Part shown: piece after piece, positions 1-64,000 of the stretch
Position numbering within the stretch: position 1 is the first letter of the stretch
Layout of the letters: each line of letters starts with the position of its first letter
Assembly: GCF_006345805.1 (NCBI RefSeq)
Contig: NC_043007.1
Span: forward strand, 39,122,001-39,186,000
Direction of reading: 5' to 3'
DNA: 64,000 nucleotides
Source: Octopus sinensis
Lineage: Eukaryota
Position numbers and translations under genes: made by a program
The notes under the pieces: generated by a model
Database searches by the model: none
What the model was told of the DNA's origin: nothing
What the model saw: only the letters and a program-made list of their open reading frames with translations

Positions 1-624
1 AATCGTCCTTAAATCACTCACTTTTCCCTCTGAAAATATTAACAATTAAAAAGAAATTTACCGAAATGTTCTTTGGATTTAAAGTGCCAAAAAAAAAAAG
101 AAAATATTGGCTAAAATAGGTCCGGAGTGGGATGATGAGGGAGGAGTGGGGTTGTAAAAAGAGAGAGTTTTCAAAACTCTTTTCATACAATGATGCACCC
201 CACCCCATCATTTAGAAGGTTGTGGCTTTAAAAAAAAAAATTGGGAAAATCCCTGAAAAAAATTTTCTCCACAAATTTCTTTATAATCGTAATCTATGAC
301 GCTTGAAAAGGATTTGAAAACATTTTCATTAAAAGGTACCCATTTTTCTGAAAGTTATGAGGGAAAAAAGTCAGATCGTATGAATTTTCCAAAACTCCCC
401 TCTCCACCAGCTCGGAAAAATTATTTCCCATAAATCCCTATATACTTTGAAGCCACAACATCTAAACGATATCTGCAGAAAATTTTGTTAAAAAGTATCA
501 ATTTTTCTGGGTGTTATGAGGCAACAAAGTCGGGGACGTATACATCTGTTGTAATACCCTTTTATTTATACGATTTTTTCATTTCATGTTTATTTCATTC
601 ATTGTTTGCAATGTTCTTTCTCCC

Positions 625-664
<40 letters not shown>

Positions 665-1221
665 CTGCAAGGCTTACAGATGGGCTGCTGAGTTGTAATC
701 TTTATGTTGCTTTGAGGGCAAGGTAAAAACTTAACAAATTGCTCCTCTCTCTCTCTCTCGCTCTCTCTGTTGTTGGACTACCGTGATGTTTGTTTAAAAG
801 AGAAAGATTATGACTGTGATAAAATAATGAAAGCAATATTTACTAAGTAAGTGAGCACTTTTATACAAAGAAATAATTAGACGTAAAATATAAAAATTAT
901 TAGAATTGGGAATCAAATGTGAAAATATTATCAAGGGACTAGCAGAAAACCGGTAGTCCCTTGATAATAATTGTTGGACATATATAAATACAAATGTTCC
1001 GGAGATTAAAAAAATGTATGGAAAGCTATATAGCTATTAATGTGGTCGTTCTCGTCTTCATACGCGGCTTACTTCATATCGTATCCTACCAACAAAGAAT
1101 AAATGACTAAGACCATATATAAAAGAGAGAAAAAGGGGCCCTAATGACGCCATGTTGTTACAGAGAAGATGCCTAACTACAGCAGTGTACAACGTATTAC
1201 TTAATGATTTCTAGTCAGATA

Positions 1222-1614
1222 TCTTTATATATAAAAGTGAAGTTGTGTGTCTGTCCCCTATGATTTAGATTCCTAACTACTCCCACATTTTGCGGGGCAG
1301 TTTAACCAAAACCGGGTATCTTATAGTCGTGATTCATATTGAGCCCTTCTGGGTATTAGCGCGCGTCTACGATGAGTCTACGATTTAAAAAAAAAATTAC
1401 CATCAATTTTTCCCATTTTTAATGCATTTTTGGCATATATAAGGGAAGTAACTCTCTAAAAATTTATTATTAAATCTCAGAACGTAAAAAGCTACAGTAA
1501 CATCCCCCCTTTGTGGTTAGCCATATTGAGATGGCTATTATACTTTACATCTCTAAAAATGCTTATATAGTTATTTCCCTTACAAACCCGAGCAACGTCG
1601 GGCGATACTGCTAG
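1222..1614 (+). mobile_element. Non-autonomous Helitron (family H1, long form)
   Basis: Starts A|TCTTTATATATAAAAG and ends with hairpin CCCGAGCAACGTCGGG plus CTAG|T. No TSD. Near-identical copy at 17866. Confidence 0.9.
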
Positions 1615-1700
1615 TTGTTGTATAAAATTGTTTAGCGATTTATATGGAAATTATTCATGGTCATTATAGGTGGAGAAAGCAGAAAATAAAGTGAAAACAC

Positions 1701-1796
1701 CTTGTCATGCTTCTGCGTAACAGCTGAAGTTGTTCTTTGAGGTAACTCAAAACAACAGCTTTTACAACACTCCTGGAGATTTCTAGAAAATTCGAC
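1701..1796 (-). CDS. Candidate exon of unidentified host gene (VEFSRNLQECCKSCCFELPQRTTSAVTQKHDK)
   Basis: Acceptor atttcag, donor aag|gtgttt, 96 nt open, unique sequence. Phase-compatible with the 1912-1957 candidate. Confidence 0.4.
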
Positions 1797-1911
1797 CTGA
1801 ATATTTGGCAGTAGGCTTTCAGTTCACTTGGTTATACTTGACTGATTGAACAGTATTCGTGTAGGCGTTAATGCCTTTCAAGCCAAAAGAATTAGTTTTT
1901 TCTAAACTGAC

Positions 1912-1957
1912 CTTGTCATATGGTAGTAAGGTAGGCCGTAGTCTTGAGCAAGAAAAC
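1912..1957 (-). CDS. Candidate exon (FSCSRLRPTLLPYDK)
   Basis: Acceptor aattcag, donor aag|gtcagt. Phase 2 in and phase 0 out links the flanking candidates. Confidence 0.4.
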
Positions 1958-2073
1958 CTGAATTCAATACTTCAAAACTCAGTAGGAAATTCATTACTCT
2001 CTTTCTTTCTCTCTTTTATCAGATATTTTAACGCGAACCCTTGGTATTTGTAGAGCAGATAATATCATTTTAC

Positions 2074-2175
2074 TTGAAATACGATGTGTTTAGGCTCAAA
2101 TTCGTAGATAGGATATGTCTAAGAGCAACATTAGCAAATCGATCTCCTCGGTTTCGGATGACCTTCAGCCCGAAA
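2074..2175 (-). CDS. Candidate exon (FGLKVIRNRGDRFANVALRHILSTNLSLNTSYF)
   Basis: Pyrimidine-rich acceptor ctttattttgtacag, donor aa|gtaaaa, 102 nt, phase 2-2. Confidence 0.45.
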
Positions 2176-2236
2176 CTGTACAAAATAAAGCACATTTGTA
2201 CAATTTTCTCAAACAAAACAAGTCTTCTTTTCATAA

Positions 2237-2237
2237 G

Positions 2238-2305
<68 letters not shown>

Positions 2306-2341
2306 ATTTATCGATCGATCGGTTTGTCTGTCTGTTTGGTG

Positions 2342-2384
<43 letters not shown>
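2237..2384. repeat. (TATC)n and (TA)n microsatellites
   Basis: Direct inspection. Confidence 0.95.
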
Positions 2385-2387
<3 letters not shown>

Positions 2388-2614
2388 GAAATATTAAAAT
2401 AACTAAGTCTCTCTAAAAGAGAACAGCGGCAGCGTTCCCGGAAAATAATAGTTATCGCCATACTAATATGGCATTCTTATAAAAATAAGAAAAAAAGCTG
2501 TCCGCTTATTAGCTCCATGAGGCCATCGCCTTAAGTTAGCTATTTGATACACAAACTGTATCCATATAACCTTCGAACAAGGGAGGTCAGTCGCTCCACA
2601 CTACTTGACCGGCA

Positions 2615-2656
2615 GCTACAGACGCGTTTCGGGGTATTGCCCCTTTTCAATGCAGC
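2615..2656 (-). ncRNA. Minimal type I hammerhead ribozyme motif, U3-A8 variant
   Basis: Reverse complement of 3001-3042. Confidence 0.8.
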
Positions 2657-3000
2657 GTAGCCAGCCAGTAGGTGTCGCTTCCGACAATCTCTCTTCGATG
2701 GTTTTATTTACCTAGTTTCGGTGGAATACATCCACTTGTTTTCAATAATAGAAATATTAAAATAACTAAGTCTCTCTAAAAGAGAACAGCGGCAGCGTTC
2801 CCGGAAAATAATAGTTATCGCCATACTAATATGGCATTCTTATAAAAATAAGAAAAAAAGCTGTCCGCTTATTAGCTCCATGAGGCCATCGCCTTAAGTT
2901 AGCTATTTGATACACAAACTGTATCCATATAACCTTCGAAACTAGGTAAATAAAACCATCGAAGAGAGATTGTCGGAAGCGACACCTACTGGCTGGCTAC

Positions 3001-3042
3001 GCTGCATTGAAAAGGGGCAATACCCCGAAACGCGTCTGTAGC
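3001..3042 (+). ncRNA. Minimal type I hammerhead ribozyme motif, U3-A8 variant
   Basis: GCUGCA-UUGAAAA-GGGG caaua CCCC-GAA-ACGCGU-C-UGUAGC: stem I 6 bp, stem II 4 bp, palindromic stem III, GUC site. Confidence 0.8.
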
Positions 3043-3326
3043 TGCCGGTCAAGTAGTGTGGAGCGACTGACCTCCCTTGTTCGAAGGTTATATGGATACA
3101 GTTTGTGTATCAAATAGCTAACTTAAGGCGATGGCCTCATGGAGCTAATAAGCGGACAGCTTTTTTTCTTATTTTTATAAGAATGCCATATTAGTATGGC
3201 GATAACTATTATATATATATATATATATATATATGAATAAATAAAAAAAATTCACCCATCGAAATATATATATATATATACATACATACATACGTACATA
3301 CATACGTGCATACATACATACATACA

Positions 3327-3358
<32 letters not shown>

Positions 3359-3382
3359 CACACACACGCACACACGCACACG

Positions 3383-3425
<43 letters not shown>

Positions 3426-3495
3426 GTGAGAAAAATAAGAAAATAGAGATAATTCAATTAATAATTATATCTATTAATTACAAATATAGACATAA

Positions 3496-3579
3496 TACCT
3501 GACAGCTGTTTCGATTCAGACTTTAAAGATTTTAACTGAAATAATTCAAATATTATAAAGTTGAATCTCGTCGGAGGTA
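3496..3579 (-). ncRNA. Hammerhead motif, C4 core variant with long loop II
   Basis: UACCU-CCGACGA-GAUUCA...UGAAUC-GAA-ACAGCUGU-C-AGGUA. Confidence 0.75.
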
Positions 3580-3696
3580 GAAAAAAGATATAGCATCACA
3601 TTTATATGTGTTAAGTGTACAGAACATTTCAGCTAATTGTGCATTGATTTATGGATAAATTTGGCGTAGACCTCATAAAGGGGAGAAAGGGTGTAT

Positions 3697-3936
3697 ACTC
3701 TTTTACTCTTTTACTTGTTTCAGTCATTTGACTGTGGCCATGCTGGAGCACCGCCTTTTACTCGACAACTCGACCCCAGGACTTATTCTTTTGTAAGCCC
3801 AGTACTTATTCTATCGGTCTCTTTTGCCGAACCGCTAAGTAACGGGGACATAAACACACCACCATCGGTTGTCAAGCAATGCTAGGGGACAAACACAGAC
3901 ACACAACACACACACGCATATATTATATATATATAT

Positions 3937-3985
<49 letters not shown>

Positions 3986-4133
3986 TACGACGGGCTTCTT
4001 TCTCCACTCACAAGGCTTTGGTCGGCCCGAGGCTATAGTAGAAGACACTTGCCCAGGGTCCCACGCAGTGGGACTGAACCCGGAACCATGTGGTTGGTAG
4101 ACAAACTACTTACCACACAGCCACTCCTGCGCC
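3697..4133 (-). mobile_element. tRNA-derived SINE family B (internal microsatellite, GTAAAAGA-type tail)
   Basis: Head GGCGCAGGAGTGGCTGTGTGG...GGTTCAGTCCC (A/B-box-like). Many copies in the window. Confidence 0.9.
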
Positions 4134-4583
4134 TATATATTTAGGAAAAAGAAATAAATGTGTAATATAATATATAATATACTCTGGGTTATCATTAAAA
4201 AGTATAGAGATAAATAATATATAGTAATTAACCGTGTATTTAAGTATCATATTGATATTGGGGTAAATATATTTATAAAAAATTTAAGTAATGAGGGTGT
4301 ATGAGTTCGTAAGTAAAAATAAGAAATGGAGAGAGTTATAGATATATTCATATATATTTCAATGGATTTATAAATATAAATACATTCACATGTTTATAAA
4401 TATATAGAAATACATAAAAAATATATAGAAATAAAAAATGAAAATAAATGGGCGTTAAATTATCTCATCTTACATATGTACTTACATATATTTACACGCT
4501 CATACATAATAAATGCATGTTAATATCTGTACAGAAATCACATGCAGAGAATTGTATAAATATATAATTGTGTAAATAATATG

Positions 4584-5500
4584 AAGGCGGCGAGCTGGCA
4601 GAATCGTTAGCACGCCAGACGAGATGCTTATCGATATTTCGTATGCCGTTACGTTCTGAGTTCAAATTCCGCCGAGGTCGACTTTGCCGTTCGTCCTTTC
4701 GGGGTCGATTAAATAAGTACCAGGAACGCACTGGGGTCGATATAATCGATTTAATCCGTTTGTCTGTCCTTGTTTGTCCTCTCTGTGTTTAGCCCCTTGT
4801 GGGTAGTAAATAAATAGGCATTTTGTTTGCCGCTACGTTCTGAGTTCAAATTTCGCCGAGGTCGACTTTGCCTTTCATCCTTTCGGGGTCGATTAAATAA
4901 GTACCAGTTACGCACTGGGGTCGATATAATCGATTTAATCCGTTTGTCTGTCCTTGTTTGTCCTCTCTGTGTTTAGCCCCTTGTGGGTAGTAAAGAAATA
5001 GGCATTTTGTTTGCCGCTACGTTCTGAGTTCAAATTCCGCCGAGGTCGACTTTGCCTTTCATCCTTTCGGGGTCGATTAAATAAGTACCAGTTACGCACT
5101 GGGGTCGATATAATCGATTTAATCCGTTTGTCTGTCCTTGTTTGTCCTCTCTGTGTTTAGCCCCTTGTGGGTAGTAAAGAAATAGGCATTTTGTTTGCCG
5201 CTACGTTCTGAGTTCAAATTTCGCCGAGGTCGACTTTGCCTTTCATCCTTTCGGGGTCGATAAATTAAGTACCAGTTAATCCGTTTGTCTGTTCTTGTTT
5301 AGCCCCTTGTGGGCAATAAAGAAATAAGAAACGTTAGCACGCCTGGTGAAATGCTTCGTGGTATTTCGTCTGTCTTTACGTTCAAATTCCGCCGAGGTCA
5401 ACTTTGCCTTTCATCCTGTTGGGATCGATAAATTAAGTACCACTTGCGACTGGTTCCCTCCCCCAAATTTTCGGGCCTTGTGTCTAGAGTAGAAAAGAAT
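4584..5500 (+). mobile_element. SINE family A (Meta/MESC-like core) with internal body amplified as ~184-bp tandem units
   Basis: Head GGCGGCGAGCTGGCAGAATCG and B box GTTCAAATTCC. Core GCCTTTCATCCTTTCGGGGTCGAT...AAGTACC recurs five times (units near 4652, 4837, 5020, 5204, 5379). Confidence 0.9.
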
Positions 5501-7018
5501 ATGTTTCTACTTAGATTCATACACAAATATTTGCTTATACTCAGCGTTAAAAAAAAACAATATTAAATAAATAAAAATGTATTTATTATACGTACTTATT
5601 ATGGTAAAAATAACTGACAACCCTAAATCTATTTTGTATTAATCAAATAAGTTAAAGAGACTCTATTGCTCATATATTTTTAAAATAAGTAGCATTTCAT
5701 TCACTTAGGGATCATTAACGGTAATATAAAATAAAATAAATAAACGAAATAAAAGAACTGAGCTGATATGTTATGTGTATAAAATAAGAGAGCAAGGAAA
5801 GATTTCTTAATTCAAAGAAAAATTTTTATAGTGTTTTTTTTTAATTTAGAGAATAAAATAGTTATGTGTACAATTTAAAATAGAATAAATAAATAAACAA
5901 ACAAAATAAAAGGACAGAGTTGATATGCTATGGGTATAAAATAAGAGAGCAAGGAAGAATCTCTTATATCAAAGAAAAAATTGGATTTATTATCCCTTAA
6001 TGAAGCTTATTTAACCTCTAATTGAACTTATATATATATATATATATTAGAAGGTTTAGAGGTGCTGTACAGGTATTATATGTTAGAGAAAATAAGGTAC
6101 TCAGAAATCTGGATGGTTGTACATTTACAGATTTTTATTAATATGTCACATGTTTTTATAAATCATATATTAGCGCTTGCATCTACTCTAGTAGATTCTT
6201 CTATTATTTTTAAATGCAGTTAAACATTAAACTACAGGATCAACAAAACAGCACATACTATTTTTACAAGGAAACAGTTGACAGTCACTTCCAAGTTTCC
6301 CAAAGGAGACTTTATCAGTATCGAGGTCTTTTTATCCTTTCGGGGTTGATAAAATAAGTACCAGTCGAGAACTGGGGTCGATGTTATCGACTAGCCCCTT
6401 CCTCCGAAATTTCTTGCTTTGTGTCTATAGAAGAAAGGGACATTATTGTTGTTGCTAACTTCTAGACTAGCGGAAGTCTGCTCTTGGGTAAGTACTGTGC
6501 TTGTGAACCTTTTTCGGCACTCTCTATACAACATAGGGAATCCCGTACCCTCTACTGCTGCCGTTAAGTATATTACTAAAATTTCGATTACCATGACTTG
6601 ACTTGGATACTGGAACGGTTTCCCGTTGTCTTTTCCAGTCAGGTGGGATTTGAACTCAGAATGTAGAGAGGCAGAGGATATACCGTAAAGCATCGCTGTC
6701 AATGCATCAACGAGTCTGCCACGCTTACCCCCACCCTCGCAGAGCAACGTAAAATGAAATGTTTTGTTCAAGAACATTGCCCGGTCCGGGAATCAAACCC
6801 ACGATCTAGCGAGTGCAAAACGTTAACCACAGGACCATTCGCCTTCATTCTTGTTAACTTAGAACGTGAATAAGAAAGCAACTCAATCTTGCCAGACTTC
6901 TTGACCCCCACCTCGCCCCGGGTCTTCTTATATCTCTGCCATTCCACCTTACTTATGACGACGTATCAATATCGACATAAACATTTGAAAATGACATCAA
7001 GTCGCAGTGTTCAGTTAC

Positions 7019-7158
7019 TTCAATAAACGTATTGATTTCCCCGTATTGACACAGGGATACCACAAATTTGTAGAGAGATAAAGTTGGTTGACGTCTCGGT
7101 CGGTTTTTGTGTCTGTCAGATCAAGACGTTTGGCTCTTAAATAACCCAATCCATCTAA
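7019..7158 (-). CDS. Candidate exon (LDGLGYLRAKRLDLTDTKTDRDVNQLYLSTNLWYPCVNTGKSIRLL)
   Basis: Acceptor tatttacag, donor aa|gtaact. Ends in phase 2, matching the 2074-2175 candidate. Lies within ORF 7015..7221. Confidence 0.45.
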
Positions 7159-7372
7159 CTGTAAATAGGTCTCGCACAGCAAAAACACCTCGTTGTTGAT
7201 TTTGTTGTGGTTTAGCCTCAAGTCGCCTTCTATGATAAAAGTATTAATAAAAGCAAATCTATGATAAAAAGTATTAACGTAATGAACGTTCGGGTTTTTT
7301 TTTATTCAACTTCATTACCACAGCTTTTACTTACAAACAAGCATAACTTGCTTTCGCTTATTATTTTAAGTA

Positions 7373-7480
7373 CCGTAAATCCTCGAGTATAGTCCGCCCT
7401 TGAGTATAATACGCAGGGGATTTTTAGGGGGCTGTATCTCTGAAAAACCTAAACCTTGTGTATAATACGCACTCCGTCTC
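7373..7480 (+). mobile_element. End fragment of a Tc2/pogo-like non-autonomous DNA transposon
   Basis: TA|CCGTAAATCCTCGAGTATAGTCCG terminus with repeated GTATAATACGCA. No partner TIR found. Confidence 0.45.
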
Positions 7481-7589
7481 TAACTTGAGTCAAGGAGGTC
7501 TATATAACTTTGCTTTGTTTTGGCAGAGCATGGAAGAGCTCGGGCCTGGCTTTAGAGTGGAGGGTACCTTTAGTACAATTCATCACCAC

Positions 7590-7592
7590 CAT

Positions 7593-7641
<49 letters not shown>

Positions 7642-7660
7642 GCTACTGCTACTGCTGCTG

Positions 7661-7702
<42 letters not shown>

Positions 7703-7800
7703 GTAGTAGTAGTAGTAGTAGTAGTACTACTACTACTACTACAACAGCTACTACTACTACTACTACTACTACTACTAATACTACTACTACTACTACTACC
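7590..7800. repeat. (ACT)n/(AGT)n microsatellite
   Basis: Direct inspection. Confidence 0.95.
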
Positions 7801-7894
7801 TTTACACTACCTCTAACCTCATAAAGCACGCTTCTTACTCAGCTCCTGTGTTACACACTTTATCCAATTCGTTCCTTCCTCTGGAACTTCAAAC

Positions 7895-8690
7895 CCGCTA
7901 CATTATTCTTGCCCCTCACTCACCTCCAGATGCTTAGATCCCACTTTCTACATTAATCTTACTGTCACTTGCCTCTAGATGTCCCAATCGCCTTCTACTA
8001 CATTTTCCTGGTATCACTCACCAACAGATGTTCAGATCCTTACTACATTATTTCTAATGTCACTCCTCTTCTTGTTCAAATACCTCCCTCCTACATTTCC
8101 CCACCCTCACTTATCTTTGGATTTCTTGATCCTGCTCTCTATATTTTCCCTGCCGTCACTCATTTCCCTACTACATTATTCCTAATATCACTCCGTTGCC
8201 GTTCAAATCCCTCTATACTACATTTTCCCCAGCCTTACTCACCTACAGATATCTTGATCCCTCCCTACTATATTTTCTCCTGCCGTCAGACATTTCCAGA
8301 TGTCCAAATCCCCTTCTACTACATTTTCCTGGTGTCACTCACATACAGTTGTTCAGCTCATTCTCTACTACATTATTCATAATGTCATTCCTCTTCTTCT
8401 TCAAATCCCTCTATACTACATTTTTCCACCTTCACTCACTTCCAGATGTCAAGATCCTTCCCAACTATATTTTTTTCTTGCTATTAGACACTTCCAGACT
8501 TCCTAATTTCTCCCTACTATAAAATTCATAAGCTCACTCTCTTTATTTAAATCCTTCTCTACTTCATTTTCCCGTCCTCGCTCACCTCCAGATGTCTTGA
8601 TCCCTCCCTACTATATTTTTACTGCCGTAAAGATGTTCAAATCCTCCTCGACCACATTTTCTATACCATCATTCACTCATAAATGTTCAT
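7895..8690. repeat. Degenerate pyrimidine-rich tandem repeat (~50-bp unit, ~320-bp higher-order period)
   Basis: Recurrent CTACATT..CACTCAC..CCAGATGT motifs. The block near 7978 recurs near 8298. Confidence 0.7.
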
Positions 8691-9577
8691 ATTAGACATC
8701 AGTCACAGTTTAAGATAACCTGGGGACTTAATAAGATTTTCTCCTTTTTTTATAATTGACTTACGGCTTAAAAACCAGTGTTAGGGCATGATTGTATTTC
8801 TTTGAAGTACTGACATGTATGTGGCTATGCATATATGTATTGCTAAACGGGTGAGAAATTTATTTCATAATTACAAGATCCTAGGTTCGATCGGATTGCG
8901 TAGCATTTTATGCAAGTGCTTTTTTTTTACCATAACCTGGAGTCGACCCAATCCTTGCGAGCAAAACTGGAAATACAGAAACTGTGTGGAGGCTCGTCAG
9001 GTGGATTACACCTATAATTTAAAAGCCTAGCTTTGTCCCACACAGCATAACATTGAATACTCATCGTCGAAGCCGACGGAGACCCATTTCTTTTCTCTTG
9101 CTTTTTTTCCCCATTAGCGAACATATTTGCGATTATATAACTATTCATGTACATATATGCTTTTATATTCATTATATATCCTCCAACGTGTTACGGTCAG
9201 GTTAAATACCTTCTAGTGTATAATTAGATCAATTTTATGCATTGGGTGTAATAATTCAATGGAGAGAATTCTTCTCAAATGATAAAATAACGAGTTGTTG
9301 CTATCAATGATCGGTGTCTTCAGCGGTGTCTGAGTACTGTCTCGGCAGTCTCAGATACACTACATTACTCTTACAGACCAAGACCAGTAATCAAATTTCA
9401 AGGTCCTTTGTACCCTGAGAACTAGAGACAACGGTATGCCTCAAACATTGAACAGACACCACACAGTCGATATGGAACTCATGGTGGTGTTGGCGGTCTA
9501 CACAAGCACTGGAGTGACACGATTGCGTTAAACGACCGGTCCTAGGCAGCTTGAGTGCTTCCGCTGTCATATGGTTT

Positions 9578-9966
9578 ATCTTTACTCGTTTCAGTCATTG
9601 GACAACGGTCATGCTGGGGCATCACCTTGAAGGATATGGTTGAACAAGCCGGTCCCAGAACTTATTTGTTTTAAGCCTACTACTTATTCTATCAGTCTGT
9701 TTTGTCGAACTGCTAAATCACGAGGATGTGAACAAACCAACACCGGTCGTCAAGCTGTGGAGGGGCCAAACATAGACACAACGATATATATATATATGTA
9801 TACGATGGGCTTCATTCAGTTTCCGTCAAGTAAATCCACTCGCAAGGCTTAGGTCGGCCCGGGGCTATAGCGGAAGTCACTTGTCCAAGGTGCTACGCAA
9901 TGGGACTGAACCTGGAACCGTATAGCTGGGAAGCAAAATTTTGTATCACACAGCCACATCTGCGCC
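9578..9966 (-). mobile_element. SINE family B, diverged
   Basis: Similarity to 3697-4133. Confidence 0.85.
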
Positions 9967-10070
9967 TGTGTGAACCGATTCGCCTACTACTGAGAATATG
10001 TTCAAATCCTATCGAACATGACTTTCCGACCAAATTCGATCAAATATGATACCATCCGAATATTCTGAGA

Positions 10071-10400
10071 CCCCTTTCAGTCATGAATGACCATGGGATT
10101 GCACCTAGAAAGTACCCTCCCAGGCACATGTCCGGGCAAGGTTGTTTATGGAAGACCAGCAGTTGCCCATGTATACTAGCCTCCCCTCTCTATGCCACCA
10201 GTGTTATCCAAGGTAAAGGCAAAAGCCAATACAGCTTGGCAACTGTGACGTCGCAACTTATTTCTACAGCTGAGTGAACTGGAGCAACATGAAATAAAGT
10301 GTCTTGCTCATGAACACAATACGCAGCTCGGTCCGGGATTCGAACTCACAACCTTGCAATCGTAAGCTCGACGGTCTAACCACTGAGCCATGCGCCTTCA
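10071..10400 (-). mobile_element. tRNA-derived SINE family C
   Basis: Head GAAGGCGCATGGCTCAGTGG...GTTCGAATCCC. Similar to 42272-42565. Confidence 0.85.
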
Positions 10401-10470
10401 CATCCGAGTATTAGGGTGCTAGAAAATATCTGAAGAGATGTCATAACTAGCGTGGTACAATCAAATTTAC

Positions 10471-10627
10471 GGAATAGAATACTGAAAATTTGAGGATTAA
10501 AAAAACCGTTCTTATTTTTAAAAAAAATGTATTCCGATAATGAACAAGCGTCAGCAAATGCGTGACGCCAATCGACTAATTGTACAATATCAATCTGCAT
10601 AAGTCTTCTCTCCCTATCGTTACTTAT
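10471..10627 (-). CDS. Candidate exon (ISNDRERRLMQIDIVQLVDWRHAFADACSLSEYIFFKNKNGFFNPQIFSILF)
   Basis: Acceptor ttcttatcacag, weak donor cc|gtaaat, open frame in unique sequence. Not directly phase-linked to 7019-7158. Confidence 0.3.
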
Positions 10628-11187
10628 CTGTGATAAGAACTAAACTCAGTCTCTATTTTCTCTTGATAAGGAATTTTAAAGCCGAAATATTGTGATAAAA
10701 ACAAGTGCAAAAAGGCGAGGAAACTGAAAAAAAAAAAACCCAGTGATTAACGGTGTTGATAAAATGAAATATCATTTAATGGACTTGCACTTTCTCCCCC
10801 ATCCAAATTTGTAACAATGCGTCAATATTAGAAATAATTGTGTTAAATTGTTTGATTATATTTCCGATTTTGTTTGATAATTAAGGTTGTTTAAAGCATA
10901 ACACTATACACCTATCGTGATAAAGAGAATAATTTTATAAATACTTGGGGATTTCTAACAATAGAATAATGCTACATATTTTGACGATTAAATCTAATTC
11001 AATATATAATTGGCAAATGAAGTCGATTTCGACAGGATATTTACTCGACAGATCGTAAAGAACATTCCTGAATACAATTACAATACATTTAAACCCAGCA
11101 TCATCATATTTGAATTTAACTGAGTGAGTCTCTAAGTCAGATGTGGAGGAAACATTTTAATACCAGGAGTTAATTATAAGCGTAGTA

Positions 11188-11395
11188 AAGGTGGCGAACT
11201 GGCAGAATAATTAGCACTCGGGACAAAATGCTTTTCTTCCGACTAAACGTTCCGAGTTCAAATGCTACCGGGGTCAACTTTGCCTTTCGTCTTTTCAGAG
11301 TCGATAAAATAAGTAACAGTTGAACACTGGGGTCGATGTAAACGACTTATCGTCTGCCCCGAAACGGCTGACCTTGCGCCAAAATTTGAAATCAA
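11188..11395 (+). mobile_element. SINE family A, diverged
   Basis: Similarity to the 4584 head and core. Confidence 0.8.
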
Positions 11396-11739
11396 TTATA
11401 AAGTGTTATAATAACGTGTGTGCGTGTGCATCTGTTTGAGGAATATAATATTTCTGTTTAAAACTTCTGGGGTAATTTCGATTAAATCACATTACTGCTT
11501 TGGTCATAAGGATTTAACCAGGCATGAGCAACCTCTTCTGAGAAGTGAAAAACATGAGACATGGCTCATCATCAGGCAAGTTGTACTTCTAAAGTAAAAA
11601 AAAAGGTAATTTTCCGTTAGGCGTATCATTTAATGGACTTGCCCTTTCTCCCCCATCCAAATTTGTAACAATGCGTCAATATTAGAAATAATTGTGTTAA
11701 ATTGTTTGATTATATTTCCGATTTTGTTTGATAAATAAG

Positions 11740-11818
11740 GTGGCTTAAACTGTTCTGTGGCTGGCTTAAACTGTTCTGTGGCTGGCTTAAACTGTTCTGT
11801 GGCTGGCTTAAACTGTTC
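11740..11818. repeat. 21-bp minisatellite GTGGCTGGCTTAAACTGTTCT, about 4 copies
   Basis: Direct inspection. Confidence 0.95.
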
Positions 11819-11877
11819 TTTTAATCTGATTTTTAAATTAGAGACCAAATTAGTGGTTGATTTTAACATTTGTATTG

Positions 11878-12098
11878 AAGGCGGCGAGCTGGCGGATTCA
11901 TTAGCACACCGGGGGAAAAAAACCTTGACGGCATTTCATTCGACCTTACGTTCTGAGTTCAAATTCCGCCAAGGTCGAATTTGCCTTTCGTCCTTTCAGA
12001 ATCGATAAAATAAGTACCAGTTGAACTGTGGGGTCGATGTAATCAACTTTCCCCCTAGCCTGAAATTGCTGGCCTTGTGCCAAAAATTTAAACCAATA
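11878..12098 (+). mobile_element. SINE family A
   Basis: Similarity to the 4584 head and core. Confidence 0.85.
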
Positions 12099-12556
12099 TT
12101 TAAAGCAGATGAAATTTTGCCGACGGGCGAGGATTTCACTAGCAATGCCTTTCATAGTCGTTCAAACTGCTAAATATAGCAGCCAAATCTCCCTCAAGTT
12201 ACACTCTTACTATATTGAATAAAGTCAAGTGCACATTGGCTGATATAGTCAAAGGTGCACAATGCTCTGAGAGGAAAAAGGTTGGACAGTCACGGTTGAA
12301 ACGTCATTGATAATCGGCTACTCACTTAGAGCTGGCCTCATATTTAGCGTTTACACCCCTCATTGATAGGAAGGAACAAAAGCTCGTCCAATATGATGGC
12401 TAACTTTTGTTTTAGATCTACTAGTTAAATAGTCAACAAGTATATGCATTTGTAGCTTCCTTTTTCTGCTGTTTTTGTTACTGTTGTCGGCGGTCACTGT
12501 GATCTCTGTCGGGTCGTGACAAAGTTCAAAGAAATTCTATTAAGTTTTATTCTCTC

Positions 12557-12600
<44 letters not shown>

Positions 12601-12631
12601 ACTATATGTGTGTGTGTGTGTGAGCGTGTTA

Positions 12632-12800
12632 GGTGCGTGGCCTAATGGCTAGGCTGTTGCACTCAAGATCGCTAGAATCGTAGGTTCCATTCCCTGACTG
12701 GGTGACAAGTTGTGTTCTTGAGCAAAACACTTCATTTCACATTGCTCCAGTCCCCCTTCGATCGGTTGGCCTGCTTGCCTAGCCAGCGGGTTGGCGTCAT
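12632..12800 (+). mobile_element. SINE family C, diverged
   Basis: GTGTTCTTGAGCAAAACACTTCATTTCAC core. Confidence 0.75.
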
Positions 12801-12808
12801 TTATTTTA

Positions 12809-14207
12809 CTATAGGGTAGGACCGCCTTTGGCAGTAATTACAGCTTGAATTCTACGAGGTATGGACTCGTACAAACATTCAATTTTTCCCAAAGGAATTT
12901 TTGTCCATTCTTCAGCTAAAACAGTCTCCAGTTCTTGTAGTGATGATGGTGGAGGACATCGACTCCTTATTAGTGTTTTTTCGAAAATGCACCATAACTG
13001 TTCAATAATATTGAGATCTGGGGACTTTGGTGACCAGATAAGATGTTCAACTTCACTAGAATGTTCTTCGTGCCATTCAGTAACAACTTTAGCTGTGAGG
13101 ATTGGTACATTATCATCCTGAAAGATTGCGTTTCCATCCGGAAACAGTTCCGCAACCATAGGATGAATTTAATCAGATTAAAATGCTTAAATAGTCTTGA
13201 ATATTAATTCTGCCATGAAGGGAAACCATTTTGCCGGTGGATTTCTACGATATATATTTCTTTACTACCCACAAGGGGCTAAACATAGAGGAGACAAACA
13301 AGGACAGAGAAACGAACTAAGTCGATTATATCTACTCCAGTGCGTAACTGGTACTTATTTAATCGACCCCGAAAGGATGAAAAGCAAAGTTGACGAAATA
13401 CGGCTACGCATTTCGCCCGGCGTGCTAACGTTTCTGCCAGCTCGTCGGATTTCCGAGATATATTCCTCACCAGATCATCCCAGATTCTCCTCCATGTTTA
13501 ACAGTTGGCAAAAGGCAGTTTGGGTCAAACGCTTCTTTTGGCTGTCTCCACACGTATTCTCAGCCAGTGGTTGGAAATAAGGTAAAGGATGTCTCACCCA
13601 GGGACTAATTCTGTAGATTTTTACTCCACTCTAAACGCTTGCAGCATTTGTTTTTGAAAATAGTGGTTTCTGATTGCAGCCCTCCCGTGAAATCTGGCTT
13701 TGTGCAGCACCCAGCGAACAATTTTTGTGGAAACTGGTTTCTTGCAGTGGTCATTAAGCTCTACAGTAATTTTGGCAAACTAGTTTTCTGATCCTTTCTA
13801 ACAATTTGCGTAAGAGTCCAATGGTCCCTATCTGAAAGATTTGGTTTTCTTCCAGAGTTTTATTTCGACGAGAAGGTTTTTCCCTCTTTCTCAAAGGCTG
13901 TCATTACTTTCGATACAGTACTTCTTGATACACCAAACATTTCGGATGTTTTCGTTACGCTAGCGCCTGCCATACGAGCACCAACAATTTGACCTCTTTG
14001 AAAGTCCGATAGAACTGCCATTTTAATGAATTTCAATTACCTTTTCTGATGACATCTGAAAAGAAACAGCATTTTAGCAAAACATAGTAAGCAACACTAA
14101 TGATAAATCAAAAAACATAAAAATAAACAAGCTTTTGACTGTTTTATAGCTATTTCAAAATTATGATGCTATGATGCTAGGTGTTTCCATTATTTTGTTC
14201 AACCCTT
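12809..14207 (-). mobile_element. Decayed Tc1 transposon (DD36E spacing), one TIR retained, interrupted by a SINE
   Basis: ORF 12809..13159 has IFQDDN...SPDLNIIE. ATG at 14021, TIR at 14179-14207. Homologous to 32511-33771. Confidence 0.9.
13257..13446 (-). mobile_element. SINE family A nested in Tc1
   Basis: Reverse complement of the family A head and core. Absent from the 32.5-kb Tc1 copy. Confidence 0.85.
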
Positions 14208-14460
14208 ATATATCATTCATGGCACTTATCAAAGTTTGTTTAAACTTTAATACTATGAACTAAATTCTTGGCCCTTGAGTCACTGTGTAACTTCACACGA
14301 TAAACATGCGCGCATGTGTCAATATCGTACGGAGAGATAGATTTATATTCTCTCCTTATCTCCCTCCCTCCCCACCCACCCATCTAAACAGCAACCCACC
14401 CACCCACCTACCAACCTACCTACATACCTACCTACATGTCTATCTATCTACATATTTGTA

Positions 14461-14505
<45 letters not shown>

Positions 14506-14508
14506 GTA

Positions 14509-14567
<59 letters not shown>

Positions 14568-15466
14568 ATCTGTTTATCCCAATGTCCAATGGTGTTTAAC
14601 TGATGTTCATCCCTCCCTCTCTCTCACACATTACGTCTCTAAGGTACTTACTTTATACACGTCTCTGAGTTTACCAGAGAGTCAGTAGACTAGGCTCTAG
14701 CATTTGCCTCCATAACATCACTAACAGAAACCACTTATGGTCAGCAACCACAGATTTCTGATCCGTAGATTGTCAGCCAGAGATGAATTCAATGGCAGAT
14801 ACTAAGTATGCGTGATGCAGTCAGCGATTCCAGATCTATTCGATTTGATCGCATTAATGAACGTTTTTAGCTTGCCGCCTCGCTCATTATGCCATCCCGG
14901 ATGGGGCTCTGGTGCGATTGCATCTCGGATCTTGAAATATCTTATCTTTTACTTGTTTCTGCCAAAGGGCTGCAACCATGTAGGGATACCGCCTTGAATA
15001 GTTTTAGTCGAACATATCGCCCCAGCACTGCTTTTAAGATCTGGTACTTATTCTATCTATCTCTTACGTCGAACTGCTAAGTTACATGGGCATAGACAAA
15101 TTAACAAAAGTTGTCAAGCTGTGGGACACACACTCACACACACGCGCACGCACACACGCACTCACGCACGTATGCACGCACGCACGTACGCACGCACGCA
15201 CGCACACACTCATACATACATGTATTCTGCATATAGTCATAGAAAACGATTTAGCTTGCATCGGGCCTCGTTCGGGCACTACCTGGTATTCACAAATCAC
15301 AAAAATGACGAAACATCGATGTCTATCGATCCTGAATGGCACTTGATGCGAGTTATCTCGCTTGTCTATGACTTCCAGAGAACATATTCTCTTACGCCTA
15401 TAAGCGCAGCCTACACAAGAACTTGCAAAACACATACCTTGTTTATGTGTTTTCCATATATATATA

Positions 15467-15762
15467 TACAGTATACATTTAAGCACATAAGAGGTAGCCA
15501 TCATAGGACTACCTGCACGCTAGAGAGGACTGTTATCCCACTATTTGGGATAAAATATCGAAGGGAATGAAAAATAAAAAAACATTTACCATGGACCAAT
15601 GGTTTCAGACTTTTTAGCAAATAAAATTATTTGCTAGGCGAAGCCTTCTTCAGCAGGCAAACCTTAGATTAAATATATATACACGAGGCAATCCAGTATA
15701 CGCCTCGTGCTTATACATTCTAATTGTTCAAATCTACCGCGCAAGCACAGCTCCTTGTCGGC
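15467..15762 (-). mobile_element. PLE pLTR-like repeat with hammerhead (15589-15657)
   Basis: Minus strand reads CCUG-CUGAAGA-AGGCUU...AAGUCU-GAA-ACCAUUGGU-C-CAUGG. Homologous to the 42575-43000 element. Confidence 0.7.
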
Positions 15763-16902
15763 TTCAATCATAGAAGAAAGCATGAAGAATTTCATAGTTT
15801 TGGTCCTATACAACAAAAATTTGTATCATAAAAGTTACGAGGTAAAATATCATGGAGAAAAATATAAGACAAAAAATTGGATTTAAGTCTAATCAACTTT
15901 TTTATTTTAAGAACAATATTTTAATTAAACTTAAATGACAGCTCAATTCGAGGAATTTCATGGTATCACTCTCATGCAATGAGAAAAATGTTATGAGTGT
16001 TTGTTTCTCACATTTGAGGGTGGTAATATAGTTCTATACTTTTTTTTATAAATATAGTTCTATCAGGAGACTTTTAATATATGTCATCGGCGTCATTGAG
16101 GCAAAGAAAAAATTATCAACTACACCGCTAATCGACACATTTGACACATTACTAATTAGCATAATAGCATATACTGGAAAAAACATGCATAAAATTTGAA
16201 TATTAAAAATTATTTGGTTTTAAGCAACATTATAATTAAAAAAGATACCATCATTTTGTTAAAATATTGACACACTAGAATACTTAAAAAAGGAGAGCCA
16301 GAAATACTAATATAGTTAAAGTTTTATGTAAAGTAGAATAGTATATACGGTAGGTAAATTCATTATGTAATAAATAGGCATTTGGTCAAGACTAAAAATG
16401 TCAAGACTTGGCAATAACTTAGGCAGTAACTCAAGCAAATTTTACTGTGAATTTATTGTTATAGGTAGATTTTACTGTAATATATAACTAATTTTTGTAT
16501 TATTCTATTTATTGTACTAACTAATTATGCACAACTGTTATGGTTTATAACCTATTTTCAAATTTCTAATTATTAATTAATAAGTAAAAAAATGAATTTT
16601 TTTGAAGAGCAAAAAATATTTTGAGTTATTTTTTATTTTAACAGAAGTAACAATTAATAACAAATAGAAGTAATAACTTGTAATAAAATTTTTAGTTTTA
16701 ATAAAAGCTAATATTTTTTTAAATCTAAATATTTTATTTGAAATTTTATCCTTAGCTGCAATATTTTAAGTAAAAATTTCCTTGTTCTGTACTTTACCAG
16801 GTGTAGTAACTTGTCCTGTACTTTTCCAGTTTTATAATCTTGAGAATATTATTTCTCTTGCTTACCATTTTCCGTGTAATATATGTATGAATAAATAACT
16901 TT

Positions 16903-17327
16903 ATGTATGTATGTATGTATGTATGTATGTATGTATGTATGTATGTATGTACGTATGTCTGTATGTATGTATGTATGTATGTATGTATGTGTGTCTGTAT
17001 TATGGTGTTATGTTGTATGTATGTATGTATATGTATGTATGTATGTATGTATGTTGTGTATGTGTATGTATGTATGTATGATGTATGTATGTATGTAGGT
17101 ATGTATGTGTGTTGGTATGTATGTATGTATGTATGTAGGTTGTGTCGTATGTATGTATGTATGTAGTAGGTATGTGTGTGTATGTATGTATGTATGTATG
17201 TATGTGTATGTGTGTATGTATGTATGTATGTATGTGTGTGTATGTATGTATGTATGTATGTAGTGTGTAATGTATGTATGTATGTGTGTAATGTATGTAT
17301 GTATGTATGTATGTATGTATGTATGTA

Positions 17328-17358
<31 letters not shown>

Positions 17359-17381
17359 GTGTGTGTGTATGTATGTATGTA
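16903..17381. repeat. (TATG)n microsatellite
   Basis: Direct inspection. Confidence 0.95.
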
Positions 17382-17865
17382 TACAACAGATTTTCTCAAC
17401 AAAATTGAGTTACAAAGCATTGCTAAACTCGAAGCTTTGTTAGGTCACATTGCCTCGATGCTGCGAGTTGGATAGAACCTGGGGCCACATCGCCATAAAG
17501 CACGATTTTATGTAATATTACTTATCTTGGTTTAAAATTCTTTTACAGTTTCTTATCACAGTTATTGTTAAATTACGAGTTCCAGTTTTTTATGGGAAGA
17601 GAAGGAATGGTTGCCTGCCAGTTTTAATATGACAGTCTGACGCTACGAGAATATTGAACTTGTTGCCAAAATCTTGCAAGTCATCGTTATAATTAAAAAT
17701 CGATAAAAATATGCTGCCGTAATATTTGGAACGAAAATAGAACTCACATAATGCTACAAATTTGAACTCAGAACGTGACTGGAAAATAGATTTCTCAAAT
17801 TCCTCTAATACAATATAATATAATATATATTATAATATAATATAATATAATATAATATAATATAA

Positions 17866-18163
17866 TCTTTATATATAAAAGTGAAGTTGTGTGTCTGTCT
17901 CCTACGATTTAGATTCCTAACTACTCCCACATTTTGCGGTGCAGTGTAATCAAAAGCGGGTATCTTATAGTCGTGATTCATATCGAGCCCTTCTGGGTAT
18001 TAGCGCGCGTCTACGATGAGTCTACGATTTAAAAAAAAATTTACCATCATTTTTTTCCATTTTTAATGCATTTTTTGCTATTATATAAGGGAAGTAACTC
18101 TCTAAAAATGCTTATATAGTTATTTTCCTTACAAACCCGAGCAACGCCGGGCGATACTGCTCG
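17866..18163 (+). mobile_element. Non-autonomous Helitron H1 (short form) inserted in (TATAA)n
   Basis: A|TC start, hairpin CCCGAGCAACGCCGGG, CTCG|T end. Lacks ~100 bp present in the 1222-1614 copy. Confidence 0.88.
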
Positions 18164-18207
18164 TATAATATAATATAATATAATATAATATAATATAATA
18201 TAATATG

Positions 18208-18512
18208 CTTTGTTTGTTCCTTCTCGAGCCACGCCTGGCTCATAAGGGCCGGTTTCCCGGTTTCCTTGGCGTATAGGTTCCCCACCTGGACGGGACGTCG
18301 GTCCGTCGCAGGTGAGCTGCAAGATGCAGGAGGAAAGTGTGAGAGAAAGTTGTGGCGAAAGAGTCAGCAGAAGTTCGCTATTACCTTCTGCCGGAGTCGC
18401 GTGGAGCTTAGGTGTTTCGCTCATAAACACACACATCGCCCGGTCTGAGATTCGAACCCGCGATCCCTCGACTGTGAGTTCGCTGCTCTAACCACTAGGC
18501 CATGTTCCTCCA
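18208..18512 (-). mobile_element. SINE family C-type head with a distinct body
   Basis: Minus-strand A box TGGCCTAGTGG and B box GGTTCGAATC. Confidence 0.75.
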
Positions 18513-18904
18513 CATGCTATAATATAATATGATAATAAACGTGAAATTCCATCCGTCCATCCGTCCGTCCGTAACCCTTGTATTTCAGTCTACATATACT
18601 CTACATAAACATAAAGCTTTTTGGAATCAGAATAATACCGGAATTGAAAATTTGTCCTTCATTTGGTTCTTGAACATCCAGCATTGGAATCAGGTCTGGA
18701 TGAGGATTTGTTATATGCTAACAGTTGAAAATTCAAATTTTAAAAGAAATCCAAAAATTTGTGAACTTACAAGTTTTACATTTAAACTGAATTTAAAGAA
18801 ATACTATATTGGTAGGGTATCAATAAATGCTTTATTATTATTGCTTTCTTCAGTTTTGGGCTGCAGGCCCCATTAACCCTCCACAGGACCTAGCTTAAAA
18901 GTAC

Positions 18905-19302
18905 ACACGGCTTAGCGGCATTTCGTCCGTCTTTAAGTTCTGAGTTCAAATTCTCCCGAAGTCGACTTTGTCTTTCATCCTTTCGTAGTTGATAAGATAA
19001 GTACCAGTTGAGCACTGGGGGTCGATGTAATCGACTTATCCCCCCCCCCCAATAAAATTTTTGGCCTCGTGCCAAAATTTAAAACCAGTATTTTAAAATA
19101 TAAATAACGCGGCAAGCTGGCAGAATTGTTAGCGCGCCGGCAAATTGCTTACCAGCATTTCGTCTGTCTTTACGTTATGAGTTCGAATTCTGTCAGGGTT
19201 GCCTTTGCCTTTCATCCTTTCGGGGTCGATAAATTAAGTACCAGGTGAAACACTGGAGTCAATGTAATCGACTAGTTCCCTCCCCAAAATTTCAGGCCTT
19301 GT
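18905..19302 (+). mobile_element. Two adjacent SINE family A copies
   Basis: Core motif near 18960 and 19200. Confidence 0.8.
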
Positions 19303-19373
19303 GAAATCGGGGTCCACATAAGCTTTAAGGGGGTCTACAAGTAAAAAATTGTAATTTGTGGGTCCATATATCT

Positions 19374-19786
19374 CTTTTTTACTCTTACTCTTTTACTTGT
19401 TTCAGTCATTTGACTGCGGCCATGCTGGAGCACCGCCTTTAGTCGAGCAAATTGACCCCGGGACTTATTCTTTGTAAGCCCAGTACTTATTCTATCGGTC
19501 TCTTTTGCCGAACCGCTAAGTGACGGGGACGTAAACACACCAGCATCGGCTGTCAAGCAATGCTAGGGGGACAAACACAGACACACAAACACACACACAT
19601 ACATATATATACATATACATATATACGACAGACTTCTTTCAGTTTCCGTCAACCAAATCCACTCACAAGGCATTGGTCGGCCCGGGGCGATAGCAGAAGA
19701 CACTTGCCCAAGATGCCACGCAGTTGGCCTGAACCCGGAACCATGTGTTGGTAGCAAGCTACTTACCACACAGCCACTCCTGCGCC
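19374..19786 (-). mobile_element. SINE family B, full length
   Basis: Similarity to 3697-4133. Sits in a hAT-like remnant ending AAGGTTGGAAACCCCTG near 20008. Confidence 0.9.
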
Positions 19787-20379
19787 TATATATTTTATTT
19801 ACCAGAAGAGGTACCTTCGTTTATTGAAATTCTCAAGATTTGTATTTGGAATTTATGTTATGAATATAACGAAATTGTTTCATTGTTAGTTTTTATTAAC
19901 CTACAAACAAATGTTTTATTTCAAAACTTTATATGCACATATATGAGATCCACAGATGATAAGATAGCTCTCAGGGGTCCGCAAGCAAAATAAGGTTGGA
20001 AACCCCTGCTTCAGTAGAAAGGATTATTATTATCATTGCCAATTGAAACACGGAGCATAGATCAGACTGGAATTCTGTCTGGTTTCCTACTCAACAGGGT
20101 GGTTCCTACCAATCAGTTTCGAACTAGGGGTTCAGCGGGATGTTATGTAACAGCCCCAAAACGCAGCACATATAGCACTACTGCACACATTCCAACGCTA
20201 CAAGAATATCATCACCTAAACCATGCACATATTTCCCATACGCACATTTACAGGAAACTCTCGTAGCCTTGCAACACTCCAGAAGCCGTTTTTTGAGCGT
20301 CAAGGGTCATTACTCTTAACTTAACCCTTGCTCAGTTCGTTTCGTCGTTTTCCCCCACTGCAACCACAAAGCGGATGTA

Positions 20380-20523
20380 TTTGGTGCACCGCCTTTTAGT
20401 CGAACAAATCGATCCCAGGACTTATTCTTTGTAAGCCTAGTACTTAAACATGGTGGGAATACAAACATAGACACACAAGCACACACACACACACATATAC
20501 GCACACACACGTACGCACGCACG

Positions 20524-20560
<37 letters not shown>

Positions 20561-20703
20561 GACGGCTTCTTTCAGTTTCCGTCTACCAAATCCACTCACA
20601 AGGCTTTGGTTGGCCCGAGGCTATAGTAGAAGACGCTTTCCCAAGGGACTAAACCCGGAAGACACACAAGCAAACACCACACACACACACTCACACACTC
20701 ACA

Positions 20704-20747
<44 letters not shown>

Positions 20748-20882
20748 CGGGCTTCTTTCGGTTTCCGTCTACCAAATCCACCCATAAGGCTTTGGTCGGC
20801 CCGATGTTATAGTAGAAGACACTTGCCCAAGGGACTAAACACGGAACCATCTGGTTCTTCCCACACAACCACTCCTGCGCCT
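20380..20882 (-). mobile_element. SINE family B with internal duplication
   Basis: Block near 20560-20660 repeated near 20745-20845. Confidence 0.8.
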
Positions 20883-21490
20883 ATATATAAAACATTGGTT
20901 GCAAATTTTGATTTTTGATACAAAGCCATCAATTTCGGAGAATAGAGTAAGTCGATTACATTGACTTTAGTTAGTACTCAACGGGTATTATTTTATCAAC
21001 CCCAGGAGGATGAAACCAAAGTCGACCTCGGCGTAATATGAACTCATAACGTAAAGACGGACGAAATACCGCAAAGCATTTTGCCCGGTATGCTAACGAT
21101 TCCACCACCTTTTCGCCTTTCATATATGTATACACATACACGCGAGCACACACACACACACAACACACACACACACACACACCACACCACAAAATATTAG
21201 TATTCGTTTACGTCATAAAAACAATTCAACTTTTTGTCTGAAGGGTTACTTGCTTTTTGTAAAGTATATGTTTATTAAACTTTTTCAAGGAAGTGGTTGG
21301 TAGTGACTTCGAAGTTTTAGCTTGCACGCCAAAGATATTTTTTTATTTCAGGTGTACAATTAGAAAATGTATTTCAGGTATACAAGAAAACGTGTCGGCT
21401 ACATATACGTAAACACATTTTTTTTGTGTGTGTGTATGTATGTATATTAGCGTGCCTACAACATCAGAATATAAAAATCATTGCTTTTTG

Positions 21491-21524
<34 letters not shown>

Positions 21525-22612
21525 CGTGTTAAGAAGACTAAGAGAGCGCTGTACAAAGTAGAAAGCGATAGGTGAAGAAGTAAAAAAAAAAGACAAGTAA
21601 TAATAGCTTCTACAACAATAACAACTACAACATCAAAAAAGAAAACAACGACGACGACGACGACCACCACCACCACCACTACCACCGCCACCACCACCAC
21701 TGCGACACGATGGCGGTGGCGGCGGCGACACCTAGTGACGTAGGAGAAAAAAAATGAAGACTTTAGACTTCTACAATAGCAATAACATTAACAATGAAAG
21801 GAATGTGACCCGTTGAAACACACCAATGAACATATATATATCTCTCTGAAGCACATTCCAACTTGTGATTGTAGCATTTTTACCTTTTAAATAGGTGTCG
21901 GCTGTATATTTTGTGTGTGTATGTGTGCGTGTAGGTCATGTGTATGAGTGTGTATGTGTAAAGAGAGAGACTATTAGTGGATATGTCTACGTGACGTCTG
22001 TTGGTATGAATATGTCTCTATGTGTTTGTTCGCGCAGGCTGTTGGTGTGGATCGCCTGTATTGTCTTTGCTGTTGGTGCTATTTAGCCACCGGTCAGTTT
22101 CGATTGACTTGACCTATGATCAAAGACATTCCTATTTATCGAAATAGCCGAGGTCAACTTTGCCTTTCATCCTTTCGGGGTCGATAAATTAAATACCAGT
22201 TACGCACTGGGGTCGATGTAATCGACTTAATCCGCTTGTCTGTCCTTGTTTGTCCCCTCTGTGTTTAGCCCCTTGTGGGTAGTAAAAAAAAAAAATATTT
22301 ATCAAAATAGCATATCCAATACATCGTTAGCCAATGCATCCTTCCGTTTTTAAGGCCAAAGTTTGAGCTTGTTTTGTGAGAGATTTGGCCGTTGTTTCTA
22401 GTAGGTCAACCGACCATGTAGAAGCCTCCTGTTCTGTATGTGTAAGGTGATGATGTGTATAAAGCTGTTGGCGTGTGCATATAAGTGTGTGAGTATAGTT
22501 GCTGGTATTGATCTGTGAGGTGTGATCGTGTGTTAATGTATATGTCTACAGATATGCATGCACGTGTATATATACACGCAAATATGTATACGCGCATGCA
22601 TACATTTTAAAG

Positions 22613-22930
22613 ACTCCGCCGGTTACGACGACGAGGGTCCCAGCTGATACGATCAACGGAACAGCTTGCTCGTGAAATTAACGTGCAAATGGCTGAGCAT
22701 TCCACAGACAGGTGTACCCTTAACGTAGTTCTCGGGGATAATCAGCGTGACACAGAGAGTGACAAGGCTGACCCTTTGAAATACAGGTACAACTCATTTT
22801 TGCCAGCTGAGTGGACTGGAGCAACGTGAAATAAAGTGTCTTGCTCAAGGACACAACGCGTCGCCGGGAATCGAACTCACAACCTTACGATCATGAGCCG
22901 AATGCCCTAACCACTAAGCCACGCGCCCTC
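22613..22930 (-). mobile_element. SINE family C, full length
   Basis: Reverse complement of 45840-46160. Confidence 0.9.
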
Positions 22931-23042
22931 ACTGCATGCATACATACATACGCATGCATACATACAAAAATGCATTCATGTATGGTGGATGTCAGATCGT
23001 AAACAAGTATGACTATCACTGATAAATTACTTTACCCAAGAT

Positions 23043-23683
23043 CAGAGTTTCTCAACCATTCTTTAACCTATGGACCCTTTCGTTTCTATTTTACTCTTGT
23101 GCTCCCTCATAGCATTCGATGTTTAAAAAATCCTTTAATATTTTTTTTTATAATTCCTTATTATTATAAACTAGCAGTATCGCCCGGCGTTGCTCGGGTT
23201 GGTTTCGACCCTTTAGAATTGGAATTTTTGAAAAGTAAAAATTTTGCATTATGTAGCTTGTTATTCTCTTTAAGTGGACATTTTTCTGGTTGAAATACAC
23301 CGAAAAATGGCGACACAGCAGTAAAAAATTCGGAATTTTCATAGAAAAAAAAAAGCACCTTTTTGATGTAAATAATTTTTGGTGTCAGCATGGTCCGATT
23401 TGAATGTTTTCTTGTACGGAAGGAAGAGCAAGCCTTCTTCTATCATACTCTCGATTTTGGTCAACTTGCGCCGCAGGGTCTCGGAGGAGATAGTGTTAGT
23501 TGAAGGCTACCAAACCTGCCATACACAGACAACTTCATCTTTATATAGAGAGAGATTGCATTAAAAATTGTTAAATTAAGCTGTGTATTGTACAAATATA
23601 AGCAATTTATTGCAGGTAAATTTTAACAACAAAATTTTACATGGACTCCCTAAGGCCATATGAACCTTGGTTGATAACCACTT
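23043..23683. mobile_element. hAT-like MITE interrupted by a Helitron
   Basis: Degenerate TIRs CAGAGTTTCTCAACC and GGTTGATAACCACT, of the CAGTGGTTCTCAACC type. Confidence 0.55.
23171..23555 (-). mobile_element. Non-autonomous Helitron H2 (same 3' end as H1, different interior)
   Basis: Minus strand: TC start, ACCCGAGCAACGCCGGGCGATACTGCTAG end, inserted between A and T. Confidence 0.88.
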
Positions 23684-24338
23684 CCCCGAATATTAAAGAC
23701 AACGGCTGCCAGCAATGCACGAGCTGAAATCTAAAGTCAATAACAGCTTGCACAACACTGCTAAGATTCTCAGCGACAGAACCAAGAAATTCAGAAACAA
23801 GCAAGATTTCCGGCTTCGCAGCGATGCGATTGTTATTTTGGAATTTCCTTGTCCTTGAGAAATGTCTGAAAAAAAAAGCTAAGTTTTTCTGAGTCTCTGC
23901 TGTTGGATGGCTGTTGATTCTACTCACTTCATCCGTCGTGCTTCCCAATTACAAGGTTCCGGTTTCAATCTCATTGCATAGCACCTTGGGCAAGTGTCTT
24001 CTACTATAGCCTCTAACTGACCAAAGTCTTGCCAGTGGATTTAGTAGACGGAAATTTTGTAGGTGGAAACTGCGTAGAAGCTCGTCGATGGTATGCGGGG
24101 TGTGCATGACCTCGTGGTCAGGGTGTTACACTCACGATCGCGAGATCGTGGGTTCGATTCACAGACTGGGCGGTTCGTTGTGTTCTTGAGCAAAACACTT
24201 CATTTTACGTTGCTAAGCAATCACTTGATGGAGAGAGTGAGCTTATGTCCACCACAAACAATTGGTCACTATAAATCAGTTGCACAGGGTGGTCAGCTAT
24301 TTAGCAAGAAATTGCGGAACCGTCACGTGTCACCTACA

Positions 24339-24394
<56 letters not shown>

Positions 24395-24908
24395 TTGTGT
24401 GTTTGCCCCGCTCCCTACTACTTGACAACCAATCTGTTTCGGTTTGTTTAGAACCCTTTAACTTAGAGATTCGGCAAAAGAGACCGATAGAATAAGTACT
24501 ATATTTATAGTATGGACTCTTGACGATTTGTTCGGCTAGTCTTGCAAAACGGTCTTTCAACATGGCTACAGCCGAATGGTGGAAACAAATAAGAGCATAA
24601 TGTCTTAAATAAGTAAAGAGTTCTTTGAAGAATATCCTCCCACGTGACACCGAAAAGACGGGATGGTCACAGGTGGAATGCTTTTGATCATAGGTCTGAC
24701 CTCACGAGGCAGACCTAGGATTAAACAATACTGAAAGCAACCCACAACAAAGTCCACGCATATACGTCCTGAAACCCACAACAAAGTCCTACAGGTACAT
24801 TCCTCCTGCCAAACATATTAAACTCCCAAATTCCACTCACATTCCAAACCATATTATTAAAGAGAAAACACGCACACACACACACACACACGCACGCACA
24901 CACACACA

Positions 24909-24954
<46 letters not shown>

Positions 24955-25305
24955 TGAAGTAGTGCGTGATACATTATTTGAAAATCGAATAGGACGGTCA
25001 TGTTTGAACCACGAAGAAATTGTTAGATTTATCATGTGTATATATATAAGACTTGCTTTCGGGTCACAAATGGAGATGAACCTTTTTCATTATCACCGGG
25101 GGAAAAGTCTCGAGACCGAACGTAGAGATTACTGATTTGAGGAATCGTATCGAACCTATCAGCTGTTTCCTGTTGATGCAATGACACTATTTGGCGGAGC
25201 TGGGAGTTGTTGGTAGGTATATTCGTCATAGCAGAGACTGATGCAAGTAGCACTTTAGTGCTAACTGAATGGGGATTACTTTAAAGGAATTTCTTTCTCT
25301 TTATA

Positions 25306-25900
25306 GGCGCAAGAATGGCTCTGTGGTAAGTAGCTTGCTTACTAACCATATGGTTCTGGGTTCAGTCCCACTACGTGGAACCTTAGGCAAGTGTCTTCTA
25401 CTATAGCCTCGGGCCGACCAAAGCGCTGTGAGTGAATTTGGTAGACGGAAACTGAAAGAAGCCTGTCGTGTGAATCGTTTGCGATTTTTTCCCCTCCGTC
25501 TTCCTTTTCTATTGGACTTTCCTCTGTCTCCTGTTTTTGAAGAAGAATTTTGCTCGAAACGTAAAACCACCTTTTTTTCCTTCCCTGAGCGTCTGCTAAT
25601 ACATTACATGTGCCAGGTCCTCACGTTGATGTTTTTTTTTTTATTTTGTGTTTGTTCTTCGTCTTTTTTATTTATATATATGTATATGTTTGTGTGTCTG
25701 TATTTGTTCCCCCCCCCCTCACATCGCTTGGCAACCGATGCTAGTGTGTTTACGTTCCCATAACTTAGCGGTTCGGCAAAAAAGGCCAATAGCATAAATA
25801 CTAGACTTACAAAGACTGAGTCCTGGGGCCGATTTGTTCAACTAAAGACGGTGCTCCAGCATGGCCGCAGTCAAATGACTGAAACAAAATATAAAAAGAT
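25306..25900 (+). mobile_element. SINE family B interrupted at its internal microsatellite by a HHR-bearing fragment (~25470-25670)
   Basis: Head at 25306-25468 and tail at 25690-25900. Confidence 0.8.
25533..25567 (+). ncRNA. Degenerate minimal hammerhead motif
   Basis: GUUU-UUGAAGA-agaauuuugcuc-GAA-ACGU-A-AAAC. C3 and stem II appear mutated. Confidence 0.55.
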
Positions 25901-25920
25901 ATATATATATATATATATAT

Positions 25921-26314
25921 TCTTTCACTTGTTTCAGTCATTTGGCTGCAACCAAGCTGGAGCACTACCTTAAGGGGTTTTAGTCGAACAAATCAACCCC
26001 GGGACTTATTCTTTGTAAGCCTAGTACTTAGTGTATTGTTCTCTCTTGTTGAACCGCTAAGTTACGGGGACATAAACATCGGTTGTCGAGCGACGGTGGT
26101 GGAGACAAACACACACACACACACACATATACACATACATACATACATACATATATATATACGACGGGCTTCTTTCAGTTTCCGTCTACCACATTCACTC
26201 ACAAGGCTTTGGTCGGCCTGTAGTTATAATAGAAGACACTTGCTCAAGGTTCCACGCAGTAGGACTGAATCCGGAACAATTTGGTTGAGAAGAAAGCTTC
26301 TTATTACACAGCCG
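25921..26314 (-). mobile_element. SINE family B
   Basis: Similarity to 3697-4133. Confidence 0.85.
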
Positions 26315-26448
26315 TAAGTTTACATGTATCATACCTTGATACTTGGTGAGCTGAGATTTTCGTTGACAGGCCATTGATATTAAGTCGAGTGTTTAATACT
26401 CACGGTATGCAAGTTAATAGCCCTAGTTCTCTGTAGCTAAATCTGTAG

Positions 26449-26522
26449 CTGAAGAGAAAGACACAATATGGTCTCCTTATTCAATCGGAATTTGGTAAAT
26501 TGTGCCTTTCGAAACACGTGTA
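26449..26522 (+). ncRNA. Hammerhead core lacking a matching stem I (junction-truncated)
   Basis: CUGAAGA-GAAAGACACAAU...AUUGUGCCUUUC-GAA-ACACGUGU-A, followed by AATAAA. Confidence 0.65.
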
Positions 26523-26580
26523 GAATGCAATAAAACGATTTCTGTTCAATCTTCGTTCAACTCCATTTCTTCAATTCACT

Positions 26581-26630
<50 letters not shown>

Positions 26631-26632
<2 letters not shown>

Positions 26633-27004
26633 GTCACAAAAATACGTCACGATGTGTTACCACTACTGTATATAACTCACTTTGATATTTATCATTGTTT
26701 GATTTCACTTTTTCAATATCATCGCAAGTGGACGCTGGAAAAAGTATAAGTATTTGTGAAGGAAATCTAATTCTCGCCGACAACTATGATTGTCACACGC
26801 TGACGAGAGGTCAATACCTCGAAACTCGAGTCCGTGTGTATCATAAGTTGAAGACGGGAAGGATGACTTCCCTTTGCAAATACTGACAGGACACAGAAAG
26901 TGTGTCTATGGCCAGCTGGAGGAGTGTGTCCTCCTGGGGCTAAAAACTACAGTAGCATCCACCCTTAGGGGTTAGCCATATTGAAATGGCAAAAATACTC
27001 ACGA

Positions 27005-27005
<1 letters not shown>
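26631..27005 (+). mobile_element. Non-coding PLE/retrozyme-like element in (TA)n
   Basis: ~375 bp flanked by (TA)n on both sides. Contains a canonical hammerhead. Confidence 0.75.
26785..26845 (+). ncRNA. Canonical minimal type I hammerhead ribozyme
   Basis: CACACG-CUGACGA-GAGGU caau ACCUC-GAA-ACUCGAGU-C-CGUGUG, with stem I extension UAUGAU/AUCAUA. Predicted cut after C26832. Confidence 0.9.
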
Positions 27006-27091
<86 letters not shown>

Positions 27092-27194
27092 ATACGTTTA
27101 ATTATTTGTTGGGCAAGATTTTGGCTAACTGGCATATGACCATTCCGAAATATAACAATATATATATATCTATATATATATATATATATATATA

Positions 27195-27458
27195 GGATAA
27201 ATGTTTTATACATAAACGTGAAATACAGGAAGGGACAAACACGGAACACAGACAAATCATTCGAAGCCTTCAATCTTCAGTCAGACACCGAATCATCATA
27301 GCAAATTTCGGCTGTTCAATTCTGATATTTTCTCCAACTCGGCCAGCCCCAAGAAAAAAAACTAAGCTGTAAGCATTAGATTTCTTGGTAGAAGACAGGA
27401 ATGTGAACGCACGAGACGGATGTAAATACGAGAGACGAAAACGAAATTGAAAACAGTA
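27195..27458 (-). mobile_element. Repeat family P (reversed-order hammerhead strands), diverged copy in (TA)n
   Basis: Homologous to 37500-37748 and flanked by (TA)n. Confidence 0.75.
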
Positions 27459-27511
27459 TATATATATATATATATATATATATAGGAAATATATATAATA
27501 TATATATAGAT

Positions 27512-27737
27512 ATTCTTTACTACCCCAAGGGCTAACATAGAGGGGACAAACAAGGACTGACAAATGGATTAAGTCTATTACATCGACCCCAGTGCGTAAC
27601 TGGTACTTAATTTATCGACCCGAAAGGATGAAAGGCAAAGTCGACCTCGGCAGAATTTGAACTCAGAAAGTAGCGGCAGACGAAATACCGCTAAGCAGTT
27701 CGCCCGGCGCGCTAACGTTTCTTCCAGCTCGCCACCT
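27512..27737 (-). mobile_element. SINE family A
   Basis: Reverse complement of the 4584 unit. Confidence 0.88.
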
Positions 27738-27739
27738 TT

Positions 27740-27782
<43 letters not shown>

Positions 27783-27839
27783 ATATATACTATATATACC
27801 CACACATGCATAATGATATCTATGTATATTCTTTTATTC

Positions 27840-28051
27840 GTTCACTTGTTTCAGTCATTTGACTGCGGCCATGCTAGAGCACAGCCTTTAGTCGAACGAA
27901 TCGACCCCATGACTTATTCATTGTAAGCCTAGTACTTATTCGGTCCCTTTTGCCGAACATATATACACATACATGTTACGTGGACGTAAACACACCAACA
28001 TCGGTTGTCAAGCGATGGTGAGGGAGGAACAACCACAGACACACACACACA

Positions 28052-28121
<70 letters not shown>

Positions 28122-28277
28122 GACGGCTTTCTTTCAGTTTCCGTCAACCAAATCCACTCACAAGGCTTTGGTTGGCCCGGGGCTATAATAGAAGATACTT
28201 GCTCAAGGTGTTACACAGTGGGACTGAACCCAGAACCATGTGGTTGAGAAGCAAGCTTCTTACCACACAGCCACGCA
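27840..28277 (-). mobile_element. SINE family B
   Basis: Similarity to 3697-4133. Confidence 0.85.
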
Positions 28278-29129
28278 TATACGTCCGTAAATATGTGTGC
28301 GTGTGTGTGTGTGTGTTATGTATGTACGTACGTGTAAACAATCTATCGCCCACCCTCCAGAAACACCACTACCGTATCCACATCTCTATAGTCTACATCC
28401 CCACCACCGCCAACACTGTTCAATTATCGTCTGCTCCAGTCATATTAATCTAACCCTTCTCCTCTCCTCCCCTCCTCCTCCCCCTCCTCCTAAATTTGAC
28501 TTTGACCAGATTTATTCCTTTCTCTTCTTACTCTTTTTTCATTTTCCTCCTTTTCTTTTTCACTTATTTTTCGCCACCTCCTCGTCTTCCCCCCTATTTA
28601 TCTAGCTTCGCCTCTCCCCCCTCCCCTCGCCCCACAGCACCTACTTCGTATCTTCTTATCTTTCACAGTCTCCTATGCCCCCTCCTCTCTTTTCCATATC
28701 TTACAACCCTCCAACACTACCACAATTACCTCACAACTGCCCTCACTTCGTTAACACTGCTATCTCTCTCTCTCTCTTTCTCTCTCTCCCTCCATCTCTC
28801 TCTTCCTCACTGTCTCTTTTTCTCACTCTCATTTCCATCTCCATCTCTCTCTGTGTCTCTCTCCCCCTCTCCCTCTCTCTCTCTTCCTCTCGCTCTCACT
28901 GTCTCTTATACAGTGCATGTGGTTCTTTTGCCTTTTACTTGTTTCAGTCACTGGGCTGCGGCCATACTGGGGCACCGTCTTGAAGTGTTTTAGTCGAACA
29001 AATCGATCCCAGCTTGTCTTAAAGTGATTTACTCATTCTATCGCCGTCTTTTTCCGAATCTCTATGACTATACGGAGATGTCAAAACAAACCAACACCGA
29101 TTGTTAATTACTAAGGGGGGGTCAAACAG

Positions 29130-29152
29130 ACACACACACACACATACACACA

Positions 29153-29184
<32 letters not shown>

Positions 29185-29443
29185 TACACACACACATACA
29201 CACACACACATACACACACATAACACACACACACATACACACACACATACACACACACATACATACACACACACATACACACACATACACATACACACAC
29301 ACACATACACACACACACATACACACTCACTCACACATACACACATACACACACATACACACTCACTCACACATACACACACATACACACACACACACAC
29401 ATACACACACACACATACACACACACACATACACACACACATA

Positions 29444-29475
<32 letters not shown>
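29130..29475. repeat. (CA)n/(CATACA)n microsatellite
   Basis: Direct inspection. Confidence 0.95.
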
Positions 29476-30166
29476 TGCCAGTTCCCCACTCCCCTGGACT
29501 ATTTCGTTATGTCGATCCCGAAAAGGCGAGGTTGACAAAGCGAAATAATCCAGTAGGTAGCATTTCGAAATCAAAACATTGTGGACTCCAAAAAATACCT
29601 CAAAAGCGTTTTTGTTTTACGTTCTAACTAAATTACCAACTCGTCGTTGGACTTTCTGTGCGTTTATAAGTTTTGGTGGTAGTGGCCACGGCACAGACAG
29701 GCAAGGATACTCTAGAGAGAACATGACAAATGGTATTCTTTTGCCCATTATTATCGGTCGTGTAATTTTAGCATAATGTTTCATCAGGGGTAATGTTCTT
29801 AGTGATGGCCCTGATGGAGGTGGTGGTGGTGGTTCTAGTGGTGTTAGCTCTTCTGTGGTAATTGGCAGTATATCTCCAAGTCAACTCTGATCGAGCTGTT
29901 CTAGTTGAGAGCATCCCAATACGAACTGAACAAGATTCGTAGATAAGTTTCCCCTCTCTGTGGCAGTATAGGAACCATGCATTCCTCTCGAAGTTCTTCT
30001 CTGATAGTTGTTTGGAAGTTTGTAAAACTATTAGAAGATTCACATATCGCACTCTAGAAAAAGAAACACTCTTCCCGAAATACTTGCGGCGAGGATCCTA
30101 CTGAGATTCGAACCATCTCACTCAAATCTCCAGTGTCGAACCGCGGCTCAACTATATTGCCTTAAA

Positions 30167-30392
30167 AGGCAATGAGAAAATAATTTTGTTGATAGGCCTT
30201 TGATATTAAGTCAAGTGTTGAATACTCACGGTATGCAAGTTAATAGTCCTAGTTCTCTGTAGCTATTGGATTTGTTGAGTATATAAACAGGCTGGCTGCA
30301 TATTTATTTTGCATTGTTCAAGATAATATAGAAACCTCTGATGAGAACTCAATAAGGTCCGAAAATTCGTTTAAGGCTATGAGAAAATAATT
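30167..30392 (+). mobile_element. Retrozyme-like 207-bp unit with degenerate hammerhead (30335-30376)
   Basis: AGGC(A/T)ATGAGAAAATAATT at 30167 and 30374. Core CCU-CUGAUGA-...GGUCC-GAAA...UUA-AGG. Body shared with about 26363-26440. Confidence 0.6.
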
Positions 30393-30458
30393 GTGTCACC
30401 ATAAAAGGCATTAACACTTACGTGAACAATGGTTCGGTCAGTCAGATCAGCTGGAATA

Positions 30459-30673
30459 CGAGAGGGTGCTGAAAAGTTCTTGGCTTAGGGTTAAAGAAAA
30501 TACAAGAGGATCGGTTACTTATGATTTTATTCATCATTTTCCCCGCTCAGATTTATGCACTTATAGCTGAGGCCCTTCAATTTTTCTAAGCCCTGTAAAA
30601 GAACTCAGGCTGGGCTTCAAACCAGGCCTTCCGCGATACCCTTAAAAGCCGGGAACTTTTCAGCACTCCCTCG
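30459..30673. mobile_element. mariner-like MITE
   Basis: TA|CGAG..GTGCTGAAAAGTTC and GAACTTTTCAGCAC..CTCG TIRs. Second copy at 53343. Confidence 0.85.
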
Positions 30674-32246
30674 AATAACCAAATAATCGATAGACTTGAA
30701 AGTTTTGTTAATTTCCCCGCCAAATAGATCGACCGAAAGTTCTGAGAACTTGACTTAATGTTATAAAAAGCTGGGATGTTGAACCTCAGGTGGTACACAG
30801 AACTCTCTCGGGCAGTTTTGTGATAAGTTGTTTTCACTTTTTTGTTACTTTCTCTGTCTTTAATAACCATGAACAATTTTCATATAAATAACTTAGGTAT
30901 TATTACATTAACTTATCTTATATTTGCTGTTGTAATCAAATAATTGTTGCAAATGCAAATGTTCTGGTTAATAAAAACGAAATTGGAAACATATAAATAT
31001 TAGTGCAGTCATTCTCACTCAGCCTACCTGATATTGTAATGACTAGGACCCACCAAATACTCATATTGTACATGACATAAAACTATCTTTAATACAAAAC
31101 AGTTACGTCGGTGCTCATATTTTCAATGTTAACTAGAAGGAAAAAAAATTAATCTAAAATCCGGCAAGTCACAATTAAACGACAGAAGAAAAAAAACCCA
31201 ACCAAGATATAAATAACTGTCAGACATAAAGACTTTAATGGCTTTTAGAACTCCTAATGGACATAAAATTTCGTGATTAATATGACTCGGATCCATTATG
31301 GACACGATAGATCGAGAAATTTCCAGAAAATGATACAAGCTATTGGTATATATATCAATAACTCGGATTACGCTTTAAGCTTCTAGTTCTTGTTCCTTCT
31401 GTTTTTTTCTTTTGTTTTATTTCTTCCTGTAAATAATGTTAACGAGATTTCTCATGTCTTCTTTCCAGTTTGCTATTTATGTCGATCAATTCCGTTCCAA
31501 AATTATAGATAATCAATTGAAGAATATAATAAGTATGTATGTATGTATGTATGTATGTATGTATGTATGTATGTATGTATGTATGTATGTATGTATGCAT
31601 GTGTGCATATGTATACATGATATACGTATGTGTGTTTGTATGTATTTATGTTTCTCTTACATGTGAGTGCGTGTGTGCATGTGCATCACATATTACATAT
31701 ATACATACTTACGTACATACATATATACTTACGTACATACGTATAATCAGCCTCCAAAGAGACGGTTGCTGGTTTGCATCGGTGACGCTTGTATAGGTAA
31801 AAGCAACAGAGAGATCACAGTGAAATTGCCGTGGGTAGTGACTTAGAGGCGCATCCAACGATTCGAAAAGAGTCTATCTTCAGAGTGAAAGCGACAAAGT
31901 GAGAAGGAAACAGCAAAATTTTACGTGGTCTACTTTTAAGCGATGTAAAACTCGGTTGCTTTTCCTTCTTTTTACTGTTTGTCATCTTCACATTGAAAAG
32001 GAACCCTGTCCAACACATTGGTTGCGCTACTCTTCTGTCGTTTTCTATTTATTCTTATCTCTCTCTTTTTCTCTCCTTCGTATATATATATATATATATA
32101 ATATATATATATATATATCTATATATATTATTATATATATATATAATAAAAATAGTAATGCAATGCGAGAGTATTGCTTTCCAGTAAAGAATAGCCCGTG
32201 AGGGAAAATTATACATAGAAGTAAAATTATGCCATATATTTACTTC

Positions 32247-32329
<83 letters not shown>

Positions 32330-32330
<1 letters not shown>

Positions 32331-32485
32331 GAATACAAATGGGAGAAGAACGCAAAACATCCGGACAACTAGATGATACAAAAAGAGACAACAAAACATC
32401 CAGATAGACGATACAAAAAAACACGGACGGGTCATTCGAAGCCTTTTATCTTCAGTCAAGAACCGGATCATCCTCGCAATTTCGG
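32330..32485 (-). mobile_element. Repeat family P, truncated copy in (TA)n
   Basis: Minus strand CCGAAAUUGCGAGGAUGAUCCGGUUCUUGACUGAAGA...GGCUUCGAAUG. Confidence 0.75.
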
Positions 32486-32510
32486 ATATATATATATATG
32501 TACACACACA

Positions 32511-33771
32511 CAGTGGTTGGACAAAATAATGGAAGCACCTTAAAATTTCAAACAAATTTATTTTAATATGGGGTAGAACCACCTTTGGCAGTAATTACAG
32601 CTTGAATTCCATGAGCTATTGACTCGTACAAAGTTTGAATTGTTTCCAAAGGAATTTTTGTCCATTCTTCAGCTAAAACAGTCTCCAATTCTTGTAGTGA
32701 TGATAGTGGGGGATATCGACTCCTTACTTGTTTTTCGAAAATGGGTCATAAATGTTTAATAATATTGAGATCTGGGGACTGTGGTTTCTAGATAAGATGT
32801 TCGACTTCACTAGAATGTTCCTCGTGCCATTCAGTAACAACTTTAGCTGTGTGAATTGGTGCATTATCATCCTGAAAGATCGCGTTTCCCTCTGGAAACA
32901 GTTCCGCAACCATAGGATGAATTTGATCAGATAAAATGCTTAAATAGTCTTAAATATTAATTCTGCCTTGAATGGAAATCATTGGGCCGGCGTATTTCCA
33001 AAATATAACTCCCCAGATGATCACAGATACTCGTCCATGTTTAACAGTTGGAAGAAGGCAATCTGGGTCAAATGCTTCTTTTTACTGTCTCTATACGTAT
33101 ACTCGGCCGGTGATCAGGAATAAGGTAAAGATGACTCGTCCGAGAAAATAACATTCTTCCATTGCTCTAGGGACCAATTCTGTAGATTTTTACTCCACTC
33201 TAAACGCATTGCAACGTTTGTTTTTGAAAGTAGTGGTTTTCTGATCGCAGCCCTCCTGTGAAATCCGGCTTTGTGCAGCTCCCGGCGAACAGTTTTTATG
33301 GAAACTGGTTTCTGAGGTGGTCATTAAGCTCTGCAGTAATTTTGGGGATCGGACTTTTGTGATCCTTTCTAACAATTCGCGTAAGAGTCCAACGGTCCCT
33401 GTCTGAAAGTTTTGGTTTTCTTCCAGAGTTTTATTTCGACGAAGAGGTTTTTCCCTCTTTCTCAAAGACTATCATTACTTTCGATACAGTACTTCTTGAT
33501 ACACCAAACATTTTGGATGTTTTCGTTACGCTAGCGTCTGCCATACGAGGACCAACAATTTGACCTCTTTGAAAGTCCGGTAGATCTGTCATTTTAATGA
33601 ATTTCAATTACCTTTTTCTGATGACATCTGAAAAGAAACAGCAATTTTAGCAAAACATAGTAAGCAACACTAATAATAAATCAAAAACATAAAAATAAAC
33701 AAGCTTTTATAGATATTTCAAAATTATGATGCTATGATGCTAGGTGTTTCCATTATTTTGTCCAACCCTTG
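32511..33771 (-). mobile_element. Full-length decayed Tc1 transposon, DD36E-type
   Basis: ~30-bp TIRs CAGTGGTTGGACAAAATAATGGAAGCACCT and AGGTGTTTCCATTATTTTGTCCAACCCTTG|TA. Length 1261 bp. Confidence 0.92.
32563..33592 (-). pseudogene. Tc1 transposase pseudogene
   Basis: MTDLPDFQRGQIVG..FGVSRSTVSKV (HTH), VIFSDES, IFQDDNAPIH, SPDLNII. Contains stops and frameshifts. Confidence 0.88.
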
Positions 33772-33873
33772 TATATATTAAGATCTACGAAGATGAGAGC
33801 TTAACTGCAGCGCTATTGGTGGTCCAAATCGGATATGCAATCTGTGTGGGTGTCTCTTCAAAACATTGTCTGG

Positions 33874-33957
<84 letters not shown>

Positions 33958-34510
33958 AAAATATATATATATAGAGAGAGAGATACACATGCAGATATAT
34001 AAATCGTACTTATACGTATGTGTATGTCCAGTATATACACACACAATTTATACGTGTTGCGACGGAGAAATAAGTTTGAGAAGATATTACAAGTAAAATG
34101 GGAGAGATGAATAAAAGAAAGTTAAAAGTGTACAATACAGAGGGTTAATTAGAGAGGTGCCGTGATAAAGTAAAGAAGTTGGGGAGACTGAGAAAAGGAT
34201 AGAGGAAATAATAGAAATGGATACATAGGCAGAGTATGATACTGAAGCATAGAGAAAGGTTGGGAAATAAGGCTAAGATTAGAGGCAGAATCTCCAAGTA
34301 TTAGTTTGTTCTCCTCTCAAAGGGGAGATAATTCAATACATCAAAAGTATATTACATGGGTTTTTGATTCTTCTTTATTCATTTTTATTGTCCATTTTCA
34401 TGCCACAGGCCATTCTGAACTATTTCTTTTAATTCATATTCGTGTTCGTGCTACATATTACACGCACGTTATATATAGATAGTGTGTGTGTGTGTGAGTG
34501 TGTGTGTGTA

Positions 34511-34548
<38 letters not shown>

Positions 34549-34572
34549 CACGCACACATATACATCTATATC

Positions 34573-34604
<32 letters not shown>

Positions 34605-34849
34605 TATATCAATACTTATATATATATATATATATATACATATAAAGAGAGAGAGAGAGAGAGAGAGAGTGAAAGAAAGAGAGAGAGAGAGAAAGAGATC
34701 GCGTACATACACACACACATACACATTCTTATATAATCTTTTATTGATTGGTCAGTTAATTGCTATCAGCTTCTGTTTGATTAGTAATCATTAACTTCGA
34801 TCAATGAGAACGTTAAAGACATTATCATCATCATCATCATCATCATCAC

Positions 34850-34881
<32 letters not shown>

Positions 34882-35283
34882 CATTATCAACAACAATGCA
34901 GTTTTTTGATTGTCGTTAACAAGCGATACAAGATACCAATTTAGTATTATTTAGTAATTAACGAAATTAATAAGCAGGCAAACACACCACACACGCATAT
35001 ACATTCTTTTTTGTGATTGTGGGGTGTGCGTGTTTGTTTGTTTGTTTGTTCGTCTGTTTGTGTGTGTGTCTGTTTGTTTGTTTGTGTGTGCGTGGTGTGT
35101 GTGCGTGTGTGTGGTGTGTGTGTGTGTGTGTGATTAATAAGAGGAAATATATATAGAAACAACTTGTACTATGCTTGTTAACAATATTTGGATGAAAGAA
35201 ATTTCGATTTGGGAACGTTCGTGTATGTGTAAAGATAGGGAGCACCTTGTATCATTAACGTTGGCACATTATCCGTTTTGCTT

Positions 35284-35758
35284 CACCACCACCACCACCA
35301 CCAACACCACCAACACCACCACCACCAACACCACCACCACCAACACCACCACCACCACCAACCCACACCACCACCACCACCACCACCACCACCACCACCA
35401 ACACCACCACCACCAACACCACCACCACCAACACCACCACCACCAACACCACCACCACCACCAACACCACCACCACCACACCACCACCACCACCACCACC
35501 ACCAACAACCACCACCACCACCACCAACAACACCACCACCAACACCACCACCACCAACCACCACCACCACCAACACCACCACCACCAACACCACCACCAA
35601 CACCACCACCACCACCACCACCAACACCACCACCACCAACACCACCACCACACTCATCATCATCATCGTCGTCGTCGTCGTCGTCATCATCATCATCGCC
35701 GTCATCACCATCGTCGTCGTTATCACCATCGTCATCGTCGTGGTCGTCGTCTTCACCA
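35284..35758. repeat. (CAC/CAA)n and (TCA/TCG)n microsatellite
   Basis: Direct inspection. Confidence 0.95.
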
Positions 35759-36289
35759 TCGGATGCAGGAACAACAATGTGTGTACGTCTAAAAGCGCGT
35801 GCATGTGCCTACGTGATTAGAGTGGGCGAGCTCCCAACAAGATGTAGCTACGTTGCCTGATACAAACCAAATAATCTCGGTTAAGTGGGTTTCACTTGAA
35901 ATTCTCTGCGTTATTTTCCACTTCCAGCCTGATCCGAACCGGAGTCAAAAAAAAACCTCCCAAAGCATCTTTTGGTGCATTTTGTCATTGGGTTGTGGCC
36001 ATGCTGGAGCACTGTCTTCAATAGAACACTCAAATATATGTACCCAGTACTTGCAGATTGGTATCTTTTATCTTTTACGTTAGACTGCGGCCATGCTAGG
36101 GCACCACCTCGAAGAATATCTGTTAGTCGAATGAATTGACTTCGGTATTTATTTTCTTTTTTTAAGCCTGGAACTTATTTTATCGGTTTGCTGAACCGCT
36201 AGGTTAGTTGGACGTAAACACACCAACACCGGTTGTCAAGCGGTGATGGGGGACGAACACATACTGAAATACACACAAACATTATATAA

Positions 36290-36329
<40 letters not shown>

Positions 36330-36338
36330 TGTGTTGTG

Positions 36339-36372
<34 letters not shown>

Positions 36373-36500
36373 CCTGCTCGCTTAGCCAGCGGGGTGGCGT
36401 CATTTCAAGGCTAAAACAATGCGAAGCGCATTGTGACCAGCGATGTGTAACAACATCTGATAGCCTGGTCGGTCACGGTGATCACGGTGATATATATATA

Positions 36501-36532
<32 letters not shown>

Positions 36533-36550
36533 AGTAAATGTACAAACAAT

Positions 36551-36725
36551 AAACGTATACTGAGTACAGAAAGAAACGGAAAACAAAAACAGAAGGTCCC
36601 TAATTCTTCATCAGTTATCAACCAGATGGTATTACTCAGTATTGCACCACCTGGTTGATAACTGACGAAGAATTAGGGGCCTTCTGTTTTTGTTTTCCGT
36701 CTGTTTCTGCACCCAATATACGTTT
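36551..36725. repeat. ~80-bp-arm inverted repeat at the end of the family P array
   Basis: AAACGTATA...TTATCAACCAGATGGT pairs with ACCACCTGGTTGATAA...TATACGTTT, imperfectly. Confidence 0.85.
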
Positions 36726-37748
36726 TCGTTTTCCGTCCTCGTGTTGTATACATTCGAAGCTTTCTTCCAGGGGATCTAATGCGCTTGGCTTAGATTTCCC
36801 TTGGCGGGCTGCCATATCGGAGCAATCTCAAGATTAATCAGCGAAATTGCTAAGATGATCTGGTTCTTGACTGATGACTGAGGGCTTCGAATGTCCCGTC
36901 CTGTGGTTCTTGTGTCGTCTCTGTGGTGTTTCAGTTCTTGTCCATGTCTGTAATTATTTTACTGTTTACCTATATAATCGGCGGCTACGTATCCACAATT
37001 TCCTCTATACGATAAGAGAGAAAGTATATTTTTTCTCTAGCATTGATACGACTCTTAATCTGTCTCTTTCTCTCTCTCTCTCTCTCCTCCCTTATTCCCC
37101 TTCCTTTCTTTCCCTCTCCATCCGTCTTCCCCCCCCTTCTACGTTTCTCTATCTCTCTCACCTCCAGCCACCTCGATCTGTCTCTGTCTTCTCCTCCCTC
37201 GTCCACCTCTCTCTCTTTCATCGTCCTTTCTCCTGTCTTGTTCTCACGTGACCGCTAGCCGTTGTGAGCGCCTCTTTCGTTCCAGCAGTCGCAGAAGCAA
37301 CACGTATTTGTTCGTCTCCCTGCGGCCATTAGGCACAACTTCACAAGCCAGCCCCATACTCACTCGTCCTGTCGAAAGACCCTTGTCCTACGTCCTGTTT
37401 GTTTTTGTTGTTTATTTTTATTTTTACCGTTATTGTTTTTACGTTTTGTATTCTTATTGGTGTCACGTATCTGTATTTTTGTTCGTGTATCGTTCGTTCG
37501 TTTTTTCGTGTTCCTCGTGTTGTATACATTCGAAGCTTTCTTCCAGGGGATCTAATGCGCTGGCTTAGATTTCCTTGGCGGGCTGGCCATATCGGAGCAA
37601 TCTTCAAGATTAATCAGCCGAAATTGCTAAGATGATCTGGTTCTTGACTGATGACTGAGGGCTTCGAATGTCCCGTCCTGTGGTTCTTGTGTCGTCTCTG
37701 TGGTGTTTCATGTTCTTGTCCATGTCTGTAATTATTTTACTGTTTACC
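36724..37748 (+). mobile_element. Repeat family P: non-coding 777-bp unit in partial tandem, bounded by (TA)n
   Basis: 36730-36970 is repeated at about 37505-37748. CTGATGA at 36871 and 37648. Confidence 0.85.
37527..37670 (+). ncRNA. Candidate permuted (reverse strand order) hammerhead ribozyme domain
   Basis: AGCAAU-C-(U)UCAAGA, then CAGCC-GAA-AUUGCU, then UCUUGA-CUGAUGA, enclosed by CAUUCGAAGC/GCUUCGAAUG. Confidence 0.55.
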
Positions 37749-37807
<59 letters not shown>

Positions 37808-37808
<1 letters not shown>

Positions 37809-38325
37809 CTCTTTACTCTTTTACTTTTTTACTTGTTTCAGTCATTTGACTGCGGCCATGCTGGAGCACCGCCTTTAGTCGAGCAACTCGACCCCGGGAC
37901 TTATTCTTTTTGTAAGCCTAGTACTTATTCTATCGGTCTCTTTTGCTGAACCGCTAAGTTACAGGGACGTAAACACACCAGCATCGGTTGTCAAGCAATG
38001 CTAGGGGGACAAACACAGACACACAAACACACACACACATACATATATATAATATTACATATATACGACAGGCTTCTTTCAGTTTCCGTCTACCAAATCC
38101 ACTCACAAGGCATTGGTCGGCCCGGGGCTATAGCAGAAGACACTTGCCCAAGATGCCACGCAGTGGGACTGAACCCGGAACCATGTGGCTGGTTAGCAAG
38201 CTACTTACCACACAGCCACTCCGACGGGCTTCTTTCAGTCTCCGTCAATCAAATACATAGCCAAGTCTTTGGTCGGCCTGAGGCTAAAGTGGAAGACACT
38301 TGCACAAGGTGCCACGCATGGAAGT
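37808..38325 (-). mobile_element. SINE family B, young copy plus older partial copy
   Basis: Near-identical to 19374-19786. Confidence 0.9.
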
Positions 38326-38554
38326 GAACATGGAATCCTATGGTTAGAATAAGGCTCTGGATTTTGAAGTCGGCAAATAAAGGAACAAAGTGTAACCAAA
38401 TCTCTGATAAGGATTTGAAATCAGAAGATAGAGAAAGGGAGAGAACATTAACCACAAGGTATTTTACTTTACGCTCTAACATATATCACACTTGTTAAGG
38501 CTTCGCTATTTTTCCATTAGTTGAAGTGGGTATTTTTTTTTTTTTGCGTGTGTG

Positions 38555-38601
<47 letters not shown>

Positions 38602-39089
38602 TGGGAAAGAATGAGAAGGGGAGGATGAAAAAGAAGAAGAGGAAGGAGACAGAGAGCGGAGGAGGAGGAGGGGGAGACAAAGGGGATGGGCTTCGGCTGG
38701 CTGATTTACCCTTGACAAACCACATGAAAAGACGAAACTTTAAGATGTTGACCCCCATTTGTGACCTTTAAAAGGTTTCCTGAAGTGTAGGAAAAAGGGG
38801 CGGGGATGAGCTTGGGTGGTGAACGTATAGATGTGTACAAATGAAAGGTTTTTAAAGAAAACAAAAGCAAAAAAAAAACAAAGCAAAAATAAAACACGAT
38901 GTCAGACAAATGAAAAAAACATGTATTTTTATAAGTTATTGTTGCTGTTGTTGTAGTATGCCCCCAGGTGAGTAAACCTATGATAAACGGTATTCCAACC
39001 GTGACCTTGTTATCCGACCTTTCTTACATTAAAAAAACAAAAATGATGTAGCTGCTCGAGTCGTATAGACTCATAAGGTTGTTTTTAGT

Positions 39090-39548
39090 GGAAACACGTG
39101 GCTTAGTGGTTAGAGATGTTGGACTCACGATCATAAGGTTGTTGTTTCGATTCCTGGACCGGGCGACGTGTTGTGTTCTTCAGCAAAACACTTCATTTTA
39201 CGTTGTCCCAGTTCACTCTGCTGGCAAAAATGGATAATCCTGCCACAGGCCGGCGTCCCGTCCAGGCTGGGAAATTTATAGGTCACGGAAACCGGTATGA
39301 CTCGGGAAGGTAACTTTACTTCACTATAAATCTGTTTTCTCGGTCTCTGTGATATATATATATATATTCCTCCTGGACGGAACGCCAGTCCGTCGTACGA
39401 TTACTCATTTTTACTTGGTGAGTGGACTGCGGCAACGTGAAATAAAGAGTCTTGCTCAAGAACACAAAACATCACCCGGTCCAGGAATCGAAATCACAAT
39501 CTAATGGTCATGAGTGCAACATCCTAATAACCAAGCCACGCACCTTCG
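39090..39548. mobile_element. Two SINE family C copies in opposite orientation
   Basis: Plus head at 39090, minus head ending at 39548. Confidence 0.8.
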
Positions 39549-39585
39549 CATTGTTATATTTCAGAATCAATATATCTCGGCAACA

Positions 39586-39975
39586 AGGCGGCGAGCTGGC
39601 AGAAACGTTAGCACGCCGGGCGAAATGCTTAGCGGTATTTCGTCTGCCGCTACGTTCTGAGTTCAAATTCCACCGAGGTCGACTTTGCTTTGCATCCTTT
39701 CGGGGTCGATATATTAAGTACCAGTTACGCACTGGGTCGATATAATCGACTTAATCTGTCTGTCCTTGTTTGTCCCCCCTGTGTTTAGCCCCTTGTGGGT
39801 AGTAAAGAAATAGGTATTTCGTCTGTCTTTACATTCCGAGTTCAAATTCCACCGAGGTCGACTTTGCCTTTCATCCTTTCGGGGTCGATAAATTAAGCAC
39901 CAGTTGCGTACTGGCGTTGATTTAATCGACTGGCTCCCTCTCCCAAAATTTCGGTCCTTATGCCTAGAGTAGAAA
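39586..39975 (+). mobile_element. SINE family A with duplicated core
   Basis: Same architecture as the 4584 array with two cores. Confidence 0.88.
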
Positions 39976-40049
39976 GGACACATGGCCCAGTGATTTGGGT
40001 GTTGCACTCACGATGGCTAGATCATGATTTCAATCCTATAATAATAATG

Positions 40050-40080
<31 letters not shown>

Positions 40081-40271
40081 TAATAACCTTTTCTGCTATA
40101 GGTACAAGGCCTAACATTAGGGAGGAGAGTACTAGTCGATTACGTCGACCCCAATACTCAACTGGTATTCATTTTAACGACTCCGGGAAGATGAAAGGCA
40201 AAGTTGACCTCGGGCGAATCGGAATTCAGAATGTGAAGACAGATGAAATACCGCTAAGCATGTATATATGG

Positions 40272-40570
40272 GAAAGAAAAGAGAAAATAAGAAAGCTTCT
40301 GACAATGTGCAAAGTTTTACAAAAGCCCCTATATTTCAGGCGCAAAGGCCCATCGTCAGAAGGAAACAGTTTGGGAAGTGTCCTGTTACACAACAGTTGG
40401 AGAGCAACTACTACTGCTGCTAACCTAATGCCAAGGAGTTTGAGTGGGGTAACAGAACCTCTGTAACTGGACTGTTTACTTATGAGGATGGGCCTTTGCG
40501 CCTGAAATATGAAAGTATTTATAAAACTTCCCGCATTGTCAGAAGCTTTCTTATTTTCCTTTTTCTTTCC
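40272..40570. mobile_element. Fold-back PLE-like element with a hammerhead in each arm
   Basis: Arms about 40272-40370 and 40470-40570. Minus 40326-40363 reads CCUU-CUGACGA-UGGGC..GCCU-GAA-AUAU-A-GGGG. Plus copy 40478-40516 is decayed. Confidence 0.7.
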
Positions 40571-40840
40571 CTTCTACGGTGCTACAATGCTTGAAGCGAA
40601 CTACAACACTCATATGCATGAAAGTATGGTGGGTGGTTACATATGGCTGAATACATACGGAAAGAAATAAGATGAAAAAAACAGAAGATTTGTTTAAAAT
40701 CTTATTTTGTACCATATTGTATAATGCTTTTGCCATTATGATTCTTTAGTCTTGTAAAACAAATCTTTTGTGTGTTTTCATCTTATTTCTTCCGTGTGTG
40801 TATATATATATATATATCTATATATATATTATATATATAT

Positions 40841-40949
<109 letters not shown>

Positions 40950-41095
40950 CCAGTGGTAATCGAGGTACTAGTTTATGGATGAGGAGTGATGCTGAAAGTT
41001 AGGGAAGTGGTGAAGATATGCAAGTCCAAAGAGTAGGAAGTTCAGTCAGGATCGAACTGCTATATATATATATATATACATATATATATGTGTGT

Positions 41096-41139
<44 letters not shown>

Positions 41140-41728
41140 TGTGTGTGTGTGTGTGTGTACTAAAACCAGGTCCGCTGGTTCATGGGTTGCCTGTGGCTAA
41201 GCAACAACGAAAATAATACCATATTCATAACGGTTTTAGCAAGCCATTAAAGACAAGCTGCTACTGGACATTAGCATTGATGAAAAGGGAATCCTGCTCT
41301 CGTAGCTTATGCTATTGTTTAATGTAAGATAATCCATAGACTGACCAACACCAAATTATGCGTAATTATTGTTCAAACAATAGCCATTGTGTCTATTGTC
41401 TGTCTACATATCTATCTACGTAATATTGTTTTCGTATGTGAGGTTGGTGGAGCCCTTGGGCTGTTAGATCACTTTGCAGTGTTCGTTTCGTCTCTCTGCG
41501 CTTTGAGTTCAAATCATGGAGATGTCAACTTTGCCTTTCATTTTCTTTCGAGCCATTAAATAAAGTACCAGACCAGTGCTATGGTAGATTCCTTTCTCAT
41601 TCAGCAATAAGTCGGCTGCGATCAGGCTTGGAGAATGTTCGATCTCTGTTACATTTAAAATCGCCCAGATGTGCCGTATGCTGCAACGGCTCCACAAGGA
41701 AGTGTTGTGCGTGTGTATGTATATACAT

Positions 41729-41958
41729 TTCTTTACTACCCACAAGGGGCTAAACGCAGAGGGGACAAACGAGGACAGACAAACGGATTAAGTCGATTAT
41801 ATCGACCCCAGTGCGTAACTGGTACTTAATTTATCGACCCCGAAAGGATGAAAGGCAAAGTCGACCACGGCGGAATTTGAACCCAGAACGTAACGGCAGA
41901 CGAAATACGGCTACGCATTTCGCCCGGCGTGCTAACGTTTCTGCCAGCTCGCCGCCTT
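41729..41958 (-). mobile_element. SINE family A
   Basis: Reverse complement of the 4584 unit. Confidence 0.9.
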
Positions 41959-42271
41959 CACATAGACACATACATAGACACATACACATGTGTGTGTGTG
42001 ATGTATGAGAAACAAAAAATGGAATACATGAGACTGTTCAGAATCACTATGATCGTTTCAATCCAGCATGCGCCAGTTCTGAATAAAGAGTCTCGCGAAT
42101 TCCCTTTTATGTCTCTCATATGTTTAATATAATCTCTACGAACCCAAGGGAATTCCTGAAGCAAATCCAGTCGCTTATACCCCCATACTGTTGTTGACAC
42201 CAAGTACCCGAATATTGTGCACGGGCTTTAAACAATATACAATAAGGTGTATACTCGAATATAAAATTAAT

Positions 42272-42565
42272 GAAGGCGCATGGCTCAGTCGTTAGAGTGT
42301 CGAGTTCACAGTCATGAAGTAGTGAGTTCGATTCTCGGACCGGGCTGCGTGTTATGTTTTTGAGCAAGACACTTTATTTTCACGTTGCTCCAGTTCCCTC
42401 TTCTGTAAAAATGAGTTGCGACGTCGCTGATGCCAAGCTGTATCGGCCTTTCCCTTTCCCTTGGATAACATCAGTGGCAGGGAGAGGTGGAGCTGGTATG
42501 CATTGGAGGGTAACTTTCTAGGTGTAATCCCTTGTTCATTCATGACCAGAGGTGGTCTTTACTCT
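42272..42565 (+). mobile_element. SINE family C
   Basis: Similar to 10071-10400. Confidence 0.85.
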
Positions 42566-42574
42566 TTATATATA

Positions 42575-43000
42575 TATAATACAATGTACATTTAAACACA
42601 TTAAGGGGTATTCATCATAGGCCTTACGCTAGAAGGAACAGCTAAAATCCAAACCACTAATTAGGGATAAATTCTCGAAGGGAATAAAAAATAAAAACAT
42701 TTACCATCTATTTCCTGGATCATGGTTTCTGACTTTTTTTAGCAAATGAAAAAATTTTCCAGACGAAGTCTTCGTCAACAGGTACGTCAAGATTAAACAT
42801 ATAAACACGAGGTTAATCCAGTATGTGTCGCTTGCTTATACATTTTAATTTTTCAAATTCACCGCGCAAGCGCAGTTTTTGTCGGCAGCAAAAAAATTGA
42901 TCCCTAATTAGTGGTTTGGGCTTTAGCTGTTCCTTTTAGCGTAAGGGAGTCCTATGATGGATACCTCTTAATGTGTTTAAATGTACACTGTATTTTATAT
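42575..43000 (-). mobile_element. PLE pLTR-like element with inverted terminal segment and degenerate hammerhead (42714-42782)
   Basis: 42575-42668 is inverted at 42900-43000. Minus strand reads CCUG-UUGACGA-AGACUU...AAGUCA-GAA-ACCAUGAU-C-CAGG. Confidence 0.7.
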
Positions 43001-43127
43001 GAGTTTTATATAGTCTATTGACTAATTTTTCTATACGCTAGGCCAATGGTAGTAAAAATTTCTAAAAACTTTATTACGCTGATATTATTAATTATATATA
43101 TATATTATATATATATAATATATATAG

Positions 43128-43182
<55 letters not shown>

Positions 43183-44087
43183 GGCAACTGGTATTATCTT
43201 GAAATGACTGAATAAATTTAATATTTTAATATTTTACACGTGTTCCTTGAAGTGTGTATACATTTTTTAGCGGACTGTGTGTCTGTGTGCATATATATAT
43301 ATATATAGAGAGAGAGAGGGGGGGGAGCGAGAGAGAGAGAGGAGAGTGAGAGAAGGAAAAAGAGAGATAGATATATAGATCGATAGATAGCTAGATAGAT
43401 AATGCAACATATATCTATGTATAGGCGCGTGCGCAACTCACATATACATATATATAAATATATACTTACACATATTTATATATGCACATATGTGTATTTA
43501 CGATCGCTCGCATTTATATCTTACCGTTTTATTTGGTCCCGGTTACAAAAGGCTCTTTTATAATTTTTGCTATGCTATATAATACAGGTTCCTTTGTTTG
43601 CCTTTTTGCATAGACATGAACTGTATAATTGTAACCTTGTTTCATGCTATTTTATACTCTTCCTCCTAAAGATCTTTGTGGCTGAGACAATGCCATTAAT
43701 ATTTCACTTTTCTTTGTCTCTGTATCTTCCTTTCTCTTTTATCTGTTCCCATTTATATGTCAATTTTTGCCTTCTTATTCTTCACCGTTTCTTTCTCGTT
43801 ATCAATTTGGTCGCCTTTTACTTGTTTCAGACTGCGGCCATGCTGGGGCAAAGCCTAGAAGTCTTTTAGTCGAACAAATCGACGTCCACAACTTATTGTT
43901 TTCTTTTTGTAAGTCTGGTATTTATTCCATCAGACCCCTCCACCGAACCGCTATCTTTAGGGGGACGTAAACAAACCAACACTGCTTGCCAAGTGGTGGA
44001 TAAGAGGCAAACATACACGCACATAAGAGCAATGGAAAATGGAGACAAACGCACAAGATGTTATTTAAATCATTTATATCACCATAT

Positions 44088-44171
44088 CACCGACATATGT
44101 TTCGATCGATACATTAAAATAAATCTGAGAGGAAGAATAATGTGGAAAAATGCATCAATCTCAACGGGGAG
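44088..44171 (-). ncRNA. Degenerate hammerhead, C4 variant, 12-bp stem II
   Basis: CUCC-CCGUUGA-GAUUGAUGCAUU...AAUGUAUCGAUC-GAA-ACAUAUGU-C-GGUG. Confidence 0.6.
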
Positions 44172-44532
44172 GAGATTATAAACAACAGTGCTCATCAATA
44201 AGCCATTTTTACAGGTGTAAGAAACTATAATATATAATATATATAATATATAGAAAACAAAAGTGGATAGGGAACGCTAGTAATTTTAGAATACCGTTAA
44301 GAAATTTGACGCCATAGGACGAGAGAAGAAAAGGAAGAGAGAAGAAAAGGAAGAGAGAAGAAAAGGAAGAGAGAAAGAGAATTAAAGGAGTAATGGACGT
44401 ATAAACAAGTAGAAGGTGAATGACAGGTGGCTAGAAAAGATGAAGAAAAGAATGGGATATATGGGATGAAAAAATAAAGTGTAAGTTGCAGATATTATTA
44501 GGTAAGGGGGCAGATATTATTTGAAATAGCTG

Positions 44533-44758
44533 AAAGAGTGCTTTTTCCAATGTAGACACTTATAAACGCGTTCTTTATCGGTGTTGACCAGTGTATGTTT
44601 GAAAAAAAGGATAAATAGTTGTTCGTCCGTACAAAGAAAGCATAAAGATTTCCCTTTATCGTTGGGAAACGGTTTTGACATAATTTTCAAATCCAAAGAA
44701 AATTATTTATTACAGTCTTTGAGATGCCAAATTAGTTTACTAAGACTTACGTTTATGA
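44533..44758 (-). pseudogene. Penelope-like GIY-YIG endonuclease C-terminal fragment
   Basis: SLSKLIWHLKDCNK*FSLDLKIMSKPFPNDKGKSLCFLCTDEQLFILFFKHTLVNTDKERVYKCLHWKK matches the PLE LSK.IW.LK / C.LC..E / N...E....C.H pattern. Confidence 0.8.
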
Positions 44759-44796
44759 ATATATTTAAATACATATATATATATATTTATATATAA

Positions 44797-44850
<54 letters not shown>

Positions 44851-44867
44851 TATTTATGAATATATTA

Positions 44868-44933
<66 letters not shown>

Positions 44934-44954
44934 GTGCGTGTGTGTGTGCGCGTG

Positions 44955-45200
44955 GACGCGCGTGGCTTAGTGGTTAGGGTGTCAGCATCATGATCGTAAG
45001 ATTGTGGTTTCGATTCCTGGACCCGGCGACGCGTTGTGTTCTTGAGCAAAACACTTCATTTCACGTTGCTCCAGTCCTCTCAGCTGGCAAAAATGACTAA
45101 CGCTGCGATGGACTGGCGTCTCGTCCAGCTGGGGAACACATACGCCATTGAAACCGGGAAACCGGGCCCATGAGCCTCGCTAGGCTTTAAAAGGGTGCAT
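44955..45200 (+). mobile_element. SINE family C
   Basis: A box TGGCTTAGTGG, B box TTCGATTCC. Confidence 0.85.
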
Positions 45201-45839
45201 TTATTTTATATATATATACAGACACTCAACGGGTTTCTATACAGTTTCCATCTACCAAATTCAGTCCCAACGCATTAGTCGACCCGGAGCTATAGCGGAA
45301 ACTTTTGCCCAAGGTGCCGCGCAGTGAGACACCTCACGTGATTGCAAACGGGTTTCGTAACCACATAGTCATTCCTGCCCCAACAGTCCTTCCCGGTTAA
45401 CTTTCCCTCAAGTTTTTCTATCACGAATCCCATCAACTATTGTTCTCGTTCTGTCAATATTTTATTTCACTTCTTTTTTGTTTTCTTCAAAAGCCATTAT
45501 GCATTTATGTCCAACAGGATTCTTAAGAATTCTTTTGATCATTCAAAAAGAAATTTTTTCTTTTCTTTTTTCTTTTCACTAAGTCTATTTTATGAAAAAT
45601 TGAATTATTGATGTATTGTGCAATTTTCGGCTTGTTTGAGGATCTGAAACGGCAAGTTGTTACTTGGGAAGTTTCACCTTAAGAATGAAAACATTCAAAT
45701 TTTACTTGTTGCCTTGAATACATTTTCATATAGGTTAACACAAGCATTTATTATCTATTATGCACACATGTTCACACACACAACACCCGTTCACATACAC
45801 ACACGTACGTATATTTAATATATAAATATATATATATGT

Positions 45840-46160
45840 GAAGGCGCGTGGCTTAGTGGTTAGGGCATTCGGCTCACGATTGTAAGGTCGTGAGTTCGAT
45901 TCCAAGCGACGCGTTGTGTCCTTGAGCAAGACACTTTATTTCATGTTGCTCCAGTCCACTCAGCTGGCAAAAATGAGTTGTACCTGTATTTCAAAGGGCC
46001 GGCCTTGCCACTCTCTGTGTCGCGCTGAATCTCCCTGAGAACTACGTTAAGGGTACACGTGTCTGTGGAGTGCTCAGCCACTTGCACGTTAATTTCACGA
46101 GCAGGCTGTTCTGTTGATCGTATCAGCTGGGACCCTCGTCGTCGTAACCGACGGAGTGCT
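45840..46160 (+). mobile_element. SINE family C, full length
   Basis: A box TGGCTTAGTGG, B box GTTCGATTCC. Matches 22613-22930. Confidence 0.9.
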
Positions 46161-46182
46161 CCTTACCTTATATATATATAGG

Positions 46183-47100
46183 CGAGGTCTACTATTGTGG
46201 ATCTTAATTTGATGTCATTAGGAGTAGGTACCTTGACTATTATGTCTGTGGTTCCCCTGCATGCGTTACTCATTTTTTTCACTTTTGTGTATCTTAGAAA
46301 TACCGTAGAGTTGACTGGATTTAGTATTGAAGTTAGTCATATCGTCGTATTCCTTATCGAAGAGACCTACTCTGTTCAGGTTTAACATTGTTTTTAGGTT
46401 TCTCATTATTTTCTGCTGACTGTAGTGTTGTACCTTTTCATAATATGTTTGTTTTCTGATATGGATAGTACTCATCATCATCATTGTTCGAGCGTGGTCG
46501 AGACAATGGAATTTACCATGCTACGCCAGACTTCACGGTCCATCATAGCATTACGGAGGTCCTGTTGCTGGATGCCTGTATCCCTGGAGATTACATCAGG
46601 GTAGGAGAGTGTGCGCCCTCTGGTATTGCGAGTAAATGGCTTCCGGAGGAGAAGAGTAGAAATTGCCTTGTTTTCAGCTCTACAACAATGTCCAGTAAAT
46701 TGGACTTTCCTACCTTTCACAAGATAGTACTACGGTTATATAATATACCGTGTCCATTAAGACTATTGCACGCCCTTTGACCGTCTCTTTGATTGTGATT
46801 GTTTTATCCGCTTTTAATCTGTTCAGCTTAGCCCATTCTCTTTTGCTGAAGTTTGGCTTGTATTTTTGTTTATGTATATGCTGACATGGGTAATTCGTAA
46901 TGTGTTCACAGAAATGGCCAAGGAACTATCTGAGGAATGGAAATATTTACCTCTTTAAAGACTAGGAAAATATCTACAAAACATTTCACTTAATTTTTTT
47001 TCTCCAAATTTTTTTATCGTTTTGATGGTGACCTTGTCCATGTATTTAAATAATTTCCCAAATAAACCTACAGTTCATTTTAAGAGTTCCGGGGAAGCTA
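46183..47100 (-). pseudogene. Penelope-like reverse transcriptase N-terminal fragment, interrupted by RTE
   Basis: ITIKETVKGRAIVLMDTVYY (DKG motif region), LYGISKIHKS (cf. YGLPKIHK) and DIKLRSTI (cf. LRPI). Upstream boundary approximate. Confidence 0.75.
46473..46722 (-). mobile_element. 5'-truncated RTE-clade LINE 3' end
   Basis: FTGHCCR..GRTLSYPDVISRDTG..LRNAMMDREVWR, (TGA)n tail, 9-bp TSD GATAGTACT (46464-46472 and 46723-46731). Confidence 0.85.
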
Positions 47101-47203
47101 TTATGTGACGCATAAACACTCAGCTCTGAGTGTACTGCTTCTTATATCAGAGACAGCTGTAAGCCAATGAAATGGTTACATAGTTCCTGTTATATATATG
47201 TAT

Positions 47204-47250
<47 letters not shown>

Positions 47251-47288
47251 GTGTGTGTGTGCATACGTGCACACACACACACACACCA

Positions 47289-47387
<99 letters not shown>

Positions 47388-47783
47388 AATATAAATGCAT
47401 ACACATACATGCATATGTACATATACATATAAGTTCATACACCTAATATGTATATATATATATACATATATATATGTATGTATTTATGCATAAATACATA
47501 TGTGTATAGCTACACACACACACGCACCCCACACCCATCCACACACACACGCACACACATACACCCACATATGCCGAACAAAGACTATCTTAGTTAAGTA
47601 TCTGAATGCTGTGTACAATTTGCTTTGTGAGTTTGTATATCGATTACCTTTCTTGTATGTAAGGAGTGGAGCTATTTGTACGTTACATAACTGATTCTGC
47701 ATGCTTCACTGCCTTTTACGCAAATGACCATACCTCCTGAAAACTTGAACATGTCTATCCCTTCTAACACTTTTACATACAGA

Positions 47784-48555
47784 CACAAACGGCCACACAC
47801 AGACGGCCACACACAGACGGCCACACACAGGCGGTCACACACAGAAGGCCACACACAGACGGCCACACATAGGCGGCCACACACGGACAGCTACACATAG
47901 ACGGCCACACACAGACGGCTACACACACAGATGGTCACACATAGACGGTCACACACAGGCGGCCACACATAGACGGCCACACACAGACGGCTACACATAG
48001 ACGGCCAAACACAGACGGTCACACACAGACGGCCACACATAGACGGCCACACACAGACGGTCACACACAGACGGCCACACATAAAGGGCCACACACAGAC
48101 GGCTACACATAGACGGCCACACACAGACGGCCACACACAGACGGTCACACACAGAAGGCCACATACAGACGGCCACTCACAGACGGCTACACATAGACGG
48201 CCACACACAGACGGTCACACACAGACGGCCACACATAGACGGCCACACACAGACGACCACACACAGGCGGCCACACATAGACGGCCACACACAGACGACC
48301 ACACAGGCAGCCACACATAGACGGCCACACACAGAAGGCCACACATAGACGGCCACACGCAAGCGGCCACACATAGACGGCCACACACAGACGGCCACAC
48401 ACAGACGGCCACACACAGAAGGCCACACACAGACGGCCACACACAGACGGCCACACACAGGCGGCCACACACAGACGGCCAAACACAGACGGCCAAACAC
48501 AGACGATCACATACTGACGGCCACACACAGACGGCCATACACAGAAGACCATACA
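47784..48555. repeat. 16-bp minisatellite ACAGACGGCCACACAC, about 48 copies
   Basis: Contiguous units with point variants. Confidence 0.95.
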
Positions 48556-49728
48556 TTCTTATCAATGTTGGCAAATTCAAAACTAATGTACGTGTTTGTG
48601 TGTTTTGTCGAGGCGGTTGTGATGATGGTGTAGGTAGCTGTTGCGTTCTGAGAATAACTTTATACTGTATAACTCTGGTGTGAAATGCAGTTGAGCGAAA
48701 GGAGTTACTGAATGCTGTTTGATAAAGTGGAAGAATGTTTATTCATAGATGAAGCTGTGTAAGTCGTTTCTCGGAGTTTCTCATTGTTTGATCGTCAGGC
48801 AACTGAAGACGCTATAGATAGAAAAGAGGGAGAGAGCGAGGTAGAGAGAGAGAGAGAGAGAGGATGGGGAGAAAGGCGAACAGAGGAAAGATGAAAATAG
48901 TGTAAGAGGAGTGTATTTTACCTTTCACAGTCGTGTGTGTATGTGTGTGTGTGCTTGTCCCCACATCAGCGCTTGTTAGTTCGTGTACGTCCCCGTAAGA
49001 TAACGCTTTGGCGAAAAGGAGCCGATAGAATAAGTATCGAGGTCAATTTGTTCGAGTATGACTTTCAAGGCACTACCCCAGCATGGCCGCAGTTGAATGA
49101 TTGAAACAAGTAGGAGATAAAAAAAATCGGCTTTGGCGGGAATTGAACTCAGAGCGCGAAGATCCGAAAAATGTACTGCAGGACATTTGGTCTAGCGTTC
49201 TCTCAGTTTTATCATAGCTTTTATCCTGGTTTGGTATCTCTGTATTATCGACCCCAAAACGGTGAAAGGCTAAGTTGATCTCGGCAAGATTTGAACTCAG
49301 AGCGCTGAATACCAGAACAAACGCCACTGTTCATTCTATCCGACTCTTTTCCTATTCAGCCAATTCACCCCTGTTGTTGTTGTTGTTGTGGCTTAGTCCC
49401 AGGTCAGGTGTCTGAACAAATTGATCTCTGATCAAAGGTTTTCCTTTTTCTCAATTGTGAAATTTATTGTCCAATGTGTTTTTCTTTAAGACGGTAGGGT
49501 CTAATTTGTGTGGGATTTGATTGCTATTTCTAGCAGGTTCAGAACTACCCGAAGGCTGTCTTGGAATAGTTTAAGTAAAATATTTGAACTCTCAAATTTA
49601 ACAGACTGTATCATAATTATCTTTAATAATTGTTTCACACTTAATTAATTGCATAATTAGCGTTCCTGTTGTCAGGAACAGGTATACGTTTTATTATGAA
49701 TCAACGAGAGAGGGGGAGAGAAGGAAGG

Positions 49729-49776
<48 letters not shown>

Positions 49777-50180
49777 TGTGTGTGTGTTTGTGTACTCGTT
49801 CTGGGTCGATCAGCTAAATGTAGCATTTAAATCTTCTTTAAATCATACTCTACCGTCAACGAAACGGAAAAGGCATTGGAGAATGTATAGCCTACACACA
49901 GGTTCTGAATAACAGACATGGTACAATTTTGTACTTGTTTCAGTAATTGGGCACCGATGAATTACGGTAGAGTTAATCGAGACAAATCGATCCCAGCTCT
50001 AATTTTAAGTCTGATACTTACTCTATCGGTCTCTTTTGTCGAAACTCAGCAAGCCAAAACCGGTTGTCAAGCTGTAGGGTTGGAGGAGACAAACGTTAAC
50101 ACGTTTACACATACACCCACCCACATCTATCTGTCTGTCTGTCTGTCTGTCTTCTGTCTGTCTGTCTGTCTGTCTGTCTT

Positions 50181-50219
<39 letters not shown>

Positions 50220-50221
50220 GC

Positions 50222-50272
<51 letters not shown>

Positions 50273-50349
50273 ACTATCTATCTATTTCTCTCTCTCCCTC
50301 TCTCCCTCCCCCCTCTCTCTCCCTATATATATATTCTTTTTTTTTAAAT

Positions 50350-50524
50350 TTATTTCAGTCATTTGACTTGCGGCCATGCTGGATCACCCCCTCTTGTCGA
50401 ACAAATCGACCCCGGGACTTATTCTTTGCAAGCCTAGTACTTATTCTGTCGGTCTCTTTTGTCGAACCGCTAAGTTATGGGGATATAAACACACCAGCAT
50501 CGGATGTCATGCGATAGTGGGGAG

Positions 50525-50589
<65 letters not shown>

Positions 50590-50727
50590 CACGACAAGCT
50601 TCTTTCAGTTTCCGTCTGCCAAATCCACTCACAAGGCCCGAGGCTATAGTAGAAGACATTTGCCCAAGGTTCCACAGAGTGGGACTGAACCCGGAAGCAT
50701 GTGGCTGGTAAGCAAGCTACTTACCAC

Positions 50728-50768
<41 letters not shown>

Positions 50769-50920
50769 TACACGTACACGATGGGCTTCCGCGTGGTTTC
50801 CATCTACCAAATATTCTCACAAGATTTTGGTGCGTCCGGTGCTGTACCAGAAAACACTTCACCAAGGTGCCGCCCAGTGAGACCGAAACCAATTGGTTGT
50901 GAAACGTTCTTAACTGCACA
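50350..50920 (-). mobile_element. SINE family B plus older partial copy
   Basis: Similarity to 3697-4133. Confidence 0.8.
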
Positions 50921-51308
50921 GTCAGCCTTGAACCTAATATTCACAACTGGAACGATCCTTTGTCATAGGTTTGCTCAATCGGAGCAGACTTGAGAGCTAA
51001 TTTCTAGTACCACCACCACCACCACCACCACCACCACCACCACCACCAAAACCATCACCACTACCATGACCGACAACGACGACAACAACAACAACAACAC
51101 CAACATGTATCTTTTATCTAAATCTCATCAAGGTTTTCAGTTAGAATTATATATATATATAAAATTTTATAAGCAGGTTATTCAGACGTACCTGTAACGT
51201 GTCTCCATAGCATGAAACCATCAGTAAATCTTATTCCAATACTGTGTACATTAAATGATATTTATGTCTCACTACATGGAGTACTTCTTTTGTTGACTAC
51301 CTTAACAG

Positions 51309-51348
<40 letters not shown>

Positions 51349-51592
51349 AGATAAGAAAATGGAGAAATACATCTAAATCAAATATCAATTACCAGATAAT
51401 ACTCAATCACATACTTTATTAAACCACCACATAAGAGACTGTAGGGTTAAATATAAAACGCAGAACAAATCAGTGTACATAAAGGAATGTACATAAAAAA
51501 GTGTGCATAAAAAGAGTAATGTTATATAATAAGTAGAATATATATAAAAGAGAATATAAATATAAGTAAATATAAATATAAGTATAGATTAC

Positions 51593-51719
51593 ATCTTACA
51601 GCTGTTTCGGCCATGTAGATAAGTATGTCTCATTTTACCAATATTAGCCCTTTATGGTTGGTCAATATATAGATATAAATGAGAGATTCACAAAAATATC
51701 ATAAGGCCTCCTCGGAGAT
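51593..51719 (-). ncRNA. Hammerhead motif, C4 variant with ~90-nt loop II
   Basis: AUCU-CCGAGGA-GGCC...GGCC-GAA-ACAGCUGU-A-AGAU. Confidence 0.65.
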
Positions 51720-52692
51720 TATGTAATATAACTCAGTCTACATATATACCCACATGGGTGTGGGTGCATACCCACAATACAACATATACATATACATATG
51801 AGTGCATATACTCACACTCCTATACATATAAAAATATACATTTACATAATGATATAAATAAATAATATAAATTGGTAAACATATATATGTGTTCCACATT
51901 CAATGTCTCAGTTTTTCGACTTAATATTGTGATAATAAACATACACAAATTAGTACCTAGATGCAAATATACATAGTCAATAGTACATTATATTACTTCA
52001 TAATAATTTCTAAAGTGTCATTAAAGTTGTCAATATCATTAATGTTATCATTATTATCATTCATAATATTATTAATAACGCTTACATTAGGATCCAGAGC
52101 GGTATATGTGTATGTCCGGATTCTAGTTAATAATTTTCCTTGGTCGCAACAATGGCACTTCATGCATTGAGTACATATTAGATCATATTAAACTTGAACA
52201 ATACTTTTCAATCAATGAACAACTTTCATCAAAACAATGATATAGTTTTTCTTTGAGGAAAAAAAATTAGTGGAATCTATTTTCATGCCGTCGGAGTGCA
52301 CTAAGTTTCCATAGCTCCGACGGCCGATGGAATGAAAATTGGTCCGACAAATTTTTTTGATATAAGTTTCCAATATTTTTATGGAAGTTATGAGAGGTAA
52401 TATTGTATGAGAGAGTGATTTCAATACGTGTTTCTGTTCCAAACGTTATGACGCACGTGTTATGGTTAATTTTCTTGATACAGTTATAATATTTAGAGAA
52501 ATATTTACAGTTGTGATATATATATATATATATAATATATATATATATATATTACGGAGATGTACTTGCATAGCAAGTGACCTGATCTGAGATCGTGTGC
52601 TTGAACGAAAGTAATTGCAGCGTAGAAGGTGTTTATAAGCCATTTAAGAAACACTCAAAAACCGTTAGATTCAATTCAACATTTAAATTTAA

Positions 52693-52744
52693 TTTTCCAA
52701 AATATTTTCGTCGCTTTGAGACCGCGATCTGTTCACTGACAAAA
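52693..52744 (-). ncRNA. Hammerhead motif, G3-C8 variant, in a ~205-bp element (52552-52757) within (TA)n
   Basis: UUUUGUCA-GUGAACA-G(A)UCGC ggucucaaa GCGAC-GAA-AAUAUU-U-UGGAAAA. Confidence 0.65.
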
Positions 52745-52865
52745 TTCCGTGCTGCTTATATATATATGGTGAAAGCAATAAACAAAAAGAAGACAGACAG
52801 TACTGGTGGGAAACGTTTTAACAAATATTGCATTAGTTTAACGTTTAAAAATGAAGGGAGGAGTG

Positions 52866-52901
52866 TCTTAATATTTCGGGTGCTTGTCCTTCATCAGAAG
52901 A
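52866..52901 (-). ncRNA. Degenerate minimal hammerhead motif
   Basis: UCUU-CUGAUGA-aggacaagcaccc-GAA-AUAU-U-AAGA. Stem II is weak. Confidence 0.5.
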
Positions 52902-53342
52902 AATGTTTAGAAGGGGAATTGTGAAAGAGAAAATGTAAAGAAAACAGCTGCATAATTATAGGATAGGCTGGAATGTAGTTCTATAGGGGAGAGTGAAGAA
53001 GAAATGAGAGGTGGATGTGTATGTGCATATATAGGAGTGTATCCTTGCTTTGAGGTGGGAATAAGGGACAATGCCGTATATGTGTGGTTTTTGGTGTGGG
53101 TGTATATATGTGTAGAGGTATGCAAGTAGGGGAGTGCTATGACATGGGTTAGAAGGGATACAGGGTGAAGACATGTGCGAGGAAAGCATGGACGTGAGGA
53201 AGTGTGAACTGACGCGAGCGTGAGGTAAAAAGGTAGCTGAGAAGAATGTAGGGTGTGATAGAAGCGCATGTAAAGATATGGGTGTGAGATGCAGTTATGT
53301 GGGAGAAAGTTATGAACGAGAGAGAAGAAATACACATAAATA

Positions 53343-53556
53343 CGAGGGTGTGCTGAAAAGTTCCTGGCTTTGGGTAAAGGAAAATACAGGAAGATCAGTT
53401 AATTATGATTTTATTTAATATGTTCCCCTCAGGTTCACGCACTTATTGCGGCGGTCCTTCAGTTTTTCTAAACCCGTAAAAGAACTCAGAATGTTGAGTC
53501 CCCAACCAGGCCTTTCACGACACCCTTAAACCCTGGAACTTTTCTGCACCCCACCG
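53343..53556. mobile_element. mariner-like MITE
   Basis: TA on both sides. Homologous to 30459-30673. Confidence 0.85.
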
Positions 53557-53559
53557 TAT

Positions 53560-53623
<64 letters not shown>

Positions 53624-53773
53624 ACACACACACACACATACACACGTATGCACTTATTTGCTACTTTTACTGATTTATTTATTTGTTTATTCATACTGTA
53701 AGAAATTATATTAGTTATTATTAATATAACTATTAATTTAGATATATTAGTCGATAGTTTGGATTCTTACATA

Positions 53774-54161
53774 TCTATTATATAAAATCCGTTCTGGCTG
53801 TCTGTGTGTGTATCTTCTAGGATCTCGGGCATCCTCCATCCTATTGCACTCAAATTTGATATGTAGATACCGACGGTATCAGGGCGTGTATAATTCTTGA
53901 AAAAATTACAAAAATCTATTCCAGGCGAGAATGCGATCGATAAAACCGCGGGAACGTGCATTTGTACGCGCAAGTACATCAGCTGTAGCGATCGATACTA
54001 CGCGTACGCGAGAAAAATGCACGTGCAGTTTGCGCAAAAAAGCCGGCTGGCTTGAAATAATGCCACAAAATGGGACGGTCGGACAAGTTGTTTTGAGAAA
54101 ATTTGGTTCAAATGTTTGACAACTCAGCACCGCCCATTGGACGGGGGACGTTTTGCTTTAG
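53774..54161 (+). mobile_element. Non-autonomous Helitron H3
   Basis: A|TCTATTATATAAAA start, hairpin CCGCCCATTGGACGG, TTAG|T end. Confidence 0.75.
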
Positions 54162-54615
54162 TATAGAAGTACGATTCTTATGTATCTCATTTACAGCGTT
54201 TATTTCTAACTAAAACCATTTAAATACAAGGAAAATATATTTAACTTTAAGATATTAGGTATTATTATATCATTCACACAGTGTTTATTTTAATTAAATC
54301 TATTTAAATTCAATAAATATATATTCAACTTTATGAACAAAGTTTCCGTTCCCTCTTATTATTAGTATAATTTATTTAGATATATTTATTGATAGTTTGG
54401 GTTCCGATATTATTCGTCTATTTAATTAATAGTATAGAAGCACGATTCCTAGGTATCTTATACAGGGTGTTTAGTTTTTGGCTAAAACTATTTAAATTCA
54501 ACAAAAGTATATTTAACTTTAAGAATTATTCTTATGTATAATTGTATTATTCACACAGTGTCTATTTAATTATATTCATTTCAATTTATTTAAATTTATT
54601 AAAGATATATTTAAC

Positions 54616-55002
54616 CCTATGCACACAACAAAATCCTCTTTCCCTCGTGTTGTTTATTCATTTGTGTTTTGATGTAGGAATTTCATAAATTTCCTCTACG
54701 CAGGATTCACATCTTTTGTTCATAATGCTATAAGATTTTGCTCGGCTAATTATTTGTCACCTAAGTGTATATTCCCTATTTTTATCCTTAATCGCCCAAA
54801 TTAGTTTACTAAGACTAGTGCTTGCTTCTTTTCTCCTAAAAATGTTTTCATGGTTCGCTATCCTTCTTTTTATATAATTTTCTTTAGAACCAATATAGTA
54901 GTAATCCTGTCCCTCAGATGATACCTTACGGCCATATATAACACTTTTTCTCCTACAAAAGTTTCTTAATGGACATCGATTTTCCTTGGCACAATCACAG
55001 GC
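54616..55002 (-). pseudogene. Penelope-like GIY-YIG endonuclease domain, near complete, 2 stops
   Basis: CDCAKENRCPLRNFCRRKSVIYGRKVSSEGQDYYYIGSKENYIKRRIANHENIFRRKEASTSLSKLIWAIKDKNREYTLR*QIISRAKSYSIMNKRCESCVEEIYEI...NNTRERGFCCVHR. Confidence 0.9.
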
Positions 55003-55368
55003 TTATCTATATTTTGTTGTGTCTGGGGTGAGTCATATTGTCATAATGCCTTATTATCTAACACACTTTAAAGCTCGGTTCGATTGCCACTCATTTATTA
55101 TTTATATTTTTTGTTCCAAAATTTTCGTTGCTTTTGCAACCTTGTCAAAATTAAGACGATATGACTCTCCTCAGATACAATAGAATTTGCTTCAACATAT
55201 GAATTCACATAAAAAATCTTGCCAAACCAGATATAAAAAAAAACCCAAGTATGTATGTATATATATACACGTGTGTGTGTACTGCGTACTTGTCCTTTTT
55301 TCAGTCATTAGACCGCAACCATGCTGGAGCAATGCCTCAAAGAAATTTAGTCAGTTGTATGGCCCCCG

Positions 55369-55427
<59 letters not shown>

Positions 55428-55479
55428 TCATATCTACTATCGATCGATCATCATCATTAATATCAGCAAGCACACTCTT

Positions 55480-56312
55480 GTTTTATCTTGTTTCTCTCAT
55501 TAGACTGCGACCATGCTGGGGCACCGCCTTCAAGAGTTTAGTCAAACACATCAACCCCGATACTTATTTTTTTAAAGGCTTATTCTATCGGTCTCTTATT
55601 CCGAGCCGCTAAATAACGGCGACGCAAACAAACTAACACCGGTTGCCGAACGGTGATGGTGGAGACACACACACACACACGACAGGCCACTTTCAGTTTT
55701 CATCTATCAAATCCGCTCTCAAGTCTTTGGTCGGCCCGGGACTATAATAGAAGACATTAAGGCGGCGAGCTGGCAGAATCGTTAGCACGCCGGGCGAAAT
55801 GCGTAGCCGTATTTCGTCTGCCGTTACGTTCTGGGTTCGAATTCCGCCGAGGTCGACTTTGGCTTTGATCCTTTTGGGGTCGATAAATTAAGTACCAGTT
55901 ACGCACTGGGTCGATGTAATCGACTTAATCCCTTTGTCTCTCCTTGTTTGTCCCCTCTATGTTTAGCCCCTTGTAGGTAGTAAAGAAATAGGTATTTAAG
56001 GCGGCGAGCTGGCAGAATCGTTAGCGCGCCGGGCGAAATGCGTAGCCGCATTTCATCTGCAGTTACGTTCTGGGTTCAATTTCCGCCGAGGTCGACTTTG
56101 CCTTTCATCCTTTCGGGGTCGATAAATTAAGTACCAGTTACGCACTGGGGTCGATGTAATCGACTTAATCCCTTTTCTGTCCTTGTTTGTCCCCTCTATG
56201 TTTAGCCCCTTGAAGGTAGTAAAGGAATATATAATAGAAGGCATTTGCCCAAGTGGGACAGAACCTGGAACCATGAGGTGAGGAAACAAACTTCTTACTA
56301 CATACACACGCC
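55480..56312. mobile_element. SINE family B (minus) interrupted by two tandem family A copies (55758-56228, plus)
   Basis: Family B breaks near 55757 and resumes near 56230, with TATAATAGAAG on both sides. Confidence 0.85.
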
Positions 56313-56834
56313 ATTTATTTAAAATATCAATCTTCATTGAATTTAGCTAAAAGCTCAAGTTTTCTAAAGCATTTTTTATTTCAATAAAACCTGTTTGTGT
56401 TGTTTTACAATTTCTCAAACCAGAAACTCACCAGTATTTCTCCCATTTTTTCATTTCTATTTTTTACTTTTGTCCGTTTCCAAAATGTTATAACAATGAG
56501 TCATATGCATGTTTATTTATTTATGTATTTATTTATTTATCTATTTATCTATTCACAAAAATATAGCTGAAATAAATATTAGAGAAAATCTCGGTGAGAG
56601 CAGTCGTATAATACATAGATATAACTGAGTCGCAAGAAACTGATTAAGTTAACACTTCAAGGTTGTACGCTGCTCTATGTTCCAGTTCAATCTGGTCTGC
56701 TTTTAGAATTTTAGTTTTAAAGCTAAGTATCCGGCTAAATGCACTATCAACTAAGCAAATTATTAAAAAAATCTACAGGCATATTATTAACAAATTATTA
56801 AAAAAATCTACAGGCAAATATAAAAAAATCTACA

Positions 56835-57242
56835 GGCGTAGGAGTAGCTGTGTGGTATGTAGCTTGATTACCGACAACGTGGTTCTGGGTTCAGTCCCAC
56901 TGCGTGGAAGCTTGGGCAAGTGTCTTCTACTATAGCCTCGGGCCGACCAAAGCCTTGTGAGTGGATTTGGTAGACGGAAACTGAAAGAAGCCCGTCGTAT
57001 ATATATACATGTGTGTGTGTATATTTCTGTATCTGTGTTTGTTCCCCCCAACATCGCTTGACAACCGATGCTGGTGTGTTTACGTCCCCGTAACTTAGCG
57101 GTTCGGCAAAAGAGACCGATAGAATAAGTACTAGGCTTACAAAAGAATAAGTCCTGGGATCGATTTTCTCGACTAAAGGCGGTGCTCCAGCATGGCCACA
57201 GTCAAATGACTGAAACAAGTAAAAAATAAGTAAAAAGTAAGT
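56835..57242 (+). mobile_element. SINE family B, full length
   Basis: Head to GTAAAA tail. Confidence 0.9.
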
Positions 57243-57548
57243 AATCATTTACATACACACATACATTTATAGATACGAGAAATTTTTCACAATATTCAGA
57301 TGGCTTTCAGTTTTCCATGTCAGCTAATTTCATACTAATCTAGCAAAGAGGTTATGTGCCACCGTCCAACAGGCCTGCTGAGTCACCTATATTGCTAAGA
57401 ACAATATAAGACGTGAAACCATTGGTAACTTTCTGACCAACAATAACCAAAGGCTACATAAAATATTAGTGCTCAAAAGATTTTTTTACAGTGTGTTTTT
57501 TTTTTCGGACTCATGAATATCTGACCAATATATGCATATATAAGCAAA

Positions 57549-57928
57549 GACGTGGCTGTGTGGTAAGAAATTTGCTTCCCAACCACTTTATTGTAGGTTC
57601 AGTCCCACTGCGTGGCACCTTGGGTAAGTGTCCTCTACCATAGCCTTAGGCCGACTAAACCCTTGTGAGTGGATCTGGTAGAGAGAAACTGAAAGCCCGT
57701 TGTGTGCCTCTGTGTGTGTGTGCGCGCGGGAGTTTGCTTGTTTGTTCCCCATCAACCGGTGTTGGTATGTTTACGTCCCCATTATCTATCGGTTCGACAA
57801 AAATACTGATGGAATAATTACCAGGCTTTAAAAATAAAAATAAGTACTGGGGTCAATTCGTTCGACTAAAATTCTTCAATGTGCTGCCTCAGCATGGCCG
57901 CAGTCTAATGACTGAAGCAAATAAAAGG
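57549..57928 (+). mobile_element. SINE family B, diverged
   Basis: Similarity to 56835-57242. Confidence 0.85.
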
Positions 57929-57942
57929 TAAAAACTAAAATT

Positions 57943-59227
57943 CAGGGTGTTCGGGCTACATTTAACAGTTTGCATAATAAAGAAAGAAAGAAAACACATC
58001 TTACCCGAAAGCAAAGATATTTTTAAAAACCAAAAAATATCAGCTAAATTATGGCAAGGAGATGGCAGTTTACTAAAAGGAACTGCCTTCAGCTTCCACC
58101 ATGGCTCCAGGGTGGCTCCGGAACCTGGTACATGCGTTCTTCATTGTGTCACTAGGAAGATCTTTGAACACCTTCTTCCAGGTCACCAGCTAGCTCTTGG
58201 TGTTGCAAGAAGAGCGGTTGGTGTCTTTCTCAGCCGCCCCCAACACATAGTAATCCGTGAAATTGCAATCGGGGTAATTAGAAGGCCAGAGATTGAGGCC
58301 GGTCAAGTCGTAGAAATTTTCCAACAAACTTTCTAACTCTTTCCAGCGGTATGGTAAGGAGCCAAATCCTGTTGCCACGCATATGACCTTCCAGCAGCGA
58401 TCCTCTCCAGCCAGGGTTTGACCATAGTCTCCAACAGCATCACATAACCATCTGAATTGAGCCTAAGACTCTGTCCAATGATATGGGGATGAAATTTCGG
58501 CATGCGGACACAGTCAGAACGCTTACTCTTTTACTCTTTTACGTGTTTCAGTCATGTGACTGTGGCCATGCTGGAGCACCGCCTTTAGTCGAGCAAATCG
58601 ATCCCAGGACTTATTCTTTGTAAGCCTAGTACTTATTCTATCGGTCTCTTTTGTCGAACCGCCAGGTTACTGGGAAGCGATGTTGGAGGGACAAACACAA
58701 ACACACAAACATATACACACACATACATATAGATACATATATACGACAGGCTTCTTTCAGTTTCCGTCTACCAAATCCACTCACAAGGCTTTGGTCGGCC
58801 CGAGGATATAGTAGAAGACACTTGCCCAAAGTGCCACGCCAGTGGGACTGAACCCGGAACTATGTGGTTCGTAAGCAAGCTACTTAACACACAGCCAATC
58901 CTACGCCTACTATGTACTTTCCTATAGGTCACTATTGCGTAATCTCCGTTGCAGCTATTCATGTCATGTTTTACAACCTTTACAGTGTTTACAGAGCACT
59001 GAGCAGCCGTCCTGATGTCAGAATTTTGATACTCGGTGCGAATCATGTTACAGCAGTTCTTTTCCAATATTCAAATAGCTTCCAGTCCTCCATGTCAGCG
59101 AACTTTTTCTCAACAACGGCTTTAATCTTTATGCTCTCCATCGCTGTTGACTATTCACTAATACATCAAGCAATTCCTGAAAACAGGAGTAGTCATAAAA
59201 ATCGTCAAATTTAGCCCGAACACGCAA
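57943..59227 (-). mobile_element. Decayed maT-type (DD37D) transposon with internal deletion and SINE insertion
   Basis: TIRs CAGGGTGTTCGGGCTA.ATTT and AAATTTAGCCCGAACAC. WQQDLAPYHT...WPSNYPDCNFTDYYVLG. 110 nt between the D codons (37 codons minus 1 nt). Confidence 0.8.
58525..58908 (-). mobile_element. SINE family B nested in the maT element
   Basis: Similarity to 19374-19786. Confidence 0.9.
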
Positions 59228-59276
59228 TACACACTCACACACACACACACACACACACACCACACACACACACACA

Positions 59277-59307
<31 letters not shown>

Positions 59308-60021
59308 CACATGCACATACACACATGTTATATGGCATACTATTCGCTTGTTGATAGGATTAGTAAAAAGTATCCATGTAAGCGAGAGATTTCGTGTATC
59401 TTAGATTTAAAACTGAGGCAGAGATTCGGTTTTATTGAATGTTTCGATATTAGCTCTTTCCCAGGAGAGCATTTGTCACATTTTTGCTGGATCTTTCGAG
59501 TATTTTCTATCCGACGCTGTAATTCAATGCAGTGTCTTTCACAAACAAAAATTCTCAAGAAAGTTCAGACGTGCCGCCGTTTAACATGCTTAAGTAAGTA
59601 GGTGATTGTATTAGCGTTTCTTAAATCGTCCTTCGGTCACCCCTATGTATAAAACCGTTTAAGAGAATTGCTTTAGATAGGATTTGATTGTTCCACTTCT
59701 GCTTGGTTGATAATGAGTTTAGTATTGCAGGACCCGTTCAGTAGGCTGTGATGTTTCTGGAAGAACAGCTTTCTCCTGATGTGATTAAGGGATTATATAA
59801 ATTGTGGGACAATTATAACTCAACTTAACTCTTTAGCATTTAAAGTGGTCATATCCAGCAAAAATATACTTCCTGTTTTATGTTTAAACCGGCCAGATCC
59901 AGCCCCTTACATTTACCCAACAATGTCTTTCTTAAAAATAAGCAATTAAACAATTACATCATCGAAATATTGAAGCTACAAGATAATGCTTGATTAATTA
60001 AAAACAATGTGAATAAATATA

Positions 60022-60245
60022 TTTCTTTATTGCCCACAAGGGGCTAAACACAGAGGGGACAAACAAGGACAGACAAACGGATTAAGTCGATTACATCGAC
60101 CCCAGTGCGTAACTGGTACTTAATTTATCGATCCCGAAAGGATGAAAGGCAAAGTCGGCCTCGGCGGAATTTGAACTCAGACCGTAACGGCAGACGAAAT
60201 ACCGCTAAGCCTTTCGTCCAGCATGTTAACGATTCTGCCAGCTCG
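60022..60245 (-). mobile_element. SINE family A
   Basis: Reverse complement of the 4584 unit. Confidence 0.88.
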
Positions 60246-60722
60246 AAGCTTTACATATGACAGGGTAATCTAAATACAAAGGATTAAGGGCTTAGTACTG
60301 TCCAATAATTTCTTATATTTGTGTTGGATGAAAGTGTTTTTTTCTAAGTTGAGAAAATGTTTTTAGCTATATTAGATCTGATATTAAACGCATAGAGTGG
60401 GGCAAACTAAATGACGTCAGTTGTCTTATTTTGTGGGATTCTTGAGCTTAGTGTATTAATGATATTGAATGCTTTCATTTCCTATTTAACAGATACGAAT
60501 GTAGCATATATATGTGCGTGTATGTGTGTTTAGGTGTGAAGGTGGTGAATCCGTCGGTTTCGACAATGTTTCAGTCATTCGGTCAGCAGAATTGCCTATT
60601 TGTAATAGCTCTATCATAATTGACTGAGTATTCCACATACACTCGTGCCCTTAATGTAAACCTCGGGTATAATCGGCGTGACCCAATCTGTAACAAGACT
60701 GCCGGTGTACAACCCACCCGTC

Positions 60723-61156
60723 GGATCTTTTCGGTTTGAACGGCAGTTTTTAACATAATTTCTAGGTAACTAAAAAATTTTAAACTTCGTATACTGGTAG
60801 AATGTGTTTATAAAACATCTTTTTCTCTTGGCTTTATTGAGAAAATTCTATAGTTTGTAAGATATTTGTTGTTTTTTTTTCTGCAATTTCTGCAATTTCA
60901 ACCAATCAATGACCGTCTATTGAGGTGAAAACATTCTGTGCCGTATGAAAATGTCCCTCGTTTGAGAAACAGATTGGGTTTATTTACATTTGTGAAGAAA
61001 AAAAGATACCCTTCTCCCCACCCCTAACCCTAACCCTAACTAACCTTAACCCTAAAACAGATTGAAATGCAATAGATCGATACTAGGGTCATAATTATGG
61101 GTGACAAGTTCATATGACACTGCTAGAAAAAACTGCCGCTCAAACCGAAAAGATCC
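60723..61156. mobile_element. MITE with GG..CC TIRs and 8-bp TSD (Merlin-like), containing (CCCTAA)n
   Basis: TIRs GGATCTTTTCGGTTTGAACGGCAGTTTTT and AAAAACTGCCGCTCAAACCGAAAAGATCC. TSD CACCCGTC at 60715-60722 and 61157-61164. Confidence 0.88.
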
Positions 61157-61479
61157 CACCCGTCTACTCAGTTTTAGTAGTAAGATTTGTGCCCACTCAA
61201 GGCTGTGGTGAATCTCGAAGTCCTTGGTTCGATCTTCAATGTGGTGGGTTGAACCTCGTCGCTGCAGGGTGACCTTCCTAGCCTTTCAGCTATGCTGTGC
61301 CCTATATCTCCTCAACACAAACGCGCAAGCACACATACGCACATCTATATACACCTATCACATATATATATGTGTAAGTATTTCAAGTTTTATTTCACTG
61401 TATACACTCACGTATCCACACACTCAGGCATGTAGATACGCATACATGCAAACGTACTCACGCACTATTGTACGCAACA

Positions 61480-61481
61480 CA

Positions 61482-61525
<44 letters not shown>

Positions 61526-62549
61526 ACTCACACACACATGAAATATTAGCATGCAAACACATAGGAACATATACACACGCATACATGTAAATACACATTG
61601 GCGCACACTTGTATGCACAAAACACATACATGCACACACGTGTCCTCATTTATACGTAGTACGCATACATACACACAAACATAGACACACCATGCATACA
61701 CACACCAAATACACACACATCAAATACATACACACACACACACATCAAATACATACACACACACATCAAATACATACACACACACACATCAAATACATAC
61801 ATACACACACATCAAATACATACACACACACACACACATCAAATACATACACACACACACATCAAATACATACGCACACACACATCAAATACATACACAC
61901 ACACACATCAAATACATACAGACACATACATGCAAAACAAACAAGAAACAATCGCACACTTATATACGCACCATACGCACAAACTTATATAGACACACAT
62001 ATACGCAAACACACGCTCACACCCACACGTACGCACACATCACACCACACAAACATATACACACCCACACATTTCACATACAAACACACCAGAGTTACAT
62101 ACCTAGAAACAACATGTTCGCATGAACGCTCGCACACACCTACACACACACACACACACGCTCACATGCACACAAACATACACATACATATAACAAATAT
62201 AAACACACACGAACATAGACACATAGAAACAACACACTCGCACACACATACGCATGCACACACACACACAGACACACGCACACAGACACACACACACACA
62301 TACACGCACACACACACTCACATGCACACAAACATACACATACATATAACGAATATAAACACACACTAACATAGACACATAGAAACAACACACTCGCACA
62401 CACATACGCATGCACACACACACAGACACACGCACACACACACACACCCTCACATGCACACAAACATAGACACATAGAAACAACACACTCGAACACACAC
62501 ACACGCACACACGCACACACACACACACTCACACACACACACACACATA

Positions 62550-62598
<49 letters not shown>
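61480..62598. repeat. CA-rich compound micro/minisatellite
   Basis: ACATCAAATACAT(AC)n units at 61717-61920 and ~170-bp duplications at 62105-62500. Confidence 0.9.
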
Positions 62599-62601
<3 letters not shown>

Positions 62602-62936
62602 AGAAATGGCCATTAAGACAGTCAGTGATTCGTCAACACATGAATGCACAATGATGAAATATGAGTGAGACATTCCAATGTGACGTGAACAACTGAAGGT
62701 TGGGTGACATTCTTCTTCTTTCCCTCCCAGCCCATCCCACCACCACCACCACTACAAACCTCCCACCACCACTGCTACCCACTCGACCTATTGCTGTCAC
62801 CTGACTCGAGTCGAGCCGCCGACGAGGTAGCCTTTACCTGCTCATTCGAACTGCTAGAAATAGCACCCGAATCTATCTGAAATTACTCTCTGCTGTCTAG
62901 AAATAAAAGAAAGAGTATGTTAGGTAATGTAGTCAG

Positions 62937-63115
62937 CAGGAGTGGCTGTGTGGTAAGAAACTTGCTTCCCAACCACATGGTTCCAGGTTCAGTCCCACTG
63001 CATGGCACCTTGGGCGAGTGTTTTCCATTATAGTCTCGGGCTGACCAATGCCTGGTGAATGGATTTGGTAGACAGAAACTGAAAGATGCCCGTCGTGTAT
63101 ACATACATACATATA

Positions 63116-63149
<34 letters not shown>

Positions 63150-63151
63150 CA

Positions 63152-63183
<32 letters not shown>

Positions 63184-63185
63184 CA

Positions 63186-63219
<34 letters not shown>

Positions 63220-63270
63220 CGTACGTACGTACGTACGTACATACATACATACATACATACATACATACAT

Positions 63271-63302
<32 letters not shown>

Positions 63303-63303
63303 G
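62937..63303 (+). mobile_element. SINE family B 5' half running into (CATA)n
   Basis: Head matches 56835. Confidence 0.85.
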
Positions 63304-63507
63304 ACGAATCTATTCACTTTGGTGAATGGATAAAGCACTTCGTTATAGGTGTTGTTAACATAGTTAAGACTATTGAAAAGGTTGCAAGACGCAACGAAAA
63401 TTTTAGGAAAATAAAAAAAAGAAATAAGTGGAAATTTTACCGGTGAGTCTGTTAAATCATAAAACACAAAAAGAAAATGACTCTCCCCAGACACAACAGA
63501 ACATATA

Positions 63508-63790
63508 TAGGGTTATTCAAAAAGAATGAACCGATTTCATTACGCAATATTTTAATAAGGAAAAGCAGTAAAAATAACTCCAGCTAAGTCACAAGTATTT
63601 ACTCACAGTCAACTTTTATTTCTTGTCTTACAGGGGTTCAATGTGGCCACCACCTGCAGCACGGGCAACATCAATGCGATTGATATACTGGTTGTGAGTA
63701 AATACTTGTGACTTAGCTAGAGTTTTCTATTGCTTTTCCTTATTAAAATATTGCGTAATGAAATCGGTTCATTCTTTCTGAAAAACCCTG
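63508..63790. mobile_element. Tc1/mariner-superfamily MITE with ~100-bp TIRs
   Basis: Arms 63508-63608 and about 63693-63790. The spacer encodes RIDVARAAGGGHIEPL* on the minus strand. Confidence 0.85.
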
Positions 63791-63961
63791 TGTGTGTGTA
63801 TATATATATATATATATAAGTAGTTAAATGAATTATCCTAGTATGGATAATTCGGTTAACCGATACCCGGGTAGCAAATTCACGTCAGAAAAACACGGTT
63901 GAAGCTACATGCCAAGGGCAGAGATCACGTGCTTTCGTGTGGAAATTTGTGTGTTTATTTC

Positions 63962-64000
<39 letters not shown>

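What the first reader, a model, noticed from the sequence alone, without database searches (positions are those of the whole stretch)
27258..27403. Diverged family P copy shows compensatory indels supporting the reversed-order hammerhead
Seen on the minus strand: GGCUG..AGAAAAU-A-UCAGA..CAGCC-GAA-AUUUGCU..UCUGA-CUGAAGA. Relative to the 36.8-kb copy, both strands of stem I lose one base (UCAGA/UCUGA versus UCAAGA/UCUUGA). Both strands of stem III gain one (AAAU/AUUU, with one further mismatch). H17 changes C to A and N7 changes U to A, both positions known to be permissive in HHRs. Inference: paired changes suggest the pairing was under selection.
Basis: partly seen in the sequence, partly recalled or inferred. 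Interest (0 to 1): 0.8.

Follow-up and report, generated by a model that had tools for sequence, protein, structure and literature searches.

The report
Rearranged, split hammerhead ribozyme in retroelements
A jumping repeat present in hundreds of copies in this animal genome carries every conserved piece of a hammerhead self-cutting RNA in a rearranged order, with the catalytic strand split by two extra helices; it is predicted to cut its own RNA and is likely the ribozyme reported missing from Naiad Penelope-like retrotransposons.

Summary
The parse is right. The copy at 27258-27403 (minus) belongs to a young, non-coding, ~715-nt tandem retroelement family (B; 772 exact 3'-tag matches) inserted in (TA)n. 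All hammerhead core nucleotides are present, in the non-circular order S-G-C described in 2023 from metatranscriptomes. The difference: the 5' strand of stem II lies upstream, so CUGAnGA and G10.1 are separated by two helices, an arrangement the 2023 paper assumed does not occur. The stem III paired insertion is fixed (82 of 88 copies). The stem I 'deletions' are really compensatory substitutions, and the extra mismatch is private to this copy. Ten families in the genome keep stems I, II, III and a fourth helix with different letters; a descriptor gives 0 hits in 7.7 Mb of shuffles. 5' ends of truncated copies pile up just 3' of the predicted cut (18 vs 1; 9 vs 0), which is indirect evidence of cleavage. 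The same architecture ends published Naiad retrotransposons of octopus, squid, coral and jellyfish (8 of 51 ends, by eye), which were reported to lack canonical hammerheads. Cleavage itself, monomer versus dimer folding and the mobilising enzyme are untested.

The parts
27189..27458 (-). Single 5'-truncated copy of family B non-coding retroelement, both ends in (TA)n; 3' end at the family's fixed TATA end
27389..27403 (-). P0, 5' strand (two segments, 27399-27403 and 27389-27396); closes the domain
   Evidence: (RNAfold); analogous helix in A, C, D, E, H
27349..27388 (-). P5 hairpin inserted between P0 and G10.1
   Evidence: stem letters differ but pair in A, B, C, D, E
27344..27348 (-). Stem II 5' strand (G10.1 = 27348), detached from CUGAnGA
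   Evidence: covaries with the 3' strand in 6 distinct types
27336..27343 (-). P4 5' strand (helix tying the outer ends of stems I and II)
27333..27335 (-). Hinge between P4 and stem III, 5' side (k-turn-like in A/B/C/G/N, not conserved in F/D/E/H)
   Evidence: k-turn consensus recalled
27327..27332 (-). Stem III 16.x strand (U16.1 = 27327); holds the family's inserted A; private C-to-A change at 27331
27325..27326 (-). H17 = A at 27326; predicted cut between 27326 and 27325 (after AUA)
   Evidence: analogy to hammerhead core; 5'-end pile-up
27321..27325 (-). Stem I 1.x strand
27310..27314 (-). Stem II 3' strand (C11.1 = 27310), joined to stem I by a 6-nt linker (27315-27320)
27301..27309 (-). 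G12-A13-A14 (27309-27307) and stem III 15.x strand with the family's inserted U
27287..27300 (-). Hinge 3' side (27295-27300) and P4 3' strand (27287-27294)
27274..27285 (-). Stem I 2.x strand (27281-27285) and C3-U4-G5-A6-A7-G8-A9 (27280-27274)
27258..27273 (-). P0 3' strand, starting right after A9
36725..37755 (+). Family A tandem pair, 777-nt spacing, cores at 36871 and 37648; each has private 1-nt indels
32320..32485 (-). Family C fragment whose 5' end lies 13 nt 3' of the predicted cut (lower bound of the range approximate)

Best explanation
This is a hammerhead core in the non-circular S-G-C order with its CUGAnGA strand detached from stem II, carried by a non-coding tandem retroelement, and it is predicted to cut the element's RNA after AUA (27326/27325). 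Shown: strand order P0-P5-IIa-P4a-IIIa-H17-Ia-IIb-GAA-IIIb-P4b-Ib-CUGAnGA-P0; covariation of stems I, II, III and P4; fixed 3' ends at TATA-(TA)n; variable 5' ends with a step at the predicted cut; head-to-tail arrays; the same architecture at 3' ends of Naiad Penelope-like elements (PLEs). Inferred: P0 and P5 plug into the A9/G10.1 step as a multi-helix junction that also holds the RNA's entry and exit. Cleavage of tandem transcripts would give unit-length RNAs starting at position 1.1. A PLE reverse transcriptase/endonuclease would prime at the UAUA stretch on nicked (TA)n DNA and copy towards the ribozyme. It would run off cleaved RNA at the cut (short inserts), or go on through ligated circles or uncleaved multimers (1-3-unit arrays). 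The ribozyme likely descends from a Naiad 3' end; the enzyme now in use may be a Naiad or the intact (TA)n-ending Neptune-type PLEs.
For: Null model: 0 full hits in 7.68 Mb. Alignment of 6 copies: 93.8% of cells paired, 9 of 24 pairs with changes on both sides, 0 of 500 shuffles reach it, slid controls 20-46%. Ten families, strands anchored on core nucleotides: stem I 50/50, stem II with the upstream strand 50/50, stem III 48/50 pairs; non-cognate means 2.6-3.0 of 5; G10.1-C11.1 and A15.1-U16.1 invariant; H17 never G. Prediction noted before looking for family C: hinge and stem III strand met, P4 7 of 8 pairs with 2 letters other than predicted. 5' ends in sets chosen only by a 3' tag: A 18 of 64 ends at 0..+13 vs 1 at -14..-1 (p 4e-5; next best 14-nt window 4); B 9 of 66 at 0..+24 vs 0 at -25..-1 (p 0.002). 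3' ends at TATA-(TA)n in 66 of 74 A and 67 of 75 B. Validated SGC-3 has the same four helices and a 1-nt insert at A9/G10.1 (PMC10085705). Naiad 3' motif: 167 exact 21-mer matches in G000, lying downstream and in sense of an RT frame in 9 of 30 loci.
Against: No cleavage assay. Representatives G and H were found by the descriptor and the stem II 5' strands were located by eye, so part of the perfect pairing is by selection; families are related, so permutation values overstate independence. The B pile-up is broad and weaker (14-nt window 4 vs 0, p 0.06; another 25-nt window holds 7), and 7 of the 18 A ends sit on AT microhomology at +5/+7. Nested minimum-energy folds of B do not form stem III or P4. 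Closing P4 onto stem III on both strands strains a monomer, since stems II and III stack coaxially (PMC10085705 Discussion). The 741-nt unit is not a self-paired rod (z +0.85), unlike described retrozyme circles. No autonomous element sharing the A/B/C 3' end was found, and Naiad copies examined in G000 are decayed.
Confidence: 0.72

Rival explanations
1. Same ribozyme, but it works only as a domain-swapped dimer: the loop of one copy (H17, Ia, IIb, GAA) docks onto the IIa and Ib-CUGAnGA strands of a second copy, so cutting needs tandem transcripts or two RNAs. This is a sub-case of the best explanation; the value given is the share of 'dimer' within it.
For: P4 plus stem III forms a nearly continuous rod (in the coral Naiad 10 + 12 bp with a 0/7-nt bulge, by eye) that must fold back about 180 degrees in a monomer. 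The hinge is not conserved (k-turn-like, loop-E-like or plain bulge). PLE hammerheads are proposed to act as dimers (PMC4209133 passages). 18 of 51 B and 10 of 49 A regions hold 2-3 copies.
Against: SGC-3 cleaves with a 2-nt link between stem III and P4. The hinge in A/B/C/G/N matches a recalled k-turn consensus that could supply the bend. Stem III is long and not palindromic in A-E.
Confidence: 0.4
2. The fold is a conserved but non-catalytic (or no longer catalytic) template-recognition element for the PLE protein, and the 5'-end pile-up comes from reverse-transcriptase stalling and AT microhomology.
For: No direct cleavage evidence; many arrays read through the site; AT microhomology at +5/+7 in A; published SGC ribozymes are slow (0.007-0.19 per min).
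Against: All catalytic core nucleotides and H17 not G are kept across 10 families and four animal lineages while stem letters turn over. The pile-up stops sharply at position 0, and other AT motifs upstream (-14, -52, -82) hold 0, 1 and 3 ends.
Confidence: 0.13
3. An ordinary type-SGC hammerhead with an intact block C, in which the GGCU found 5 nt after A9 is the 5' strand of stem II.
For: 4 contiguous pairs are possible at offset 5 in A, B and C, and at offset 1 in E and H.
Against: The offset differs between families and G has none. The downstream bases are taken by P0. The upstream strand pairs 50/50, covaries, and sits directly 5' of P4a as in SGC-3.
Confidence: 0.06
4. Chance pattern or long-read assembly artefact.
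For: Homopolymer indels are common in this assembly (both window A copies carry private ones).
Confidence: 0.01

Closest known systems
Type-SGC (HRIMA-1) non-circularly permuted hammerhead, Eckert et al. 2023 (PMC10085705; read main-text parts 2-6 of 8, one supplement search, supplement part 2)
   Same: Block order S, G, C; short linker joining stem I to stem II; extra helix tying the other ends of stems I and II; full core.
   Different: Here the stem II 5' strand and P4a come first, so block C is split between A9 and G10.1 by P0 and P5, and P4 is joined to stem III on both strands. The paper assumes no insertion over 1-2 nt there, and found SGC only in metatranscriptomes, none in genomes of known organisms.
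Naiad Penelope-like elements, Craig et al. 2021 (PMC8557442; passages, supplement part 1, and the last 330-520 nt of 51 of 54 consensus sequences)
   Same: (TA)n targeting, tandem and inverted insertions, 5' truncation. The same split architecture at the 3' end of 8 consensus sequences (2 octopus, squid, 3 coral, hydrozoan, box jellyfish; a ctenophore partly), by eye.
   Different: This element has no ORF. The paper reports Naiads as lacking canonical hammerheads, with some 'core' or 'half-core' matches. No sequence similarity beyond the core between families A-C and the octopus Naiad was found.
Metazoan non-LTR retrozymes, Cervera and de la Pena 2020 (PMC7229834, passages); Li et al. 2026 (10.64898/2026.07.22.740005, parts 1-2 and passages)
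   Same: Non-coding head-to-tail repeats with one hammerhead per unit, proposed to be mobilised by PLEs through circular RNA.
   Different: Those carry type I hammerheads and are mostly 150-450 nt and highly self-paired; these units are about 700-880 nt, pyrimidine-rich and weakly folded, with a permuted ribozyme.
Minimal type I hammerheads of canonical PLEs, Cervera and de la Pena 2014 (PMC4209133, passages)
   Same: Hammerhead in the terminal repeat of a PLE; an unpaired nucleotide tolerated at the 5' end of stem II; possible dimer action.
   Different: Circularly permuted type I with little or no stem III, against a pseudoknotted form with a 5-7-bp stem III here.

Membership tests
Hammerhead ribozyme | C3-U4-G5-A6-N7-G8-A9 directly after stem I | tested here: met
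   (87 of 88 B copies)
Hammerhead ribozyme | G12-A13-A14, A15.1-U16.1, G10.1-C11.1, H17 not G | tested here: met
   10 of 10 family representatives
Hammerhead ribozyme | Stems I, II, III with covariation | tested here: met
Hammerhead ribozyme | Site-specific self-cleavage 3' of H17 | not testable with these tools
   only indirect: 5'-end step at the site
Hammerhead types I-III (Rfam models) | Circular order C-G-S without pseudoknots | tested here: not met
   order is S-G-C; no Rfam hammerhead match at this locus among the 150 of 164 rows shown
Type-SGC hammerhead | Block order S, G, C with short stem I-stem II linker | tested here: met
   linker 1-6 nt
Type-SGC hammerhead | Helix tying the outer ends of stems I and II | tested here: met
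   P4, 87.5% of cells paired, 2 pairs with double changes
Type-SGC hammerhead | Block C contiguous (at most 1-2 nt between A9 and stem II) | tested here: not met
   stem II partner is upstream and covaries; downstream alternative inconsistent
Non-LTR retrozyme | Non-coding tandem units, one hammerhead each | tested here: met
Non-LTR retrozyme | Type I hammerhead | tested here: not met
Non-LTR retrozyme | Expressed as highly self-paired circular RNA | tested here: inconclusive
   unit folds no better than shuffles; expression and circularity could not be examined
Naiad PLE (autonomous) | ORF with N-terminal GIY-YIG and C-terminal RT | tested here: not met
   units are about 700-880 nt without such an ORF
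Naiad-derived non-autonomous element | (TA)n targeting and 3' ribozyme architecture shared with Naiads | tested here: met
Naiad-derived non-autonomous element | An intact Naiad in the genome sharing its 3' end | tested here: inconclusive
   none among 134 RT matches (longest open frame 320 aa) or 20 GIY-YIG regions fetched; searches score only top candidates

The most novel reading that the evidence does not exclude
A new natural hammerhead topology: a non-circularly permuted core whose catalytic strand is opened at A9/G10.1 into a multi-helix junction and whose three stems are closed into a cage by a fourth helix, possibly active only as a domain-swapped dimer. It is an ancient, clade-wide feature of Naiad retrotransposons (split form in cephalopods, cnidarians and a ctenophore; intact-C type CSG in nematodes) that all standard hammerhead descriptors miss, and it drives a large class of overlooked non-coding retroelements in octopus.
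Probability: 0.6. Interest if true: 0.9.

Novelty: new variant of a known kind. Interest (0 to 1): 0.84.

Why it matters
Non-circular hammerhead permutations were known only from metatranscriptome and metagenome contigs (plus one weak bacterial candidate), and the block containing CUGAnGA was assumed indivisible. This would place them in animal genomes at thousands of copies and show that block can be split. It offers a direct answer to why Naiad PLEs were reported to 'lack' hammerheads, and turns the 'half-core' notes of that paper into testable ribozymes. The step in 5' ends is a genomic footprint of where PLE-type RNA templates are cut. For engineering, an opening at A9/G10.1 would be a new place to insert domains into a hammerhead.

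Tried and rejected
Rfam scan: no hammerhead model hits this locus among the rows shown, as expected for a permuted form. RNA evidence: no RNA holder listed; the 4 runs laid were contigs only and cannot show ends or expression. Metagenome pattern scan: 1 hit, which looks like a coding sequence without the stems, taken as chance; viral contigs 0; both patterns were close to families A-C, so they say little about distant forms. Earlier scan findings: nothing. Pfam: blank for the 141- and 107-aa RT fragments; RVT_1 below its curated cut-off for longer frames (E 1e-4 and 2e-3). A C-like copy near a decayed RT (L412/L413) proved a separate insertion. Intact young PLEs (781-aa frames) gave no split-type hit. 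A universal k-turn hinge was rejected: F has a 4-nt bulge, D/E a loop-E-like loop, H neither. The pile-up of copies starting at CGAAA was discarded as an effect of the search pattern; the unbiased test is. One search printed nothing. In one search the count at the last alignment position is an edge artefact and was dropped. In one search, internal deletions (6 A, 5 B), inversions (2, 2), duplicates and loci cut at the edge were dropped, and the last 8 listed A arrays were not fetched.

Full report
Observation. BLAST in the window finds relatives at 36.8 and 37.6 kb (plus) and a fragment at 32.4 kb (minus). The genome G000 (2.72 Gb) holds many copies: exact 3' tags match 772 times for this family (B) and 1260 times for the 36.8-kb family (A), controls 0. 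The host is inferred to be an octopus, from an exact match to a published octopus retrotransposon end.

Among 88 distinct B copies spanning the core, 82 have both longer stem III strands and 4 have one only; among 58 A copies none has a long strand. The paired A:U insertion is therefore fixed, and contigs of 4 public runs list no indel in this stretch. The stem I 'loss' is not an indel: anchor-to-anchor lengths are equal and MAFFT aligns it ungapped, which turns it into two double substitutions, stronger evidence than an indel. The extra mismatch at 27331 occurs in 0 of 88 other copies and is outvoted by over 99.8% of depth in X15 and X18. B is young: 19 differences over 62 copies in 73 core positions.

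Anatomy. In 5' to 3' order: P0 5' strand, P5 hairpin, stem II 5' strand (G10.1), P4a, hinge, stem III strand, H17, stem I strand, short linker, stem II 3' strand, GAA, stem III strand, hinge, P4b, stem I strand, CUGAnGA, P0 3' strand. I noted a prediction for family C before seeing full copies: the hinge and stem III strand were met, and P4 pairs 7 of 8 with two letters other than predicted. A pattern leaving stem II open gave 159 matches against 1 in the control and exposed diverged families, which were then collected. On a 6-sequence alignment, 93.8% of cells pair, 9 of 24 pairs change on both sides, 0 of 500 shuffles reach this on four of five measures (further pair types: 361 of 500), and slid structures pair 20-46%. 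Over 10 family representatives, with strands anchored on core nucleotides, stems I, II and III pair 50/50, 50/50 and 48/50, against non-cognate means of 2.8, 3.0 and 2.6 of 5; permuting partners among distinct types reaches the observed value in 1 of 5040, 1 of 720 and 2 of 362880 cases. Caveats: the families are related, G and H were found by a descriptor that demands pairing, and I located the stem II 5' strands by eye. The descriptor itself gives 2 hits in the window and 0 in 7.68 Mb of shuffles.

The split. Stem II has its partner upstream: GGCUG/CAGCC (A, B, C, F), GGCCG/CGGCC (G), GAGCG/CGCUC and GAACG/CGUUC (D), GAAGG/CCUUC (E, H), GACAC/GUGUC (Naiad). A downstream partner is possible in some families but at inconsistent offsets, and not at all in G. 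The bases after A9 instead pair with P0, starting 0-2 nt after A9, and P5 ends 1-2 nt before G10.1. So the A9/G10.1 step is opened into a junction with two helices. The hinge between P4 and stem III varies: k-turn-like in A, B, C, G and Naiad, loop-E-like in D and E (both consensus motifs recalled), a plain bulge in F.

The element. Units are about 780 (A), 715 (B), 760 (C) and 855-880 nt (D, E), head to tail, pyrimidine-rich, without a long ORF. 18 of 51 B and 10 of 49 A regions hold 2-3 copies. 3' ends fall at a fixed TATA followed by (TA)n in 66 of 74 A and 67 of 75 B cases; most others continue into a next unit. For 5' ends I used loci picked only by a tag 3' of the ribozyme (81 B and 79 A loci from the first 100 listed places each). 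In A, 18 of 64 ends lie 0 to 13 nt 3' of the predicted cut and 1 in the 14 nt before it (p 4e-5); no other 14-nt window holds more than 4. In B, 9 of 66 lie within 24 nt 3' of it and 0 in the 25 nt before (p 0.002), though the 14-nt test is not significant (4 vs 0) and another 25-nt window holds 7. AT microhomology at +5/+7 accounts for 7 of the 18 A ends, but upstream AT motifs show no such pile. The simplest reading (inference) is reverse transcription running off RNA whose 5' end was made by the ribozyme, while longer arrays come from ligated or uncleaved templates. The unit does not fold better than shuffles (z +0.85), so a viroid-like rod is not supported.

Comparison with what is known. 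Eckert et al. 2023 (PMC10085705) describe type-SGC hammerheads with this block order, a short stem I-stem II linker and an extra helix, and validate them in vitro. They assume CUGAnGA and its adjacent stem strands cannot be interrupted, and report no SGC example in genomes of known organisms; 'octopus' occurs 0 times in text and supplement. Their SGC-3 has the same four helices with stem II and P4a at the 3' end and one U after A9 (read from the oligos). Craig et al. 2021 (PMC8557442) state that Naiad PLEs target (TA)n, lack canonical hammerheads, and in eight cases have half cores 35-50 nt apart. Reading the last 330-520 nt of 51 of their 54 Naiad consensus sequences by eye, I find the split form in 8 (two Octopus, Euprymna with one stem II mismatch, three Acropora, Clytia Naiad-3, Morbakka Naiad-2), partly in Beroe (stem I only 2 bp), and an intact-block type-CSG form in 6 nematode Naiads. 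The other 36 show other motifs, unresolved cores, or nothing in the part seen. In Acropora P0, P5 and stem II abut with no linker. In G000 the octopus Naiad motif occurs 167 times as an exact 21-mer and lies downstream and in sense of an RT frame in 9 of 30 loci with 1.5-kb flanks (RVT_1 E 1e-4, below cut-off).

Mobiliser. Unresolved. Naiad copies examined here are decayed, in line with Craig et al. [quoted passage not shown] Retrozyme papers propose PLE mobilisation of hammerhead tandem repeats, but for type I ribozymes only.

Geometry. Stems II and III stack coaxially, so tying the outer end of stem III back to the outer ends of stems I and II through P4 on both strands needs a sharp fold-back. 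This is plausible with a k-turn-like hinge in A-C but hard for the long coral rod; a domain-swapped dimer relaxes it (inference; no modelling done). I put dimer dependence at about 0.4.

Novelty. Searches of the held library: 'non-circular permutations'+hammerhead, hammerhead ribozyme+octopus, retrozyme+hammerhead+mollus, type-SGC (one paper), Naiad+ribozyme, hammerhead+permuted+Penelope-like+pseudoknot, extra nucleotide terms, Penelope-like+novel topology (none), four-way junction terms. None of the listings or texts read describes a split block C or permuted hammerheads in PLEs; subscription journals are not covered. Verdict: works like a hammerhead, is not types I-III, and fails one defining feature of type SGC; a new variant of a known kind. 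Probability that it is or recently was a self-cleaving hammerhead about 0.85; whole model 0.72; interest 0.84.

Noticed in passing
window 25038-25291 (+): RNase MRP RNA gene, Rfam RF00030, 67 bits, over the gathering score.
   Followed up: no
window 26794-26838 (+): Conventional type I hammerhead-like motif, Rfam RF00163 32.2 bits (cut-off 34), E 4e-4, about 400 nt from the finding.
   Followed up: no
window 36592-36690: Long inverted repeat with CUGANGA on both strands just upstream of the family A pair; resembles an inverted PLE end.
   Followed up: no
window 30338 (+): CUGAUGA followed by a short stem and GAAA: minimal hammerhead-like motif.
   Followed up: no
window 2445-2720 and 2937-3212: 276-nt perfect inverted repeat with 216-nt spacer; MITE-like or assembly artefact.
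   Followed up: no
window 4626-5448 and 10 more sites: Abundant SINE-like repeat, in a 184-nt tandem run here.
   Followed up: no
PMC8557442 supplement S5: Naiad-1/2/3_Nbra, Hcon, Hpol, Asuum 3' ends: Six nematode Naiads end in what reads as a type-CSG permuted hammerhead with intact block C; type CSG was known from two metagenome sequences (by eye).
   Followed up: partly
PMC8557442 supplement S5: Movir-1, mussel and clam Naiads; oyster, hemichordate and Clytia Naiad-2 ends: Other conserved structured 3' motifs: twister-like in Movir-1 and several bivalves (recalled consensus), and a second unidentified motif in oysters, hemichordates and Clytia; Naiads may swap ribozyme classes.
   Followed up: no
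L452-L455, L459, L460, L462: Young, near-identical two-ORF PLE with an intact 781-aa RT/GIY-YIG frame and a repeat-rich 3' region; candidate active mobiliser.
   Followed up: partly
L084, L091, L093, L323: Head-to-head inverted partial copies whose breakpoints lie in or near the ribozyme, as in PLE inverted insertions.
   Followed up: no
L086:2009-2145, L094:890-1050, L397, L110, L120: Further ribozyme variants (G, H and others) not sampled beyond one or two copies.
   Followed up: partly
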